Below, piece by piece: positions 1 through 64,000 of a stretch of 64,000 nucleotides of DNA; the first letter of the stretch is position 1, and every line of letters begins with the position of its first letter. The notes below the pieces were generated by a model that did not search any database, was not told where the DNA came from, and worked only from the letters and a program-made list of their open reading frames with translations. Source of the stretch: Minisyncoccia bacterium. GTDB lineage: Bacteria; Patescibacteriota; Minisyncoccia; SW-4-49-11. The stretch spans positions 24,602 to 88,601 of the forward strand of contig JBIKWJ010000002.1 in NCBI GenBank assembly GCA_044356325.1. Reading direction: 5' to 3'. Made by a program: the position numbers and the translations under genes.

Positions 1-342
1 ACTCTACACATCTATATTGAAAGCCTGCTCAAATTATATGCCCCTATTTTGCCATTTATTACTGAAGAATTATATCAGGGATTATATTCTGATACCCAAT
101 ATAAGAGTATACATAATTCAGTTTGGCCACAATCACAGCCTGAATTTAATCTCAGCGATACTGAGCAAGCTCTGATGACAGATATACTATCCATAGTAGA
201 AGCTGTGAGAGCCTATAAGTCACAGAACAGCATATCTCTCGGTAAAGAAATCGAAAGCTTTACATACACCTCTACTCAGGATTTAAGCCCTTATGAAATA
301 TTCCTCACAAAAGCCCTCCGAGTCGGTAAATTGGTAAAATAA
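1..342 (+). CDS. valS: C-terminal fragment of a class Ia aminoacyl-tRNA synthetase, most likely valyl-tRNA synthetase (5' end outside window)
   Basis: Frame 1 is open from base 1. The translation LHIYIESLLKLYAPILPFITEELYQ matches the conserved anticodon-binding region (PFITEE[IL]WQ) of ValS/IleS-type enzymes. ORF continues to stop at 342. Confidence 0.55.
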   Translation, partial: TLHIYIESLLKLYAPILPFITEELYQGLYSDTQYKSIHNSVWPQSQPEFNLSDTEQALMTDILSIVEAVRAYKSQNSISLGKEIESFTYTSTQDLSPYEIFLTKALRVGKLVK

Positions 343-384
343 TATTTAGGAGCTTTTGAAATTCCCCCCTCCTCAAAAAGCAAA

Positions 385-3300
385 TTGTATTATATAATCA
401 ATGTAATGACAATACAGCAGTATATAGACAATCTCAATCAAAGATACAAGCTAGGCAATGCCACCGAGCATACTTTCCGTGGAGATTTACAACAATTATT
501 AGAAAGCCTAGTGCCCGACATCCGAGCTACCAATGAGCCTAAAAGACAAAGTTGTGGTGCCCCAGATTATATACTCACCAAAAGAGATATCCCCGTTGGA
601 TTTATCGAAGCTAAAGATATCGGTGATAAAGACCTAGATGGCCTCAAAAAAACAGGTAACAAAGAACAATTTGACCGCTACAAAGACTCCCTAGACAATC
701 TCATATTCACCGATTATATCAATTTTCACCTTTACCGAGACGGTGAACTCATCACCAAAATCAGCATAGCCCAGATAACCGAAAAAGGTCTACAGCCCAT
801 ACCCGAGAATTTCTCCATATTTAGCAATCTCATCCGAGAATTCAGCACTCATATTGGACAGAATATCAAAAGTAGCAAAAAACTCGCCGAGATGATGGCA
901 GGTAAAGCAAGACTACTCTCCGATATAATCGCCAAAGCCCTCCTAAGCGATGAAGACAATCAAGAAAATAGTACCCTCAGAGAGCAAATGCTCGCTTTCA
1001 AAAAAATCCTAATCCACGATATCACCCCGCAAGGTTTTGCTGATGTCTATGCTCAGACCATAGCCTATGGGATGTTCGCTGCTAGACTGCACGATTCTAC
1101 CCTACCCACCTTTGGGAGACAAGAAGCCGCCGAACTCATACCCAAAACCAATCCTTTTTTACGAAAATTATTCGGATATATAGCTGGACCAGATATAGAT
1201 GACAGAATCAAATGGGTAGTAGATAGCCTAGCCGACATCTTCCAAGTCGCCAATGTAGACGAAATCCTACATAATTATGGAAAATCCACCAAAATGGAAG
1301 ACCCAATCATTCATTTTTATGAAAATTTCCTCAGCGAATATGACCCCAAACTCCGAAAAGCCCGAGGAGTCTGGTATACCCCACAGCCTGTGGTGAATTT
1401 TATAGTCCGAGCCGTAGACGATATACTCAAAACCGAATTTAATCTCACCCAAGGACTAGCCGACACCAGTAAAACCAATATAAATCTAAAAACTCAAACC
1501 ACCGACAATCGCACCGCCACTGGCTACAAAAGCATATCCAAAGAAGTTCACAAAGTCCAAATTCTAGACCCCGCCACCGGTACAGGAACTTTTCTTGCTG
1601 AAATAATCCGCCAAATCAATGCCAAATTCCAAGGACAGCAAGGTCTCTGGAGCGACTATGTAGATAATCATCTCCTACCCCGAGTCAATGGCTTTGAATT
1701 GCTAATGGCAAGCTATGCTATGGCACACTTAAAATTAGATTTATTATTAAGAGATACCGGCTACAAATCCAATACAGGACAGAGATTTCGAGTTTATCTT
1801 ACCAATAGCCTTGAGGAAAGCCATCCCGACACTGGCACCTTCTTTGCTAGCTGGCTCAGCACCGAAGCCAATGAAGCCAATCATATCAAAAGAGACACCC
1901 CCGTAATGTGTATAATCGGCAATCCACCGTATAGTGTTAGTAGTAATAACAAAGGAAGTTGGATTCAAAATCTAATTATGGATTATAAAAAAGATCTAGA
2001 CGAAAAAAACATTCAGCCATTATCAGATGATTACATAAAATTCATTCGTTATGGACAGTATTATATAGACAAAAACGGTAGTGGTATACTAGCATATATA
2101 TCTAATAATAGCTTTGTTGACGGAATTATTCATAAATCAATGCGAAAAAATCTATTAGAGAGTTTTGATAAAATTTATATTTTAGACTTACACGGTAATA
2201 GCAAGAAAAAAGAAATATCCCCCGACGGTAGCCCCGATGTCAATGTCTTTGATATTCAACAAGGAGTCTCAATAAATTTCTTCATCAAAACAGGAGCCAA
2301 AAAGCCTAATGACTTAGGTAAAATCTATCATTATGACCTATATGGTAAAAGAGAATCTAAATATAATTTCCTCCAAGACAATAATCTTGCCAATATAGAA
2401 TTCCAAGAATTACAACCAAAAGAACCAAATTATTTCTTTGTAAGTAAAGATTTTGAAGGAGAATCTATTTATAAAAAATATATTGATTTAAGAACTTTGT
2501 TTATTAAAAATTCTATTGGAATTGTAACTGGAAAAGATGATGAATTAGTAAGTTTTGATAAAAATATTATTCAAGATAAATTTCAAAGTTATAATAAATT
2601 TTATTATAGACCTTTTGATATTAGGTATACAATTTTTGATAATAATATTTTACAAAGGGCAAGATACAATGTTATGCAGCACTATAATTGGGGTGAAAAT
2701 TTAGGTTTAAATATAAGTAGACAATCTAAATCAAAAGGAATTGAATGTTTAATTTCAAAAAACATTACCTGCAAACATTTAATTACTGGTGAAACTTATA
2801 ATTTCCCACTTTATCTCTATCCAGAAGATCAGAATTCTGAATTTTTACAAGACAAAGCACACACTTCGACAAGCTCAGTGCAAGGTCGAACTCCAAATCT
2901 AAATACAGAAATTATAAAGCAAATTGCAGATAATTTAAGTTTGAATTTTACTAAAGAAAAAGAAACAACCAAAGACACCTTTGCCCCGATAGATATATTA
3001 GATTATATTTATGCAGTGCTACATTCCCCTACTTATAGAGATAAGTATAAAGAGTTTTTGAAAATTGACTTCCCTCGAGTACCATATCCTCAAGATATAG
3101 CTAAATTCTGGCAATTAGTCGCTCTCGGCTCTCAACTTAGAGCCCTACATCTCCTAGAAAGCCCAATTCTAGAGACATATATCACCCAATACCCAATCGA
3201 CGGTGACAATACCATCACCAATATCCAAGTAGAACCCTGTCCTCCTTCGCCTGCCTGCGGCAGGCAGGGAGGGGGAAGCCTGAAAGGCGGAGGTGGATTG

Positions 3301-3816
3301 AGCTTAGACTCTCAAACTCAACCTGAAACCTATCCACCCTCCCCCGTCGCAAATGAGATTTACTCCTGTGAAACCTCACGGTTTCCCAACCTTCCTCCAC
3401 GGGAAAACTACCGTTTTCCCGACCCCTTTCCCAGACCTTCGGTCTATATCGGGGACTCCCTCCAAAGGGAGACAGAAAACTCAAACAAACTGTCCTCCCT
3501 TGGGGGAGATGCCCGCAGGGCGGAGGAGAACTGCCCTAAAAATTCCCCTCTTGAGGGGTGGCAGGCTTCGCCTGACGGGGTGAATAAAGACACACTCAGA
3601 ATTTACATCAACCCCACCCAATACTTTGACAAAGTCCCTAAAGTCGCTTGGGAATTCTATATCGGAGGCTATCAACCAGCTCAAAAATGGCTCAAAGATA
3701 GAAAAAACAGACAACTCAACTTTGAGGATATATTACATTATCAAAAAATTATAATCGCCCTCACCAATACCCATCATCTAATGCAACAAATCAACCACAT
3801 AAATATCGAGGAGTAA
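385..3816 (+). CDS. Large single-polypeptide Type IIG/IIL-like restriction-modification enzyme: N-terminal PD-(D/E)xK nuclease-like domain plus gamma-class N6-adenine DNA methyltransferase
   Basis: N-terminal motif APDYIL...GFIEAKDIG (PD..EAK). SAM-binding motif ILDPATGTGTFLAE. Catalytic motif CIIGNPPYSV (NPPY). Conserved C-terminal FYIGGYQPAQKWLKDRKNRQL typical of YeeA/MmeI-like methyltransferases. About 116 aa of repeat-derived low-complexity sequence is inserted in frame near the C terminus. The start may instead be the ATG at 406. Confidence 0.75.
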   Translation: MYYIINVMTIQQYIDNLNQRYKLGNATEHTFRGDLQQLLESLVPDIRATNEPKRQSCGAPDYILTKRDIPVGFIEAKDIGDKDLDGLKKTGNKEQFDRYKDSLDNLIFTDYINFHLYRDGELITKISIAQITEKGLQPIPENFSIFSNLIREFSTHIGQNIKSSKKLAEMMAGKARLLSDIIAKALLSDEDNQENSTLREQMLAFKKILIHDITPQGFADVYAQTIAYGMFAARLHDSTLPTFGRQEAAELIPKTNPFLRKLFGYIAGPDIDDRIKWVVDSLADIFQVANVDEILHNYGKSTKMEDPIIHFYENFLSEYDPKLRKARGVWYTPQPVVNFIVRAVDDILKTEFNLTQGLADTSKTNINLKTQTTDNRTATGYKSISKEVHKVQILDPATGTGTFLAEIIRQINAKFQGQQGLWSDYVDNHLLPRVNGFELLMASYAMAHLKLDLLLRDTGYKSNTGQRFRVYLTNSLEESHPDTGTFFASWLSTEANEANHIKRDTPVMCIIGNPPYSVSSNNKGSWIQNLIMDYKKDLDEKNIQPLSDDYIKFIRYGQYYIDKNGSGILAYISNNSFVDGIIHKSMRKNLLESFDKIYILDLHGNSKKKEISPDGSPDVNVFDIQQGVSINFFIKTGAKKPNDLGKIYHYDLYGKRESKYNFLQDNNLANIEFQELQPKEPNYFFVSKDFEGESIYKKYIDLRTLFIKNSIGIVTGKDDELVSFDKNIIQDKFQSYNKFYYRPFDIRYTIFDNNILQRARYNVMQHYNWGENLGLNISRQSKSKGIECLISKNITCKHLITGETYNFPLYLYPEDQNSEFLQDKAHTSTSSVQGRTPNLNTEIIKQIADNLSLNFTKEKETTKDTFAPIDILDYIYAVLHSPTYRDKYKEFLKIDFPRVPYPQDIAKFWQLVALGSQLRALHLLESPILETYITQYPIDGDNTITNIQVEPCPPSPACGRQGGGSLKGGGGLSLDSQTQPETYPPSPVANEIYSCETSRFPNLPPRENYRFPDPFPRPSVYIGDSLQRETENSNKLSSLGGDARRAEENCPKNSPLEGWQASPDGVNKDTLRIYINPTQYFDKVPKVAWEFYIGGYQPAQKWLKDRKNRQLNFEDILHYQKIIIALTNTHHLMQQINHINIEE
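3238..3595. repeat. GC-rich mosaic hairpin repeat element (copy A), lying inside the RM gene ORF
   Basis: Positions 3238-3478 are about 98% identical to 4317-4558. The 3' part carries the aaaaattcccctcttgaggggtggcaggcttcgcctgacggggtg module shared with other loci. Confidence 0.85.
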
Positions 3817-3890
3817 TAATCCCCCTTAAAAAGAAAATCTCCTCCCAATCAAGCGACGGGAGGAGAAAAAATTGAACTGAAGGAAAGCTA

Positions 3891-4223
3891 CTAGAAAGGA
3901 GTCGGTCTAGATATAAGGAACTTGGTATTTCTTGTATCTTGGGCTGTTGGGGTATTCTGAGCAAGTATTGAACAGGCTTGCTCGAGTACAGGGTACTGAA
4001 CGAACAAGTTGTTTAGCATTTGAACGCTTTGATCCCCCATGGCACTCACGTGCCTAAAAATGTTGATGACTTGATCATATAAATTCTTACCATCGTTAAC
4101 TGAGTTAGATATAATGTAACTCTCGTAAGACCTAGATATTGCGAGAACTAAATTAATGATTTCCATCTCAAACACCAATGCGAAGAACATTATTTTTATA
4201 TCATATACTATTGTATTATGCAA
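3891..4223 (-). CDS. Hypothetical protein (110 aa)
   Basis: ORF with AT-rich codon usage typical of the window, followed by an inverted-repeat terminator-like hairpin at 3845-3880 (ctcctccc...gggaggag). No recognisable motifs. Confidence 0.3.
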   Translation of the reverse strand: MHNTIVYDIKIMFFALVFEMEIINLVLAISRSYESYIISNSVNDGKNLYDQVINIFRHVSAMGDQSVQMLNNLFVQYPVLEQACSILAQNTPTAQDTRNTKFLISRPTPF

Positions 4224-4235
4224 GTAGATAATTCC

Positions 4236-4668
4236 TGTGGGGGCGACCTTTCAGTCGCCTGTGTTTCCACCCCGTCCAGCAAAGCTGTCCACCCCTCAAG
4301 AGGGGAATAGTTACTTTGTCCTCCTTCGCCTGCCTGCGGTAGGCAGGGAGGGGGAAGCCTGCAAGGCGGAGGTGGATTGAGCTTAGACTCTCAAGCTCAA
4401 CCTGAAACCTATCCACCCTCCCCCGTCGCAAATGAGATTTACTCCTGTGAAACCTCACGGTTTCCCAACCTTCCTCCACGGGAAAACTACCGTTTTCCCG
4501 ACCCCTTTCCCAGACCTTCGGTCTATATCGGGGACTCCCTCCAAAGGGAGACAGAAAGACAATCCTATTCTGTCAGCAGTAAGGAGACAAAAAGCCCAAA
4601 AAATCTGTCCTCCTTCGGAGGAGGTGGTACCTCCTATACCTTTGTTTAGGAGGTACCGGAGGTGGATA
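4236..4668. repeat. GC-rich mosaic hairpin repeat cluster (copy B plus flanking modules)
   Basis: Contains the ggcgacctttcagtcgcc hairpin, the tccaccccgtc...cccctcaagaggggaat hairpin, a 242-bp near-identical copy of 3238-3478, and ctcc/ggag hairpins. Overlapping ORFs (4216..4479, 4377..4649, 4432..4671, 4455..4769) are artefacts of the repeat. Confidence 0.85.
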
Positions 4669-4731
4669 TAAAATGATAGAAAAATGAAAAAGTACCGTCT
4701 CTGTGAAACGGCACTATGTTTTTGAGACAAA

Positions 4732-4802
4732 TCGGGATGGATGGATTCGAACCACCGGCCCCTTGCCAAAGCAAGTGCGCTACCAAGCTGCGCTACATCC
4801 CG
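4732..4802 (-). tRNA. tRNA-Pro(UGG)-like gene with an aberrantly short anticodon loop (possible pseudo-tRNA)
   Basis: The reverse complement folds as acceptor CGGGATG/CATCCCG, D arm GCGC-AGCTTGGTA-GCGC, T arm GGTGG-TTCGAAT-CCATC and variable loop GGGCC. The anticodon arm is CTTGC-TTTG-GCAAG, which is a 4-nt loop instead of 7. Total length is 71 nt. Confidence 0.45.
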
Positions 4803-4808
4803 ATAAAA

Positions 4809-4880
4809 CGCGAAGAGTCGGATTTGAACCCACGACCTTCCACTTAAGTAGTGGATGCTCTACCGCTGAGCTATCTTCGC
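4809..4880 (-). tRNA. tRNA-Lys(CUU)
   Basis: The reverse complement GCGAAGATAGCTCAGCGGTAGAGCATCCACTACTTAAGTGGAAGGTCGTGGGTTCAAATCCGACTCTTCGC gives a perfect 7-bp acceptor, D arm GCTC/GAGC, anticodon arm TCCAC-TACTTAA-GTGGA (anticodon CUU), and a T arm with TTCAAAT loop (one G:G mismatch in the T stem). No CCA encoded. Confidence 0.8.
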
Positions 4881-4980
4881 ATAAACCGTATATGATTATA
4901 CGTACTTTATAGAATTTGTCAAGAGCTGGGAGAATAATTTCAAGCATAATATATAGCAAATTATGAGTTTTATACTTCGT

Positions 4981-5011
4981 GAAAAGAAAAATCCCCAATC
5001 GTATTGGGGAT
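4981..5011 (-). terminator. Rho-independent terminator for the 5042..5876 unit
   Basis: On the minus strand, hairpin atcccca-atacga-tggggat is followed by tttttcttttc. Confidence 0.55.
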
Positions 5012-5041
5012 TATGAGACTTATAAAACTTTAATTATTCCT

Positions 5042-5497
5042 TCACCTCTCCAAATATTGGTGCACGTGTAATGGTATAATTATGCCATAAAAAGCTGGGC
5101 CACCGTCTATAGTGGCAAGACTTCCTCCAACTAAATTAAAGTGATGTCTTTGTATAATGGATAACAACTCTTTTAACTCCACCCCCAAAAATTCTCTCTG
5201 AGATAATAATTGGTCATGTATTGCCAGCCACTCATCAGTACTTAGATGAACCAGCTCTGGATTGGAGTTAAAAAGCCCCAAGATCCAAGAAATTATAACC
5301 TTAATCATGAGATCTTCTTGCGAATTGCTCAATATATATATCATATAATCTATTATTTGTGAATAGGGAGCAATAGTATCTGCTGAGATAAAATATCTTG
5401 TCATCTCTTTTTGACTGCTATATATAATATTTATAAAAAAATACCCCTGCCGAAACAGGGGGTGATGTGAATCAAGTAGGGGTTTACCCAACATCAT
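5042..5497 (-). CDS. Hypothetical protein (151 aa)
   Basis: ORF followed by a terminator. Overlaps the upstream ORF by 14 nt in another frame. Confidence 0.4.
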   Translation of the reverse strand: MMLGKPLLDSHHPLFRQGYFFINIIYSSQKEMTRYFISADTIAPYSQIIDYMIYILSNSQEDLMIKVIISWILGLFNSNPELVHLSTDEWLAIHDQLLSQREFLGVELKELLSIIQRHHFNLVGGSLATIDGGPAFYGIIIPLHVHQYLER

Positions 5498-5876
5498 CTT
5501 GAAATCTCTCAGGAAGAAGCATCCGTGGACCTCCTGCTTGTACTTGGCTCAATTCCCCCTCACTGAGGGGTTGTAAGTAGAGCAAATCGCATATCAGCGC
5601 GAATTGTTGCTTGGTAATTCTGACAGGGTACGGAAGTCCTTCTTCACCCATCTCACGGGAGATCTGAGCCTCATTCTCGAGCTCTACCTTAACAAGGAGG
5701 AGAGCTTCAAGGGCGTCAAAGATATTTCGACAATGTCTCAATTTTTCAAGATCAAGATGTATAGGCCAACACACCGCGAGTTCCTCCTGAAGCAGAGGAA
5801 TGGCCCGAAGCCACTCCTCAGGCCTCAGGCAATAAGGTGAGGTGAACATTTTTCTGATAGCTGAGAAAAGTCCCAT
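5484..5876 (-). CDS. Hypothetical protein (130 aa), compositionally atypical (GC about 50%)
   Basis: Long ORF in a locally GC-rich segment next to two tRNA genes. No recognisable motifs. Confidence 0.35.
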   Translation of the reverse strand: MGLFSAIRKMFTSPYCLRPEEWLRAIPLLQEELAVCWPIHLDLEKLRHCRNIFDALEALLLVKVELENEAQISREMGEEGLPYPVRITKQQFALICDLLYLQPLSEGELSQVQAGGPRMLLPERFQDDVG

Positions 5877-5921
5877 AATAGAAGAATTGCAAATGTGCCT
5901 CCTATATATAGCACATAATTA

Positions 5922-6686
5922 CTATTTTGTCAATATTAACTGACTCCTTATACACCCCAAATATACTATACCCCCTATTATCAGATACCAATATCCTAAC
6001 CACCCAGCTATACCGGTCCAGAATATCAGACTCCATATACCAGATAAGCTAAGCCAATAGGTAATATTTTTATCCAGACTTTTACGTTTTGGGAATAATA
6101 AATAAAATCCCCAAAAAGCTAATAAACTTGTCACCATCCATCCAAAGAAATTCATCAAAGGCACATTATAATACCATCCATCAATTTCCCAAATCCAAAA
6201 TCCTAAAGCAGTAGCCCCTGGATCAAGTATCAAATCAAAGGCTGTCATCAATACTGCTCCTAATATACTTTTTACCCATATTCCCTTTAGTCCCAATCTC
6301 TCTACCAATACCAAACTCAAGAAAAAAATTGGTGTCCAAGACAAACTCACTGTCCAAGGCACTAATCCAAAGAATTTAATATTCCCGAGAAACTCACCAT
6401 ATACAAAATTGCTATATGGCCAGCCCGTTATAATAGAGAATGATTCTATCAAGATTGGATATGAGAATATAATCAGAATTTTCCACCAAGATTTCCTCCA
6501 ATCCAGCCAAAGCCATAATCCATATATCAGAGGTATAGCGAGTAATACATTGGTAAGCTGTGAAATCGCTTGGAATATCACAAAATCAAAAGGTAAAGCC
6601 TCGGGATTAATACTAAAATACACGACAAAAAACCCGCTCAAAACCAAAATAATAGATGGTACAATTACTAATAATCTCTTTTGCAT
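5922..6686 (-). CDS. Trp-rich polytopic membrane protein, possibly carotenoid-biosynthesis-protein family (CruF / lycopene-cyclase-domain-like)
   Basis: 254 aa with about 7 hydrophobic helices and many Trp residues. Positioned next to a UbiA prenyltransferase and a CrtI-family desaturase. Family assignment is from context and not verified. Confidence 0.35.
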   Translation of the reverse strand: MQKRLLVIVPSIILVLSGFFVVYFSINPEALPFDFVIFQAISQLTNVLLAIPLIYGLWLWLDWRKSWWKILIIFSYPILIESFSIITGWPYSNFVYGEFLGNIKFFGLVPWTVSLSWTPIFFLSLVLVERLGLKGIWVKSILGAVLMTAFDLILDPGATALGFWIWEIDGWYYNVPLMNFFGWMVTSLLAFWGFYLLFPKRKSLDKNITYWLSLSGIWSLIFWTGIAGWLGYWYLIIGGIVYLGCIRSQLILTK

Positions 6687-6720
6687 ATGATATACTATAT
6701 ACTATATTACATTATATCAT

Positions 6721-7560
6721 ATGAGTATTGCTAAATTATTTCGTATTTCCCGCCCCCGCTTTTGGATATATCTCCTCGGCCCCTATCTTATTGGGAGTAT
6801 ACTTGCTTTTGAGCCTACTCAACTTATATTACAATGGCAATTTTGGCTTGGATTTGTATATTTTACTTTTCCTGCCAATCTCCTTATATATGGAGTAAAT
6901 GATATTTTTGATTATGAAACTGACAAATTAAACCCCAAAAAAATAGAATATGAAACTCTCGTCACCCCAAAAGAGCGAATAAGACTTTGGCTTTTTATTC
7001 TCGCTACTAATACCCCATTTATATTCGCCCTATATCTCATAAACTCCCTCACTAGTATGGGAATATTAGGCTTTTTATTCCTTGGCATACAATATTCTAG
7101 TATCCCTATTCGCGCCAAGTCTCGACCATTCCTAGACTCCCTATTCAATATATTATATATATTCCCGGGCATTATTGGATATAGTTTATTTAGTCTATCC
7201 CTCAATTTGGATTATAGGCTTCTCATCAGTGCTGGACTATGGACAATGGCTATGCACACCTATTCCGCCATACCAGATATTGAGGCTGACAGGGCGAGTC
7301 AAACCCCTACTATTGCGACAGTACTGGGCTCAAAATTAACCCTCATTTATTGTTTTATTTGTTATACTTTGGCTGGGATTTTGTTAGCACAATTTAACCT
7401 TATACTCGGAATTGGAATAGCTATTATATATGGCTTTATGATAGGACTTAGCTATAATCAGAATTCCGCTCGAATATTCAAATTATATACCTATTTCCCC
7501 CTGCTTAATGGCATTATTGGATTTATTTTATTTTGGAGTATTGTGATTTGGTATAGGTAA
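6721..7560 (+). CDS. UbiA-family aromatic/isoprenoid prenyltransferase (lycopene-elongase-like candidate)
   Basis: Contains YGVNDIFDYETD, matching the UbiA NDxxDxxxD motif. 279 aa with about 8 TM helices. Confidence 0.6.
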   Translation: MSIAKLFRISRPRFWIYLLGPYLIGSILAFEPTQLILQWQFWLGFVYFTFPANLLIYGVNDIFDYETDKLNPKKIEYETLVTPKERIRLWLFILATNTPFIFALYLINSLTSMGILGFLFLGIQYSSIPIRAKSRPFLDSLFNILYIFPGIIGYSLFSLSLNLDYRLLISAGLWTMAMHTYSAIPDIEADRASQTPTIATVLGSKLTLIYCFICYTLAGILLAQFNLILGIGIAIIYGFMIGLSYNQNSARIFKLYTYFPLLNGIIGFILFWSIVIWYR

Positions 7561-7575
7561 AGTTTTTACAACCTC

Positions 7576-7604
7576 TTGACAAATTTTGAGAAATGTGGTA
7601 TATA
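7576..7604 (+). promoter_or_regulatory. Sigma70-like promoter (TTGACA, 17 nt spacer, TGgTATATA extended -10)
   Basis: cTTGACAaattttgagaaatgTGgTATATA, with no ORF downstream. Confidence 0.45.
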
Positions 7605-7610
7605 TAATAA

Positions 7611-7739
7611 GTATTGAGTTTAAAGAAAGATTAACCACCTTGGAACATTACCTTAATGTTCATCTGGTCTTCCTAAACCAATACACCTTATAAAGTTCCC
7701 CCCGCATACTCCCCGGTTAAGGCCGGGGTCTTTTTTTTG
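7611..7739 (+). ncRNA. Candidate small RNA (about 130 nt), promoter-to-terminator unit without an ORF
   Basis: Bounded by the promoter above and a strong terminator. Internal hairpin gaacatt-acctt-aatgttc. The 5' gtattg pairs with caatac at 7667-7672. Confidence 0.3.
7711..7739 (+). terminator. Rho-independent terminator
   Basis: ccccgg-ttaagg-ccgggg followed by tcttttttttg. Confidence 0.7.
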
Positions 7740-7799
7740 CCAAATTATTATATTATAAATCTATCGAGGGCTTTTGTCCCCGCTATACATTGTTTAGGA

Positions 7800-8260
7800 G
7801 GGGGCCGATCTTTGTTCTAAAAATTCCCCTCAAGAGGGGTGGATTCCTGCTATGTTTACATAACAGGGAGACGGGGTGGAGTGTTTGAGAGCTATTTATT
7901 AATGATTTATTCCACCCCGTCAGGCAAGCCTGCCACCCCTCAAGAGGGGAATTTAGCTCAATCCACCTCCGACCTAAAGGTCACCCACCTCCTAAATAAA
8001 TATAGGAGGGACTTAAAGCTCCTCCAAAGGAGGACAGAATAACTGTCCCTCGCTGGCGAGGGTGGCACGGAGTGCCGGGTGTGGACAAAATTTATAATTC
8101 ATAATTTCAAATTATTCCACCCCGTCAGGCAAATAGTAATCCACCCTCCCCCTACGGGTACTCCCTCCAAAGGGAGACAAATAGAGAGAGGGTTAATTTG
8201 TCTTAAAATTCCCCTCTTGAGGGGTGGCAGGCTTTGCCTGACGGGGTGGATTGAATACTC
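7800..8260. repeat. GC-rich mosaic hairpin repeat cluster
   Basis: Contains the modules attcccctcaagaggggtgg, tccaccccgtcaggcaagcctgccacccctcaagaggggaat, cctccaaaggaggacag, gtccctcgctggcgagggtggcacggagtgccgggtgtggaca, ctccctccaaagggagaca and attcccctcttgaggggtggcaggctttgcctgacggggtgga. ORFs 7839..8042 and 8079..8507 are artefacts. Confidence 0.85.
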
Positions 8261-8261
8261 T

Positions 8262-9758
8262 CTATTCCTTAAGTGGACTATCTTGTTTGATATCAGCTAT
8301 ACGCTTATATACCATTTCAGCACTAATGAGCTGAATAGGAACTCCAATACCAGGATTAGTTCCCGCTCCGACATAATACAAATTCTTCACCTTTTTAGAA
8401 TAATTATTAGGGCGGAATATTGCTGTCTGATTAATTGTATGAGCGAGCCCCAAAGCTGTACCCTTATAGGCATTATAATCTTGTTCAAAATTCTTCACAC
8501 TATATAATCTCTTATAGATAATTCTCTCCTTCAAGTCAGGAATATTCATTTCCTCTTGCATAATAGTCAAGATTTTGTCCGCATAAGCTTCAAGATGCTC
8601 CTCAGTATACTCAAGTCCTGCCGCAATAGGGACTAATACGAATAAATTCTCATCCCCTTCTGGAGCTACATTTGGGTCTGTCTTAGATGGAGCGCATACA
8701 TACATAGATGGATCCTCTGGCCACATCGGATCATCAAAAATTTGCTTAAAGTTGGTCTTCCAATCTTGAGAGAATAACAGATTATGATGAACTAAACTAT
8801 CTACTTTTCCTCTAACCCCCAAATACATAATCAAAGCTGATGGAGCGAGAATTTTTTTATCCCAATACTTTTCATCATATTCACGATACTCTACGGGAAG
8901 TAAATTGAGCTCCGTATGAGTCATATCAGCATTAGACACCACAATATCTGCCTTCACAATTTCTCGAGACTCAAGCTCCACACCAACCGCTTTACCATTT
9001 TCTACGACAATTTGTTTTACCCCATTCCCACTCACCAAATTTACTCCATTTTTCTTGGCAATATTCACCAAGGCCTCTGTAATGGTATACATACCTCGTT
9101 GTGGATAAAACACCCCCATATTAAAATCAATATGATTCATAATACTATATAAAGCCGGAGTATTATACGGAGAACTACCGAGGAAAACCAAAGGATATTG
9201 TAAAATTTTCTTTACCAAAGGATGTTTGAAATATTTGCTCACATATGCATCCATATCACTAAATACCGACAATTTTGAACCCTCAATCATAGTACGGAAA
9301 TTGATAAAATCAAAAATAGAATTATAATTCTTATACATAAACCCGTCTTTCGCAATTTCATATTGCTGGCGAGCCTTGTCTAAATATTCTCGAAGTTTAT
9401 CCCCCGCTCCAGGTTCTAATTCTTCCAAAACAGGAATATCCCGCTCCAAATTAGAAAACATATCAATAATTTTATTATCGTCTTTGAAGAATATCCGATA
9501 AGATGGGGCAAGCCGAATCAATTCCAAATGATCTTCAACTTTTTCTCCCATAAATTCAAAGAAATTTTCAAATACATCCGGCATAAGATACCAAGAAGGA
9601 CCCATATCAAAACGAAATCCCTCAGCTTCAAAGACATTGGCTCTCCCACCAAGATTTTGATTCTTCTCATATAAAGTCACCTCATATCCTTTGCGAGCCA
9701 GGATACAGGCTGTTGCCAAACCACCAATACCCCCACCAATTACAATAACTTTTTGCAT
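8262..9758 (-). CDS. crtI: CrtI-family FAD-dependent desaturase (phytoene desaturase / CrtD-like)
   Basis: N-terminal Rossmann motif VIVIGGGIGGLATACILARKGYEVTLYEKNQNLGGR and the GFRFDMGPSW motif. 498 aa, typical of CrtI. Confidence 0.8.
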   Translation of the reverse strand: MQKVIVIGGGIGGLATACILARKGYEVTLYEKNQNLGGRANVFEAEGFRFDMGPSWYLMPDVFENFFEFMGEKVEDHLELIRLAPSYRIFFKDDNKIIDMFSNLERDIPVLEELEPGAGDKLREYLDKARQQYEIAKDGFMYKNYNSIFDFINFRTMIEGSKLSVFSDMDAYVSKYFKHPLVKKILQYPLVFLGSSPYNTPALYSIMNHIDFNMGVFYPQRGMYTITEALVNIAKKNGVNLVSGNGVKQIVVENGKAVGVELESREIVKADIVVSNADMTHTELNLLPVEYREYDEKYWDKKILAPSALIMYLGVRGKVDSLVHHNLLFSQDWKTNFKQIFDDPMWPEDPSMYVCAPSKTDPNVAPEGDENLFVLVPIAAGLEYTEEHLEAYADKILTIMQEEMNIPDLKERIIYKRLYSVKNFEQDYNAYKGTALGLAHTINQTAIFRPNNYSKKVKNLYYVGAGTNPGIGVPIQLISAEMVYKRIADIKQDSPLKE

Positions 9759-10080
9759 ATATACGACATTAAATTAATTATATATAGTATATCATAGATA
9801 AACTTCTTTATGATACAATATATATAGTCCGCTTCTGTATCACCATGCCCTCTCCCGACATTATTTTGCTCTTTGATGCCGCTATCCTTTATGTTTTGGC
9901 ATTTGTATTCCTCATCAATCATTTGAGTCGAGGATTCCCCCTTTACCGAAACACACCCTATAATTTTACATTTATTCTTGCATTTGGGGTTACACTCATT
10001 GCTCTTGGTTTAAGGTTTTACCTCCTAACCATAAGATGATATTCTCCCCGCCTCCCGATCCCGTCGTGAGGCTTTTTATA

Positions 10081-10111
10081 TAAAAACCGCCGAGCTTTTG
10101 TGGGCTCGGCG
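10081..10111 (-). terminator. Rho-independent terminator on the minus strand
   Basis: cgccgagc-ccacaaaa-gctcggcg followed by ttttt when read on the minus strand. Confidence 0.65.
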
Positions 10112-10124
10112 AAAAGGTAAAATT

Positions 10125-10440
10125 AGAGATTTGAATCAGGGAGTATGACGGGATGAGGAAGTGGCCAAGGCCACTTCAGGGACAGGTGCTATCGGAGCCA
10201 CGAAAAACTTCGCTCCAGGGAATTGGGACTTGACCCAATTAACAAGAGGTTCAAGAAAAGGTGGTCTCAGTGAATACCCTGCCTCGGGTGGCCAAGGAAC
10301 AGTTTGAAACGATGATTGATTGTCGTCCGTAGGGACAGCTGCCAAATATTCTCGCCTGTGATCCCTGATAACAAGTACTCGTAACGCATAAGACGACATG
10401 GTCTTGAAGCACCGGGTTGTGACAGATTGCCCGGTATACT
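10125..10440 (-). ncRNA. GC-rich (about 50%) structured RNA candidate of about 300 nt; identity unresolved (RNase P RNA, SRP RNA, 6S-like and others are candidates)
   Basis: Sharp GC island in an AT-rich genome with many perfect helices (for example gaagtggcc-aa-ggccacttc, accggg...cccggt). A minus-strand terminator follows immediately. The only ORF here (10136..10399) is Pro/Ser-rich low complexity. Confidence 0.3.
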
Positions 10441-10579
10441 ATAGACTATGCCTATACTCTACACTATACTGGGCAGTCGCATCACATAACCCCTCTATTA
10501 AACTATACTTTATAAGACTTGTCAATATTAGATATCAGATTTACTATTTGCCAAAATATATTAGGATATAGTATACTAT

Positions 10580-10846
10580 TTGGGTTGCACTAAACAGCTC
10601 ATGGGAAAACAACCTGAAGCACTTGCAAAATTCAGCGGTCAGGAAATTGCAGATGGCTGCATAGCAATTGCAGCACATAATATTATTGGACTTAAATGGA
10701 ATAGATATTTTTCAACACAACAAGCTGCAGCCATATCCTGGCTAACATATAAGTATCGGTATTCAGAACGTACAATTGAACAGTGGTTCGGGCAATTTGA
10801 TAAATCAGTACTACCTCCCCAAAGAGAAAGACGCTGGACAATTTAG
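10580..10846 (+). CDS. Hypothetical small protein (88 aa)
   Basis: ORF only. No motif recognised. Confidence 0.25.
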   Translation: MGCTKQLMGKQPEALAKFSGQEIADGCIAIAAHNIIGLKWNRYFSTQQAAAISWLTYKYRYSERTIEQWFGQFDKSVLPPQRERRWTI

Positions 10847-10892
10847 CTCATCACGACTCAGAGCCTCGGTCACAAGATCGGGCTTTTTTCTT

Positions 10893-11171
10893 TTATGTAA
10901 TCAAAATAAATCTCGGTCCTATCAAATCACCCCCCTTTGTCACATCAGTAAGCCAACCATCTTCACCATGTACTCGCCGTACCCAAGTAATACCAGAGTC
11001 TAGATTGCGATATATCACCACAACTTCTTCATCCCATTCAGATAAAGCCAGGGAGATAATCTCATATACACTATCAGGATTACGCCAATGGACATATTGA
11101 CCTCCCACAATAATCTCGGTAGCTAAAGCCTCAATTTTTGCCTGTAATTCGATATTGGGGATATGTCCCAT
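10893..11171 (-). CDS. DUF1653-like small protein
   Basis: QYVHWRNPDSVYEIISLALSEWDEEVVVIYRNLDSGITWVRRV resembles the DUF1653 pattern Y.H.K...Y.V...A.H.E....V.Y...W.R. Confidence 0.4.
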   Translation of the reverse strand: MGHIPNIELQAKIEALATEIIVGGQYVHWRNPDSVYEIISLALSEWDEEVVVIYRNLDSGITWVRRVHGEDGWLTDVTKGGDLIGPRFILIT

Positions 11172-11270
11172 ATTATATTAATTAAATTATTTTTTTATTA
11201 TATCATAGGAAAAATAGATATTAATACATATTAGGCAAAAAAAGCTTTCGGAACATGTCTCCCTCCCTTT

Positions 11271-11714
11271 TTATTTCTTCATTATTCCTTGCACAAAACG
11301 ATAATACCGATAAATCCAAAATCCATATAATAGAGTACCTATAATATACAATAATCTCAGCCAAATCCAATATTGAGGGTCTAAATTCTCACGAAAAACC
11401 AATCCAAAAGGATACCAATATTCTCGATTCAGATAATGTACAGCAAAATAATTCTGAAGAGATGTGATAATACATCCTCCCAATACACTTTGAGACAAGG
11501 CAATGGCAAAAGTAAAGAGTAAAATACCCAATTTAGCATATATGACTATACGACTATATACTGAATTCAATATGATTTTCTTTTGAGGGAAAATTGTATA
11601 CTCTAATAGAATACACAAAGCAATAACCCAAAAAATAATCCAATAACTTGGATTATGAAGTCTATCTATCCATTGATTAATTTGTAGGGCAATTTGAGGA
11701 TTCATATATCCCAT
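11271..11714 (-). CDS. Hypothetical membrane protein (147 aa, 4 TM)
   Basis: Hydrophobic-helix ORF. Confidence 0.4.
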   Translation of the reverse strand: MGYMNPQIALQINQWIDRLHNPSYWIIFWVIALCILLEYTIFPQKKIILNSVYSRIVIYAKLGILLFTFAIALSQSVLGGCIITSLQNYFAVHYLNREYWYPFGLVFRENLDPQYWIWLRLLYIIGTLLYGFWIYRYYRFVQGIMKK

Positions 11715-11847
11715 ATTATACCAGTTGATATGAATTTGTATAGAATCTTATCCAATCCTAACTATCACTCCCGAGAAGCTTCGGCTCAAACCAAAAGAAA
11801 GTCTCCCAGTACCGTGCTTGGGAGATTTTTTGTTTTATATATCATAG

Positions 11848-12240
11848 GAGCGACCTTTCAGTCGCCCGAAAGTCCTCCTCAGCCATCTCAAATTGGATTT
11901 ACTTTGTCCTCCTTTGCCTGCCTGCGGTAGGCAGGGAGGAGGTGGCCGCCAGGCTGGAGGTGGATAATTAAAAAATATATTCTAAAATTTAATATTATTA
12001 AAAACAAATCCACCCTCCCCCTACGGGTACTCCCTCCAAAGGGAGACAAAAATCTCGAATAACCTGTCCCCCTTCGGAGGACAGAATAACTGTCCCTCGC
12101 TGGCGAGGGTGGCACGGAGTGCCGGGTGTGGACAGAGAGTTTTTAATTTATAATTTCAAATTATTCCACCCCGTCTCTCTCCTCAATAAAGTATAGGAGG
12201 GATCCACCCCTCAATTCCCACAAAATATGGGAATTTTTCT
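11848..12240. repeat. GC-rich mosaic hairpin repeat cluster
   Basis: Contains ggagcgacctttcagtcgccc, tgtcctcctttgcctgcctgcggtaggcagggagg, ctccctccaaagggagaca, gtccctcgctggcgagggtggcacggagtgccgggtgtggaca and attccaccccgtc modules. ORFs 11694..11930 and 11888..12115 are artefacts. Confidence 0.85.
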
Positions 12241-12596
12241 TTTAACACAAGAGCCCTTGACAAAATTAATAGGATGTGTTATAAACTATACTAGTTTTAG
12301 ATAGTCCTCGCTTTACTAAAAAGCCCCCACAGAGACTATCTAAAATCCAAGAGAAAAAGGGTCCTCTTACACCTCTTCCCTCTTCCCTCTTTATTCCGCA
12401 GTCCCACGCAGCATAGCTTGGGGCTTTTTTTTATATATTCCGGATGTCGTACGATATAATCAACTAGTCTCTCGGCTATATATTGACTAGAATCTATAAT
12501 AATATCTACACCAAAAATTTGTTATATCGGCAAGTCCTGGACAGCTTAAATACCGTATTGTATAACCAAAACTTTTGAGATATTCTTGATAAAATC

Positions 12597-13490
12597 CTAT
12601 CCTATCTGTTGTAATATCTGTTTCATTATTTGTTCTACTTTTATACTATTCGGTTCTGGGTGAAATTCGAGCTCGGTATCATTAACTTGTATACGATTAT
12701 TGTTGTTCGACTGTATACTATTAGATTTAATCTTTTGCATTTGTCCCCATCGAGCTACTCTATTCCAAATATGTATGGAGAATTTAGTTAATATATTCTC
12801 TAGCCACGTTTTTATGGTATAGGACTGGAAATGATTGAATATGGGATATTGGCGTGCTTTGGCTTGGGGGAATAATTCTCTTGTCCACATATTATCTTGC
12901 CAGAATTTGTTTAATAATTGCTGTGAGTTTGCTCCTATTGCGATATAATCTGCATATAATTGGGCTGAATATATATTATGGTCGAAGCGTTTGAGATTAT
13001 TCTCGGTGATATAATGATTGAGACAAAAGCGATTTTCTTCCATTTCTCCTGAGCGACGTATTCCGAGTATTTGGGTTATGCTCGTTATCAGGAATCTTGC
13101 TATCCATAAATGCTTATTTTTGGTAATAATAAATATATCGATATCACTCCTTTTTTTGGTATTACCAGTGCTAAAACTAGATGAGCCAGCCAGGAATATA
13201 CCTCGTATAAAAGGTATGCTGATTAATAACCGTCCATATTTGGTAATTTGTCTATAGCGACGTATAGATTCTCGGCCTTTTTCTTGCCTTAGGGCGAGTA
13301 ATATATCGAAATTAGGGATTAGACCATAGAGACCATATTGAGTCTTTATTTGAGGAATTTTTGCGATTTGAGAGGGCAGCTCTTGTAGGGTATATTGCGT
13401 TCCAATTTGATAGCGATATATTTCCTCGAGCGTTAGCAATCTTTTTTGAGAAGTGGCATAGGCAAAAGTTTGAAGTAATGTATGATGCAT
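12597..13490 (-). CDS. Nucleotidyltransferase-fold (Pol-beta superfamily) protein
   Basis: LAGSSSFSTGNTKKRSDIDIFII matches the G[SG]x9-13Dh[DE]h NTase signature. Confidence 0.45.
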   Translation of the reverse strand: MHHTLLQTFAYATSQKRLLTLEEIYRYQIGTQYTLQELPSQIAKIPQIKTQYGLYGLIPNFDILLALRQEKGRESIRRYRQITKYGRLLISIPFIRGIFLAGSSSFSTGNTKKRSDIDIFIITKNKHLWIARFLITSITQILGIRRSGEMEENRFCLNHYITENNLKRFDHNIYSAQLYADYIAIGANSQQLLNKFWQDNMWTRELFPQAKARQYPIFNHFQSYTIKTWLENILTKFSIHIWNRVARWGQMQKIKSNSIQSNNNNRIQVNDTELEFHPEPNSIKVEQIMKQILQQIG

Positions 13491-13523
13491 ATTGGTATAT
13501 AATTATACCTATTATATCATAAT

Positions 13524-16367
13524 TTAGACAAGATGTTTGAGATATTGCCCAGTATAGCTCTTGGCATTTTTGGCAATTTGCTTGGGGGTTCCCTCTGCTA
13601 CCACAGTACCTCCTTTTGCTCCTCCTTCTGGTCCAATATCAATAATATGATCTGAACTTTTGATAATATCGAGATTATGTTCAATAATAAGTATACTATT
13701 TCCTTTATCTGCTAATTGATGTAATACTCTTAGCAATTTTGCTACATCTTCAAAATGGAGTCCAGTGGTTGGCTCATCGAGTATATACAGAGTTTTACCC
13801 GTGGCTCTCTTGGATAATTCGGTAGCAAGTTTAATTCGCTGAGCCTCGCCTCCTGAGAGATATGGGGCGGGTTGTCCAAGCTTCATATATCCAAGACCCA
13901 CATCATAAAGAGTAGCTAATTTATCTTTAAGACTTGGTATGGATTTGAAGAATTCTAAGGCTGTCTCTACATCCATATCCAGTATATCGGCTATAGTTTT
14001 ACCTTTATAGAGAATTTGTAATACTTCTTTATTATAGCGTTTACCATGACAATCTTCACAATCTACATAAATATCCGGAAGGAAATTCATTTCAATTTTG
14101 AGTACGCCATCTCCTTTACAGGTCTCACATCGTCCACCCTTCACATTAAAGCTAAAGCGGCCTGTTTGATAACCTTTGAGCTGAGCTTCAGGAGTACGAG
14201 CAAATAAGTCTCTGACCACCGTAAATAATCCGGTATAAGTGGCAGGATTAGATCGTGGAGTTCTTCCAATTGGAGATTGATCAATATTCACCATTTTATC
14301 GATATTCTGTACTCCCGTAATATCTTTGAATTTCCCTGGTAAATCCTTTGCGCCATATAGCGTATGAGCTATATGTTTATATAAGATATCTTGTATAAGG
14401 GTACTTTTACCTGATCCTGACACTCCTGTCACACATACCATTTGTCCAAGAGGAATTTGAATATCTATATTCTTGAGATTATTCTCTGCAGCTCCCTTTA
14501 TATGTATGAATTGTCCATTGCTTTTGCGATATTTTTTGGGTGCTTGAATTTGTCTTCTTCCGGACAAATAATCAGCTGTAAGACCTTCTTGTTCCATAAA
14601 TTCAGTTGGAGTCCCTTTGGCAATAATACGCCCTCCAGCAGCTCCTGCCCCTGGCCCTACATCAATCACATAATCTGAAGCTCGAATAGTATCCTCATCA
14701 TGTTCTACGACGATGACGGTATTCCCAAGATCCCGTAAGTGCTGTAAGGTTTGTATAAGTCGATTATTATCTCGCTGATGTAATCCAATAGACGGCTCAT
14801 CTAATATATATAATACTCCCATAAGTCCTGAGCCAATTTGGGTTGCAAGCCGAATTCGCTGTGCCTCTCCTCCTGAAAGAGTATTGCTGGATCTATCTAA
14901 GGTAAGATAATCAAGACCCACATTGAGTAAAAATTTTAATCGAGATTGTATTTCTTTGAATATTGGAGTACTAATCGCAATATCTCGCTCGGTAAAATAT
15001 TCTTTATTTTCTTGTACCTTAGCGACATAAGCAGATAATTCATCAATACTCATATTAACTATTTGGTCTATAGTTTTATGAGCAACTTGTACGGAGAGAA
15101 ATTGTTTTTTTAATCTTTTACCATTACAAGTTGGGCAAATGGTATTCAGCATATATTTTTCAATTTCTGTTCGTATAAAGTCTGAATCAGTTTCTTGATA
15201 GCGTCGTAAAAGATTCGGGATTACTCCTTCATAGGTAGTTTCCATTTTATGCCCCCCTGATTGTATAGGCACTTTCATAGGAGTATTCGCTCCATATAAA
15301 ACAAAATGTAAATCTTCTGCGGGTAAATCCTGTACAGGAGTGGTGAGGCTGATACCTTTTATATCAGCAGCAGCTTCTAGAATTTTCATATACCAACCGA
15401 AAGCTCCTTTTTGTTTACCCACTCCCCAAGGTTTTATAGCTCCCTGATTAATAGTAAGTCGAGGATTTGGTATGACTAAATCTGCTGAAATTTCTGGAGT
15501 ATATCCAAGTCCATCACAAGTAGCACAAGCTCCATGCGGACTATTGAATGAAAAGTTTCGGGTTTCTAGCTCTCCAAAACTTTCCCCTGATTCCATTATA
15601 TATTTTTCACTCATTAACTCATCACGATACAAATTTTTATTCTTTTCTAATATTTCAGAAATAATAAGCATTCCCTCTCCGAGCCGCAAAGCTGTTTCTA
15701 CAGAATCTAATATGCGAGCTGGCTCAAATCCAGAAGCATCTAATAATCTATCTATTACGAGCTCAATAGAATGTTTTTTTTGCTTATCGAGATTAAGATC
15801 TAGGGCTTCTTCGGTCAAATACACGATTCCATCGACGCGAAGTCGCATAAATCCGTCTTGGAAAGCTTTTTGTATAGCTCCTTTATGTTCTCCTTTTTTA
15901 TCCCGAATAATAGGAGCAAGTATCATTATTTGCTTATCTTTGTAGCGAGCTACTGTATCTGCCATTTGTTTGGCATCTTGCATTCGAATTAATTCACCGG
16001 TATCAGGGTTAAATGGGATTCCAACTCGAGCATATAATAATCTCAAATAATCATAAATCTCTGTTACTGTACCCACAGTAGAGCGGGGGTTTCTCGACAC
16101 ACTTTTTTGGTCAATAGAAATAGCAGGAGATAATCCCTCTATCACATCCACATCTGGCTTATCCATCATTCCTAAAAATTGACGAGCATAGGCTGAAAGA
16201 CTTTCGACATAACGCCTTTGTCCTTCGGCATAAATAGTATCAAAGGCAAGAGAAGATTTCCCTGACCCTGAAAGTCCCGTAATCACCACAAGTTTATCTC
16301 GAGGTATAGTAATATCTATATTCTTGAGATTATGTACACGAGCTCCCTTGATTCTAATTTCATTCAT
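13524..16367 (-). CDS. uvrA: Excinuclease ABC subunit A
   Basis: 947 aa. Two ABC ATPase modules ([10 protein letters not shown] and [10 protein letters not shown]), LSGGE signatures, and zinc-finger Cys clusters (CPTCNGKR and CETCKGDG). Confidence 0.95.
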
Positions 16368-16370
16368 AGT

Positions 16371-17921
16371 CTATGATTTAGGATTATTACGAACTTTTGG
16401 TGTTACCCAAAAACCAAGATATTTACCAAATAATAATCTTGTTTGAGCCACAATGGCAGGAAAAGCTCCAAGAGTTAAAGCCACAACAGGGATAAATATC
16501 CATTGCACATACATCATAATAGTTCTCCAACGAGAATATTTAGCGGGACGCGGAGGTAATAAAAGAATATTAATATAAGTGGTTACAATTAATCCTATCA
16601 AGGTAATATTCATAATCATACCGGTATATTGGGGTAAATTATTAGAAAATACACTCGATTTAAAAGCAGCTCCTCCAAACCAAATAGGAAACCAAATAAA
16701 TATAGCAAGAATTACAGCTGAAGTTGCCCAAGTATAATGTCCTTCTATCATATTACCAATTCGGCGAATACGATCTCCCAGAGGAGCTTTTTTATTAATA
16801 GCATATGATCGCATAGTAGTAGGTAAATTCTCAATTCCCCAAGCCCATCTCTGCATTTGCTTATATTGGTTAATAAATGCCTGTAGTGGATTATGAGCCT
16901 GCACTGCATCCAATGATACCGGGATATGAATTGGAATAACATCATAATCTCCATTATGATAATCAATACATTTCCAATAAATAACGGAATCATCTGAAAT
17001 CATATTGACAGGCCAATAATTCACATCTACGAGAGTTTTAAAACTCATAGAATGACTTGAGAAAGTCACCATTCTATCATAACGTACCGATTCCATCATA
17101 TGCCAAAAGCTAGAGCTAATAGCCACAACACGAGTAAAAGCAGGGGCATCCCAAATATTATTATGATACATTGGCAAGGGCTGATAACTATGATTATGAG
17201 GATTTTCTGAATGTAAAAATTCATAAGTAAGAGCCGCAAAGTATTTAGGGTGAACAACAGTGTCGCTATCAAAAGCTGACATAATAGTTTTCTCAAAAGG
17301 AATTTGCTTTTGTTCTAAATAGATTTTTATTTGCTGTGCAGCATAAGTGGCATTAGCTCCCTTTACTTTCATTTCTCCTTCTATTCCATCAGGATGTATG
17401 GTGACAATAAAGTCTTGAAATACTCCTTTGAATTCTTTTTTGAGATAATTTTCTTTTTTCTGACGGGCCTCTCCCTCTCTTTCTTCAGTAGCCACCACAA
17501 CAATTAATTTATCAAGGGGATATTCACTATTTGTCAACGATTGTATGCTTTGAGCCAATACTTCTGATTCTTCATCATAGGTGAGAAACATAACAATATG
17601 AGTAATATCCTCAAATCCTGATAAAGCTTTTGCTTTAGCCAACCAGTCTTCTTTAATATCATGTTTCATTTGCCTATAGGCAACTATCAAATGTACACTT
17701 AAATATATTGCTTTGAATAGCCAATACAAATCAAATATCAAAATAAATAAAGCTACCTGAAAGGGGATGAAAAATGATAATACAATAAGTCCAATAAAAG
17801 TTGTCCAGGTTAAAAATGCTGGCAGTATTTCAAAAAATCTCTGCCAAAATCTTTGTTTGGGATCAGTTGTTTTGGGATCAGGATATATATACATATAATT
17901 AACTAATGATATTGGTGTCAA
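16371..17921 (-). CDS. Processive family-2 glycosyltransferase (cellulose/chitin-synthase-like) with flanking TM helices
   Basis: DSD motif ([11 protein letters not shown]) and QMQRWAWG (QxxRW). TM helices at both the N- and C-terminal ends. Confidence 0.7.
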
Positions 17922-18279
17922 GTACTAACCACAAATAAACTCCTATTAAACTAATAGCGGCAATACTCGCCCCAAATATCCAATACACTATTATATACTG
18001 TATTGAGTGGTTCGTAAACCTCTTTTGTATATACCAAATTCCAAATCCATTAATAGCTGTAATCAAAAGAGCATATATACCATATTGCCAAACATATTTT
18101 GCTGAACCTATTACTGTTACTCCTTCATAAAAATTAAACCCTATATTAATTCCTACTCTATCTCCAAATTGCGTTTGTATACGAAACAAAAATAGAAGAA
18201 TAACAATACATAAAACTCCCATCACTAATCCATACAGAATAGTAGTTATAGGTAATTTGTAAGGAAGTTTTTGTATCAT
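17899..18279 (-). CDS. Hypothetical membrane protein (126 aa)
   Basis: Four hydrophobic helices. Overlaps the GT2 gene start by 23 nt. Confidence 0.4.
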   Translation of the reverse strand: MIQKLPYKLPITTILYGLVMGVLCIVILLFLFRIQTQFGDRVGINIGFNFYEGVTVIGSAKYVWQYGIYALLITAINGFGIWYIQKRFTNHSIQYIIVYWIFGASIAAISLIGVYLWLVLDTNIIS

Positions 18280-18569
18280 CGCATTCGAATTTGTAATCTT
18301 TTTACTTCAAAATTAATGACATTAATAGCTTTGTTGAGAGCTTGTATAATATCAAATTCATATAATTTAAGCTTATGAGCTTCAAAATGTGAGCCTACTA
18401 TTACTGCCAGGGAACCTTGCTGTAGGGATATTGCTTCTGAGAATTGAAGCTCTTCAAAATCTGTTTGTACTAATTCATTATATAACATACAGACACGAGT
18501 ACTTTCTACCTTCTTATACATATCAGAAGTTGCAGGGTATTTTTGATTAAGAACTCCACTAATGCGCAT
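18276..18569 (-). CDS. Hypothetical protein immediately downstream of xseA (positional candidate for the ExoVII small subunit; weak similarity)
   Basis: Position only: the 97-aa ORF starts 2 nt after the xseA stop. DFEELQFSEAISL loosely resembles the XseB FEE..ELE.IV core. Confidence 0.25.
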   Translation of the reverse strand: MRISGVLNQKYPATSDMYKKVESTRVCMLYNELVQTDFEELQFSEAISLQQGSLAVIVGSHFEAHKLKLYEFDIIQALNKAINVINFEVKRLQIRMR

Positions 18570-18570
18570 A

Positions 18571-20151
18571 TTATTTTTTTGTTACAATACTTTTGACTTT
18601 TCCATTTTTGAATTGAGTAGTCAATATATCCCCTTCAGTAATTTGTGAAATATCTGTAATAATTTTATCATAGATTTTGGTAATACTGTATCCCTTTTGT
18701 AAAATTGCTTTTGGATCATTGGCTGAAAGTTGAGATTCTAAGACAAGAAGCTTATTGTGTTTTTGTGTAAAAGCGCTATGAATACTACTTTGAATATTCT
18801 GTATGCTCGAATTAATACTATATTGATATTGTTGTATTTGTCGTAATTGTTGAAAAGCATTATTCTCTAATCTCTGAATAGTAATCTTCACCGTATCAGA
18901 AATAAATCTGGTATATCGTTCTAAAGAATATAATCGCTGATCAATATTACGAGATAATTGTTGAATTTGATACTGTATACTGGTTTGTAATTGGCTCTCT
19001 TTTTGTTCCACTATTCCCTTTAATTCATCTCGATGTGGTGTCAATAATTCAGCAGCATTAGAGGGAGTAGAAGCTCGAAAATCTGCCACAAAATCCGCTA
19101 TAGTAATATCCCTCTCATGCCCTACTGCTGAAATAACAGGCTTTGTTGAAGTATAAATTGCCCGAGCTACCGACTCATCATTAAATGCATGAAGATCATC
19201 CATAGCGCCTCCCCCTCGAGTTAATACTATCACTTCTATTTCGGGATAACTATTGAGATTATTAATAGCAGTAATAATACTCTCTACTGCTCGCTCACCC
19301 TGTACTTGTGCATGATGAAAATATAATTGCAAACCTCCCATACGAGCTCCAAGCACTTTCATAAAATCTTTATAGGCAGCGGCATCTTGTGAGGTTATAA
19401 CTCCGATATTCTGAGGCATATTAGGAATAGGTCTTTTGCGGTCTTGTTGGAATAATCCTTCTGCCTCTAATTTTGCTCGAAGTAATTCGAAAGCCTTAGC
19501 AAGTTCTCCTTCTCCAGAAACCGCCAAAGTATCTACCATTATACTGAATATTCCTGATTTAGGAGAAAGGCGAGATTTACCCGTTACAATAATACGCATA
19601 CCATTCACCGGGGAAATACGGGATTTCCGAAGCTGAGACACGGTCGTAAAACAACGAATTTTTGCTTCTTTTTTCTCATCTTTAAGATCAAAAAACACCC
19701 ATTGATTATTCCCAAAAGTAGACATTTGAAAGGCTGAAACTTCACCTTCAATTTGCACCGTATTCTCACCAATAATGCTATTAATTTGGGCAATAAACTG
19801 AGATACACTCATTACTTCTGAGGACATATCTGGGGTTGAGACTTTGGTATTAGCATATTGTGTGAGCTCCTGGGGAATAGTCACTTTATTTGCCTCTAGG
19901 TATGCTTTTCCCTCAGGAAAATGCGTGAGGACTCGAATAGCCTCCTTTTTTACCGTCAAAGTGGAGTCATTGATAAGAGGTGTAATCAAATCTTTGACCC
20001 TATCCCATTCAAAATTCTCAAGAGCTCGGAGAGCCGCCTGCCTATATGAAGCTTTATTATGTGCCAAGAAAACCTGAATACTATATAAGGCTCTATTTCC
20101 CCGCTCTCGTATTATATCTTGAAAATAGGTATCTAATTGCTTACCAGTCAC
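18571..20151 (-). CDS. xseA: Exodeoxyribonuclease VII large subunit with about 110-aa N-terminal extension (or an upstream start miscall)
   Basis: OB-fold region VQIEGEVSAFQ...WVFFDLKDE and catalytic region GVITSQDAAAYKDF...RGGGAMDDLHAFNDE...SAVGHERDITIADFVAD. An alternative start at MSSEVMSVSQF would give a canonical length. Confidence 0.85.
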   Translation of the reverse strand: MTGKQLDTYFQDIIRERGNRALYSIQVFLAHNKASYRQAALRALENFEWDRVKDLITPLINDSTLTVKKEAIRVLTHFPEGKAYLEANKVTIPQELTQYANTKVSTPDMSSEVMSVSQFIAQINSIIGENTVQIEGEVSAFQMSTFGNNQWVFFDLKDEKKEAKIRCFTTVSQLRKSRISPVNGMRIIVTGKSRLSPKSGIFSIMVDTLAVSGEGELAKAFELLRAKLEAEGLFQQDRKRPIPNMPQNIGVITSQDAAAYKDFMKVLGARMGGLQLYFHHAQVQGERAVESIITAINNLNSYPEIEVIVLTRGGGAMDDLHAFNDESVARAIYTSTKPVISAVGHERDITIADFVADFRASTPSNAAELLTPHRDELKGIVEQKESQLQTSIQYQIQQLSRNIDQRLYSLERYTRFISDTVKITIQRLENNAFQQLRQIQQYQYSINSSIQNIQSSIHSAFTQKHNKLLVLESQLSANDPKAILQKGYSITKIYDKIITDISQITEGDILTTQFKNGKVKSIVTKK

Positions 20152-20196
20152 AGTATTTTGTATAATTATATTATCTATTTAGTATAGCATATAAAG

Positions 20197-20226
20197 TTGA
20201 AAACCCCCGGGGAAACGGGGGTTTTA
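20197..20226. terminator. Bidirectional rho-independent terminator
   Basis: aaaa-cccccg-gggaaa-cggggg-tttt. Confidence 0.6.
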
Positions 20227-20241
20227 GTTATTTAGTTGTAC

Positions 20242-20421
20242 CTAGCTGTGATGGGGCTAGGTGATAGGGTTGACAACGGGCTCGACCGGAATGGTCAAGC
20301 GGTCATGACGTCCATGACGCTGTGGGTAGAGGCTTCGGATGCCGCTATTAGAGGGAGAAACTCCCCAATAATTTTTCTTCCGACGAACTTTCCGGGAGTC
20401 ATGACGCTTACCGTGTGCCAT
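20242..20421 (-). CDS. rpmF: 50S ribosomal protein L32 (missed by the ORF track; the annotated + ORF 20236..20427 is antisense)
   Basis: The minus-strand translation MAHGKRHDSRKVRRKKNYWGVSPSNSGIRSLYPQRHGRHDRLTIPVEPVVNPIT matches the bL32 N-terminal signature MA.PK[RK]..S[KR]..RR...W. A TTGACA-17-TATTAT promoter sits upstream at about 20470-20500. Confidence 0.7.
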
Positions 20422-20513
20422 GTATAACCTTGAGTTAGGGCAATATAATAATACTATTTACCTATTATTTTGTCAATATATATTAACTTTATTTGTCAAT
20501 TTTTGACAAAATA

Positions 20514-21698
20514 TTATATTTTAATCGCAATATTGTCAATATGGATTTTCTGTTCTACCCATTTACGCATAATTCCCATATAGGCTGAGTCCCCTATTAT
20601 AACGCCTCCTATAATAATATTCTCTTTATTGATATTAACTTGTACATATCTATCCCCCTGCTCTATTACGACAGATTGCATATCAGGCCCCAATCTACAA
20701 GCTCCTACAAAAGCTATAGGCAGGCTGGTTTTAGGACTAAAAACTGGTATCAAAGAATACGGCTTCATAGTATCCGTATGTACCATATTATATCCCGCAA
20801 TCATACCCTGTAGAGAAGCATTAGCCCAAGTTCCGCCACTTGTGGTATTCTCTTGCAATATGTCATAATATTCGGCTATATCACCTGCCGCGAATATATC
20901 TGTATTTTCACTCATAAGATATTGATTAACCTTCAACCCACGATTACATAATTCAGGGGGAAGAAAATCTTTATTTAATTCAAGCCCAATTCCAGTACAT
21001 AAACTTTGCGTAGGTATAATTTCACCTGATTTTAGAATTATCTCTGCAATAGCCCCATTTTCGCTCTTTATTTCACCAATCTCAGCATTATAATATACAT
21101 TAGCTCTCTGATGAATATATTCATTGATGAGATTACCTCCAATTTTATCTATCATTCCTTTCCAATACCATTCTTCACGAATAATCAGTGTCACTTTTTT
21201 TCCAAGAGCTGATAATAATTCGACAAATTCAATTCCTATAAATCCCCCTCCTACAATAGTAATATGTTCTTTATTTTGTATATAATCTCTTACTTGTATA
21301 GCATCGTCCAAGGTTTGAAAACTAAATACTCCCGCTAAATCAGCTCCTGCTTGTGTGAGTTTGCGAGCTCTGCCACCCGTTGCGATTAATACTTTATCAT
21401 ATTGTACTATTTCTCCATTATTTAAGGTGACCGATTTAGCCTCTTTATCAAGGGCTGTGACTTTAGCAATAATATGATTGATATTTTGCTCACGGAATTG
21501 CTCTTCGGTTTTCAGTAATAATTCTTCTGGATTTTTGGCAGCTATTGCAATTTTACCAATATTAACTCTTGAGTACACAGGATATGATTCATCTCCAATC
21601 AGTGCAATACTTGCTTCTGGAGATTCCCTACGTATTGTAGCGGCCGCATTACTCCCCGCAATCCCCGCTCCTATAATAATATATTGATATTTTGACAT
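20514..21698 (-). CDS. FAD-dependent pyridine nucleotide-disulfide oxidoreductase (NADH oxidase / ferredoxin-reductase-like)
   Basis: Two Rossmann motifs: IIIGAGIAGSNAA (FAD) and ITIVGGGFIGIEFVE (NAD(P)). Confidence 0.75.
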   Translation of the reverse strand: MSKYQYIIIGAGIAGSNAAATIRRESPEASIALIGDESYPVYSRVNIGKIAIAAKNPEELLLKTEEQFREQNINHIIAKVTALDKEAKSVTLNNGEIVQYDKVLIATGGRARKLTQAGADLAGVFSFQTLDDAIQVRDYIQNKEHITIVGGGFIGIEFVELLSALGKKVTLIIREEWYWKGMIDKIGGNLINEYIHQRANVYYNAEIGEIKSENGAIAEIILKSGEIIPTQSLCTGIGLELNKDFLPPELCNRGLKVNQYLMSENTDIFAAGDIAEYYDILQENTTSGGTWANASLQGMIAGYNMVHTDTMKPYSLIPVFSPKTSLPIAFVGACRLGPDMQSVVIEQGDRYVQVNINKENIIIGGVIIGDSAYMGIMRKWVEQKIHIDNIAIKI

Positions 21699-21789
21699 TG
21701 ATATAACTATTATTGATTATTATATATAGTATAACATATTGATTTTGATATGATGATATGATATTATTTTGAAGTTCTCTGATAGTATT

Positions 21790-22002
21790 GACTATGAGCT
21801 TACTCGATGATTTATTTGAAACACTTTCTGGTAGATCCAGGGGCAACAAGGGTGACGGTAATCCCAATAACCTCAGGCCCGATATCCGAGAGACTTTACC
21901 AACACGTGCAGGAAGTATTAGACCACTTCATCGCAGCATTCCACCAACCTTCGAACAAGGTCGTCCCGATGAAGGCTGAACCCTTCTCCAATTACACCTC
22001 TA
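21790..22002 (+). ncRNA. GC-rich structured RNA candidate or leader upstream of efp, identity unresolved
   Basis: A roughly 210-nt GC-rich island ends in a strong terminator just before the efp start. ORF 21807..22661 is an in-frame read-through artefact. Confidence 0.25.
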
Positions 22003-22036
22003 AAGACCAGCCGCCGAGGTTTGGTCTTTTTTCTTT
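22003..22036 (+). terminator. Rho-independent terminator
   Basis: aagacca-gccgccgaggtt-tggtctt followed by ttttctttt. Confidence 0.65.
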
Positions 22037-22094
22037 TATATTGCATTTTGAGGCTATATCGACTATAATAGCAAGGTTATATAAGAAATATCAT

Positions 22095-22661
22095 ATGCTT
22101 TCTATTTCAGATATTAAAAAAGGTAAAATTATTGTGGTTGATGAAACCCCTTATTTAATTTTATTTAGCCAATTAGCGAAAAAAGGACGGGCAGGTTCGG
22201 TTCTTACCGTCAAAATGCGTAATCTATTAACCCAGAATACCCAAGAGCGTAATTTTAAACAATCTGATATGTTTGCTGAGGCTGATATTTCAGAATCCTA
22301 TGCTGAATATTTGTATAATGATTCTGAGGGATATCATTTTATGGATGAGAGGAATTTTGAGCAATATGCTTTTGATACTGAGACTTTGGGTGATAATACT
22401 ATTGGATATTTACAAGAAGGTGCAAAGGTTAAAATCATCACCTTCAATGGGTCTCCTATTACTATCAATCTCCCTCCAAAAGTTGTGCTCGAGGTAACCG
22501 AGGCTGTGCCTGCAATTAAAGGAAATACCGTAGATGCTGCAGTAAAAGTAGTAAAATTAGAAACAGGATTAGAGGTAAAGGTTCCTATGTTTATCAATCA
22601 AGGAGATAAAATTCGTATTAATACCGAGACTGGAATCTACGAAGAAAAGGTGACTAATTAA
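22095..22661 (+). CDS. efp: Elongation factor P (Arg-type loop)
   Basis: MLSISDIKKGKIIVVDETPY...AKKGRAGSVLTVKMRNLLT aligns to E. coli EF-P. The residue equivalent to K34 is Arg (KKGRAGS). Confidence 0.85.
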   Translation: MLSISDIKKGKIIVVDETPYLILFSQLAKKGRAGSVLTVKMRNLLTQNTQERNFKQSDMFAEADISESYAEYLYNDSEGYHFMDERNFEQYAFDTETLGDNTIGYLQEGAKVKIITFNGSPITINLPPKVVLEVTEAVPAIKGNTVDAAVKVVKLETGLEVKVPMFINQGDKIRINTETGIYEEKVTN

Positions 22662-25234
22662 CCCCAATAATCTTTAATCGTAACACCAACTTTAATCGGG
22701 ATACTGGCTTTATATACCGATTCCATAATATTTACTATTTTCTGCTGATACAAGTCCACTCTTTCTGATGCGACTTCAAATACCAATTCATCATGTACCT
22801 GTAATATCATATGAATATCATCCTTATCTCTTAGGTATTCATCAATTTGTATCATAGCTAATTTTATAATATCGGCTTGCAGTCCCTGAATTGGCATATT
22901 GACTGCAATTCGCTCCAGTAAAGCTTGATTGCGAGGATTTCTAATATCTATATTGGATAAATCCCGAATTCTTCCATATTCAGTTTGAGCATATCCATGT
23001 TGGCGTGCAAATTGCTTCAGAGATTCCATATATTCATGAAGTTCCGGATAAGCTTCTCGATAACGAGCTAAGAATTCCTGTGCCTCGGTGCGACTAATTT
23101 TGAGATTACGAGCAAGACTTACCGCTCCCATTCCATATAAAATTCCAAAATTAATGGTTTTGGCAAAAGTTCGCATTTCTTTGGTAATGTCTTCTGGGTT
23201 TACTCCATATACTCGCTGAGCTGTGGCTGTATGAAAATCTTGATCCTGACTAAAAATTTCTAACATAGCTGTATCTTGTGCCAGATGAGCTGCTAGCCTT
23301 AATTCGATTTGAGAATAATCACAAGCTAATAATGTCCAGTTTTTAGCAGCCACGAAACATTGTTTAATTTGGCGACCAAGTTCACTACGAGCAGGGATAT
23401 TCTGAAGATTTGGATCAATTGATGAAAGCCTTCCAGTGGCTGCAATATTTTGCTGATAACTGGTATGTATACGACCTTTTTTATCCATCATCAGAGGTAG
23501 ACTATCAATATAGGTAGACTTGAGTTTAGCAACTTCCCGATATTGCAAAATTAAATCGACAATTTCAAATTCTGCTCGCATTGACTCCAGAGCATCCGCT
23601 GAGGTGGAAATTTGTCCTCCTCCAGTTTTCTTTACCCCTTTTGGAGATAAGGCTAATTTGGTGAATAATATTTGAGATAATTGTTTGGGGGAATTAAGAT
23701 TAAATTCCTCTCCAGCTATACTATAAATTTTCTGAGTCAAATCTTTGATTTTATTCTCCACAAAATTTTTAGTACTTTGAAGTTTGTCAGTATCAAATAA
23801 TACCCCAATGGCTTCCATACGAGCAAGCACCGGCAATAATGGTCTCTCAATTGTATTGTATACCTCCTCAATATGCTGAGGTTTCATCTTCTCAAGAATA
23901 ATAGTATATAGGCTATGCAAGCTCAATTCCGGATGAGATTCATTATAATCAACTCCATACGCTGAGACCACTGCCGCCAGAGATAATTGCCTCTCTCCAG
24001 GATTGATAAGATATGCCATCAAAACAATATCCTGCAGATTAGCCTTAAGTTCAAAAGGATATAAATTCCGTATTATAGGTTTTATATCGGCACAAATAAG
24101 AATTTGATTGGTTAAGAGCAAATCTCTGAGTTCTTTTTCATTGAGTTTAGCCCGCCGCCCCTCAGCATCTATTGCCGCATAATGTTCTCCTGCTTGATAT
24201 ATGGCTAATGGAGCCGAGACTAATGCATCAAGAGAGTCGTATTGAGTATTGATAGACTTTTCTAATTCTATTGATTTATTTTCTTGACTCCAAAAACTTG
24301 CCTGAGCCTTACTCGGTTTTTCTTTTTCTAATATAATATTCAAATCCTTTACTAAGGAGAAAAATTCAAATTGTTTAAAGGTTTCTTTTGCCTTCTCTAC
24401 GGGGAATTGATATTCTAAGGTCTCATTTACAATATCTCCGATAGGAGCATCGAGGATAATTGTCGCAAGCTCACGACTAAAAAAAGCTTGTTCTTTATAT
24501 TGTTTGAGATTGGCAAAAATAGATTTAGTCAAAGCCTCTCTATTGTCTTTGTCTATATCATCAAAATTGTCATATTTGTCTACAAAAATATAAATATTCT
24601 CCAAAGTCTCAAAACGATGTAATAAATTGACCGCTCTCAAATCTCCAATACCAGGAACTCCAGGAATATTATCTGAAGGATCCCCCTTTAGCCCTTTAAA
24701 ATCTCTCACTTGATCGGGCCTAATTTGATATTTTGCAATGACTGCATCAGTATCAAAGATTACCGTGTCATTAATACTTTTCCTAAGAGTATAAACTGAA
24801 ATACCCGGCTTTACTAATTGCATAGTATCCATATCTCCCGTCACAATTACCAATTCATTCTTGCTTTTATTGGTTTGCTCGGCAATAGTTCCAATAATAT
24901 CATCAGCCTCATATCCTGCGAGCTCTAAAACAGGGATATCGAGCCCTCGCACTAATTCTTGCACCAAAGGAATTTGATCATACAAATCCTGATCTGCTGC
25001 CACTCGATTTGCCTTATAATCATCAAATTGCTCATGCCGAAAAGTCCCTCCAGCCACATCAAAAGCTGCTAATACTATATCCGGCTTTATATCCTTGATA
25101 ACTTTTAACAATAATTTGGCATATCCATATACCGCATTCACCATCACTCCCTCCGCTGTCGTAAAAGGAGGCAGGGCATGATAAGCCCTGTGAATCACCG
25201 CATTGCTATCTAAGATTACAATTTTCTTCTTCAT
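22658..25234 (-). CDS. polA: DNA polymerase I
   Basis: 858 aa. 5'-3' exonuclease N-terminal domain and a polymerase domain with motif A (DYSQIELR) and motif B (RTFAKTINFGILYG) plus QVHDEL. Confidence 0.95.
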   Translation of the reverse strand: MKKKIVILDSNAVIHRAYHALPPFTTAEGVMVNAVYGYAKLLLKVIKDIKPDIVLAAFDVAGGTFRHEQFDDYKANRVAADQDLYDQIPLVQELVRGLDIPVLELAGYEADDIIGTIAEQTNKSKNELVIVTGDMDTMQLVKPGISVYTLRKSINDTVIFDTDAVIAKYQIRPDQVRDFKGLKGDPSDNIPGVPGIGDLRAVNLLHRFETLENIYIFVDKYDNFDDIDKDNREALTKSIFANLKQYKEQAFFSRELATIILDAPIGDIVNETLEYQFPVEKAKETFKQFEFFSLVKDLNIILEKEKPSKAQASFWSQENKSIELEKSINTQYDSLDALVSAPLAIYQAGEHYAAIDAEGRRAKLNEKELRDLLLTNQILICADIKPIIRNLYPFELKANLQDIVLMAYLINPGERQLSLAAVVSAYGVDYNESHPELSLHSLYTIILEKMKPQHIEEVYNTIERPLLPVLARMEAIGVLFDTDKLQSTKNFVENKIKDLTQKIYSIAGEEFNLNSPKQLSQILFTKLALSPKGVKKTGGGQISTSADALESMRAEFEIVDLILQYREVAKLKSTYIDSLPLMMDKKGRIHTSYQQNIAATGRLSSIDPNLQNIPARSELGRQIKQCFVAAKNWTLLACDYSQIELRLAAHLAQDTAMLEIFSQDQDFHTATAQRVYGVNPEDITKEMRTFAKTINFGILYGMGAVSLARNLKISRTEAQEFLARYREAYPELHEYMESLKQFARQHGYAQTEYGRIRDLSNIDIRNPRNQALLERIAVNMPIQGLQADIIKLAMIQIDEYLRDKDDIHMILQVHDELVFEVASERVDLYQQKIVNIMESVYKASIPIKVGVTIKDYWG

Positions 25235-25269
25235 ATACTGTTATTATATCATATTTTATGAAAATAATG

Positions 25270-25455
25270 TGGACTTTCGTAGCGGAGGGTTTATCCCTCC
25301 AGTTCATATAGAGTCGGCAACCCCGCCGACATTGTTTTCCGTAGGGGCGACAAACTTGTCTTAAAATTCCCATCTTGAGGGGTGGACAGCTTCGCTGGAC
25401 GGGGTGGAGTCTTTTTATATTCGTAGGGGGCGACCTCTCAGTCGCCCGTCCCGTG
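25270..25455. repeat. GC-rich mosaic hairpin repeat cluster
   Basis: ggagggtttatccctcc, gtcggcaaccccgccgac, attcccatcttgaggggtggacagcttcgctggacggggtgga and gggggcgacctctcagtcgccc. Confidence 0.8.
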
Positions 25456-25536
25456 ATATAATTAATTCTAGTTATTTACTCTTGACAAAATTAGCAAAAT
25501 ATGATATAAGTCTATTGTCCCCTGCGGAGAATTTCC

Positions 25537-25776
25537 GTGCTTCCAAGATTTTACTGTAGTAGAGATTTTATCCAATTTATACTTGCATTAGCCAGTATAG
25601 TACTTTTCCTAAGTGCAGTAATTATTATGCTTTATGCTTTTGGGAATGTATTTTTTACAAATAATACCCTATCTTGGAAACTAAGCTTGTTTTTTAATAA
25701 TTTATTTTCTGCAATTATCTGTACGCTGGTTGGGCTTGGATTAAGTAGCATTTTAAAGCGTATAGATAATTCATAA
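25537..25776 (+). CDS. Small hypothetical membrane protein (79 aa, 2 TM)
   Basis: Preceded by cTTGACAaaattagcaaaatatgaTATAAG promoter-like sequence. Confidence 0.3.
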   Translation: MLPRFYCSRDFIQFILALASIVLFLSAVIIMLYAFGNVFFTNNTLSWKLSLFFNNLFSAIICTLVGLGLSSILKRIDNS

Positions 25777-25896
25777 AGATAATATTGGCAGTAATCTATA
25801 CCCTAACATTACACTGGAGTCACTTAAGAGTGACTCCTTTCAATTTATTTAATTTTTTTACTCAAAAAATACTCTCCCTCAATCATACAATATCAT

Positions 25897-26010
25897 GGGC
25901 GGCTGAAAGGTCGACCCTACGAGTGGGGAAACGAATCCACCTCCAGCACTTTGTGCCACCTCCTAATCTACATGCCATCAAAGCTCCCTTACCACTGGGA
26001 GCTTTTTCAT
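25897..26010. repeat. GC-rich hairpin repeat modules
   Basis: gggcggctgaaaggtcgaccctacgag (variant of the ggcgactgaaaggtcgcc module) and agctccc-ttaccact-gggagct. ORF 25785..26024 is probably an artefact. Confidence 0.7.
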
Positions 26011-26151
26011 ATCTATACAGTTAACTCAATAGTTTTTTACTCTCAGAAAAAGTTCACCCCCTTCTCCGCCCACAGCAACCAGGTAGAGTAAAGAAAAAAA
26101 GCCCGATCAATGTCGAGCCTTTGAATGGGGGAAGAGATGTCATTTTTTCTT

Positions 26152-26481
26152 TTATTGAGATGAAATGGCGTAAATACCACTCACCTCACCCCTGTAGCTC
26201 CAGCAATTTGCTGGAAACTTATCTTTAATAAGATTGATATCATGCCACCCTGTTTCCACTTTAAAAAGCTTACCTTTATTACACCTCTGTTGAGGTAAAT
26301 CCCTAAGATTGGTTTTCCTACTCTCCACTAAAGTAAAGGTATTAATTCTTGGCTGAAGTTTATTTGTTAACTCTGTAACCTGAATTTGCTCAGGTGGCTG
26401 TACCTTACCACACCCCGACACTCCAAGGAGGAGTGTTGAGAGGAAAGCCATAGCCATAATACGTTGATTGAAAGGGGACAT
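26152..26481 (-). CDS. Lipoprotein (paralog 1)
   Basis: Signal peptide with lipobox, AFLSTLLLGVSGC. Paralog of 27158..27565, with a near-identical 5' region and upstream sequence. Confidence 0.6.
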   Translation of the reverse strand: MSPFNQRIMAMAFLSTLLLGVSGCGKVQPPEQIQVTELTNKLQPRINTFTLVESRKTNLRDLPQQRCNKGKLFKVETGWHDINLIKDKFPANCWSYRGEVSGIYAISSQ

Positions 26482-26626
26482 GGAGATCGCTCCATAATGT
26501 ACTCTAATCTTATACCATATTTTTACATTTTTGTCAAGTAATTATAACACACTTTGCCCTATAGACCTCCAATATTGCATAAAATTTGCATATATGTTAT
26601 AATCGCGACACATTGCACATTCAAAC

Positions 26627-27001
26627 ATGACTTTTTTCTCTGAACAAGGCCTCACCGAAGCTCAAGTGCTTCAACGGGTTTGCAATTTATTGAAGGAAAG
26701 AGACCCCACTTTCCTAATCTCAAGGCCTTTTGCAATTCCCGGCACTGATTATGGGCTTTTTGGTAAATCCCTTGAAGCATTCTTCAAGCTCAGCTCTGGA
26801 AGTGTTGCTAATATGGTGATATTCTTGGAAGCTGTACATAGGGGGAACCTTGCTAAGGAAGCTCTCATTGAACTCATTGAGAATCAGATAGCCCTACCTA
26901 AAGAACTCGAGGATAAAAAACAAGTCCATAGCAAAGACCGCCGTAAATATCTCCAGCAAGCTAATATGATTTTGTCAAAACTCAAATCCCTCCCGCGCTA
27001 A
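26627..27001 (+). CDS. Hypothetical protein (124 aa)
   Basis: ORF between the two lipoprotein paralogs. No motif. Confidence 0.35.
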   Translation: MTFFSEQGLTEAQVLQRVCNLLKERDPTFLISRPFAIPGTDYGLFGKSLEAFFKLSSGSVANMVIFLEAVHRGNLAKEALIELIENQIALPKELEDKKQVHSKDRRKYLQQANMILSKLKSLPR

Positions 27002-27157
27002 TCAAAGCTCGGGGGTTTTTACTTTATTCTTATTATTTCAGTAAGGCATATTATAAGCAAAGAAACCCATACCCATCCAGTACACTACCCCCTTAAATAG
27101 AACCTTAGGGAAAGAAAAAAGCCCAGTCCATGCCGGGCTTTAGGGTATAGCTATGAG

Positions 27158-27565
27158 CTAATGGGTAGGCTTGGGAAGCAATAAGACAGTATCACGCCCA
27201 TTTACCATTGTGTGGGGGAGGGATGAATATCCGGGCACAACAATATCCGTAGGAATAACTCTTATATAGTTGCCAGGAAAATTTGGCAGCCCAACTGGAA
27301 GCATAGACACAATATGACATGCCCTGGTAAATCTTTTCGTGGATTGGCACATATACTCTAAATCTTTTTGCTTTACATCCCTATGCATACCTATCCTCTT
27401 ATCACCTGCATTATCAACGGAGTATAAATGTACTGTATATCTCATTTCATTAAAAATCTTTCTTTCACTTTTCGGTATTCCATTACACCCCGACACTCCA
27501 AGGAGAAGTGTTGAGAGGAAAGCTAGAATAATTGACCTAGTAAACCTTGACATGGATCGCTCCAT
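27158..27565 (-). CDS. Lipoprotein (paralog 2)
   Basis: AFLSTLLLGVSGC lipobox. Followed by a terminator (agccc-agtccatgcc-gggct with a T-run on the minus strand). Confidence 0.6.
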   Translation of the reverse strand: MERSMSRFTRSIILAFLSTLLLGVSGCNGIPKSERKIFNEMRYTVHLYSVDNAGDKRIGMHRDVKQKDLEYMCQSTKRFTRACHIVSMLPVGLPNFPGNYIRVIPTDIVVPGYSSLPHTMVNGRDTVLLLPKPTH

Positions 27566-27623
27566 AATGTGCTTTAATCTTATACCATATTTTTGTCTAG
27601 TTTTATGAGGTGTATAGAATTCA

Positions 27624-27960
27624 GGCGACTAAAAGGTCACCCCTACGAGAGATTTTTATTCAGAAATAATGAGTTAAGAAATTTAATAAGAAAGTTTATT
27701 GTAATGCTTTAGGGTAGCTGATCTTTACTATCCCCCTTTGGAGGGGGCCGCCTGAAAGGCGGGGGTGGATAGATTTATAGGTTCAATATAAAATACACTT
27801 TACTTATTATCCACCTCCACCCTGCGGGTACCTCCTCCAAAGGAGGACAGTTTTATATCCCTAACCGCTGGACACCACCCAGGAGAGGAGTATATTAAAA
27901 TATACTGTACAAAAAATTCCCCTCTTGAGGGGTGACAAGCTTGCTTGTCGGGGTGGAGAA
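27624..27960. repeat. GC-rich mosaic hairpin repeat cluster
   Basis: aggcgactaaaaggtcacccctacgag, ccccctttggagggggccgcctgaaaggcgggggtggat, tccacctccaccctgcgggtacctcctccaaaggaggacag and attcccctcttgaggggtgacaagcttgcttgtcggggtgga. Confidence 0.8.
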
Positions 27961-28029
27961 AGATACCAAATCTTGAAATTTAGCTAATTTTATGCTATAA
28001 TTGTTAGTATTAAAGTAATAAATACCTCT

Positions 28030-28563
28030 ATGTCTGGGCATAATAAATTTTCTAAAATTAAGCATAAGAAGGCAGCTACTGATAAGCTTAAAGCTCAGAA
28101 TTTTTCTAAAGTGGTAAAACTTATTCAAATTGCGGCCCGCAAAGGTTCTACTGACCCTGCTATGAATCCTGAGTTGAGATTAGCTCTTGAGAAGGCAAAA
28201 GAAGTGAATATGCCTAAAGATAATATTAGTCGCATATTAGAAAAGGCTGCCAATACCAATGGGCAAGTTGTGATTTATGAAGGATTTGGTCCTGAGGGGG
28301 TTGGGCTTCTGATCAAGACCTATACCGATAATGGCAATCGTACTGTGGCTGATTTACGTCATCTTTTATCCAAAAATGGGGGTAGTCTTGGAGCTAATGG
28401 ATCAGTGATTTGGATGTTTGAGGAGATTGTCAGAGAACAAGAGTATAAAGTTAATATTCCGACTGAAATTACTGAAGAGGCTCAAGAAAAGTTAGAAACT
28501 ATCATTGAAATCATCGAAGAATTGGATGATGTAGAGGAAATTTGGACTACTGCTTCCATTTAG
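28030..28563 (+). CDS. yebC: YebC/PmpR-family transcriptional regulator (short form, 177 aa)
   Basis: MSGHNKFSKIKHKKAATDKLKAQNFSKVVKLIQIAARKGSTDPAMNPELRLALEKAKEVNMPKDNI is the canonical YebC N terminus. The protein is shorter than the usual ~240 aa. Confidence 0.85.
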   Translation: MSGHNKFSKIKHKKAATDKLKAQNFSKVVKLIQIAARKGSTDPAMNPELRLALEKAKEVNMPKDNISRILEKAANTNGQVVIYEGFGPEGVGLLIKTYTDNGNRTVADLRHLLSKNGGSLGANGSVIWMFEEIVREQEYKVNIPTEITEEAQEKLETIIEIIEELDDVEEIWTTASI

Positions 28564-28566
28564 AGT

Positions 28567-29073
28567 ATGGATAATAAATCCCCCTATCGTATTCTCGGTA
28601 TTGACCCAGGGACAGCCACCACAGGATTTGGTATTATTGACACCTCCCTATCTCGTGTATCCAATGTAGTGGATTATGGTGTTATTACCACAGAATCTCA
28701 TCTCTCAGACTCTAAGAGACTTGCCATTATAGATGAGAGTCTCAAAGAGATTATTGCCACGCATAAACCTAATATTATTGCTGTTGAAAAATTATTCTTT
28801 TTTCGCAATACAACTACTATTATCACCGTAGCACAGTCTCGAGGAGTTGTACTTCTTAATGCCGAATTACATAATCTTCAATTATTCGAATTCACTCCCC
28901 TCCAAATTAAACAGGCAATAACAGGTTATGGCAAAGCCCCTAAAGCTCAAATGCAACAAATGGTAGCGACAATACTAGGTCTCAAATCCATTCCCAAACC
29001 AGATGATGCGGCTGATGGACTTGCTGTGGCACTGTGCTGCCAATCTAGTCTTGGATATTTATTAAAAATATAA
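28567..29073 (+). CDS. ruvC: Holliday junction resolvase RuvC
   Basis: ILGIDPGTATTGFGII and the conserved yebC-ruvC linkage. Confidence 0.85.
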   Translation: MDNKSPYRILGIDPGTATTGFGIIDTSLSRVSNVVDYGVITTESHLSDSKRLAIIDESLKEIIATHKPNIIAVEKLFFFRNTTTIITVAQSRGVVLLNAELHNLQLFEFTPLQIKQAITGYGKAPKAQMQQMVATILGLKSIPKPDDAADGLAVALCCQSSLGYLLKI

Positions 29074-29075
29074 TA

Positions 29076-30440
29076 TCATTTGATATTATTTGGATTAATT
29101 CCTGCCTCATAGAATACCAGTTGTCTTGTCTTTATAGTATTCAATTGAATTAATGCGTCCACATAATTCCAGGCGGCTTCGATTTCATCAGCTCGTATGA
29201 ATAATGATTGGTCTTGATCAATAATGTCTTGTATAAGCCGTGTATATGCCCCTTGACTTCTCTGTCCAAATGATTCTTCATAGGTGAAATTAAGTTTTAC
29301 TGGTTGTATACACATTCCCTTTCCTGGGAATTTTGCATTTACGGTATAATATACTTCCTCATTTGGTTGTATGCTAATAACGAGCTCATTTTGTTGAGGG
29401 TTACAGAACTCATCAATATGACTAAAATATTTAAACCTTTGCTTAAATTTTATTCTAATTTCAGCTTTTGTCTCTGATAATCGCTTGCCGGTGGATATAT
29501 ATATTGGGATATTTTCCCAACGAGAATTATCTATATATGCTGTTAATGCCACATATGTTTCTGTCTTGGACTCTGTAGGGACACCAGTTTCTTCAAGATA
29601 ACCCTTTTTATCTCCTGAGCTGATATATTGCCCTAAGATTATATCTTTTGACTGAATTGGTCTTAGGGAATTGAGAATTTTATGCTTTTCATCACGAATA
29701 TATTCTGCTTCCATAGCGACGGGAGCTTCCATAGTAATCAAAGCAAGGGTTTGTAAAATATGATTTTGTAAAATATCTTTAATAATCCCGGTATTATCAA
29801 AATATTCAGCCCTCTCATCAATACCTCTTTCTTCCCAAACATCAATAGCGATTGACTCTACATAATGATTATTGAGTAATGGCTCAAACATAGCATTGCC
29901 AAATCTTAAAGCTAAAATATTCTGTATTGTCTCTTTCCCGAGATAATGATCTATCCGATAGATTTCTTCTTCTCTAAATGATTCTTGTAGCTGATTATTT
30001 AATGTTCTGGCGGATATAATATCTGAGCCAAATGGTTTTTCGAATACAAGAGTATAATGTATATCAGTATATTGTTGCTTAATCTCAGATAGAGTTTTAA
30101 TAATATTTCCAAATGCTTGAGGTGGTATTGCCATATACCAAACAATTCTATCCCCCTTTTTTATATCATAATCTCGAATGAAATTCTGAATTGTCTCAAT
30201 ATTATCAAAGTCTAATTGTATATAATGTAAATTATCAATAAAATCTAATTTCCAATCATGTGAAGCAAGAGAATCTCTCACTAATTGCCTATATTCATCT
30301 TGTGTATAGGGGTTTCTTCCCCCTCCAATGAATTGGGTATCAGGACTATATTGGCCAAAAGAAAATATCTCTGCTAAAGCTGGATATAATTTGGTACGAG
30401 CTAAGTCTCCCGTAGCCCCAGTAATAATAAAATATGTCAT
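29076..30440 (-). CDS. zwf: Glucose-6-phosphate 1-dehydrogenase
   Basis: N-terminal GATGDLA NADP motif and the G6PD active-site signature RIDHYLGKE. Confidence 0.9.
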   Translation of the reverse strand: MTYFIITGATGDLARTKLYPALAEIFSFGQYSPDTQFIGGGRNPYTQDEYRQLVRDSLASHDWKLDFIDNLHYIQLDFDNIETIQNFIRDYDIKKGDRIVWYMAIPPQAFGNIIKTLSEIKQQYTDIHYTLVFEKPFGSDIISARTLNNQLQESFREEEIYRIDHYLGKETIQNILALRFGNAMFEPLLNNHYVESIAIDVWEERGIDERAEYFDNTGIIKDILQNHILQTLALITMEAPVAMEAEYIRDEKHKILNSLRPIQSKDIILGQYISSGDKKGYLEETGVPTESKTETYVALTAYIDNSRWENIPIYISTGKRLSETKAEIRIKFKQRFKYFSHIDEFCNPQQNELVISIQPNEEVYYTVNAKFPGKGMCIQPVKLNFTYEESFGQRSQGAYTRLIQDIIDQDQSLFIRADEIEAAWNYVDALIQLNTIKTRQLVFYEAGINPNNIK

Positions 30441-30518
30441 TTTACAAATATATTAACTATTATCTAGAGTGTATCCCAAGATTATCGATATTGTCAAATA
30501 AAAAACTACTATCTTAAT

Positions 30519-30977
30519 TTAAAGTCCTAATGAAGAGTCTGATAATACATCTCCTTCTATATCAGTATCAATACTTTGTACTTCTGCACTAATTGCGTCA
30601 GCCTGTACTTTGGTATCTGTAGATACTGGAATTGCATCAATAGAACTTTGTGTTGTATCTGCTGGTGTTGTAGCTGCTGGGCTAGTAGCGGGTAATATTA
30701 TCGCATCTTGTATTGGCTTATTTTGATCTTGATAATATCGATACACACTTACAGCACCAATTACGAGAGCAAAAAAGAATAAGAATACTACTACCCCCCA
30801 TAAAAGCGGTCGAGTTACCACTTCTTTTTTAGCTAAATTTTCTAGAGGACTTACGGGCTTAGGAGATTGAGTAGGGAGTGCTATTTCTTCGGGTGTAAAT
30901 GAAGTGAGTCCAGGATTAATTTCTCCTGATTCAGAGTTTACTAATTCTGAGTTATTGGCATCAAGATTGTCGCTCAT
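30519..30977 (-). CDS. Hypothetical single-TM protein (152 aa)
   Basis: Acidic N-terminal region, one TM helix (LLWGVVVFLFFFALVIGAVSV), Thr/Ala-rich tail. Confidence 0.4.
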   Translation of the reverse strand: MSDNLDANNSELVNSESGEINPGLTSFTPEEIALPTQSPKPVSPLENLAKKEVVTRPLLWGVVVFLFFFALVIGAVSVYRYYQDQNKPIQDAIILPATSPAATTPADTTQSSIDAIPVSTDTKVQADAISAEVQSIDTDIEGDVLSDSSLGL

Positions 30978-30998
30978 ATGAATGGTATTATATTAATA

Positions 30999-31856
30999 TT
31001 ATTGAATTGGGTTTGAAGTTGTAGTAGGGACTGTGTTAGTTGGAGTTGTGGTATTACCTGATTCTGTTGAAGCTGGTTGTTGTGGCTTTATACTTCTCAG
31101 ATAAGGAATAATGGTTTCTTTAATATAAGTCCTAATAGCTTTATCCTGGACAATAATTACCTTGAGGTCAGCTTTTCGCGTATTTAAATCTGTTGCAGCC
31201 TTATCTTTAGTACAAAGCTGAGCACTATCAGATTGAAGAGAAGCTATATATTTTTGGATGAGAGTATTTAAATCAGTAACTCTTGAATTGACCTCAGATA
31301 CATACCCGTTATAGGTACTGACATCCACACCTAATTCTGCTAATTTTACTGAAACTGATTGCAATCGAGCAATAATTTTATTATATTTACCAAGTCTTTT
31401 TTCAGCTTTTGCTTTCAATTCATTTTGATGTTCAGTAATTTTATTACTGATTTCTTGGCATTTATCTTTGACTTTCTTTTCTCGCTCGGGACCTGCCACT
31501 GTGATTCGCTCAGACAAAGCATCTACAGAGTCATCTTGCCCTTCATCATTTGAATTTAGTCTATCCTGTTTATCTTTTTTCTCTAAAGCTTGTTTTTCAG
31601 CTTGTTCTCTTTGTCTCTCTAATAATTTTTGCTGAGCCTCATTTTGATTTTCATTAGAAGGCATTTGATTAACACCTGTTTGAGACCTACTCTCTCTTAT
31701 TTTTTGTGACTGCTTCTGGAATTCAAGCTGACTTTCTTGAGCTTTTTTATCTAATTCTGAGCCCTCTTCTTTAGCCAAGATGGTTTTAACTACTACAAAT
31801 GATCCCCCAAGAACAATAATACTTGCACAGATAATGGACAAGAAATGTGATTTCAT
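30999..31856 (-). CDS. Secreted coiled-coil protein (285 aa)
   Basis: N-terminal signal/TM segment, a long charged coiled-coil region, and a Thr/Pro-rich C terminus. Confidence 0.45.
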   Translation of the reverse strand: MKSHFLSIICASIIVLGGSFVVVKTILAKEEGSELDKKAQESQLEFQKQSQKIRESRSQTGVNQMPSNENQNEAQQKLLERQREQAEKQALEKKDKQDRLNSNDEGQDDSVDALSERITVAGPEREKKVKDKCQEISNKITEHQNELKAKAEKRLGKYNKIIARLQSVSVKLAELGVDVSTYNGYVSEVNSRVTDLNTLIQKYIASLQSDSAQLCTKDKAATDLNTRKADLKVIIVQDKAIRTYIKETIIPYLRSIKPQQPASTESGNTTTPTNTVPTTTSNPIQ

Positions 31857-31913
31857 ATATTGATTTTATTATGTACAATTAATTATAACACCACCCCAAA
31901 ACTTGTCAAGAAT

Positions 31914-31954
31914 ATTATACCCCCAAAGCCTGCCTCAACTCATCACTTACTTTC
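31914..31954. repeat. 41-bp direct repeat, copy 1 (identical to 32625..32665)
   Basis: Exact match ttatacccccaaagcctgcctcaactcatcacttactttc. Confidence 0.9.
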
Positions 31955-32584
31955 ATATTGTTTCAAATTAGACTCGACATCAGTATATGTCTTAATACCA
32001 AGAAATGTAAGTAGAATAATCTGATTTAGAATTAACTCTATTCTTGGGAAAAACGACGTAATTATAAATATGGGGATTAGAGTTAAAATTGTCATATGTA
32101 TAGGAATTATCCTTTTATATATAGAAAACATTAAATCAATCAGATATTTGAAATTATTAGAATGTAATTTAAAATCTTTATAGTATAAAAATGTATACAG
32201 ATACCCTAAAAAGTATAACAAGATAGAGATAAATATATTAAAGGAATCTAAATTTACTTGATTTATAAAAAATTGAATAAATGTAAAATATCCATAATGA
32301 AATCCCCCATAGCTAATAATAAAAAATATGAACAACAATAATTTTATACTATGGTTAACAGTATTTACGCTAACATCTTTATTTGTAAACAACTCATCAT
32401 TTCCCAAATCTTCAAGTTTAAGTGTAAGTAATGTGATACAAAAAAAGAATCCTATAATAATACTTTGTGCCCAATAGACCAAAACTATAGTCGCCACATC
32501 CCAATTTTGCCAAATCGCAAAAAACATAGTCACTAAGTTGGGAATTAGTATTGAATATACAGCTGGGTTTTTTAGAATCTTCAT
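31943..32584 (-). CDS. Hypothetical polytopic membrane protein (213 aa), bracketed by 41-bp direct repeats
   Basis: Six hydrophobic helices. Flanked by identical copies of ttatacccccaaagcctgcctcaactcatcacttactttc. Confidence 0.45.
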   Translation of the reverse strand: MKILKNPAVYSILIPNLVTMFFAIWQNWDVATIVLVYWAQSIIIGFFFCITLLTLKLEDLGNDELFTNKDVSVNTVNHSIKLLLFIFFIISYGGFHYGYFTFIQFFINQVNLDSFNIFISILLYFLGYLYTFLYYKDFKLHSNNFKYLIDLMFSIYKRIIPIHMTILTLIPIFIITSFFPRIELILNQIILLTFLGIKTYTDVESNLKQYESK

Positions 32585-32624
32585 ACCTTTGTATATAAAT
32601 TTATTTTTTAATTAAATCATACTA

Positions 32625-32665
32625 ATTATACCCCCAAAGCCTGCCTCAACTCATCACTTACTTTC
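32625..32665. repeat. 41-bp direct repeat, copy 2 (overlaps the sufT 3' end)
   Basis: Exact match to 31914..31954. On the minus strand it encodes the last 12 codons of sufT. Confidence 0.9.
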
Positions 32666-32913
32666 CAAGGGGGGGTAAAAGTTACATTAATAGTAATAGA
32701 ATGAGGTTTAAGAATGCCGAGAGCTGTTTTTAATTCTGCTTGTATACGGCCTCCAAATGGACAAAGTGGTGTAGTATATGTCATCAAAATTATAATATCA
32801 TCCTGCTCGCTAATGGTAATATCATAAATTAGGCCAATAGTATAAATGTCTATATTAATTTCTGGGTCTTGAATTGTTTTACATACTGATATAATATCTT
32901 CTTTTGTAATCAT
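32626..32913 (-). CDS. sufT: DUF59/SufT-like Fe-S cluster assembly protein
   Basis: 95 aa. TPLCPFGG motif typical of the DUF59 (MIP18/SufT) family. Position is downstream of sufC. Confidence 0.7.
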   Translation of the reverse strand: MITKEDIISVCKTIQDPEINIDIYTIGLIYDITISEQDDIIILMTYTTPLCPFGGRIQAELKTALGILKPHSITINVTFTPPWKVSDELRQALGV

Positions 32914-33623
32914 ATATATGCATTATATCCTTGTGATTTAATTTGAGATAGAATATGAGCCCCGCCCTCTTCTACCACAATACCATTTTTGATTACTGTC
33001 ACTTTATTAGGCATAAGCTCTAATTGTCCTTGATGAGTAATAATAATAAAAGTCATACCATTTTGATTCAGTTGTTTGAGCTCTGATGACATTAATTTGA
33101 GAGCATCGATATCAAGTCCGGAATCTGGCTCATCTAATATTGCTAATTGAGGCTTCAAGATAAGTAATTGTAATAATTCTAGGCGTTTTCGTTCTCCTCC
33201 GGAAAACCCCTCATTAACCCCTCGAGATAAAATTAATTCATCGAGCCCAAGTCTCTTCACCTCCTCAACCACTCGGGCACGGAATTCTAATACATTTACT
33301 GGTCCATTGATAGCTTGATAGGCATTTTTGATAAGGCTTAAAATAGTCACCCCCTTTATGGCTGGGGGATATTGCATAGATAAGAATAATCCTAATTTAG
33401 CTCTTTTATCTGGAGACAACTCTACAATATTCTCATTTTTAAAAAATATATTTCCTTCAATATTATATTCTGGATATCCTGCAATAGCTAAAGCTAGAGT
33501 ACTTTTACCACTTCCATTTGGGCCCATGAAATAATGGATATTTCCCTCCTCTATATCAATTGATATATCCTTGATAATACTTTTCTCATCTTTTTTGATG
33601 ATTATATGTTCTAATTTTAGCAT
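32910..33623 (-). CDS. sufC: Fe-S cluster assembly ATPase SufC
   Basis: Walker A GPNGSGKSTL, LSGGERKR signature and Walker B ILDEPDSGLD. 237 aa. Confidence 0.9.
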   Translation of the reverse strand: MLKLEHIIIKKDEKSIIKDISIDIEEGNIHYFMGPNGSGKSTLALAIAGYPEYNIEGNIFFKNENIVELSPDKRAKLGLFLSMQYPPAIKGVTILSLIKNAYQAINGPVNVLEFRARVVEEVKRLGLDELILSRGVNEGFSGGERKRLELLQLLILKPQLAILDEPDSGLDIDALKLMSSELKQLNQNGMTFIIITHQGQLELMPNKVTVIKNGIVVEEGGAHILSQIKSQGYNAYI

Positions 33624-33658
33624 AAGCTATATTGTCTAATTGACTTATTAATTATTCT

Positions 33659-34045
33659 TTATACTATCATCTCCTGGGCAGTGCGTAAAGCTAAAGTCAC
33701 GCATTTTATACGCGTACTTTCCATATTAATACCAAGCCATTGATATAATTGTTCGGCTGAAATAGTGGGGATTTCAGCAATAGATAATCCTTTTAATTTC
33801 TCAGTCGTAATAGAGGCTCCCGCAATACATAAGGCACAACCATTTCCTTCAAAACTTACCCCCACAATAATTTCGTCCTGAATATCTAAATACAGCCTAA
33901 TATCATCGCCACAATTAGGATTAAACCCCTGTTGATGATGTGTATAATGATTTAATTTCCCTTTATTGAGGGGGTTGCGATATAAATCAAGTATATATTC
34001 TCTATATATATCATCCATATTATTGAAATTTGTGATAAATAGCAT
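33659..34045 (-). CDS. sufU: SufU/IscU-type Fe-S scaffold
   Basis: NPNCGDDIRL ... GCALCIAGASI cysteine motifs of NifU/SufU. Confidence 0.8.
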   Translation of the reverse strand: MLFITNFNNMDDIYREYILDLYRNPLNKGKLNHYTHHQQGFNPNCGDDIRLYLDIQDEIIVGVSFEGNGCALCIAGASITTEKLKGLSIAEIPTISAEQLYQWLGINMESTRIKCVTLALRTAQEMIV

Positions 34046-35222
34046 CTAATTCTCCCATCAAGATATCAATTTCCTCTAGGGTATTATATATACCAAATGT
34101 TACTCGTATACTACCCGCTATACCAAGTTTTTCGGCAATACCACTAGCACAATGTTGTCCCGCTCTCACACAAATATTTTTTTTCGCGAGTAAATAAGCA
34201 ATATCATGAGTATGTATTCCCTCAATAGTAAAAGCAAAGCATCCAATACGGGGAATAGATTTGTCTCCCCCTAATAATTGTATCCAAGGGCGTGAGAGAC
34301 TTTGCCGCCACATATATTGAATTAATTCTCTTTCATGATTTTGAACTTGCTCCCAACCAATATCTTGAATCCAGTTTATGGCTCGGGCAAGTCCAATTAC
34401 CTCCGCAATCGGTGGAGTTCCCGCCTCAAATCTCTGAGGAATAGGAGCATATTCTAATTGTTCCAAAGTTACATAATCCACCATATCTCCCCCCATACGT
34501 CGAGGCTTGAGAGATTGTAATAATTCATAATTCACCCATAATACTCCTATACCTGTCGGACCATATAATTTGTGTCCCGAAAAAGCATAAGCGTCTACCC
34601 CCAAGTCCAATACAGAAATTGGTATATGAGCCACAGCCTGAGCTCCATCCACAATACATAAAGCTCCCATTTTATGAGCTTTATCTGAGATATTCTTCAC
34701 ATTATGAATAGTCCCTAATACATTGGATATATGTCCTATTGCGACCACAGCTGTTTTTCCATCAATAGCAGCTAGAAGAGCTGGCTCATCTAGCACTCCT
34801 CCCTTTAATCCAATATATCGTATTTCTAATTGCTGCCTTCGAGCAAATTCTCGCCAAGGGAGCATATTACTATGATGTTCAGTTACTGGGATAATAATAT
34901 TCTGGCCCACCTCAAATCTATCTTGCAATAATTCTGAGAGCATATTAATACCATCCGTAGTACCATGGGTGAAAATAATTTCCTCAGGTCTATTCGCCCC
35001 CATAAATTGAGCTATTGTCTCGCGAGCATTCTCATATTCTGTAGTTGCCCTCTGGGATAACTCATATAATCCTCTATGAATATTAGAGCGATATTCTCTG
35101 TAATACGCATTCATCCCATCCAAAACCACATTAGGCGTAAGCGCGGACGCACCTGAATCAAGATAAATAATATCCTGATTTAATGGTGTGAATTCTAATC
35201 TAATATTGTCAATTAACTTCAT
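34020..35222 (-). CDS. sufS: Cysteine desulfurase SufS (class V aminotransferase)
   Basis: 400 aa. YLDSGASALTP, PLP-lysine region FSGHKLYGPTGIGVLW, and active-site Cys region RAGQHCA. Confidence 0.9.
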   Translation of the reverse strand: MKLIDNIRLEFTPLNQDIIYLDSGASALTPNVVLDGMNAYYREYRSNIHRGLYELSQRATTEYENARETIAQFMGANRPEEIIFTHGTTDGINMLSELLQDRFEVGQNIIIPVTEHHSNMLPWREFARRQQLEIRYIGLKGGVLDEPALLAAIDGKTAVVAIGHISNVLGTIHNVKNISDKAHKMGALCIVDGAQAVAHIPISVLDLGVDAYAFSGHKLYGPTGIGVLWVNYELLQSLKPRRMGGDMVDYVTLEQLEYAPIPQRFEAGTPPIAEVIGLARAINWIQDIGWEQVQNHERELIQYMWRQSLSRPWIQLLGGDKSIPRIGCFAFTIEGIHTHDIAYLLAKKNICVRAGQHCASGIAEKLGIAGSIRVTFGIYNTLEEIDILMGELDAIYHKFQ

Positions 35223-35276
35223 ATCATATATTATATAATATATGATATAATAAGTGTATAGTAAATATAAAGTTGT

Positions 35277-36530
35277 ATGGAAACCCTAAGACCCACACAA
35301 GAACAAGAAAAACCATTTTCTGAATATTCATTGACGGAAATTATAGATGAGATATATACTTCAAACGCTGAGGGAGGGGATGGAGATTTAAGACAAGATT
35401 TAGACAATATATCCTTTCAAAAAGAAAAGGAATCTGAGACATTACAACAACTTATAACTTCCTCCGAAAAGCAATCTTCTAATACAAGACTTCAAAGACA
35501 AATCCACACCTTGAAACAAAAATTAGAAGAGATTCAATCATCTCAAAAAGTATATGAGGCTTGCAAAGAGTTGAATTCATATCATTTAGAAGGTAGTTTA
35601 GAATTAGAAGGTGATTCTGTAGAATTTTTATTAGAAAGATATCGTACATATCAGACACTTTTAAATTCTTTAGATGAATCAGAATCTAGCCTTGCCAAAA
35701 CAGATATTAAAGCTATTATAGATATTTACTATACCAAGATTTTAGAGATAATAACTGAAACTGGAATTGATAAAAAATATGGATTTGGATTTGCTGAAGG
35801 AAGAAAGATGTCAATAGAATATCTTAGTGATTTAATAATCCCAGATACCGAAAACCCAGAATTTGCTAGATACAAAGCAAGATCCACTACAATAGCGCAG
35901 GGTAATGCTCGATTACTAACAGATGGGCAGAGAACAACTTCCCAAGATGATTTGAAAGGCGCGGAATCAGAAAGAATAGTTACCGAGGAATTATCCCAGG
36001 TTCCAGGAGTGCTAGCTACAATAGACATACCTAAATTTTCAATTGGGGATACCCGGCACAAAGCTGACACCATAGCAATTACTCTTAATCCAGAATTAGT
36101 AGATTCTATTACTGATCAAGAGATTCAATTAGCAATATATAAAGTGATAGAAGAGTATAGAGTAGCTTTATTAGATCATATGATGAAACAAGGTGAAAAC
36201 TCTCTTATAAACCCTAGAGACAATATTTTGGGAGATATCATTAGAATAAATCGAACTATAAAATTAGATAATATTGCTGCTGATTTAAAAGAAAAGAATA
36301 TAGATTTGTCACACATTTTAAGAATTCACAAAATACAAATCAAAACTCAAGCAAGTGAAATGTCCAGAACAGCAGAAAAATACAAAGCTAGCAAAATGGC
36401 GGTTAGCCCAGATAAAGTTGGTTTTTTGGCTAAAGAATATCATCCATTAGGAGATCCTAAAGCTGAGGAATTTAATCGAGTACATTTTCAAATTGCAGCT
36501 CAAACAGTTTTAGGGCTATCTATAAAATAA
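35277..36530 (+). CDS. Hypothetical acidic cytoplasmic protein (417 aa)
   Basis: Long ORF with no TM helix, signal peptide or recognisable motifs. Convergent with the suf genes. Confidence 0.5.
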   Translation: METLRPTQEQEKPFSEYSLTEIIDEIYTSNAEGGDGDLRQDLDNISFQKEKESETLQQLITSSEKQSSNTRLQRQIHTLKQKLEEIQSSQKVYEACKELNSYHLEGSLELEGDSVEFLLERYRTYQTLLNSLDESESSLAKTDIKAIIDIYYTKILEIITETGIDKKYGFGFAEGRKMSIEYLSDLIIPDTENPEFARYKARSTTIAQGNARLLTDGQRTTSQDDLKGAESERIVTEELSQVPGVLATIDIPKFSIGDTRHKADTIAITLNPELVDSITDQEIQLAIYKVIEEYRVALLDHMMKQGENSLINPRDNILGDIIRINRTIKLDNIAADLKEKNIDLSHILRIHKIQIKTQASEMSRTAEKYKASKMAVSPDKVGFLAKEYHPLGDPKAEEFNRVHFQIAAQTVLGLSIK

Positions 36531-36586
36531 AAACTTGCTAATATTGTTTTTCTATGTTAATGTATATTTCGATTTGAGGATAACTT

Positions 36587-36874
36587 TTGAACTATCAACA
36601 ATTTCTTGAAATTTGGCCAAATTTATTTGATATATTTGAAACAATAAATAGAGTCAATCCTCCTGACTTAACTATAAGTCTCAGTTCTCATTGGAAACAC
36701 CATAATAACTTCACTGGCTCCAAAATCTATGGGATAAATGGAGAGTTAATTGGTAGCGAAAATTGCTACTTTATATTACCCTGTAATCAAAATGGATTCC
36801 CTATAAATCCACCAACCATTCTATTGAAAGAATGGCGAGACATCAGACAATACCTACCACCCACCCCGCACTGA
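36587..36874 (+). CDS. Hypothetical protein (95 aa)
   Basis: ORF followed by a terminator. Confidence 0.35.
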   Translation: MNYQQFLEIWPNLFDIFETINRVNPPDLTISLSSHWKHHNNFTGSKIYGINGELIGSENCYFILPCNQNGFPINPPTILLKEWRDIRQYLPPTPH

Positions 36875-36888
36875 GCGGGGTATTTTTT
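36864..36888 (+). terminator. Rho-independent terminator
   Basis: ccccgc-actga-gcgggg followed by tattttttat. Confidence 0.65.
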
Positions 36889-36906
36889 ATCACATAACGA
36901 TATTAT

Positions 36907-37560
36907 TCACCCCTCCAAAAACCCATCAATAATACTATTTTGAGCCTGTTCTCTCGTAAGGCCTCTCGTCATTAAATAAAATATATCTGTCTCTCTAACT
37001 GGATGTATAGATACTCCGTGACTAGCATTACTATTGTCGGTGGCGACTCTGAGTTCGGGGATGATTTCAAGTTTAGGCCTTTCGGTTAATAGTATTATCT
37101 CTGCTGATTGTATAGCCTCACAGTGGGATATTGTGGGGGGAATAGTAATAATAGTATGTTGTTTTAATGGATGAGAATTCTCTATAATGTATCGTGAATC
37201 TACTTTGGATTTGGTATAGGGAGCTTGATGAGTAATAGTGATAGTATTATTTGATTCTCTATTACTTCTCACACGTGTCATATAGTCTATTTCAGCATAA
37301 GGCTCTATAAGCTCAATATTCCAACTCATATTCCCTGACCAAGATTCTTTTTCTCTAATCTCTACTTGACTTCCTTTTGTCGCAATAATATGAATATTAT
37401 GATTATAATCTCCCTCTGGGATTATAATATTAAGCCGAGCCTGCTCCCCAATATGAATAATAGTCTCTGGGGAAAGTGTATTCAAAGACAATTCTTCATT
37501 ATTGCGAGATTTAATCACTATATATTGTCCGTTTGATTGTTGTGTAGTAAAAATTGCCAT
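36907..37560 (-). CDS. sufD: SufD-like Fe-S assembly protein (short, 217 aa)
   Basis: C-terminal ATDNSNASHGVSIHPVRETDIFYLMTRGLTREQAQNSIIDGFL parallels the SufB C terminus ([42 protein letters not shown]). Lies immediately downstream of sufB. Confidence 0.7.
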   Translation of the reverse strand: MAIFTTQQSNGQYIVIKSRNNEELSLNTLSPETIIHIGEQARLNIIIPEGDYNHNIHIIATKGSQVEIREKESWSGNMSWNIELIEPYAEIDYMTRVRSNRESNNTITITHQAPYTKSKVDSRYIIENSHPLKQHTIITIPPTISHCEAIQSAEIILLTERPKLEIIPELRVATDNSNASHGVSIHPVRETDIFYLMTRGLTREQAQNSIIDGFLEG

Positions 37561-37561
37561 A

Positions 37562-38941
37562 TTATATTGCTGAATCTATAATTTCAAGTTCAATTAGGCG
37601 ATTTAGCTCAATTGCATATTCGAGAGGCAAGGCTTTTACTACCGGCTCTATAAAACCATTCACAATCATTTTACGGGCCTCAGATTCAGTCATTCCTCGA
37701 CTCATCAAATAAAATATCTCTTCATCCCCTACTCGTCCAACTCGAGCTTCATGACCAATTTGAGCATCTGTCGTTTCGATTTTCATCACGGGATATGTAT
37801 CGGATTTAGCTCCATCATTCATCAGGAGAGCATCACAGACAATATGAGACTCGCTGTGACTAGCATTAGGAGTAATTCTCACCAAACCGCGATAAGATGA
37901 AATCCCAGTATCTTGACTAATACTCTTAGCACTAATGGTGGATTTGGTATAAGGGGCTGCATGAATTACCTTGGAGCCTGTATCTTGCTCTTGCCCCTCT
38001 CCTGCAAAGGCAATTCCAAGGCTATCCGAACGAGCATATTCCCCCCTCAATATACTACAAGGATATAACATTGTCACACCACTTCCCATATTCCCATTTA
38101 GCCACTCAATAGTACCATGAGCATCCACGAGAGCCCTTTTGGTATTGAGATTATAGGTATTTTTACTCCAATTTTCAATACTAATATATTTAACTGTAGC
38201 ACCCTTATGCACAAATATTTCCACTCCCCCCGCATGAAGAGCTGAGGCATTCCATCTTGGAGCAGAACATCCTTCAATATAAGTAAGCTCTGAGCCTTCA
38301 TCTGCAATAATAAGGGTATGCTCAAATTGCCCCCCAGCCTCCATATTCATCCGGAAATAGGCTTGTAATGGTAATTCTACTTTTACCCCCTTTGGCACAT
38401 AGATAAATGTCCCCCCACTCCAAACTGCAGCATGTAACATAATAAATTTATGATCATTGATAGGAATACATTGAGTCATAAAATATTTTTTGACCAAATC
38501 GGGATATTCCTGTAATGCGGTATCCATATTCTCAAATATAACCCCCTTATCTTTTAAATCTTGCTTGAGATTATGATATATCATATCTGAGTCATATTGA
38601 GCTCCCACCCCTCCTAGGGCCTGTTTTTCGGCCTCAGGAATGCCTAATTTGTCAAAAGTGTCTCGTATATCCTGTGGCACATCATCCCAAGTCTTAGCCT
38701 CTTCTGTATCTGGTCTACTAAAATAAATAATTTGCTCTAAATCTAATCCCTCCAAATTAGGCCCCCAATTCGGGAGTTCAGTTCGTTGATATAATTCAAA
38801 GGCTTTGAGCCGTTTTTCCAACATCCAATTAGGTTCATTTTTTTGGCGAGAAATCTCTTGTATTACCTCAATTCTCAATCCCGGTTTTGTTTGGAATTTT
38901 CCTTTATGTGAACTAGAATTGTCATATACTGCTCTGTCCAT
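37562..38941 (-). CDS. sufB: Fe-S cluster assembly protein SufB
   Basis: 459 aa with conserved SufB core and C terminus as quoted above. Confidence 0.9.
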   Translation of the reverse strand: MDRAVYDNSSSHKGKFQTKPGLRIEVIQEISRQKNEPNWMLEKRLKAFELYQRTELPNWGPNLEGLDLEQIIYFSRPDTEEAKTWDDVPQDIRDTFDKLGIPEAEKQALGGVGAQYDSDMIYHNLKQDLKDKGVIFENMDTALQEYPDLVKKYFMTQCIPINDHKFIMLHAAVWSGGTFIYVPKGVKVELPLQAYFRMNMEAGGQFEHTLIIADEGSELTYIEGCSAPRWNASALHAGGVEIFVHKGATVKYISIENWSKNTYNLNTKRALVDAHGTIEWLNGNMGSGVTMLYPCSILRGEYARSDSLGIAFAGEGQEQDTGSKVIHAAPYTKSTISAKSISQDTGISSYRGLVRITPNASHSESHIVCDALLMNDGAKSDTYPVMKIETTDAQIGHEARVGRVGDEEIFYLMSRGMTESEARKMIVNGFIEPVVKALPLEYAIELNRLIELEIIDSAI

Positions 38942-39026
38942 AATTTGCTACTAGTCAAAATATCTTCTTATGTTATACTATAGCAAAGTAATGCAATTAT
39001 CTCAATTAGTTAAGTTATATTGACGT

Positions 39027-39668
39027 ATGGATATCTTCTTTAGCTACCTTATGGACAATGGTGTGCCGCGTGAAACTATCGACATTCTTTTGATGTTCCC
39101 GATTATGGCAGGATTTATTGTAGCCGCCCGACAAATTGTGGGGATTAAAGCTTTTGGTATATATACACCGCTTATTATTACCTTTGCTTTAACAGAAATT
39201 GGCTTCAAATATGGGGTGAGTATCTTTATTGTATCCCTGATTGTCGCTTCTATTGTCCGATATCTCCTTCGTAAAATTCGTATTCTGTATTTACCCAAAA
39301 TGGCTTTGATACTATCTATTACTGCCTTATCTATGTTTTTGAGCCTAGTATGGGGAATATTCTCGGATAGCACCGTCTTTGTACAGGCTTCTATTTATCA
39401 GATTCTTATTATTATTACACTGGTAGAAAAATTCATCAATGCTCAAATGGAAAAAGGATATCGCACTGCCGTAACTCTCTCTGTAGAAACCTTAGTTCTT
39501 GCATCTCTTGGAAATTTAATTATGACCACTACTCAGCTAAGAGACCTCGTTTTCTATAATCCTTGGATTATTTTAATTGTCTTTGCGGGAATTATATTCC
39601 TTGGACGCTATGAAGGACTCCGTATTTCTGAATATATCCGATTCCGTAAAATTATTAGCAATCAATAG
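39027..39668 (+). CDS. 7-TM membrane protein (7TM domain of the kind usually fused to inactive transglutaminases), first gene of the ATP-grasp cluster
   Basis: 213 aa with seven hydrophobic helices. Lies 3 nt upstream of a RimK-related ATP-grasp gene. Confidence 0.55.
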   Translation: MDIFFSYLMDNGVPRETIDILLMFPIMAGFIVAARQIVGIKAFGIYTPLIITFALTEIGFKYGVSIFIVSLIVASIVRYLLRKIRILYLPKMALILSITALSMFLSLVWGIFSDSTVFVQASIYQILIIITLVEKFINAQMEKGYRTAVTLSVETLVLASLGNLIMTTTQLRDLVFYNPWIILIVFAGIIFLGRYEGLRISEYIRFRKIISNQ

Positions 39669-39671
39669 GCT

Positions 39672-41099
39672 ATGAATTGGCTAGAATCATTCGTATTTAG
39701 TCAAAAAATACTCGGGATGAATGCCCGCAACCTTTCCTATATCAAACCCTACAATTATCGTAAATGGGTACGCCTAGTAGATAATAAAATTAAATTCAAA
39801 AAAGAATTACAGAAACATAATATCCCAACCCCAAAACTCATCACCACAGTGCGCTCTTATGAAAAACTCAATGAATTTGATTATAACAAACTCCCTAAAA
39901 GCTTTGTATTAAAACCAACTTCTGGATTTGGAGGAGAGGGAATCGTGGTAATATTTGGAGAACATAAAAAAAGAACAGGAGATGGAGAAAGGCAATGGGT
40001 TAAAACCAAGGGAGTTAAACTCAGCGAGACTGTGATACATAATCATATAAGTAATATTCTTGATGGAACATATTCTCGTACCAATAGCCCTGATGTGGCC
40101 TTCTTTGAGGAGCGAATTAAACTTAACAAATCATTCAAACATCTTGCCTATAAAGGAATCCCAGATATTCGCGTGATTGTATTCAATCGAATTCCCGTAA
40201 TGGCAATGATACGAATCCCTACCAAAGAATCTGATGGTAAAGCTAATCTTCATCTAGGAGGAATTGGTATTGGTATTGATATGGCAACAGGAGTTACTAC
40301 CAATGCTATTATGAGAGAAAGATTCATAGACACCATTCCAGGAACGGAAATCAGTCTCTCTGGTATACGTATACCTTATTGGAATACAATTTTAGATATT
40401 GCTATTCGTACCGCTGATATTACTAGATTAGGATTTACAGGAATAGATATTGCTATTGACCGCGATGCAGGCCCCGTTGTATTAGAAGCGAATGCCCGAC
40501 CGGGTCTCGCTATTCAAATTGCCAATCTCGCCCCACTCAAAGAAAGATTACAAAAAGTAAAAGGACTTAAAGTAAAAACGGTAAAAAGAGCTATTCGACT
40601 TGCCAAAGATTTATTTGGAGGAGAAATTGAAGAAGAAATTGAGGAAATTACTGGACGACAAGTGATTGGGCTTATTGAAGAAATTACATTATTTGGCAAA
40701 GATGATAAAAAACAAACTATAGAAGCCAAGGTAGATACGGGAGCCGACTCCTCCAGTATAGACGAAGCTTTACTGATTAAAATTGGCTATGGAGAGGTAT
40801 TAAAAGAGTTCAAAGCTTTGAATATACCCGAGGATATAGAATATAATACTCTTAATAAGTTGACTGATACTATAAATATCAAGCTTAAGTCACAAGAAGC
40901 TCCCCATCTACTCAAAAAGGTTGCCATTATAAAAGCTGGGAATGGATATACCGTTCGCCCTTTTATAAAAATCCTCGTGAAAGTTGGAGATGATATAACT
41001 GAAACAACATGCTCAATAGTAAAGCGATCTCATTTAAAATACCTTTTTCTGTTAGGAAAACAGGATTTAAAAAGATTTATTATTGATCCGAGGAAATAA
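39672..41099 (+). CDS. Alpha-L-glutamate-ligase-like (RimK-related) ATP-grasp enzyme fused to a C-terminal retropepsin-like aspartyl protease domain
   Basis: N terminus ILGMNARNLSYIKPYNYRKW (RimK-like ATP-grasp N-terminal signature), ATP-grasp core FVLKPTSGFGGEGIVV, and a C-terminal domain with EAKVDTGADSSSID (a D-T-G-A aspartyl-protease motif, as in RimA/PF05618-type proteins). Confidence 0.6.
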   Translation: MNWLESFVFSQKILGMNARNLSYIKPYNYRKWVRLVDNKIKFKKELQKHNIPTPKLITTVRSYEKLNEFDYNKLPKSFVLKPTSGFGGEGIVVIFGEHKKRTGDGERQWVKTKGVKLSETVIHNHISNILDGTYSRTNSPDVAFFEERIKLNKSFKHLAYKGIPDIRVIVFNRIPVMAMIRIPTKESDGKANLHLGGIGIGIDMATGVTTNAIMRERFIDTIPGTEISLSGIRIPYWNTILDIAIRTADITRLGFTGIDIAIDRDAGPVVLEANARPGLAIQIANLAPLKERLQKVKGLKVKTVKRAIRLAKDLFGGEIEEEIEEITGRQVIGLIEEITLFGKDDKKQTIEAKVDTGADSSSIDEALLIKIGYGEVLKEFKALNIPEDIEYNTLNKLTDTINIKLKSQEAPHLLKKVAIIKAGNGYTVRPFIKILVKVGDDITETTCSIVKRSHLKYLFLLGKQDLKRFIIDPRK

Positions 41100-41101
41100 T
41101 A

Positions 41102-42067
41102 CTATATCGATTTGGTTTCTGGAAATAGAAGATCTATAATAGCCTTTTGAGGCTTAGTTGGTGTTCCAAATGTTGGTGTAGTATGTATAGTTAAGCCCGG
41201 GACTATATTTAACTCTAGAACACATGGATTAGGATTGTTTATATCCGAAGTTATAATATCAATACCTACAACTGGCAACTTAAAATCTAAAGATAGTTTA
41301 ATTGCAAACTGCTTCAGTCCTTCTGGTAAAAATTCAGTCATTTCCTCTGATGACCCACCATCATGTGAATTAGCTTTATAACTTAACTTTATAATTTCTT
41401 TATCTTTAGGGATATAATCTAAAGTTAGTGACTGTTTAGCCAATATATTTTTAATACTATCCCCAACCTCTACTATTCTTGTACTATTAACTGCGTTATC
41501 ATTATATATTACAATCAACTCTTGTATTGAATGTTTGCCATCTCCAATAACTTGAAAGGGGGTTCTTTTGACTAAGAATACATCTTTATTACCGATTACT
41601 AAAATCCTATACTCATCTCCCTGCACCATTTCCTGTACTAAAGATCTATCTTTATGCTTTTTTCCCATATTACAAGCATGTTCTATCGCCTTTTCTAACT
41701 CTTTACTATTTTTAATATTTACAGTAATACCTTTACCTCCAAAACGATCTAGTGGTTTTACAACACAAGGAAATAAATTAAAATTCTGAGAAAATTGCTC
41801 TAACTCAGCTAAATAAACTATTTGGGTTTTAGGGATTATATATCCATTTTGATTTAATAAAACTGATTGAATATATTTGTCTTTTAATATTCTACTTTTA
41901 GATGCTCCTGTATAATTGTTTAGGGTGTTTTGAATATATTCTTCATGATCTCCATACTTTAAAACAGCAAATGTCGCACTAACTTCAAGAAATAGTTGGA
42001 CATCAATCCCCCTACTTTCTGCTTCTTCTACGATTGGTTTTAGAAAGATGTCTATTTCAAACTTCAT
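41102..42067 (-). CDS. ATP-grasp ligase (cyanophycin-synthetase/glutathione-synthetase-like)
   Basis: CVVKPLDRFGGKGITV...EMVQGDEYRILVIG matches the ATP-grasp fold. Confidence 0.6.
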   Translation of the reverse strand: MKFEIDIFLKPIVEEAESRGIDVQLFLEVSATFAVLKYGDHEEYIQNTLNNYTGASKSRILKDKYIQSVLLNQNGYIIPKTQIVYLAELEQFSQNFNLFPCVVKPLDRFGGKGITVNIKNSKELEKAIEHACNMGKKHKDRSLVQEMVQGDEYRILVIGNKDVFLVKRTPFQVIGDGKHSIQELIVIYNDNAVNSTRIVEVGDSIKNILAKQSLTLDYIPKDKEIIKLSYKANSHDGGSSEEMTEFLPEGLKQFAIKLSLDFKLPVVGIDIITSDINNPNPCVLELNIVPGLTIHTTPTFGTPTKPQKAIIDLLFPETKSI

Positions 42068-42155
42068 ATTATATGATATAATTAATGTATTATTTATTAT
42101 AAATATTATACTTAAAAAGTATTGTAATGTCTACACTGTGTCAGATACCTTGCTT

Positions 42156-43013
42156 ATGAAAAATATAATTTCTATTCAATTAAAAGAAGAAGCCATACCT
42201 TTTTTTGATAAAACTTTTAGAAAGTTTTATATATTATCATCTTTTACTAAATTTAAAGAATTAACCTATAAAAAAAGCTCGATCTTTTATAAAGGCACCC
42301 CTCTTGAACAGCATGACTTTATATTTATAGGGCTAACGGGAAAATCTAGAGATTTAGCCCCGATAGTAATAGATTATATTAAGCGGTACAATATTCCTTT
42401 TATATGTTATGGTCATAAAACAGCCGATCATGCTAAGACATTTGAAATATATAAGCTAACCTCTGATAATATCCCTATTATTCCTTCTTTAATCTCAAGT
42501 GATCAGAATGCAATAGCTGATTTTATAATCCAATATACCCAACTATTTATAACGAAACCTATAAACGGAAAAAAGGGGAGAGAAATATTACAACACTCAT
42601 CTTTAGAGTCCATAATGGACGCTATACAAAAATCTGAAATTCCCCTAATCATTCAGCCTATGATCCCTAATGATGGAGACTATCGAGTTTGGATATTAAA
42701 AGGAAAAGTTATAGGGGTAATCAAGAGAAGTCCTAATACAGAGGGTGAGTTTAGATCTAATATTTCTCTTGGTGGAAGTGCTCAATTAGCAGAACTTCCT
42801 GATGATGTATTAGATATGGCTATCAAATCAGCAAAAATTCTAGATTTAGATATGGCTGGAGTAGATATTATTCAAGATATTAATACCAAGAAGTATTATA
42901 TTATGGAAGTAAATGCAGCCCCACAATTCAACGGTTTTATGGCCACAACAGGAATTAACTTATTTGAAATTATCACAAAGCATATAATACAAGAAATTGA
43001 ATCTAAAAAATAG
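42156..43013 (+). CDS. RimK-family ATP-grasp (alpha-L-glutamate ligase-like)
   Basis: KPINGKKGREI...GDYRVWILKGKVIGVIKR...GEFRSNISLGGSAQL...AGVDIIQD...YYIMEVNAAPQF parallels RimK motifs. The start is adjusted from the ORF-track 42048 to MKNIISIQL because 42048 overlaps the divergent gene. Confidence 0.65.
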   Translation: MKNIISIQLKEEAIPFFDKTFRKFYILSSFTKFKELTYKKSSIFYKGTPLEQHDFIFIGLTGKSRDLAPIVIDYIKRYNIPFICYGHKTADHAKTFEIYKLTSDNIPIIPSLISSDQNAIADFIIQYTQLFITKPINGKKGREILQHSSLESIMDAIQKSEIPLIIQPMIPNDGDYRVWILKGKVIGVIKRSPNTEGEFRSNISLGGSAQLAELPDDVLDMAIKSAKILDLDMAGVDIIQDINTKKYYIMEVNAAPQFNGFMATTGINLFEIITKHIIQEIESKK

Positions 43014-43031
43014 TATAAAATTATAAGAACT

Positions 43032-44879
43032 ATGTCTATTGAAACTAATAATCCAATTTATGAAAATAACTCTGAAGCAAACCACTTATTTCCAGAAAGG
43101 CCTTCCTATTCTGCTGAGAAAAACTTAAAAGAAATTCTAGAGTATTTATCCGGAGACAGGGAAAAAGAAGTGTTAACAGATGAAGAAAAGTTAGAGTTAA
43201 TAGCTTTTGAAGAGCCTTTTGTAGACAAGTTAGCAGAAGCATATTCTATAGAATATAACACAAAAACATTATATCCTGAATATTTTGATACTACTGAAGG
43301 GCAAGATGCTTTGAAAGAATTAGATATAATTTCAGAATTATATCCTGATAACAATACTCCTATTGATATCAGAACAAATATTGATGTTTTAAGAAAACTG
43401 GATCCTGAGTCCTTGGCTAAATTAGGGGAAAAAGGTCTAAAACATCACACTAAAACAATGTTAGAGAACTTATCTCATCGTATTGCTGAAGATGGGCATC
43501 TAGATATAGAAGGACTCGAGAATCCAGAGAAAATAATGTTTGTTAAAAAGCCTGAAGAGTTAATTCGGAAAATTGAATCCCTGAGGACTCTAAAATCAGA
43601 GCTAGAAGAAGCAAGATCCGCACTGTTCCTAGAGGAAGCTTCTATTGCAAATGAAGAAATTGATTCTCTAAAAGAAAGTCTCTCTCTAATCCATGCAAAA
43701 TTATATAGTCTTAAACATTTAATTAAAAAGGTAAATGTTTTATTAGCTGAAGCTTTAGAAGATAAAGCTATCCTAGATGCTGAAGCAGATTTGCCATCTC
43801 ACAAACCAAAGTATAAATTAGATAAGTTTAGATATGGAGTTGGGCAGATGAATTCTAAAGGTAATTATGACCAAATAGACAGCAGATTATTACAACAAGC
43901 TGATGAAATAGCTGAGGAACATATTAAGTTAAATCAAGAAAAAGCATCTATCCTAGCAGAACAAGGATTAGATGTAAAAAAAATGGAAGCTGAAAGTGTT
44001 GAGCCTGAGCAAGTGAAAGAATATATAGAGAGAGTTTTAGCAAGCTATGATCTTTTAAGCGAATATCCTGCAGATGCCGATCAAGTAGACAATAATATTA
44101 AACCCGCTGATAATAAATGGAGATGTTACATAAAGCCTAATCAGTCCGTATTTGAAATTGATAGCAAAAGTAAAACTTTATTTATTCCCACCAAAAACCG
44201 ATCTATTATAGATGTATTAACTAAAGGCGCTACTCATGAAATAATTCATATCCTGCAAAGAGAAAATACTGCTGAAATTGGACTGCCTTTATATACTAAT
44301 CCCGAACAAATGGGTGGAGATAGATCTGATTTATTCCAAGAAGGAGGAGCTATGTATTATCAAGATCAGGCTTCTCAAGCATTATTTAGCTTTGATAGCC
44401 CTCCAGGACCCCACTATCTAAGAGCTATAGCTGTCAAACAAGCTGGAGGAGATTATTTAGCTTGTGTCAAAGCTTATTATGAAAGCACTATATCAGTCAA
44501 TCCTAAAAAATCAAAATCGGCTCTCAAGACGGCTCTTAGTAGTGCTAGAAGATTATTCCGTAACTCAATCAATTTTAATAATACCGACCGCTCTATTCCT
44601 TCTACCAAAGACACTGTTTATCTAGAGCAAAAGGCGGTAGTGGAAGAAATTTTAAAATACCCTGAACTTCAAAATCTTATTTTAGTATCTGGAATTAATC
44701 TCGAAACAGCAAAAAAAATGATTCATTTTGGGTTATTAGATTTAAGTAGGCTCAGAACACCAGATTTATCTTATATCAAAGAGCTTTGGGAAGAATTACG
44801 TCCTGATTATACATTAGATCATGAACCCCAAGACCCAAATCCCGCTCTCACCCCTCCCTCCGATCTCCCCACAGTATAA
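43032..44879 (+). CDS. Large acidic HExxH protein with a QEGGA motif (DUF1704 / QEGLA-motif-family-like; putative metallopeptidase-like)
   Basis: THEIIHILQ (HExxH) followed about 30 aa later by LFQEGGAMYY. Confidence 0.5.
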   Translation: MSIETNNPIYENNSEANHLFPERPSYSAEKNLKEILEYLSGDREKEVLTDEEKLELIAFEEPFVDKLAEAYSIEYNTKTLYPEYFDTTEGQDALKELDIISELYPDNNTPIDIRTNIDVLRKLDPESLAKLGEKGLKHHTKTMLENLSHRIAEDGHLDIEGLENPEKIMFVKKPEELIRKIESLRTLKSELEEARSALFLEEASIANEEIDSLKESLSLIHAKLYSLKHLIKKVNVLLAEALEDKAILDAEADLPSHKPKYKLDKFRYGVGQMNSKGNYDQIDSRLLQQADEIAEEHIKLNQEKASILAEQGLDVKKMEAESVEPEQVKEYIERVLASYDLLSEYPADADQVDNNIKPADNKWRCYIKPNQSVFEIDSKSKTLFIPTKNRSIIDVLTKGATHEIIHILQRENTAEIGLPLYTNPEQMGGDRSDLFQEGGAMYYQDQASQALFSFDSPPGPHYLRAIAVKQAGGDYLACVKAYYESTISVNPKKSKSALKTALSSARRLFRNSINFNNTDRSIPSTKDTVYLEQKAVVEEILKYPELQNLILVSGINLETAKKMIHFGLLDLSRLRTPDLSYIKELWEELRPDYTLDHEPQDPNPALTPPSDLPTV

Positions 44880-44930
44880 AATTGTCCCCCAAATATATTT
44901 ATGCTATACTAATATCAACCTATATTTTAT

Positions 44931-45344
44931 ATGACAATCAAAATACATACAGATGGTGCTTCTCGTGGAAATCCAGGTCCTGCTTCTCTTGGAGTAGTGA
45001 TTGAGTTACCAGATGGGAGTATTAAAACTCATCATCAAACTCTTGGTATTGCGACTAATAATTATGCTGAATATCAGGCTATTGTGGTGGCTCTCGAGAA
45101 AACAAAATTTCTTGTAGGTAAGGTTAATACCAAAAAATATGCGGTAGAGGTGTATTTGGATTCAGAGCTTGCCCAAAAGCAATTGACAGGTATTTATGAG
45201 CTTAAAGATGAAGCTATTCAAAAAGCTTTTATTCAAATTTGGAATTTGAGAATTAAATTCAAATCTGTTGATTTTATACATATTCGCCGAGAATTCAATA
45301 AACAAGCTGATGCTCTTGCTAATAAAGCTTTAGACGAAGTATAA
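44931..45344 (+). CDS. rnhA: Ribonuclease HI
   Basis: IHTDGASRGNPGPASLGVVIE...NNYAEYQAIVVALE...DSELAQKQ...ADALAN contains the DEDD catalytic residues of type 1 RNase H. Confidence 0.8.
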   Translation: MTIKIHTDGASRGNPGPASLGVVIELPDGSIKTHHQTLGIATNNYAEYQAIVVALEKTKFLVGKVNTKKYAVEVYLDSELAQKQLTGIYELKDEAIQKAFIQIWNLRIKFKSVDFIHIRREFNKQADALANKALDEV

Positions 45345-45354
45345 TATATATAAT

Positions 45355-46800
45355 ATGAATAGAAACGCACAAAAAATCTTTGCCCGATCACTTATGATTC
45401 TTTTCTTTATCATAGCTCCGATACTGGTTTTATATGGTATGGGATATAGACTTAGTCGTGATAATAATGATTCTCCTATATTGACTTCTACTGGAGGAGT
45501 TCGAATAAATACCAAAATTGCCTATGAAATCACTATCAATGATAAATTAGAGTCTAAAAGTCCGCTTTTAAAAGTTGGGCTTGCTCCTCAAGATTTAAAT
45601 ATTGTCTTATCACTACCAGGATATCAGTCATGGGCTAAAAAAGTATCTATACAGCCCTCTTTTGTACAATTAATTAGTGATGTAACTCTTTTTCCTGAAA
45701 AGCCTGAATTAGAGAAATTTAGTGACCTATCCACAGCTCGTAATATACAAAGAGTACCTGATGCTTCTTCAATACTATATACTTCTTATAATCCCAAAGA
45801 ATCCGGACTTTGGGTTCTGAATCTTGACACCAAAATACGCAAGAGACTTACGGATAGTGTGGCTCTTGGAGGCCTAGATAATCAAGATTATTCTGATTTT
45901 ACTTGGAATAATACAGGGAATATTCTTAGCTTCAAAACTTCACTTAATAATGTATTCCAATATTTTGTTATCACCAATATTGATACAACTCCTATTTTAA
46001 CTAATATTACGAATCAATTCCCTATTGCTGATACAATAGCTAGTCCCATTAAAGTCGTGAGCCTAGATGCTGATACTTTGACTTTTATTCAAGGAGGATC
46101 TCTGTATAAGCTTACCCAACAATTTAGTATTCGCTCTGATGCTCTTGTAGCAAATATAACCCATAGTGATTTGGTAAATAATACTATTTATTATTATTCT
46201 GATAAAGATAATACTACAAATATTATTCGGATTTACACCCTTGATACCAAAAAAAGTACCGCAGTTGATACCCCCGATATTGCTATTGATAAAATAATTG
46301 TCAGCCCCAATCAGGGACATATTATTATTATTGATGATAAACAACATGCTTGGCTCAAATCGCTTGGGGAGAAAACTCCAGGATTTAATCAAATATCCGA
46401 TCTTGAGATAAACAACATACAATTTAGCCTAGATTCCAAAAAAGCACTCCTAAAGAGCAAAAATAGCCTTTCTATTCTATATCTTGATACCGTTGAGGGG
46501 TACAAATCCCGCGTAGAGGGAGACTTTGACACATTATATAGTAGTGAGAATCCAATCACTCAAGCTGAGTTATGGGAACCAAATTCAGAATATGTCTTAT
46601 TTATTGAAAATAATACCCTGAAAGTGGTAGAATCTGATACCAGAGGATTAGTAAACTCCTACACCCTACTAGATAATGTCATGAATACAGCCAGCATCAA
46701 ATTACGCAATGATGCTAAGACAATTATCACTAATACTAATAATATTATTCAGTATTTTAGCTTCCCTATTCGTACCCCTCTTATTAATCTCAACAATTAA
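45355..46800 (+). CDS. Membrane-anchored extracytoplasmic hypothetical protein (481 aa)
   Basis: N-terminal TM helix LMILFFIIAPILVLYGMGY, then a beta-rich domain with possible PEGA-like or beta-propeller character (not verified). Confidence 0.5.
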   Translation: MNRNAQKIFARSLMILFFIIAPILVLYGMGYRLSRDNNDSPILTSTGGVRINTKIAYEITINDKLESKSPLLKVGLAPQDLNIVLSLPGYQSWAKKVSIQPSFVQLISDVTLFPEKPELEKFSDLSTARNIQRVPDASSILYTSYNPKESGLWVLNLDTKIRKRLTDSVALGGLDNQDYSDFTWNNTGNILSFKTSLNNVFQYFVITNIDTTPILTNITNQFPIADTIASPIKVVSLDADTLTFIQGGSLYKLTQQFSIRSDALVANITHSDLVNNTIYYYSDKDNTTNIIRIYTLDTKKSTAVDTPDIAIDKIIVSPNQGHIIIIDDKQHAWLKSLGEKTPGFNQISDLEINNIQFSLDSKKALLKSKNSLSILYLDTVEGYKSRVEGDFDTLYSSENPITQAELWEPNSEYVLFIENNTLKVVESDTRGLVNSYTLLDNVMNTASIKLRNDAKTIITNTNNIIQYFSFPIRTPLINLNN

Positions 46801-46869
46801 TATATCTGCATAAGATAACCCTATTGTAGACAAATTGTGTAGGAGCAACATTACAGCTTCCAGTACTAT

Positions 46870-47000
46870 TATTGTCCTCCCTTGGGGGAGGTGGCCGTTA
46901 GGCCGGAGGAGGATGGAGCTTTAAGTTTGTATTTTATCCTCCCCAAGGGAGTGCATAATACAAGCGACTACAAGATCTCCCCTACGAAGTGAAGAAGATA
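46870..47000. repeat. GC-rich hairpin repeat modules
   Basis: tgtcctcccttgggggaggtggccgttaggccggaggaggatgga, cctccccaagggag and gcgactacaagatctcccctacgaag. Confidence 0.75.
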
Positions 47001-47059
47001 TACATATGAGAAACTTTCTTATACCAAAAAAGAGGATATTATCCTCTTTTTTGAATGCT

Positions 47060-47476
47060 TTATCGTTTTGCCCATTGTGGGGATTTACGAGCTTTTTTAA
47101 GTCCTGGTTTCTTTCGTTCTTTTCCTCTTGGATCTCGAGTAAGATAATTATTATCTTTGAGCTGTTTTTTTAGACTTTCATCATATTTAACTAAAGCTCT
47201 TGCAATACCAAGCTGTATAGCATCAGCTTGTCCGGTAATTCCACCTCCTGATACTTTTACTGTAATATCAAAATTCTCTACTCCAAGTACAGATAATGGC
47301 TTGACAATATTAGTATGCTGCTCCACTAAATCAAAATACTCTGTAATAGCTTTATCATTTACTACAAAACTATGTTCTTTTTTTCGTGACAAAGTAATTC
47401 GAACTCTTGCAGTTGCAGATTTTCTTCGTCCTACTCCTTCATAATAATGACTTGCTGTAGTCTTAGTGGTTGCCAT
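47060..47476 (-). CDS. rpsI: 30S ribosomal protein S9
   Basis: GRRKSATARV...SGGGITGQADAIQLGIARAL. Confidence 0.95.
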   Translation of the reverse strand: MATTKTTASHYYEGVGRRKSATARVRITLSRKKEHSFVVNDKAITEYFDLVEQHTNIVKPLSVLGVENFDITVKVSGGGITGQADAIQLGIARALVKYDESLKKQLKDNNYLTRDPRGKERKKPGLKKARKSPQWAKR

Positions 47477-47478
47477 AC

Positions 47479-47844
47479 TTATTTCGTTATATCATTCTTA
47501 TGTAATACTAATCGAGTTAACATTTTAGCTCTTAGTCGATTTTTTGGAAGCATACCATATACTGCTTTTCTCAAAACTTCAGTAGAATCTTTAGCCATTT
47601 GCTTTTCTGCAGTAATTGACTTAATTCCTCCAGGATATCCTGTATGCCTATAATAGGTTTTGGAAGCAATTTTATTTGGGTGAATAGAAAGTTTATTCGT
47701 ATTATATACAATAACTTTTGCTCCTCCATCAATATGATATTCAAATTGCGCTGAATTTTTCCCTATCAAAAGGCTAGAGATTTCAGTAGCAAGAGCTCCT
47801 AATCGTTTATTCTCAGCATCAATGGTAATAATTTCTCTTTGCAT
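47479..47844 (-). CDS. rplM: 50S ribosomal protein L13
   Basis: KRLGALATEISSLLIGKN...HTGYPGGIK...VYGMLPKNRL. Confidence 0.9.
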   Translation of the reverse strand: MQREIITIDAENKRLGALATEISSLLIGKNSAQFEYHIDGGAKVIVYNTNKLSIHPNKIASKTYYRHTGYPGGIKSITAEKQMAKDSTEVLRKAVYGMLPKNRLRAKMLTRLVLHKNDITK

Positions 47845-47850
47845 ATAAAC

Positions 47851-48201
47851 TTATTTAACTAATTCAATTACCGCCATTTTACTCACATCACTTACTCTAA
47901 TAGGAGCTTTGATAATACGAGTATATCCTCCCACTCTTTCTGTATAAGTAGGTGCAATATCTTCAAATAATTTATGAGTTGCACCCTTGGTCAAAAATCT
48001 TAATACATAGCGGCGAGATGCGATAGATCCTTTTTTACTATGAGTTACCATTCTTTCTACAAATGGTTGCAAAGCCTTAGCTTTAGCTTCTGTGGTAGTG
48101 ATAGAACCACGAATAATCAAATCATTAGCAAGACTTCGCAAAAGTGCTTTTCTTTGCTCTCGATTTCGCCCTATTTTATGTAACTTATTTCCCTTATTCA
48201 T
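47851..48201 (-). CDS. rplQ: 50S ribosomal protein L17
   Basis: RKALLRSLANDLIIRGSITTTEAKAKALQPFVERMVT. Confidence 0.9.
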   Translation of the reverse strand: MNKGNKLHKIGRNREQRKALLRSLANDLIIRGSITTTEAKAKALQPFVERMVTHSKKGSIASRRYVLRFLTKGATHKLFEDIAPTYTERVGGYTRIIKAPIRVSDVSKMAVIELVK

Positions 48202-48249
48202 AGTCTTGTGATCCTGTTAATGCACTCAATTGTACCTTATTTATCGCTT

Positions 48250-49182
48250 TTATGCAAGAGTTATATCATGCGCAGCTATTTGGTCTATTAATTTCTTAAT
48301 AGAAGCTGCTGATAATCCCTTGATTTCTAATAAATCAGCTTTAGTAAATTGTGCTAATTGAGCAATATTTTTGATACCTGCTGACTCTAAAGCCTTAATA
48401 GTTTTTTGTGAAATATCAAGAGTTTCAATTTTGATACTTGAAGTTTCGATTTCTGAAGATTCTTGTACCTCCTCCTTTTGAATTGAAGTAGGAGCAATAT
48501 CTCCACTGAGAGCTGAGAACTGTTCTACCAAAATAACTGCTGATTTAGTAATCACATCTACAGGAGCAATAGTTCCATCAGTAGTAATATGGAATACAAT
48601 TCTATTATAATTAGTTTTATCTCCAACTCGAGTATCTTCTACATCATAAGAAACTCTCACCACTGGGGTAAAAATAGAGTCAACCGCAATAAGACCAACT
48701 TCTGCTTGCCCCTCTTGTTCTGCTTCTTTTCTAAATCCAACACCTTTTTCAATCACAAGTTCAATTTCTACCTTTGCGTCCTTATCAGTAAGAGTAAGTA
48801 TAGGAGCTTCTGGATTAACAATAGTTACTCCTCCTGGAAGTTTAATATCTTTTCCTGTCACAACTTTAGCTCCTTGAGCTTTTATAGTAAGAAGTGTAGG
48901 AGAGTCAATTACTGCATTGAATCGTAATGCCTTAATATTAAGAGTAATATCAATTACATCCTCTAAAACATTAGGGATAGTACTAAATTCATGACTTACT
49001 CCTTTAATACTATAATGAGTAACTGCAACTCCTTCTAGGGAAGATAACATAACTCTACGAAGAGAATTAGCAATAGTTACTCCATATCCTGGATTAAGAG
49101 GTTCAATAGCATAGCTTGCTTGAAAAGCATTTACTTCTTTTACGAGTACTGGTGATTTAGGAAGGATGATATGATTAGGCAT
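48250..49182 (-). CDS. rpoA: DNA-directed RNA polymerase subunit alpha
   Basis: IEPLNPGYGVTIANSLRRVMLSSLEG N-terminal domain and a C-terminal domain with the KGLSAASIKKL helix-hairpin-helix. Confidence 0.95.
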   Translation of the reverse strand: MPNHIILPKSPVLVKEVNAFQASYAIEPLNPGYGVTIANSLRRVMLSSLEGVAVTHYSIKGVSHEFSTIPNVLEDVIDITLNIKALRFNAVIDSPTLLTIKAQGAKVVTGKDIKLPGGVTIVNPEAPILTLTDKDAKVEIELVIEKGVGFRKEAEQEGQAEVGLIAVDSIFTPVVRVSYDVEDTRVGDKTNYNRIVFHITTDGTIAPVDVITKSAVILVEQFSALSGDIAPTSIQKEEVQESSEIETSSIKIETLDISQKTIKALESAGIKNIAQLAQFTKADLLEIKGLSAASIKKLIDQIAAHDITLA

Positions 49183-49200
49183 AATTGTATTGGATTATTA

Positions 49201-49800
49201 TTATCGGGAATAATACTGAATCACGAGGGCAATGTCGAAGTTCTGACTGAGCTCCTCAACTCCTGGAGTATGAGCAACTTCTACTTTATGTGCTTTCTTA
49301 TCTAAAGTAAGCCAAGTTGGTAGTTCAGAATCTTTGAGTTTTTCTCGATATTCAGCAACAAGTTTTGATTTAGTTGCTGAGTAAGTAACAATATCTCCAG
49401 GCTTTACGATAAAACTCGCAATAGTAACTTTTTTACCATTCACTAAAATATGTCCATGTAAAATCATTTGTCGAGCTTGTTCTCGGGTAGCAGCCATATG
49501 TGAGCGATATACCACATTATCAAGTCTACTCTCCAAAATACGAAGTAAAGCAGTAGGAGTAGGTTCGGAATCAGCCAAAGCTTTTTCATAAAATCGTCGG
49601 AATTGCTTTTCACGAAGTCCATATACATATTTCACTTTTTGCTTTTCTTGAAGTTGTTTTCCAAATTCGGAAACAGATCGACGTCGCTTAGCTCCATGTA
49701 CTCCAGGAGCTTTAGCTAAACGCTCATCACTAATCTTAACCTCAGGGAAGATTTTTTCTCCAAATTTTCTACAGATTTTAACTTTCTTACGACTATACAT
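49201..49800 (-). CDS. rpsD: 30S ribosomal protein S4
   Basis: RLDNVVYRSHMAATREQARQMILHGHILVNGKKV (S4 domain). Confidence 0.9.
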   Translation of the reverse strand: MYSRKKVKICRKFGEKIFPEVKISDERLAKAPGVHGAKRRRSVSEFGKQLQEKQKVKYVYGLREKQFRRFYEKALADSEPTPTALLRILESRLDNVVYRSHMAATREQARQMILHGHILVNGKKVTIASFIVKPGDIVTYSATKSKLVAEYREKLKDSELPTWLTLDKKAHKVEVAHTPGVEELSQNFDIALVIQYYSR

Positions 49801-49816
49801 ATACTCTTATACTCAA

Positions 49817-50245
49817 TTATACTCTTCTTGGCTTACGGGCACGGGTTCCATTATGAGGAACTGGAGTCAAATCTTTAATAGACAAGATATTTAGTCCAGC
49901 TGCTGCAAGACCTCGAATAGAAGCTTCTCGTCCTGGACCAACACCCTTAATAATAACTTTAATATCCTCAAGTCCAGTTTTCTTTACTTTTTCTACTACC
50001 GTTTTTGCAACAAGAGTAGCCGCATATGGAGTTGCTTTTTTAGCACCTTTGAATCCAAGGGCTCCAGAGGAAGACCATGCAAGAGTATTTCCTGAAAGAT
50101 CAGCTAAAGAAACCATAGTATTATTATATGTAGAAATAATATACCCAATTCCTCGAGATACTTTTTTCTTAGATGAAGTTTCCTTTACCCCGACTTTTAG
50201 TCCAGATGCTGTATCTCCCTTCTGTGCAACGCGCTTCTTTCCCAT
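49817..50245 (-). CDS. rpsK: 30S ribosomal protein S11
   Basis: NNTMVSLADLSGNTLAWSSSGALGFKGAKKATPYAA. Confidence 0.9.
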   Translation of the reverse strand: MGKKRVAQKGDTASGLKVGVKETSSKKKVSRGIGYIISTYNNTMVSLADLSGNTLAWSSSGALGFKGAKKATPYAATLVAKTVVEKVKKTGLEDIKVIIKGVGPGREASIRGLAAAGLNILSIKDLTPVPHNGTRARKPRRV

Positions 50246-50262
50246 AAATACTTATTTAATGA

Positions 50263-50646
50263 TTATGTCTTCTCTACTTTTCGTCGTCCACTACCCATAG
50301 TACGAACAACATTTCCACGAATAGTTCGAGAGTTAGTTTTGGTTCGCCCCTTAATTGGAAGCTTTTTGGCATGCCGACTTCCTCGATATGATCCAATATC
50401 CTTAAGTCTCTTGATATTAGTAGCGACTTCTCTTCGAAGATCTCCTTCAATTTTATAATTTTTTTCAATACACTCTTTTAGTAAAGCAACTTCTTTTTCA
50501 TTTAATTCCTTAGCTTTTTTATAAGGATCAATACCGGTTATAGCTAAAACTTTTTGTGAACGAGTTAACCCAACACCATATATATAGGTGAGCGCAATTT
50601 CAACATTTTTATACTCTGGGATGACAACTCCTGCAATTCTAACCAT
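50263..50646 (-). CDS. rpsM: 30S ribosomal protein S13
   Basis: MVRIAGVVIPEYKNVEIALTYIYGVG...GSYRGSRHAKKLP. Confidence 0.9.
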   Translation of the reverse strand: MVRIAGVVIPEYKNVEIALTYIYGVGLTRSQKVLAITGIDPYKKAKELNEKEVALLKECIEKNYKIEGDLRREVATNIKRLKDIGSYRGSRHAKKLPIKGRTKTNSRTIRGNVVRTMGSGRRKVEKT

Positions 50647-50664
50647 AATTTACTCTATCTTATA

Positions 50665-50781
50665 TTATCCTTGACGTTGCTTATGTCGTGGATTTGCTTC
50701 ACAAATAACACGAATCACTCGCTTTCGCTTAATGACTTTACATTTGATACATCGTTTTTTAACTGAAGCCTGAACTTTCAT
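50665..50781 (-). CDS. rpmJ: 50S ribosomal protein L36
   Basis: The minus-strand translation [38 protein letters not shown] is canonical bL36. Confidence 0.9.
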
Positions 50782-50789
50782 ATAATATC

Positions 50790-51023
50790 CTAATTCCTTC
50801 TAGTAATTCTTCCTTGCGCGAGATTATAAGCACTCAGTTCTACGGTAACCTTATCTCCCGGCAATACTTTGATATAATGCATACGCATTTTTCCCGAAAG
50901 ATGGGCTAATATCTCTGAATTGTTTTCCAGTATAACACGAAAGGTTGTATTTGGCAATACCTCACTGACAACTCCTTCTTGTATAAGAAGGTTTTTTTCG
51001 TTCAAATCCTGGCTTTCGGGCAT
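50790..51023 (-). CDS. infA: Translation initiation factor IF-1
   Basis: [57 protein letters not shown]. Confidence 0.9.
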
Positions 51024-51059
51024 AGGGTGTAATAACTCTATATCAATAATCTATTCACT

Positions 51060-51088
51060 AGTATATGACAATTTTCTTATCTTGTCAA
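51060..51088 (-). promoter_or_regulatory. Consensus sigma70 promoter for infA and the ribosomal cluster
   Basis: On the minus strand: TTGACA, a 17-nt spacer (agataagaaaattgtca), then TATACT, about 35 nt upstream of the infA start. Confidence 0.55.
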
Positions 51089-51596
51089 TATTATATTATA
51101 AATATCAAAAATTATCTTGGTATTGCGCTAATTTAATCAATTACCAATAGTTTTAAAGGCAAACTCTATCAAAAATATTCTTATATAATTTAAGTATGGA
51201 TAATTACTATAAAAACAAAATACTCTTCCTTCACCTTCTTGACTCTGTTAGTGCAAAGGGGGGTAAGAGTATTTTATTTTGCTCTATTTCTGACAACCTC
51301 GTGGTATATATAGAGTTTGCCAGAAAATAGATATTCTTTTCTAATCTTTGGCTAACGCCTTTTTATTTTTGCCAAAGGTGCTATTGTGTTTGGGACTTTG
51401 TTTTTATATTACTTAAACGATTATTAGTTTGGGTTTTTGTTTATGATTGTAAAGATTAGAGCAAGAATTCAATCACAAGTATATATATAACTAAGGACTA
51501 ATATGTACCAATACTTGTGATTGTATGATTACTCTATACCTCACTCTTGTATTCTATCAGTTTAATTATATACACACTAGAGGACTTATCCACAAT

Positions 51597-52784
51597 TTAT
51601 TTAATTTGGTCCAAAAGATATTTCATTGAAGTCTGTGATGAGGCTATTACAATGTAATTTTCTAAACTTGACACATCAGCTGAATCGGTTGGAGAAGTAT
51701 AATTATAATAATAATTATTATAAACTTTTCCTGCAGAATTAGTTATAGTTGTTGTTTTGATTTCTGGGTTATTTACAATTCGTGAAGGAGAATTGAGTGA
51801 AAATGAAGACAAATCACGAGGTATTGCAGTAGACCAATTATCCACAAGAGTCTTTGCTGTTTGACCTGTCTTCAGTTGAATTGTTGCCGTTAATTTATAT
51901 ATACCTTCTTGATTATAACCATATAGCCAATATTCTATAGCATTGTCAGTAATAGTTTTAGGAATAGTTAGCCCAAAAGCTGTAGAAATATCAGTCAATG
52001 AAACTTTTTTCCCATCTTTGGTTAAATTTAACTCTATAAATGGAGCTTTTTGCGTATTCAGACTTGTAGCAATGGTTTTACGTATTGGTTCAGTATCATT
52101 AAAAGCTATATCACTTTTTGTAATACCCGTAAATAATGGTTTAGTGACAACTGTTGGGTTTGGAGCTGTTGTAGGAGTATTGGGTTTTGGCTTATCATTG
52201 GTCTGGGTAGGCTTTGCTGGAGTTGAACGAGTAGTATAAAAGTACACACCGATTCCAATCAGGCCCAACAATACTATCGCCACCGATCCCGTTATAATAG
52301 TTTTACGAGATAATTTTAGAGGAGGTTTTTTAGAATTAGTATTATCACTTCCTCCGAACACATCTGCCGGATTAGTACCTGGCTGAAATTTTGCCTTAAA
52401 TTCAGGAATATTTCCAAGAGGAGGTGTTGAGTTTGAAGATTTTGATGAGTTATTTTTTGGACTAACATTTTGAACGAGTGACAAATTAATCGACTCATCC
52501 AAAGCTGAAACATTTAACTTTACTCCAGATTCATTCTGTTCATTATTAGGATTAATTGATTCTGGAATATCTTGCTTTATTTCATTAAGATCTAGGGAAG
52601 ATAAACTTGGTTTAACTGAAGGTGAGACTGGAGGAGTGGTGACAGGGGGCTCAGAGGTAGGTCGTGCTTGTACAAAATTACCAGCTTGCTGTAATCTATC
52701 TTGTGGATTGGTATTATTCAAATCTAAGTCTGTTTTTAGAGTTCTTAATGTTCCTGGAATTGTATTTTGATTTTGATCGGGCAT
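51597..52784 (-). CDS. Hypothetical Pro/Thr-rich single-TM protein (395 aa)
   Basis: Low-complexity N-terminal half, one TM helix (IITGSVAIVLLGLIGIGVYFY) and a C-terminal extracytoplasmic domain. Confidence 0.45.
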   Translation of the reverse strand: MPDQNQNTIPGTLRTLKTDLDLNNTNPQDRLQQAGNFVQARPTSEPPVTTPPVSPSVKPSLSSLDLNEIKQDIPESINPNNEQNESGVKLNVSALDESINLSLVQNVSPKNNSSKSSNSTPPLGNIPEFKAKFQPGTNPADVFGGSDNTNSKKPPLKLSRKTIITGSVAIVLLGLIGIGVYFYTTRSTPAKPTQTNDKPKPNTPTTAPNPTVVTKPLFTGITKSDIAFNDTEPIRKTIATSLNTQKAPFIELNLTKDGKKVSLTDISTAFGLTIPKTITDNAIEYWLYGYNQEGIYKLTATIQLKTGQTAKTLVDNWSTAIPRDLSSFSLNSPSRIVNNPEIKTTTITNSAGKVYNNYYYNYTSPTDSADVSSLENYIVIASSQTSMKYLLDQIK

Positions 52785-52805
52785 AATTGTATATTTATCA
52801 GTTTA

Positions 52806-54866
52806 TTATTCAGTATAGGGAATAAGACTTATTTTTCCTTCAGCATCTACTTTTTTGATTTTTACTCGTATACTCTGATGTAATTCTAACACATCTTCCA
52901 CATTATTAACATGTTCTTTAGATAATTCTGAAATGTGGATAAGTCCATCTATTCCTGGCTTTATCGATACAAAGGCTCCAAATGGCATAATTTTTACTAC
53001 CCTTCCCTCAAATATTTCTCCTTCTTGTGGCTCATATACCAAATCCTTTATCCACTCTTTAGCTCGAATCACCTGAGTTGCATCTTGACCAGTAATAAAT
53101 ACTTGCCCATCATCTTCTATATCAATTTTTACTCCCGTCTCATCAATAATACCATTAATAATTTTACCTCCGGTCCCAATAACTTCTCCAATTTTCTTGG
53201 GGTTAATTGCAAAGGTTTCAATTTTAGGAGCATATTCTGAAACTTGATTACGAGCTTCTGCAATCACACTCTTTAGCGTGTCAAGAATGGTAAGCCTAGC
53301 TATTTTAGCTTTTTCCAAAGCCTCTTTTATCATAGCAATAGACATACCCTGCCCCTTAATATCCATTTGTATTGCATTAACTCCATTATGCGTTCCTGCG
53401 ACTTTAAAGTCCATTTCTCCAAAATGATCTTCTGGCCCCTGTATATCTGTTAAAATCTTATATTTACCATTTTGCTCTACAATACCCATAGCAATTCCAG
53501 CTACAGGAGCTATTATAGGAACACCTGCTGCCAAAAGAACTAAGGTTGAAGAACATACACTTGCCATAGAAGATGATCCATTAGACCCTAATACTTCAGT
53601 GACAATACGAATAGTATATGGAAAATCAGCTACAGAGGGCAATACTCCTTCCAGAGCCTTCTCAGCCAAAGCTCCATGACCTATTTCACGGCGACCGGGT
53701 CCACGAAGCTGCCTCACCTCTCCCACAGAAAAAGGGGGGAAATTATAATGATGCATAAATCGCTTTTTGATTTCATCTTTCATCTCATCAATAATTTGAG
53801 CCTCCCCTGGAGAACCCAAAGTCAAAATAGATAATGTTTGTGTAGTTCCACGATTGAATAGCCCTGACCCATGCACTCGAGGTAATATATCAATTTCTCC
53901 ACTTAATTCTCTGAGCTGATCTATAGATCTTCCATCGGGACGTTTTTCTTGTTCAATAATATTCTGCTTAAATATAGCATCTAATTCTTTATCCAAAGTA
54001 TGCTCTACCAAATCTCTATGATCAGGATAAGCCTGATTGAGTTCAGTTAGCAATATATGATGAGCTTGTTTGGTAGAAGGAGTATCCCCATACAAAGCAG
54101 AGTCTAATTTCCCTTGCACAAGAGACTTAATCCCCTCTATAATCTCATTATTCGATTCCGAGACAGAAACCTCTCTTTTGGACTTACCAATCTCAGCAAT
54201 AATAGTATTCTGGAAATCTATTATTTTTTTAATTTCTGGAGTCACTACTTCAAAAGCTTTTAGTATAGTCTCTTCAGGAATTTGCTTCCCTCCAAACTCC
54301 ATCATCACCAATCTCTCATCAGCATTAAGCGTAATAATAGTATCAAAGTCTCCTTCTTCCCTTTCATCAAATGAAGGGTTAACAATTATCTCTCCATTTT
54401 GCTGCCCTACTCTCAAGCCCGCAACAGGACCATTCCACGGAATATCTGATATAGACAAAGCCAGAGACGCTCCAAATAAAGCAACTGCATCAGGATCATT
54501 TCTTTCATCCAAAGATAATGTTGTTACAATAACTTGTATCTCATTACGAATTGATTGATCAAAAAAAGGTCTTATAGCCCGGTCCACAAGACGCCCAGTC
54601 AATATAGACTCATCGCTCGGTCTTCCCTCACGCTTTACAAAACGACTTCCCTTGATTTTACCATTAGCATAAAACTTTTCCTGATAATCAACAAAAAGGG
54701 GTAAATAATTAGAACTTACTGGTTTAGCCGACATTACAACAGTTACTAATACCGTTGTCTCTCCTAGAGAAACCAAAACAGAACCATCGGCTTGATTCGC
54801 TAATTTACCCGTTTCTACTTTTAGTATTTGTCCAGCTATTTGCGTTTGATATGTTTTGAAACTCAT
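52806..54866 (-). CDS. pnp: Polyribonucleotide nucleotidyltransferase (PNPase)
   Basis: 686 aa with two RNase PH domains plus KH and S1 domains (GEIFEGRVVKIMPFGAFVSI...). Confidence 0.95.
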   Translation of the reverse strand: MSFKTYQTQIAGQILKVETGKLANQADGSVLVSLGETTVLVTVVMSAKPVSSNYLPLFVDYQEKFYANGKIKGSRFVKREGRPSDESILTGRLVDRAIRPFFDQSIRNEIQVIVTTLSLDERNDPDAVALFGASLALSISDIPWNGPVAGLRVGQQNGEIIVNPSFDEREEGDFDTIITLNADERLVMMEFGGKQIPEETILKAFEVVTPEIKKIIDFQNTIIAEIGKSKREVSVSESNNEIIEGIKSLVQGKLDSALYGDTPSTKQAHHILLTELNQAYPDHRDLVEHTLDKELDAIFKQNIIEQEKRPDGRSIDQLRELSGEIDILPRVHGSGLFNRGTTQTLSILTLGSPGEAQIIDEMKDEIKKRFMHHYNFPPFSVGEVRQLRGPGRREIGHGALAEKALEGVLPSVADFPYTIRIVTEVLGSNGSSSMASVCSSTLVLLAAGVPIIAPVAGIAMGIVEQNGKYKILTDIQGPEDHFGEMDFKVAGTHNGVNAIQMDIKGQGMSIAMIKEALEKAKIARLTILDTLKSVIAEARNQVSEYAPKIETFAINPKKIGEVIGTGGKIINGIIDETGVKIDIEDDGQVFITGQDATQVIRAKEWIKDLVYEPQEGEIFEGRVVKIMPFGAFVSIKPGIDGLIHISELSKEHVNNVEDVLELHQSIRVKIKKVDAEGKISLIPYTE

Positions 54867-54881
54867 ATATATAGGGTGAGC

Positions 54882-55157
54882 TTATGCTCGAAGCCCAAGT
54901 TCTTTGACAATTATCTCAAAGGCCTTGAGGTCGGTTTTTTTTAGATAAGATAATAGTTTCTTTCTTTGAGAAACAAGATGAATAAGTCCTCTTCGAGAGT
55001 GAAAATCTTTTCGATTTACTTTTAAATGCTCAGTTAGATATAAAATTCTCTCTGTGATTAAAGCAATTTGTACAGAAGTAGAACCATTATCAGTTTTATG
55101 ACTTTGGAATTTTTCAATAATCTGCTCTTTTGAGGCTGCATTTAACATAATTAACAC
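54882..55157 (-). CDS. rpsO: 30S ribosomal protein S15
   Basis: GSTSVQIALITERILYLTEHLKVNRKDFHSRRGL. Confidence 0.9.
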   Translation of the reverse strand: MLIMLNAASKEQIIEKFQSHKTDNGSTSVQIALITERILYLTEHLKVNRKDFHSRRGLIHLVSQRKKLLSYLKKTDLKAFEIIVKELGLRA

Positions 55158-55261
55158 CTATTAAACTTAGTAATTACCTTTATAATAGCATAGTTTTAGT
55201 CTTATTGCAAGAGTTGGGGTAGTGTAGTTATATATTATTATATTATGTGGGGGAGCCAGAA

Positions 55262-55378
55262 AAATTGTCCTCCTTTCTACCTACGGCAGATAGATGGAGG
55301 AGGTGGCACAGAGTGCCGGAGGTGGATTTTTCTCTAGTTGATTTTAGCTAGGCGACTGAAAAGTCACCCCTACGAGAC
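55262..55378. repeat. GC-rich hairpin repeat modules
   Basis: ttgtcctcctttctacctacggcagatagatggaggaggtggcacagagtgccggaggtggat and ggcgactgaaaagtcacccctacgag. Confidence 0.75.
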
Positions 55379-55436
55379 TTATAAGACATATAAACTAAAA
55401 ACTCCCCGAAGGGAGTTTTTAGTGCTGTGATCTATA

Positions 55437-55991
55437 TTATTTAGACCACTTAGACTTGCTGGCATTCCATGCTCCAATACCTCCACGAGAGATTTTGAAA
55501 GCCATGGCCTCAACATTGGTCTTAGCGTCAAACGGGGTTACCCATTCATGACCCATTTGTCTTAAAGTTCCAGCCCAAGTTCCTCGAATAAACTGTCCAC
55601 AACCAGAAGCTGTAGAGTTTTTATTCTTAGCAAGAGCATTTCCACCAGACTCAGCTTTGATAATTCGAGTCATAAGATCAGCATCAACACCATATTTTTG
55701 GGACATCTCAGGCACATAGTCGAAACATGAACCCTGAGCAGGAATATTTTGTAATTCTGCTTCAACAGAAGCAAAATAAGATTTTTGGGTCTGTACAGTA
55801 ACTTGTTTTACAGCCAACCCTACGGGTTTTGGAGTAATAACTGTTTCAGTTGAATTAACTCCATGTAAAACAGAGATTTGAGACTCGGTATACGAGTTAT
55901 CAATGACAGCTTGTTGATCAGCAGGAACAACTCCTGTAGCACCAACAATTAAGGCCATTGTAATATATAATGTATCCATCAAATAGGACAA
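55437..55991 (-). CDS. Secreted lytic-transglycosylase-like (SLT-domain) protein
   Basis: N-terminal signal/TM segment and an IIKAESGGNALAKNKNSTASGCGQFIRGTW region resembling the SLT catalytic ES...A.S..GA.GLMQ motif. Confidence 0.5.
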   Translation of the reverse strand: MSYLMDTLYITMALIVGATGVVPADQQAVIDNSYTESQISVLHGVNSTETVITPKPVGLAVKQVTVQTQKSYFASVEAELQNIPAQGSCFDYVPEMSQKYGVDADLMTRIIKAESGGNALAKNKNSTASGCGQFIRGTWAGTLRQMGHEWVTPFDAKTNVEAMAFKISRGGIGAWNASKSKWSK

Positions 55992-56124
55992 CCAATAATC
56001 ACTCCCAAGACTCTAATCATAAACAGGGTAAACATAGATAAATCTAGTCTTATCCTTGAGAGATGAACAAGAGTATAGCATATAATTGACAAAAAGTCAA
56101 TACTTATAGTAGAATAGTACCATT

Positions 56125-56208
56125 GCCGAGGTGGTGGAATTGGTAGACACGCATGCCTTAGGAGCATGTGCTTATAGCGTGGGGGTTCAAGTCCTCTCCT
56201 CGGCACCA
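56125..56208 (+). tRNA. tRNA-Leu(UAG), class II with long variable arm, CCA encoded
   Basis: GCCGAGGTGGTGGAATTGGTAGACACGCATGCCTTAGGAGCATGTGCTTATAGCGTGGGGGTTCAAGTCCTCTCCTCGGCACCA. The anticodon loop CTTAGGA gives anticodon UAG. Confidence 0.85.
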
Positions 56209-56285
56209 GAGAAAAGAAGAGATTTTATTCCTTCTCTTTTTATTTTATAGATAAGAAAAAACCCCAGTAATACTGGGGTTAGAGA

Positions 56286-56783
56286 TTAGGTAAAGATTAT
56301 TTCTGATGCGATTGCTATTTCCCAGACTACCAAAACAATAAAATAAATGCATATAACTGAAAATATAACTTTCAATATATTCTGAAATACATCTGGGAAA
56401 TCTTTCCATGTATCTGCATCAAACAACCACACAACAATAGTTAGGGCTTTTAAAGTATTATTTATCAACATTACTGATAACAGTGGATCTATAAAATCGA
56501 GAAAAAGATACCCATTGTCTATATTATCTTTTTCAAGCACTATAATACTAGTAACTGTTATTTCCCAAACTATAAAGATTAAAAAATATAAAATTGTACC
56601 CAATATTGTGGATTTTCTTTTTTCATCCAAAACAGACCACTTATCTTGATTGAAAATTGATATTGATAAGATAAATGCTAAAAAAACTATATCCGTCACC
56701 AGCATCACAGATAGAAATGGATCGATAGCCTGAATAAAGATGTCGGGATTGTTCATGGGATGTACAATGTGCGCAGAAAACAT
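56286..56783 (-). CDS. Hypothetical membrane protein with an internal duplication (165 aa)
   Basis: The two halves share IDPFLSVMLVTD...WEITVTS and IDPLLSVMLINN...WEIAIAS. Confidence 0.4.
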   Translation of the reverse strand: MFSAHIVHPMNNPDIFIQAIDPFLSVMLVTDIVFLAFILSISIFNQDKWSVLDEKRKSTILGTILYFLIFIVWEITVTSIIVLEKDNIDNGYLFLDFIDPLLSVMLINNTLKALTIVVWLFDADTWKDFPDVFQNILKVIFSVICIYFIVLVVWEIAIASEIIFT

Positions 56784-56827
56784 ATAAAAAATATCACATT
56801 CAATTATTATTGTCTAGTTTTTGTCTT

Positions 56828-56985
56828 AGGGGCGACCTTTCAGTCGACTAGACACACCCACCAGAGAAAAGTCCACCCTCCGGCATTCCGTACCCCCCCT
56901 CCTAAACAAAGCATGGGAGGGACTTAAAGCCCTCAATTTATCTGCCCACCTACGGTAGGTAAACCGTAGGGAGAGAGGGGAACTT
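56828..56985. repeat. GC-rich hairpin repeat modules
   Basis: ggggcgacctttcagtcgac, gggagggacttaaagccctc and cccacctacggtaggtaaaccgtagggagagagggg. Confidence 0.75.
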
Positions 56986-57058
56986 TAGAACACTTCCACT
57001 TCTTGCTTTTTTATCAAAATTTCTTTATACTAAATATAATATTGGAGAAAATACTGAC

Positions 57059-57787
57059 ATGAGTACAAAAAAATTAATTCAGGTAGATAGTGTTACCAAA
57101 TATTTTAATCTTCAGAGTAAAAATACTAGCCGCTCTGGCGGGCAAATGGATGGATTTCAATCATTCAAAAATACTATTAATCCTGTGCTCAAGGATATAA
57201 CTCTTGATATTAATCAAGGAGAATGGATTGGTATTATTGGAAAAAATGGGAGTGGAAAAAGTACTTTTCTTAAACTTTTGGCTGGAGTACATAGTCCTGA
57301 CAAAGGAAATATCAATATAGAAGGCTCAGTACTGCCTTTTTTTGGACCTGATGAAATGCTACATCCTGAAGGAAGAGCTGAGGATGCCGTTCTTGTGAAA
57401 GCCCTTCAAGTTGGACTTCCTCGTGAAGATGCAGCTAAAATCTATACAAATATAGTTAATTTTTCTGAGCTTCATGATTATACTTCTCAAAAAATTAAAT
57501 TTCTCTCTACTGGGATGAAAACCCGTTTAATTCTTGGCCTTATTTTGAATATTAATGCAGATATTTATCTTTTTGATGAAATTCCAGCTACTACTGATGC
57601 TAATTTTCAAGTAAAAGTGAATAATAGACTACAAAGACTCAAGAAAATGGGTAAAACAGCTATTATTGTTAGCCATAATATGGACGAAATTCGCCAACAT
57701 TGCAACAAATGTATACTATTACACAAAGGAGAACTAATCGCCTATGATGATACGACAACTATTTTGAAATTATATAATCAAATGTAA
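57059..57787 (+). CDS. ABC transporter ATP-binding protein (orphan; no permease gene adjacent)
   Basis: Walker A GKNGSGKSTFL, signature LSTGMKTRL, Walker B IYLFDE. Confidence 0.8.
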   Translation: MSTKKLIQVDSVTKYFNLQSKNTSRSGGQMDGFQSFKNTINPVLKDITLDINQGEWIGIIGKNGSGKSTFLKLLAGVHSPDKGNINIEGSVLPFFGPDEMLHPEGRAEDAVLVKALQVGLPREDAAKIYTNIVNFSELHDYTSQKIKFLSTGMKTRLILGLILNINADIYLFDEIPATTDANFQVKVNNRLQRLKKMGKTAIIVSHNMDEIRQHCNKCILLHKGELIAYDDTTTILKLYNQM

Positions 57788-57794
57788 TCAGGAT

Positions 57795-58247
57795 TTAATC
57801 CTGTAATAATTTGTCGATTTCGTGACGGAATCCTTTAATAGTACGAAAATCTCGATAAATAGATGCAAATCTAATATAAGCAACTTCATCAAACATTTTG
57901 AGATGCTTTAAAACGGTATCTCCAATTTGCTTAGTTGAAATTTCTTTGGGATCTTTTTTGAATAAATCTACTTCAATTTTAAGGATAAAGTCTCTAATTT
58001 TATCTTGAGTAAAAGGTCTTTTATGTAGCGAAATTGAAACTGCTTTTAGGAGTTTTTCGGTACTATATCGCTCTTTTATCTCTGATTTTTTGACTACCAT
58101 TACATCGAGTACTTCTCTTGTCTCAGCAGTAGTAAACCGATAATTACATTGTTCACAAATTCGACGGCGCCTGACAATGAGAGAATCTCGAGATATACGA
58201 GAATCTACAATACGAGTATCTATATGTGAGCAGTGGGGACATTTCAT
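57795..58247 (-). CDS. nrdR: Transcriptional repressor NrdR
   Basis: MKCPHCSHIDTRIVDSR...CEQCNYRFTTAE zinc ribbon plus an ATP-cone domain. Confidence 0.9.
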   Translation of the reverse strand: MKCPHCSHIDTRIVDSRISRDSLIVRRRRICEQCNYRFTTAETREVLDVMVVKKSEIKERYSTEKLLKAVSISLHKRPFTQDKIRDFILKIEVDLFKKDPKEISTKQIGDTVLKHLKMFDEVAYIRFASIYRDFRTIKGFRHEIDKLLQD

Positions 58248-58765
58248 TTTTTCTTGGAGCTAGATTTTTTGATAGCAGGCTTGAGGAATGGGAGAAATAA
58301 TAGTGGAGATATAGTCCAGAATACCTGAAATGAATCTTTACTAAATAATGATTTTTCTATCGTATTAAGAATAGATTTATCTTGAGTTTTGATCACGCTC
58401 AATATATTGACAAGCAAAAGTCCCGCTACTGACACTCCAAATAATAAATTAAGTCCAAGATTTTTCTTTGATATGGAGAGTCCGCTGCCCAAAGCTGATA
58501 TTTGCAAAGCCCAATTAACAATAAGAGAAAAAAGTATGAATAATACGGCATCCCCAGGTAAATTCCCTATTTTAGGAATATCCCAAGGAAATACAGATAC
58601 TACCACTTGTCCGATATACAGGGCGAGAGCTAGAATAAAAATATCTTTCACCCCTTTTTGATAAATATAAATGGAAAGTCCAATTATAAGCACTATACTA
58701 ATCACAAAGTCCCCGGACAATGAGCTGGGTGTTACCTTACCAAATAACGGTTCAAATGCATCCAT
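58244..58765 (-). CDS. Hypothetical membrane protein (173 aa; possibly CvpA-like)
   Basis: Four hydrophobic helices and a Lys-rich C terminus. Confidence 0.35.
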   Translation of the reverse strand: MDAFEPLFGKVTPSSLSGDFVISIVLIIGLSIYIYQKGVKDIFILALALYIGQVVVSVFPWDIPKIGNLPGDAVLFILFSLIVNWALQISALGSGLSISKKNLGLNLLFGVSVAGLLLVNILSVIKTQDKSILNTIEKSLFSKDSFQVFWTISPLLFLPFLKPAIKKSSSKKK

Positions 58766-58797
58766 ATTTTTATATACTTAAAGTTTATTTAAGTATA

Positions 58798-59895
58798 TCA
58801 TATTCCTTCAGATTGCAAATCTTTTAGCAATTGTTGTGCTCGGCGAGATAAATGTTTGGGGGTAATAATTCTCACCGTTACAAACATATCTCCTCTACCT
58901 CGGCTTTGTAAATGAGGCATACCCTTTTCTTTAATACGGAATATTTCCCCCGATTGCGTAGATTTAGGAATTTTTAAATTCAATTCTCCTGCTAAAGTAT
59001 TAATATCCACATCTCCACCTAATGCCGCTGTGGTATACACTATATCTTGTGTATAATAAATATCATTTCCACGTCTTTCGAATTGCTTATGTTTTTTTAC
59101 TCTGATATGAATATAAATATTTCCAGCTCTACCACCAGCTGATGCTTCTCCTGCTCCTCGCATTTCTAGGGTTTGCCCATCAGATATTCCTTCTGGTACT
59201 GCGATTTCAATAGATTTACGCCGTCTCTTGACACCCTTTCCCTGACAACTCTTACAAATGGATTCTGGAATTTCTCCTCTTCCCTGACACGTATTACAGG
59301 TTTCTCTTTGGGCAAAATTTCCAAGCATAGTCCTCACCTGCCTCTCAACAAAGCCTTGTCCGCGACACTCAGTACATTGTTTCATTTTTTTATTCTGTGC
59401 TCCTGTTCCATCACAAGAATCACAAGCTATATTCAAATCTAATTCGACTGGTTTAGATATACCACTATATGCCTCTTCTAGGGTTATTTCTACCTCTAAT
59501 TGTATATCTCGACCTCTGGCTTGACCCTGAGAGCGACCTCGTCCATTTCCCCCAAATACATCTGAAAAGGCATCTTCAAAACCTCCCCCAAAAGAAAATC
59601 CAGATTGCCCAAATAAATCTTCAAAGGAAAACCCTTGAGCATTTCCATATCCCGAAAAACCTCCACCAGCATCTCCTCCAGCTTGCTGATAATTGGAACC
59701 AAATTGATTATATTGTTGACGCTTTTGAGGGTCACTAAGAGTCTGATAAGCCTCATTTACCTCTTTAAACTTAGTCTCATCTCCACCTTTTTTATCTGGA
59801 TGATAGGTATGAGCAAGTTTACGATAGGCTTTTTTTATCTCAGCATCATTAGCATCCTTGGATACCCCCAAAATGTCATAATAATCTTTTGCCAT
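58798..59895 (-). CDS. dnaJ: Chaperone DnaJ
   Basis: J domain MAKDYYDILGV...HPDK, a Gly-rich linker and four CxxCxGxG zinc-finger repeats. The start is moved from the ORF-track 60039 to the Met of MAKDYYDILGV. Confidence 0.9.
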   Translation of the reverse strand: MAKDYYDILGVSKDANDAEIKKAYRKLAHTYHPDKKGGDETKFKEVNEAYQTLSDPQKRQQYNQFGSNYQQAGGDAGGGFSGYGNAQGFSFEDLFGQSGFSFGGGFEDAFSDVFGGNGRGRSQGQARGRDIQLEVEITLEEAYSGISKPVELDLNIACDSCDGTGAQNKKMKQCTECRGQGFVERQVRTMLGNFAQRETCNTCQGRGEIPESICKSCQGKGVKRRRKSIEIAVPEGISDGQTLEMRGAGEASAGGRAGNIYIHIRVKKHKQFERRGNDIYYTQDIVYTTAALGGDVDINTLAGELNLKIPKSTQSGEIFRIKEKGMPHLQSRGRGDMFVTVRIITPKHLSRRAQQLLKDLQSEGI

Positions 59896-60334
59896 TACCT
59901 TTATTCTAATTAATAACTCTTGTATTATAGTATATCGTATTAGCAGTAATCTGTGAAGAGTGCTATTTTGGTTTTTTAGGTAAGAAAAAACCCGAGCCGC
60001 GAAACGGTCCGGGGGGGAAGGAAAAAAAGGTTTATTCAAACGGGTATATTATCATCCGACTCTTCTAGAGGAATCCTCAAAATAACTCGGCGTTCGGCAT
60101 CATATGCATCCCTATCCGTGATTTTTGAACGAGCTATGAGAGCCATACGATAGTCAGCGAGGGCAACTGTAACAGCCTTAAATTCGGAACCTAACAAGTC
60201 TAAAACCTCAAGAGGGAACTCCTAGACAATAGCATATTTCCCCACTTTTGTCTATGATATCTTTCTCATCTTAGTCCATAGTATGTATAAAATATAATAC
60301 ATCGTGTAGGTTTTGTAGAGTGAGTTTTGATGTG

Positions 60335-60525
60335 GTGGAGGTAGTCATCTGTCCCTCGCTGGCGAGGGGGTACCGCTTGCGGTGGGTGTGGACAATTGGC
60401 AAACTATATGTAAAAATTAAACACTGATTTTAATTATATCCACCCCGTCTAGCAAAGCTATCCACCCCTCGAGAGGGGAATTTTTAACACCAAATACAGG
60501 CGACTGAAAGGTCGCCCCTACAAAA
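60335..60525. repeat. GC-rich mosaic hairpin repeat cluster
   Basis: gtccctcgctggcgagggggtaccgcttgcggtgggtgtggaca, tccaccccgtctagcaaagctatccacccctcgagaggggaat and aggcgactgaaaggtcgcccctac. Confidence 0.8.
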
Positions 60526-60549
60526 AAATATCTGTCCAACTTTCTTACA

Positions 60550-61470
60550 TTAAAAAATAATAGTTTCTTTTTCAATATTTTTGATATGCAGATTAATGAA
60601 TTTATATTTAATTGCATTTCTATGTATAATATGAATTGCGAATCTTATTCCTGTCTGATACCAGCCCACAAGAGGTATAAAGGTTAGGAATATTACAAAA
60701 GATACCAAAGCTCCCCAAATTGGGCCACTCATCCAAGGCTCAAGGAATTTGTTGACATAAAGAGCAAATCCTTCTGCAATCGGGGTGTCAGGATTAAGAG
60801 GAATACCAAATCTTTGAGATAATTCAGATACTTGTTGTTTTACTACACCCTTATCGATAGGGCTTGAATTTGATAATTGATCTTTAGCTTCACTTTCTAT
60901 ATAATTACCAACTGAGCCTTGTATATTTACTCCGGGGGCAACTTCTTTTAATAGAGGGCTCAAAGCAGTAGTTTGACTTGAGATAAATGACTCATCTAAA
61001 ATAATTCCATTGGGATTTGTTTTGAGGGTGTTTCCATACACTAAAATCGAAGATAACAACATAAGCCAAATCACTAATCCTCTTGTATGGGGAAGAATGA
61101 TGGTCTTTGTTCGAAACGTAATATGATCTTTTTCACTGGTAATAATATTACGAGAAGTAGTTAATAATACTTCTATTCCTAAAACCAGAACGGCAATTAT
61201 CATATATTTTGTGATATTATCAAAAAACGGTATTAATACAAGTAAAGGTATACTATGTATGGCAATAAGAGTTTTGATGTGTAAATAACTATCTTCAATA
61301 CAAGAATACCAACCGAAAAGCCCCACATATACTATTCCCCATATACTTGTGAGGATAATACCCAGTAAACCCGCAATATAACCACCTATTGTGAGGATAA
61401 TACTACTTATTGTACAAAAAAATAATACCAATATTATTATTTCTATATAGAGAATTTTTTTATTTTGCAT
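60550..61470 (-). CDS. Hypothetical polytopic membrane protein (306 aa)
   Basis: Multiple TM helices at both ends with a soluble central segment. Confidence 0.45.
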   Translation of the reverse strand: MQNKKILYIEIIILVLFFCTISSIILTIGGYIAGLLGIILTSIWGIVYVGLFGWYSCIEDSYLHIKTLIAIHSIPLLVLIPFFDNITKYMIIAVLVLGIEVLLTTSRNIITSEKDHITFRTKTIILPHTRGLVIWLMLLSSILVYGNTLKTNPNGIILDESFISSQTTALSPLLKEVAPGVNIQGSVGNYIESEAKDQLSNSSPIDKGVVKQQVSELSQRFGIPLNPDTPIAEGFALYVNKFLEPWMSGPIWGALVSFVIFLTFIPLVGWYQTGIRFAIHIIHRNAIKYKFINLHIKNIEKETIIF

Positions 61471-61476
61471 ATATAT

Positions 61477-63249
61477 TTATCGTGAAAATTGTTTTTCGAA
61501 CCAATCTTTATCTAATTGTACCATAGTTGGGCGTCCATGACAGCAGGCAAATCCAAAATCTGTCTTGGCGGCATCTTTAATCAAAGCTTCTATTTCGGGC
61601 ATTGTCATACTATAGCCCGCTTTGATAGCAGATTTACAGGCTATGGTTTTGAGTAATTCAATTCTTAGCTCCCCGATATCTGTGGTATGCCCTCTTTCTT
61701 GAATAAGAGCAATAAGCCCCGCAATATACTCTTCTGCTTTTTGTGTTTTGGCAAGGAAAACGGGTATTGCTCGGATAATAATTTCAGCGGATCCAAAGTC
61801 ATCAACCTCAAATCCTGGTAATTGAGATAATACTTCAATAGTTATATCTTTTTCTGATTGAGGCACATTATGTGCAATAGGGAATAATAATTGTTGCGAA
61901 GCCACGGGTGTGTCTTGGCTCATCAATTGCTCCAGTATAACTTTTTCATGAACGGCATGTTGATCCAGAATTATAATCCCTTGTTGATTTGGGTATACAA
62001 TATAGGTGTCAAAAATATGAAGATATTGGGGCTTTAGCGTATCAGCTTCTAATAATTCTCTGAAATTAGGCTGTAGCTTTTCAAAAGAATATTCACCTTT
62101 TGTATTATGCTGTTTATAGCTATAGCTCGCAATATAGGGCTCTGATATATGAGATATTTGTGTTCGCTCTTTTAGGTGATAGCCTTCAAAGGCTTTATCT
62201 GAAGAGGGTTTTGGTATATAGTTTGAGTTGCTCGGAGCATTAAAGGTAGGAGATTTTGGTTTTAAAACCACTTCAAAAGCTGATTTTTGCAAAGTATCTC
62301 GTATAATATATTTTACCGCTTGAAATATAGCTCTCTCATCAATGAATTTTACCTCTGTTTTACGAGGATGAACATTTACATCCACCGCTTCTGGGGGAAT
62401 AGACAAGGATACAAAGGCAAATGGATAATGACCAACTTCTAACATAGTGTCAAAACCTTGCTGTATAGCTTTAGTGAGCAATGGCTGTATAACCGGTCTA
62501 TTATTGACAAATATATGATATTGAGGAGATTTTTTGGAAATACGAGGATGTCCAATAAAACCTCTTGCCTGTATACTAGCTCCTAGTGAATCAAGGGGAA
62601 GTAAATATTCTGATTCTTGTACTTTCAAAATTGCTATCACTCGAGACAAGGCATCGCTCGAACTAACATTAATAATTTCTCTTTTTTGAGAAGTATAGAT
62701 AAAAGCCACCTCGGGATGTACTAAAGCAATTTCCTCAATAATACGGGTAATATGAGCAAGTTCGGTATTATGTGTTTTGAGAAATTTTTTGCGAGCAGGG
62801 ACATTATAAAAGAGATTCCGAATAATAATAGTAGTACCAGTATTGTGTTTGGCGACTTGTTTAGTCTCATCGGTATGAGGATTATATTGATATCCAGTCT
62901 CTTCGGTAGCGGTACGCGTAATAAGTTCAACTTGGGCAACTGCCTGAATACTGGAGAGGGCCTCTCCTCGAAATCCCATAGTAGATAATGTTTGTAAATC
63001 CTCTATACTCTGGATTTTACTGGTAGCATGTCTTTGAAACACTTTATCAAAATCAGATTTTTCAATACCAATACCATTATCTTTTATACTTATTTCGGTA
63101 AGCCCCGCATCTAATATATCAATACTAATCTCAGTTGCCCCAGCATCGAGGGAATTTTCAATTAATTCTTTTACAATAGAAGCTGGTCTCTCCACAACCT
63201 CTCCTGCCGCAATTTGATTAATAATGTGTTTGGGTAATAATTGTATCAT
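61477..63249 (-). CDS. mutL: DNA mismatch repair protein MutL
   Basis: GHKL ATPase N terminus [31 protein letters not shown] plus a C-terminal dimerisation domain. Confidence 0.9.
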
Positions 63250-64000
63250 AATGAATTTTTCTCTTGTAATGTTGCCAATATACTCAAAGCCTCCAGCGGG
63301 GTAATATCATTGAGATTATATGAATGAATCTCGTGTAATAATGCTTTATATTTAGAAATATCGGGATGAGGAGTTATAATAGGCTGACTAGGGGTACTCG
63401 GCAAAAAAGATATTTGAGATTTTTTTTGCTCATATTGGTCTAAAGCTTTCTTTGCTAATTCTAACACATCAGAGGGAAATCCTGCTAACTGGGCTATTGC
63501 AATTCCATAGCTTTTATCTGCCCCACCCTTTTCAATACGGTGCAGGAACACAATATCTCCATTTGATTCTTGAATTTTTACCTGATAATTGATTACCCCT
63601 TGAAACTCTGTTTCCAGCCCTAATAATTCATGATAATGTGTCGCAAATAGAGTTCTGGCTCTAATAGTATTATGAATATATTCAATCAGTCCGCGTGCTA
63701 TACTCATTCCATCATAGGTAGAAGTACCTCTACCCACTTCATCCAGAATAATCAAACTCGAGGCGCTAGCATTATGCAAAATATTTGCAACTTCCAACAT
63801 CTCCACCATAAAGGTACTTTGACCCTCTCCCATATTATCTGAAGCACCAACTCGGGTAAATATTCTATCCACGATACCAATACGAGCTTGTTGAGCTGGG
63901 ACATAATAGCCCATTTGAGCCAATAATACAATTAATGCAATTTGCCTAATATAAGTTGACTTCCCCCCCATATTAGGGCCCGTGATTAGCATCAGAGAAT
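63246..64000 (-). CDS. mutS: DNA mismatch repair protein MutS, C-terminal ATPase portion (gene continues beyond the window end)
   Basis: Walker [13 protein letters not shown], the [14 protein letters not shown] region, and the ORF stays open at base 64000. Confidence 0.9.

Follow-up and report, generated by a model that had tools for sequence, protein, structure and literature searches.

The five genes at positions 39027 to 44879 of the window (the whole 64,000-nucleotide stretch of DNA analysed here), which comes from an ultra-small bacterium of the Patescibacteria, encode a 7TM membrane protein (g1), a fusion of an ATP-grasp ligase and a retropepsin (g2), two further ATP-grasp ligases (g3 and g4) and a putative MATCAP-like peptidase (g5). 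On the whole, we give an even chance to reading the locus as the form that the Rlo (RloABC) system takes in Patescibacteria, extended by an add-on module and serving to make and trim an acidic peptide or tail. A dedicated system had been proposed in the preliminary description, and the idea holds at that level, as all the predicted domains are real and the neighbourhood is recurrent. The accompanying statement that no member had been characterized is outdated, since there are by now studies of rloABC, RloA, RimB, RimBK and MATCAP (PMC12239564, PMC11957791, PMC10499314). All five open reading frames are present with the positions and lengths first described, the intergenic gaps were recomputed at the same 3, 2 and 18 nt, g3 does lie on the minus strand, and the ORF track of g4, beginning at 42048, does run 20 nt into the start of g3.

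The g1-g2 pair and the Rlo system

The first gene, g1 (39027..39668, plus strand, 213 aa), matches PF14402 7TM_transglut in a Pfam profile search (9.5e-25). Seven hydrophobic segments are found in it, in agreement with the seven TM helices counted before, and many of its charged residues are invariant. Of the 508 positions of the NCBIfam RloB model it covers 312-506, with a score under the model cutoff, and it aligns to residues 309-501 of RloB from the Legionella adelaidensis plasmid (L089), the canonical RloABC reference in our comparisons, with 28% identity (3e-18). By these alignments g1 is only the C-terminal 7TM half of RloB, being 213 aa long against 508 and having no periplasmic inactive-transglutaminase domain. 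The AF2 model of g1 has a pLDDT of 85.5, and its structural comparison gave no informative match.

In g2, the N-terminal domain (aa 1-313, 39672..40610, plus strand) is an RloC-type ATP-grasp ligase. It matches TIGR02291 at 3e-84 with 282.7 bits (the cutoff of 314.2 is not reached), PF14397 ATPgrasp_ST at 2.5e-68 and Legionella RloC with 37% identity over 307 aa (3e-67), while TIGR00768 scores far lower at 52.7 bits; its E-x-N metal motif (E272, N274) is invariant. The C-terminal domain (aa 331-475, 40662..41099, plus strand) is a retropepsin-like aspartic endopeptidase of RimB/RloA type, which matches PF05618 Zn_protease/RimB-like (2.7e-8), the NCBIfam profiles of RloA3 (5e-7) and RimB (2e-3), Legionella RloA with 29% identity (2e-8), and PDB entries 2pma (4e-4) and 9g58, the latter of which we take to be RloA. 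The TIGR02291 and PF05618 matches agree with the earlier view of g2 as a RimK-related alpha-L-glutamate-ligase-like ATP-grasp enzyme joined to an aspartyl protease; the label RimA given to the retropepsin was mistaken, the partner of RimK being RimB. Between the two domains lies a linker (aa 314-329, 40611..40658, plus strand) of sequence LFGGEIEEEIEEITGR, which begins where the end of Legionella RloC corresponds to g2 F315. Across 84 fusion proteins conservation reaches 95% or more at its L314, F315, G316, G317, E318, E320, E324 and G328, and judged by this the acidic linker is an invariant, fusion-specific segment.

The residues of the retropepsin point to the kind of chain it may bind. K353, D355, T356, G357, A358, R429, R452 and G462 are invariant, so that the domain keeps K-x-DTGA (DTGA at 40734-40745, plus strand) and two invariant Arg, R429 and R452, 23 positions apart. 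In RloA, poly-Glu is coordinated by K46 (two before the catalytic D48), R114 and R137, and polyE cleavage needs these residues (PMC12239564). The spacing of R429/R452 equals that of R114/R137, and together with a partial sequence alignment to 9g58 this suggests that the Lys and Arg of g2 are presumably poly-Glu-binding residues of the RloA type. An acidic substrate also fits g2, because the protein is basic (pI 9.6).

Relatives of g2 are encoded in at least 558 stretches of a one-genome-per-species collection, and the fusion gene is immediately preceded by the 7TM gene in every one of the 81 loci with enough upstream sequence, almost all of them Patescibacteria. Like RloABC, g1 and g2 carry the same three domain families, keep the DTGA and K/R residues, and have the membrane-protein and ligase genes adjacent. 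They differ in that the protease of RloABC is separate and secreted with a signal peptide while that of g2 is fused to the C terminus of a cytoplasmic ligase, in gene order (A-B-C against B-C::A here), in the additional ligases and MATCAP-like peptidase attached here, and in host, as Proteobacteria reportedly account for 96% of the sequence hits of RloB (PMC12239564). In Pseudomonas, Rlo is a recently described envelope-stress system, studied genetically for P. aeruginosa rloABC and by structure and biochemistry for RloA (Lormand et al. 2025, PMC12239564). Mutants that lack all three RloA proteases have defects which are suppressed when rloB or rloC is deleted, and therefore RloB and RloC make something that the protease must remove. 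RloC shares only 24% identity with RimK, and RloC-type ligases, those of Pseudomonas included, have no demonstrated substrate or product.

Accessory ligases and a putative MATCAP-like peptidase

The third gene, g3 (41102..42067, minus strand), encodes a stand-alone ATP-grasp ligase of 321 aa. It matches TIGR02068 at 7e-57 over profile positions 163-475 only, and the PDB sequences of cyanophycin synthetase 7wac (3e-36) and GshAB 3ln7 (1.6e-33). By sequence it is related to the ATP-grasp of GshF/NAGGN synthetase and to the cyanophycin synthetase G domain, aligning over its full length to an ATP-grasp whose reaction joins an amino acid to the C-terminal carboxylate of a peptide, and it differs from CphA1 in having no N and M (Mur-ligase-like) domains. 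A cyanophycin synthetase proper was rejected for g3, given its stand-alone 321 aa and 193 bits against a cutoff of 850. The next gene, g4, belongs to the RimK family, with matches to PF08443 (1.4e-26), TIGR00768 (2.7e-32; 112 bits, the cutoff of 143 not being reached) and the RimK entries 5zct and 4iwx in PDB (about 5e-17). The profile and PDB matches thus uphold both genes as ATP-grasp proteins. The true start of g4 is probably M37 at 42156 instead of 42048, which gives a protein of 285 aa (42156..43013, plus strand), because the ortholog in locus L001 (78.5% identity) has 285 aa and its alignment begins at that Met. The divergent spacer between g3 and g4 (42068..42155, 88 bp) is AT-rich and holds promoter-like sites: the top sigma-70-like match of the region, TAGACA-17-TATAAT (11/12, minus strand, 42133-42105), and a weaker one on the plus strand (42073-42100), both being consensus matches only.

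The last gene, g5 (43032..44879, plus strand), encodes 615 aa and is acidic (pI 4.9), with the HEIIH (44235-44249) and QEGGA motifs noticed before. Its metal site consists of HE...H and a downstream Glu within an (E/Q)EG motif (E437, 44340-44342). The kinship with DUF1704 suggested in the preliminary description is found by remote-homology methods and by no direct Pfam or NCBIfam match; hhalign gives 99.5% to PF08014-positive proteins at the same cluster position in relatives. On this ground g5 is predicted to carry, at its C terminus, a divergent gluzincin carboxypeptidase domain of MATCAP/DUF1704 type. The MATCAP/TMCP enzymes (KIAA0895L, PF08014/DUF1704) trim the acidic tails of tubulin and also cut polyglutamate chains back (PMC10499314). 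As a distant relative of these, g5 shares the metal site and differs in being bacterial, in having HExxH where the family has HExxxH, and in carrying about 330 aa more at its N terminus, a helical region in which a YPERPS motif is invariant. The g5 family is small, with 456 representative clusters among 1.84 billion proteins, and its distant homologs (L003-L005) lie far from any ATP-grasp gene.

Among the 67 loci whose downstream sequence extends for 5 kb or more, one to three extra ATP-grasp genes are present in 60, g3-related genes being found in the clusters of other loci, while 7 have none of the accessory genes. A MATCAP-type gene occurs in 12 of the 67, in two forms at the same cluster position, the g5 type and the canonical PF08014 type. 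Two genomic contexts that are unrelated to each other, SufBD/RNase H and RuvC/PBP1, hold such clusters, and the recurrence claimed for the ATP-grasp/7TM/retropepsin/metallopeptidase neighbourhood is real. Co-conservation of all five genes stands for g1 and g2 and fails for g3-g5, which are missing in close relatives (L010, L014 and L015) with fusion proteins 65-80% identical to g2. GC is 0.28-0.32 across 41.0-43.5 kb (g3, g4 and the first part of g5) against about 0.36-0.37 in g1 and g2. Overall, g1 and g2 form an invariant core, and g3-g5 a variable, lower-GC accessory module that is dispensable.

Product, location and competing readings

Neither signal peptide nor TM segment is present in g2-g5, therefore ligation and trimming would take place in the cytoplasm, and g1 would be the one membrane component; this qualifies the earlier phrase "possibly at the membrane", as the enzymes are all predicted cytoplasmic. 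The most plausible substrate is an acidic peptide or C-terminal tail.

RimK and RimB resemble g2 in that an ATP-grasp glutamate ligase is coupled to a cytoplasmic poly-Glu retropepsin, and a natural fusion exists. RimB cuts runs of at least six Glu and boosts poly-alpha-Glu synthesis by RimK, RpsF is the target of both, and a hybrid protein of RimB and RimK has proteolytic activity (Little et al. 2025, PMC11957791). Considering also the RimK-family paralog g4, the cytoplasmic enzymes and the protein C-terminal tails targeted by the MATCAP family, the ligases might add Glu to the tail of a specific protein, such as ribosomal protein S6 (RpsF) or a membrane-associated protein, from which the retropepsin and MATCAP-like peptidase remove it, with the 7TM protein only regulating or localising. 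We think this unlikely, as the invariant ligase is RloC-type and not RimK-type by the above TIGR02291 and TIGR00768 scores, g4-type genes are optional, and the fusion is always paired with a 7TM protein that a ribosomal target does not need. RimBK itself has an N-terminal protease, a RimK-clade ligase and no 7TM partner, unlike g2 with its C-terminal protease and RloC-clade ligase. No acidic-tailed candidate substrate is encoded in the window, outside which the S6 gene lies, or among the fetched loci, which counts against both this reading and the Rlo-like one.

A decoration of the envelope appears improbable to us. In it the ligases would put amino acids or short acidic peptides on a cell-wall glycopolymer or peptidoglycan precursor at the cytoplasmic face, the 7TM protein would handle an intermediate that is exported or linked to a lipid, and the peptide would be edited by the peptidases. 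The polyE-type binding residues and MATCAP-type peptidase point to a peptide chain and not to single amino-acid decoration. A class A PBP follows the cluster in 55 of the 67 loci, in Moraniibacteriota, and some clusters have GT4 glycosyltransferases (8), YdjC-like (6) or Mur-ligase-like proteins (4), but no PBP, glycosyltransferase or YdjC gene stands beside the cluster in the window and its clade, and the RuvC...PBP flanks may be mere backbone synteny of one phylum. What speaks for such a role beyond gene neighbours is that the top Pfam family of g2 is named "sugar-transfer associated ATP-grasp", that the accessory region differs among close relatives as in many surface-polymer loci, that rlo mutants show cell-shape, beta-lactam and osmotic phenotypes, and that mutants of the RloB-like gene hm2192 overproduce vesicles in a transposon screen on membrane vesicles (PMC12096838).

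That only g1 and g2 make a system, with g3, g4 and g5 as unrelated neighbours gathered in a variable intergenic hot spot, would suit their absence from close relatives, the lower GC, the opposite strand of g3 and the g5 homologs away from ligase genes, but is very doubtful given that in 60 of 67 loci, and in two unrelated contexts, the fusion is followed by further ATP-grasp genes, and that two distinct MATCAP-type subfamilies, that of g5 being itself small, recur at the same position in 12.

Weighing against the Rlo-like reading are the dispensable accessory genes, the distant g5 homologs far from ATP-grasp genes, the HExxH of g5 and the sub-cutoff NCBIfam scores of g1, g2 and g4. Under this reading, the most likely function is that an acidic peptide or tail, probably poly-α-glutamate, is made and trimmed in the cytoplasm in a way coupled to the membrane. 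Which amino acid is joined to which acceptor, what g1 does and what the system achieves biologically we infer as follows. Paired with g1, the single polypeptide g2 would use ATP through its ligase to link an acidic residue, L-glutamate or another, to a carboxylate, giving a poly-alpha-glutamate-like chain at the membrane inner face. Its retropepsin, as a dimer, would cleave long acidic chains endoproteolytically and, by analogy with RimB and RimK, may both cap chain length and stimulate the ligase. The CphA-G-like g3 and RimK-like g4 could prime, extend or diversify the chain, and g5 would trim it from the C terminus one residue at a time. The product may be linked to the membrane by g1, which would either export it or serve as its docking or acceptor site, and the output in this ultra-small bacterium would probably be on the cell envelope, as the rlo phenotypes of Pseudomonas suggest.

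The Rlo-type fusion protein and its membrane partner

The five-gene cluster at 39027-44879 of the window is a new architectural variant of the known Rlo system, widespread in Patescibacteria, and is not categorically new. The preliminary description had regarded it as a peptide-ligase or peptide-modification system of which no member had been characterized, a statement now outdated, as rloABC (PMC12239564), RimB/RimBK (PMC11957791) and MATCAP/TMCP (PMC10499314) have been studied. In Pseudomonas aeruginosa, rloABC encodes the secreted retropepsin RloA, the inactive-transglutaminase-7TM protein RloB and the ATP-grasp protein RloC; RloA, which is dimeric and has a DTGA motif, cuts runs of at least eight Glu, poly-Glu being coordinated by K46, R114 and R137, and deletion of rloB or rloC suppresses the defects arising from loss of proteases, with a role of the system in osmotic and envelope stress tolerance (PMC12239564). 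The system also has effects on cell shape, biofilm formation and tolerance of antibiotics in Pseudomonas. RimB, which needs at least six Glu, stimulates the poly-alpha-Glu synthesis of RimK, and a RimB-RimK hybrid with the RimB domain as residues 1-163 is proteolytically active (PMC11957791). The MATCAP/TMCP enzymes shorten polyglutamate chains and trim the acidic tails of tubulin (PMC10499314). For direct comparison we used the canonical rloABC of a Legionella adelaidensis plasmid (L089:6906-9202), in which no signal peptide is obvious at the annotated RloA start and the next two genes, on the opposite strand, encode C1-family peptidases.

The second gene, g2 (39672-41099, plus strand, 475 aa), encodes a ligase and a protease on one chain. 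Its residues 1-313 form an RloC-type ATP-grasp domain, matching TIGR02291 at 3e-84 with 282.7 bits, under the equivalog cutoff of 314.2, and PF14397 at 2.5e-68 with 230.7 bits (cutoff 31.4), compared with 52.7 bits on the RimK model TIGR00768. Legionella RloC, whose end falls exactly at F315 of g2, shares 37% identity with the domain (3e-67). The same RloC-type ligase family reaches haloarchaea, as an unannotated ORF on the Halobacterium sp. DL1 plasmid CP007061 (106179-107009) is 37% identical to this domain. Residues 331-475 of g2 form a RimB/RloA-type retropepsin (PF05618, 2.7e-8; RloA3, 5e-7), with 23-30 bits on the NCBIfam RloA1-3 models against cutoffs of 210-280; the domain aligns to the Legionella RloA-like structure 2pma and to 9g58, and is 29% identical to Legionella RloA (2e-8). 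Among the fusion proteins K353-x-D355-T-G-A358, R429 and R452 are invariant or at least 95% conserved, and the second retropepsin motif, LLGK with G462, is conserved as well. R429 and R452 lie 23 residues apart, the same distance as R114 and R137 in RloA, and by spacing and alignment, not by structure, K353, R429 and R452 probably correspond to the poly-Glu-coordinating residues of RloA.

The two domains are joined by the 16-residue linker LFGGEIEEEIEEITGR at 40611-40658 (aa 314-329), which begins exactly at the end of stand-alone RloC. Across 84 fusion proteins its pattern LFGGE-x-EEE-x-EE-x-x-G reaches at least 95% conservation, and it is confined to fusions. Since the linker has no more than three contiguous Glu, and RimB needs at least six and RloA at least eight, a tether or pseudo-substrate seems more likely than a site of self-cleavage. 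The whole protein is basic (pI 9.6), which fits an acidic substrate.

The gene upstream, g1 (39027-39668, plus strand, 213 aa), encodes a protein with seven hydrophobic segments that scores above the cutoff of PF14402, 7TM_transglut (9.5e-25), and carries many invariant charged residues, including R35, K41, E134, E154, R199, E202 and R205. It is 28% identical to residues 309-501 of the 508-residue Legionella RloB and its alignment to NF052267, the RloB model of NCBIfam (75.5 bits against a cutoff of 900), is confined to the final ~195 positions, so that g1 is the 7TM half alone, whereas RloB carries in addition an N-terminal periplasmic inactive transglutaminase. A few loci have long 7TM proteins (517-546 aa in L071 and L076), and in L073 the N-terminal extension of such a protein (1392-2948) is a PKD domain rather than a transglutaminase-like one; in L073 the fusion gene is also followed by a separate retropepsin ORF of 157 aa.

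The alignments of g1 and g2 to Legionella RloA, RloB and RloC thus show that, of the Rlo domains, the window lacks only the periplasmic transglutaminase-like one. The arrangement differs from both relatives: RloA is separate and secreted with a signal peptide, whereas the retropepsin here is fused to a cytoplasmic ligase; RimBK has its protease N-terminal to a RimK-clade ligase, whereas in g2 an RloC-type ligase is followed by the protease. A literature search gave no description of this Patescibacterial form of Rlo.

Gene linkage and the variable downstream module

A pattern scan of a one-genome-per-species collection gave at least 600 matches, of which at least 558 encode a g2 relative, and the best 80 of these loci were analysed. 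Nearly all belong to Patescibacteria (Moraniibacteriota, Paceibacteria and Falkowbacteria); those labelled Bdellovibrionales, Gammaproteobacteria, Bathyarchaeia or Fimivivens have the Moraniibacteriota RuvC to PBP synteny, and their labels probably come from mis-binned MAGs. Wherever enough upstream sequence was available (81 of 81 loci), the 7TM gene lies directly upstream of the fusion gene on the same strand, and g1 and g2 are an obligate pair.

Downstream of the pair the gene content varies. Among the 67 loci with at least 5 kb of downstream sequence, the number of additional ATP-grasp genes is zero in 7, one in 22, two in 22 and three in 16, and a MATCAP-type gene is present in 12 (5 of the type of g5, the last gene of the window's cluster, and 7 canonical PF08014). 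Other downstream genes in these loci encode GT4 glycosyltransferases (8), YdjC-like (6) and Mur-ligase-like (4) proteins and DUF3541 (2). The variation is seen among close relatives: L001, with a fusion protein 90% identical to g2, has the same genes as the window and a second RimK paralog; L009, at 91%, continues with two genes like g3 (the third gene of the cluster), one RimK-like gene, DUF3541 and a canonical MATCAP gene, without g5; L012, at 80%, is without g3, and its g5 homolog is split in two ORFs; and L010, L014 and L015, at 65-80%, run straight on to the RNase H gene. Distant g5 homologs without an adjoining ligase gene occur in L003-L005. The cluster of CP064989, a complete Moraniibacteriota genome, ends with a homolog 28% identical to g5 (1e-60). 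Genes g3-g5 are accordingly a facultative, fast-changing accessory module, yet one recruited repeatedly and non-randomly to this spot. The earlier reading of all five genes as one system therefore holds for the invariably linked g1-g2 pair with its recurrent downstream ligases and MATCAP-type genes, and not for g3-g5 as a fixed set, as these vary and are missing altogether from L010, L014 and L015.

The clusters stand in two genomic contexts, between SufBD and RNase H genes in the clade of the window and between RuvC and class A PBP genes in Moraniibacteriota. The gene at 45355-46800 of the window encodes a protein of 481 aa that has a hydrophobic segment at its N terminus and matches no Pfam family. 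Every close relative keeps this gene next to that for RNase H, and it is part of the genomic backbone, outside the variable module. DUF3541 (PF12060) proteins are found inside some clusters (L009:14321-15313, where the gene adjoins the canonical MATCAP gene, L013:3174-4154, and one gene in L056). In others (L018:13226-14440, L068, L083 and L085) there are Mur-ligase-like proteins of ~400 aa that consist of Mur_ligase_M and C without the N-terminal domain, an architecture which we take to resemble the poly-gamma-glutamate synthase PgsB/CapB, or MurT.

Within the window, the positions and tight packing first described for the five genes agree with the ORF list and a gap check, with intergenic gaps of 3, 2 and 18 nt. 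The fourth gene, g4, is tracked as an ORF at 42048-43013 (plus strand), overlapping the start of g3 (41102-42067, minus strand, 321 aa). Its true start is most likely M37 at 42156, because the 285-aa ortholog on a related contig aligns from that Met. The upstream start at 42048 was rejected as an artefact of a translated AT-rich spacer, as it overlaps g3 and is missing from the ortholog; the 36-aa extension would be hydrophobic. Starting at M37 leaves an 88-bp AT-rich divergent spacer between g3 and g4, which holds the best promoter-like consensus match of the region (11/12), pointing to g3. The G+C content is 0.28-0.32 across 41.0-43.5 kb (g3, g4 and the start of g5) against ~0.36-0.37 for g1, g2 and the flanks, and the low value at 41000-43500 fits a separate history of the accessory module. 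A terminator scan found nothing between the convergent g2 and g3, an Rfam scan of 38.5-45.5 kb gave just one sub-threshold snoRNA match, attributed to chance, a repeat scan gave short chance matches only, and the PADLOC anti-phage defence models matched none of the five proteins.

Accessory ligases and a MATCAP-like carboxypeptidase

The protein g3 consists of a single ATP-grasp domain, homologous to the G domain of cyanophycin synthetase and to the ATP-grasp domains of GshF and NAGGN synthetase. Cyanophycin synthetase has N, G and M (Mur-ligase-like) domains in one protein of ~870 aa, whereas g3 has neither N nor M; as it spans only positions 163-475 of the profile (193 bits against a cutoff of 850), its identification as cyanophycin synthetase was rejected. 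The protein g4 is RimK-like, with 93.7 bits on PF08443, above cutoff, 112.2 bits on TIGR00768 (cutoff 143.4) and ~5e-17 to RimK entries in the PDB. Its matches to MvdC/MvdD-type graspetide models are weak (8e-7 and 1.8e-3), far under the RimK match, and gaps of 2-18 nt are too small for a precursor ORF, so a graspetide or RiPP maturase was rejected.

The last gene, g5 (43032-44879, plus strand, 615 aa), has no direct Pfam or NCBIfam match, with none to PF08014 at E<=0.1, and a PDB sequence search with the profile of its family gave nothing even at E<=10, so that fold and profile-profile methods were needed. The family is small, with 34 word-index matches and 456 representative clusters among 1.84 billion proteins, most members having 600-620 aa. 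In 39 diverse members H402, E403, H406, E437 (in QEGGA), R507, Y530 and E532 are invariant, which is the gluzincin signature, and 3 of the 39 match PF08014 weakly (best E 1.9e-4). At the same cluster position other Patescibacteria have bona fide PF08014 proteins (2.4e-27, 6e-21 and 2.6e-14), and a profile-profile comparison of these with the g5 family gives 99.5% probability, E 6e-23, over 360 columns. Given these four lines of evidence, with a shared fold and profile-level homology to MATCAP/DUF1704, g5 is assigned by sequence comparison as a divergent metallocarboxypeptidase of that family. The analysis defines a family of ~600-aa MATCAP-like proteins, absent from Pfam, as a previously unrecognised accessory. 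The window's clade has HExxH (HEIIH at 44235-44249), whereas more distant members, PF08014 proteins and MATCAP have HExxxH, so the window's form amounts to the loss of one residue within the metal-binding helix.

The N-terminal helical half of g5, ~330 aa, belongs to no recognisable family. It contains the motif YPERPS at 43089-43106 (aa 20-25), which is invariant or nearly so among the first 21 homologs, some at 28-33% identity: P21, E22, R23 and S25 are invariant, and Y20 and P24 at least 90% conserved, while in the more diverse set of 39 just R23 is still at least 90% conserved. In L012 (13171-15103) the two ORFs of the split homolog encode 336 and 313 aa, and the split may reflect either pseudogene formation or a frameshift introduced by sequencing.

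A proposed acidic-chain chemistry in the cytoplasm

No signal peptide or TM segment was found in g2, g3, g4 or g5, which places all catalysis in the cytoplasm and leaves g1 as the sole membrane component. The comparisons above establish the domain identities, the conservation of catalytic and substrate-binding residues, the gene linkage and where the enzymes are located, whereas the model that follows infers which amino acid is used, what accepts it, what g1 does and what the physiological outcome is. The proteins g1 and g2 would act as a membrane-associated complex, in which the RloC-type domain would build a chain or tail out of acidic residues, most likely alpha-linked L-Glu. The fused retropepsin, dimerising via g2, would shorten long chains by cleavage and, like RimB with RimK, may also stimulate the ligase. 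Then g3 and g4 would prime, extend or diversify the chain, g5 would trim it from the C terminus, and g1 would export the product or dock it at the membrane, with an effect on the envelope. To this model as a whole, covering g1-g5, we give an even chance.

A RimK-like modification of a cytoplasmic protein is, in our judgement, unlikely. Searching the window for acidic C-terminal tails and for runs of at least six D/E found none, and the matches in the fetched loci, all of them scattered acidic linkers located in the extracellular portions of neighbouring PBPs or in unrelated proteins, were rejected as substrates. The gene for ribosomal protein S6, whose C terminus is polyglutamylated in the RimK/RimB system, lies outside the window. 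The decoration of a wall glycopolymer or a peptidoglycan precursor would be in line with the PBP, GT4, YdjC and Mur-ligase neighbours in Moraniibacteriota and with the envelope phenotypes of rlo mutants; we consider it improbable, and a peptide chain is favoured because the polyE-type residues are conserved and MATCAP-type peptidases are recruited repeatedly. It is very unlikely that g3-g5 are unrelated passengers, variable as they are, beside their repeated and non-random recruitment. The repeated arrival of MATCAP-type proteins and of extra RimK/CphA-like ligases gives independent genomic support for acidic-peptide (poly-Glu-like) chemistry.

ATP-grasp ligases belong to the same superfamily as TTL/TTLL, and the pairing of ATP-grasp and MATCAP is known from the tubulin tail cycle. 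A doubtful extension of the model is a self-contained bacterial 'glutamylation code', with ATP-grasp writers and, as erasers, a MATCAP-family carboxypeptidase and a poly-Glu endopeptidase, acting reversibly; its target in these ultra-small symbiotic bacteria could be membrane-associated or an exported acidic peptide. If this were true, the fast-changing ligase set would lead to strain-specific products, the functional pairing of ATP-grasp and MATCAP-type enzymes would be older than eukaryotes, and the toxic Rlo product would be made and edited inside the cell before reaching the envelope.

On the whole, the Patescibacterial form is a minimal Rlo, with a 7TM-only partner and with ligase and protease on one cytoplasmic chain, and the count of at least 558 stretches encoding a g2 relative in the one-genome-per-species collection shows that it is widespread. 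Reconstitution could practically start from a single soluble fusion with a small membrane partner. The 7TM domain and the ligase-protease pair are always present, which does not hold for the transglutaminase domain or for secretion of the protease, and the taxonomic distribution speaks against an origin of Rlo specific to Gammaproteobacteria.
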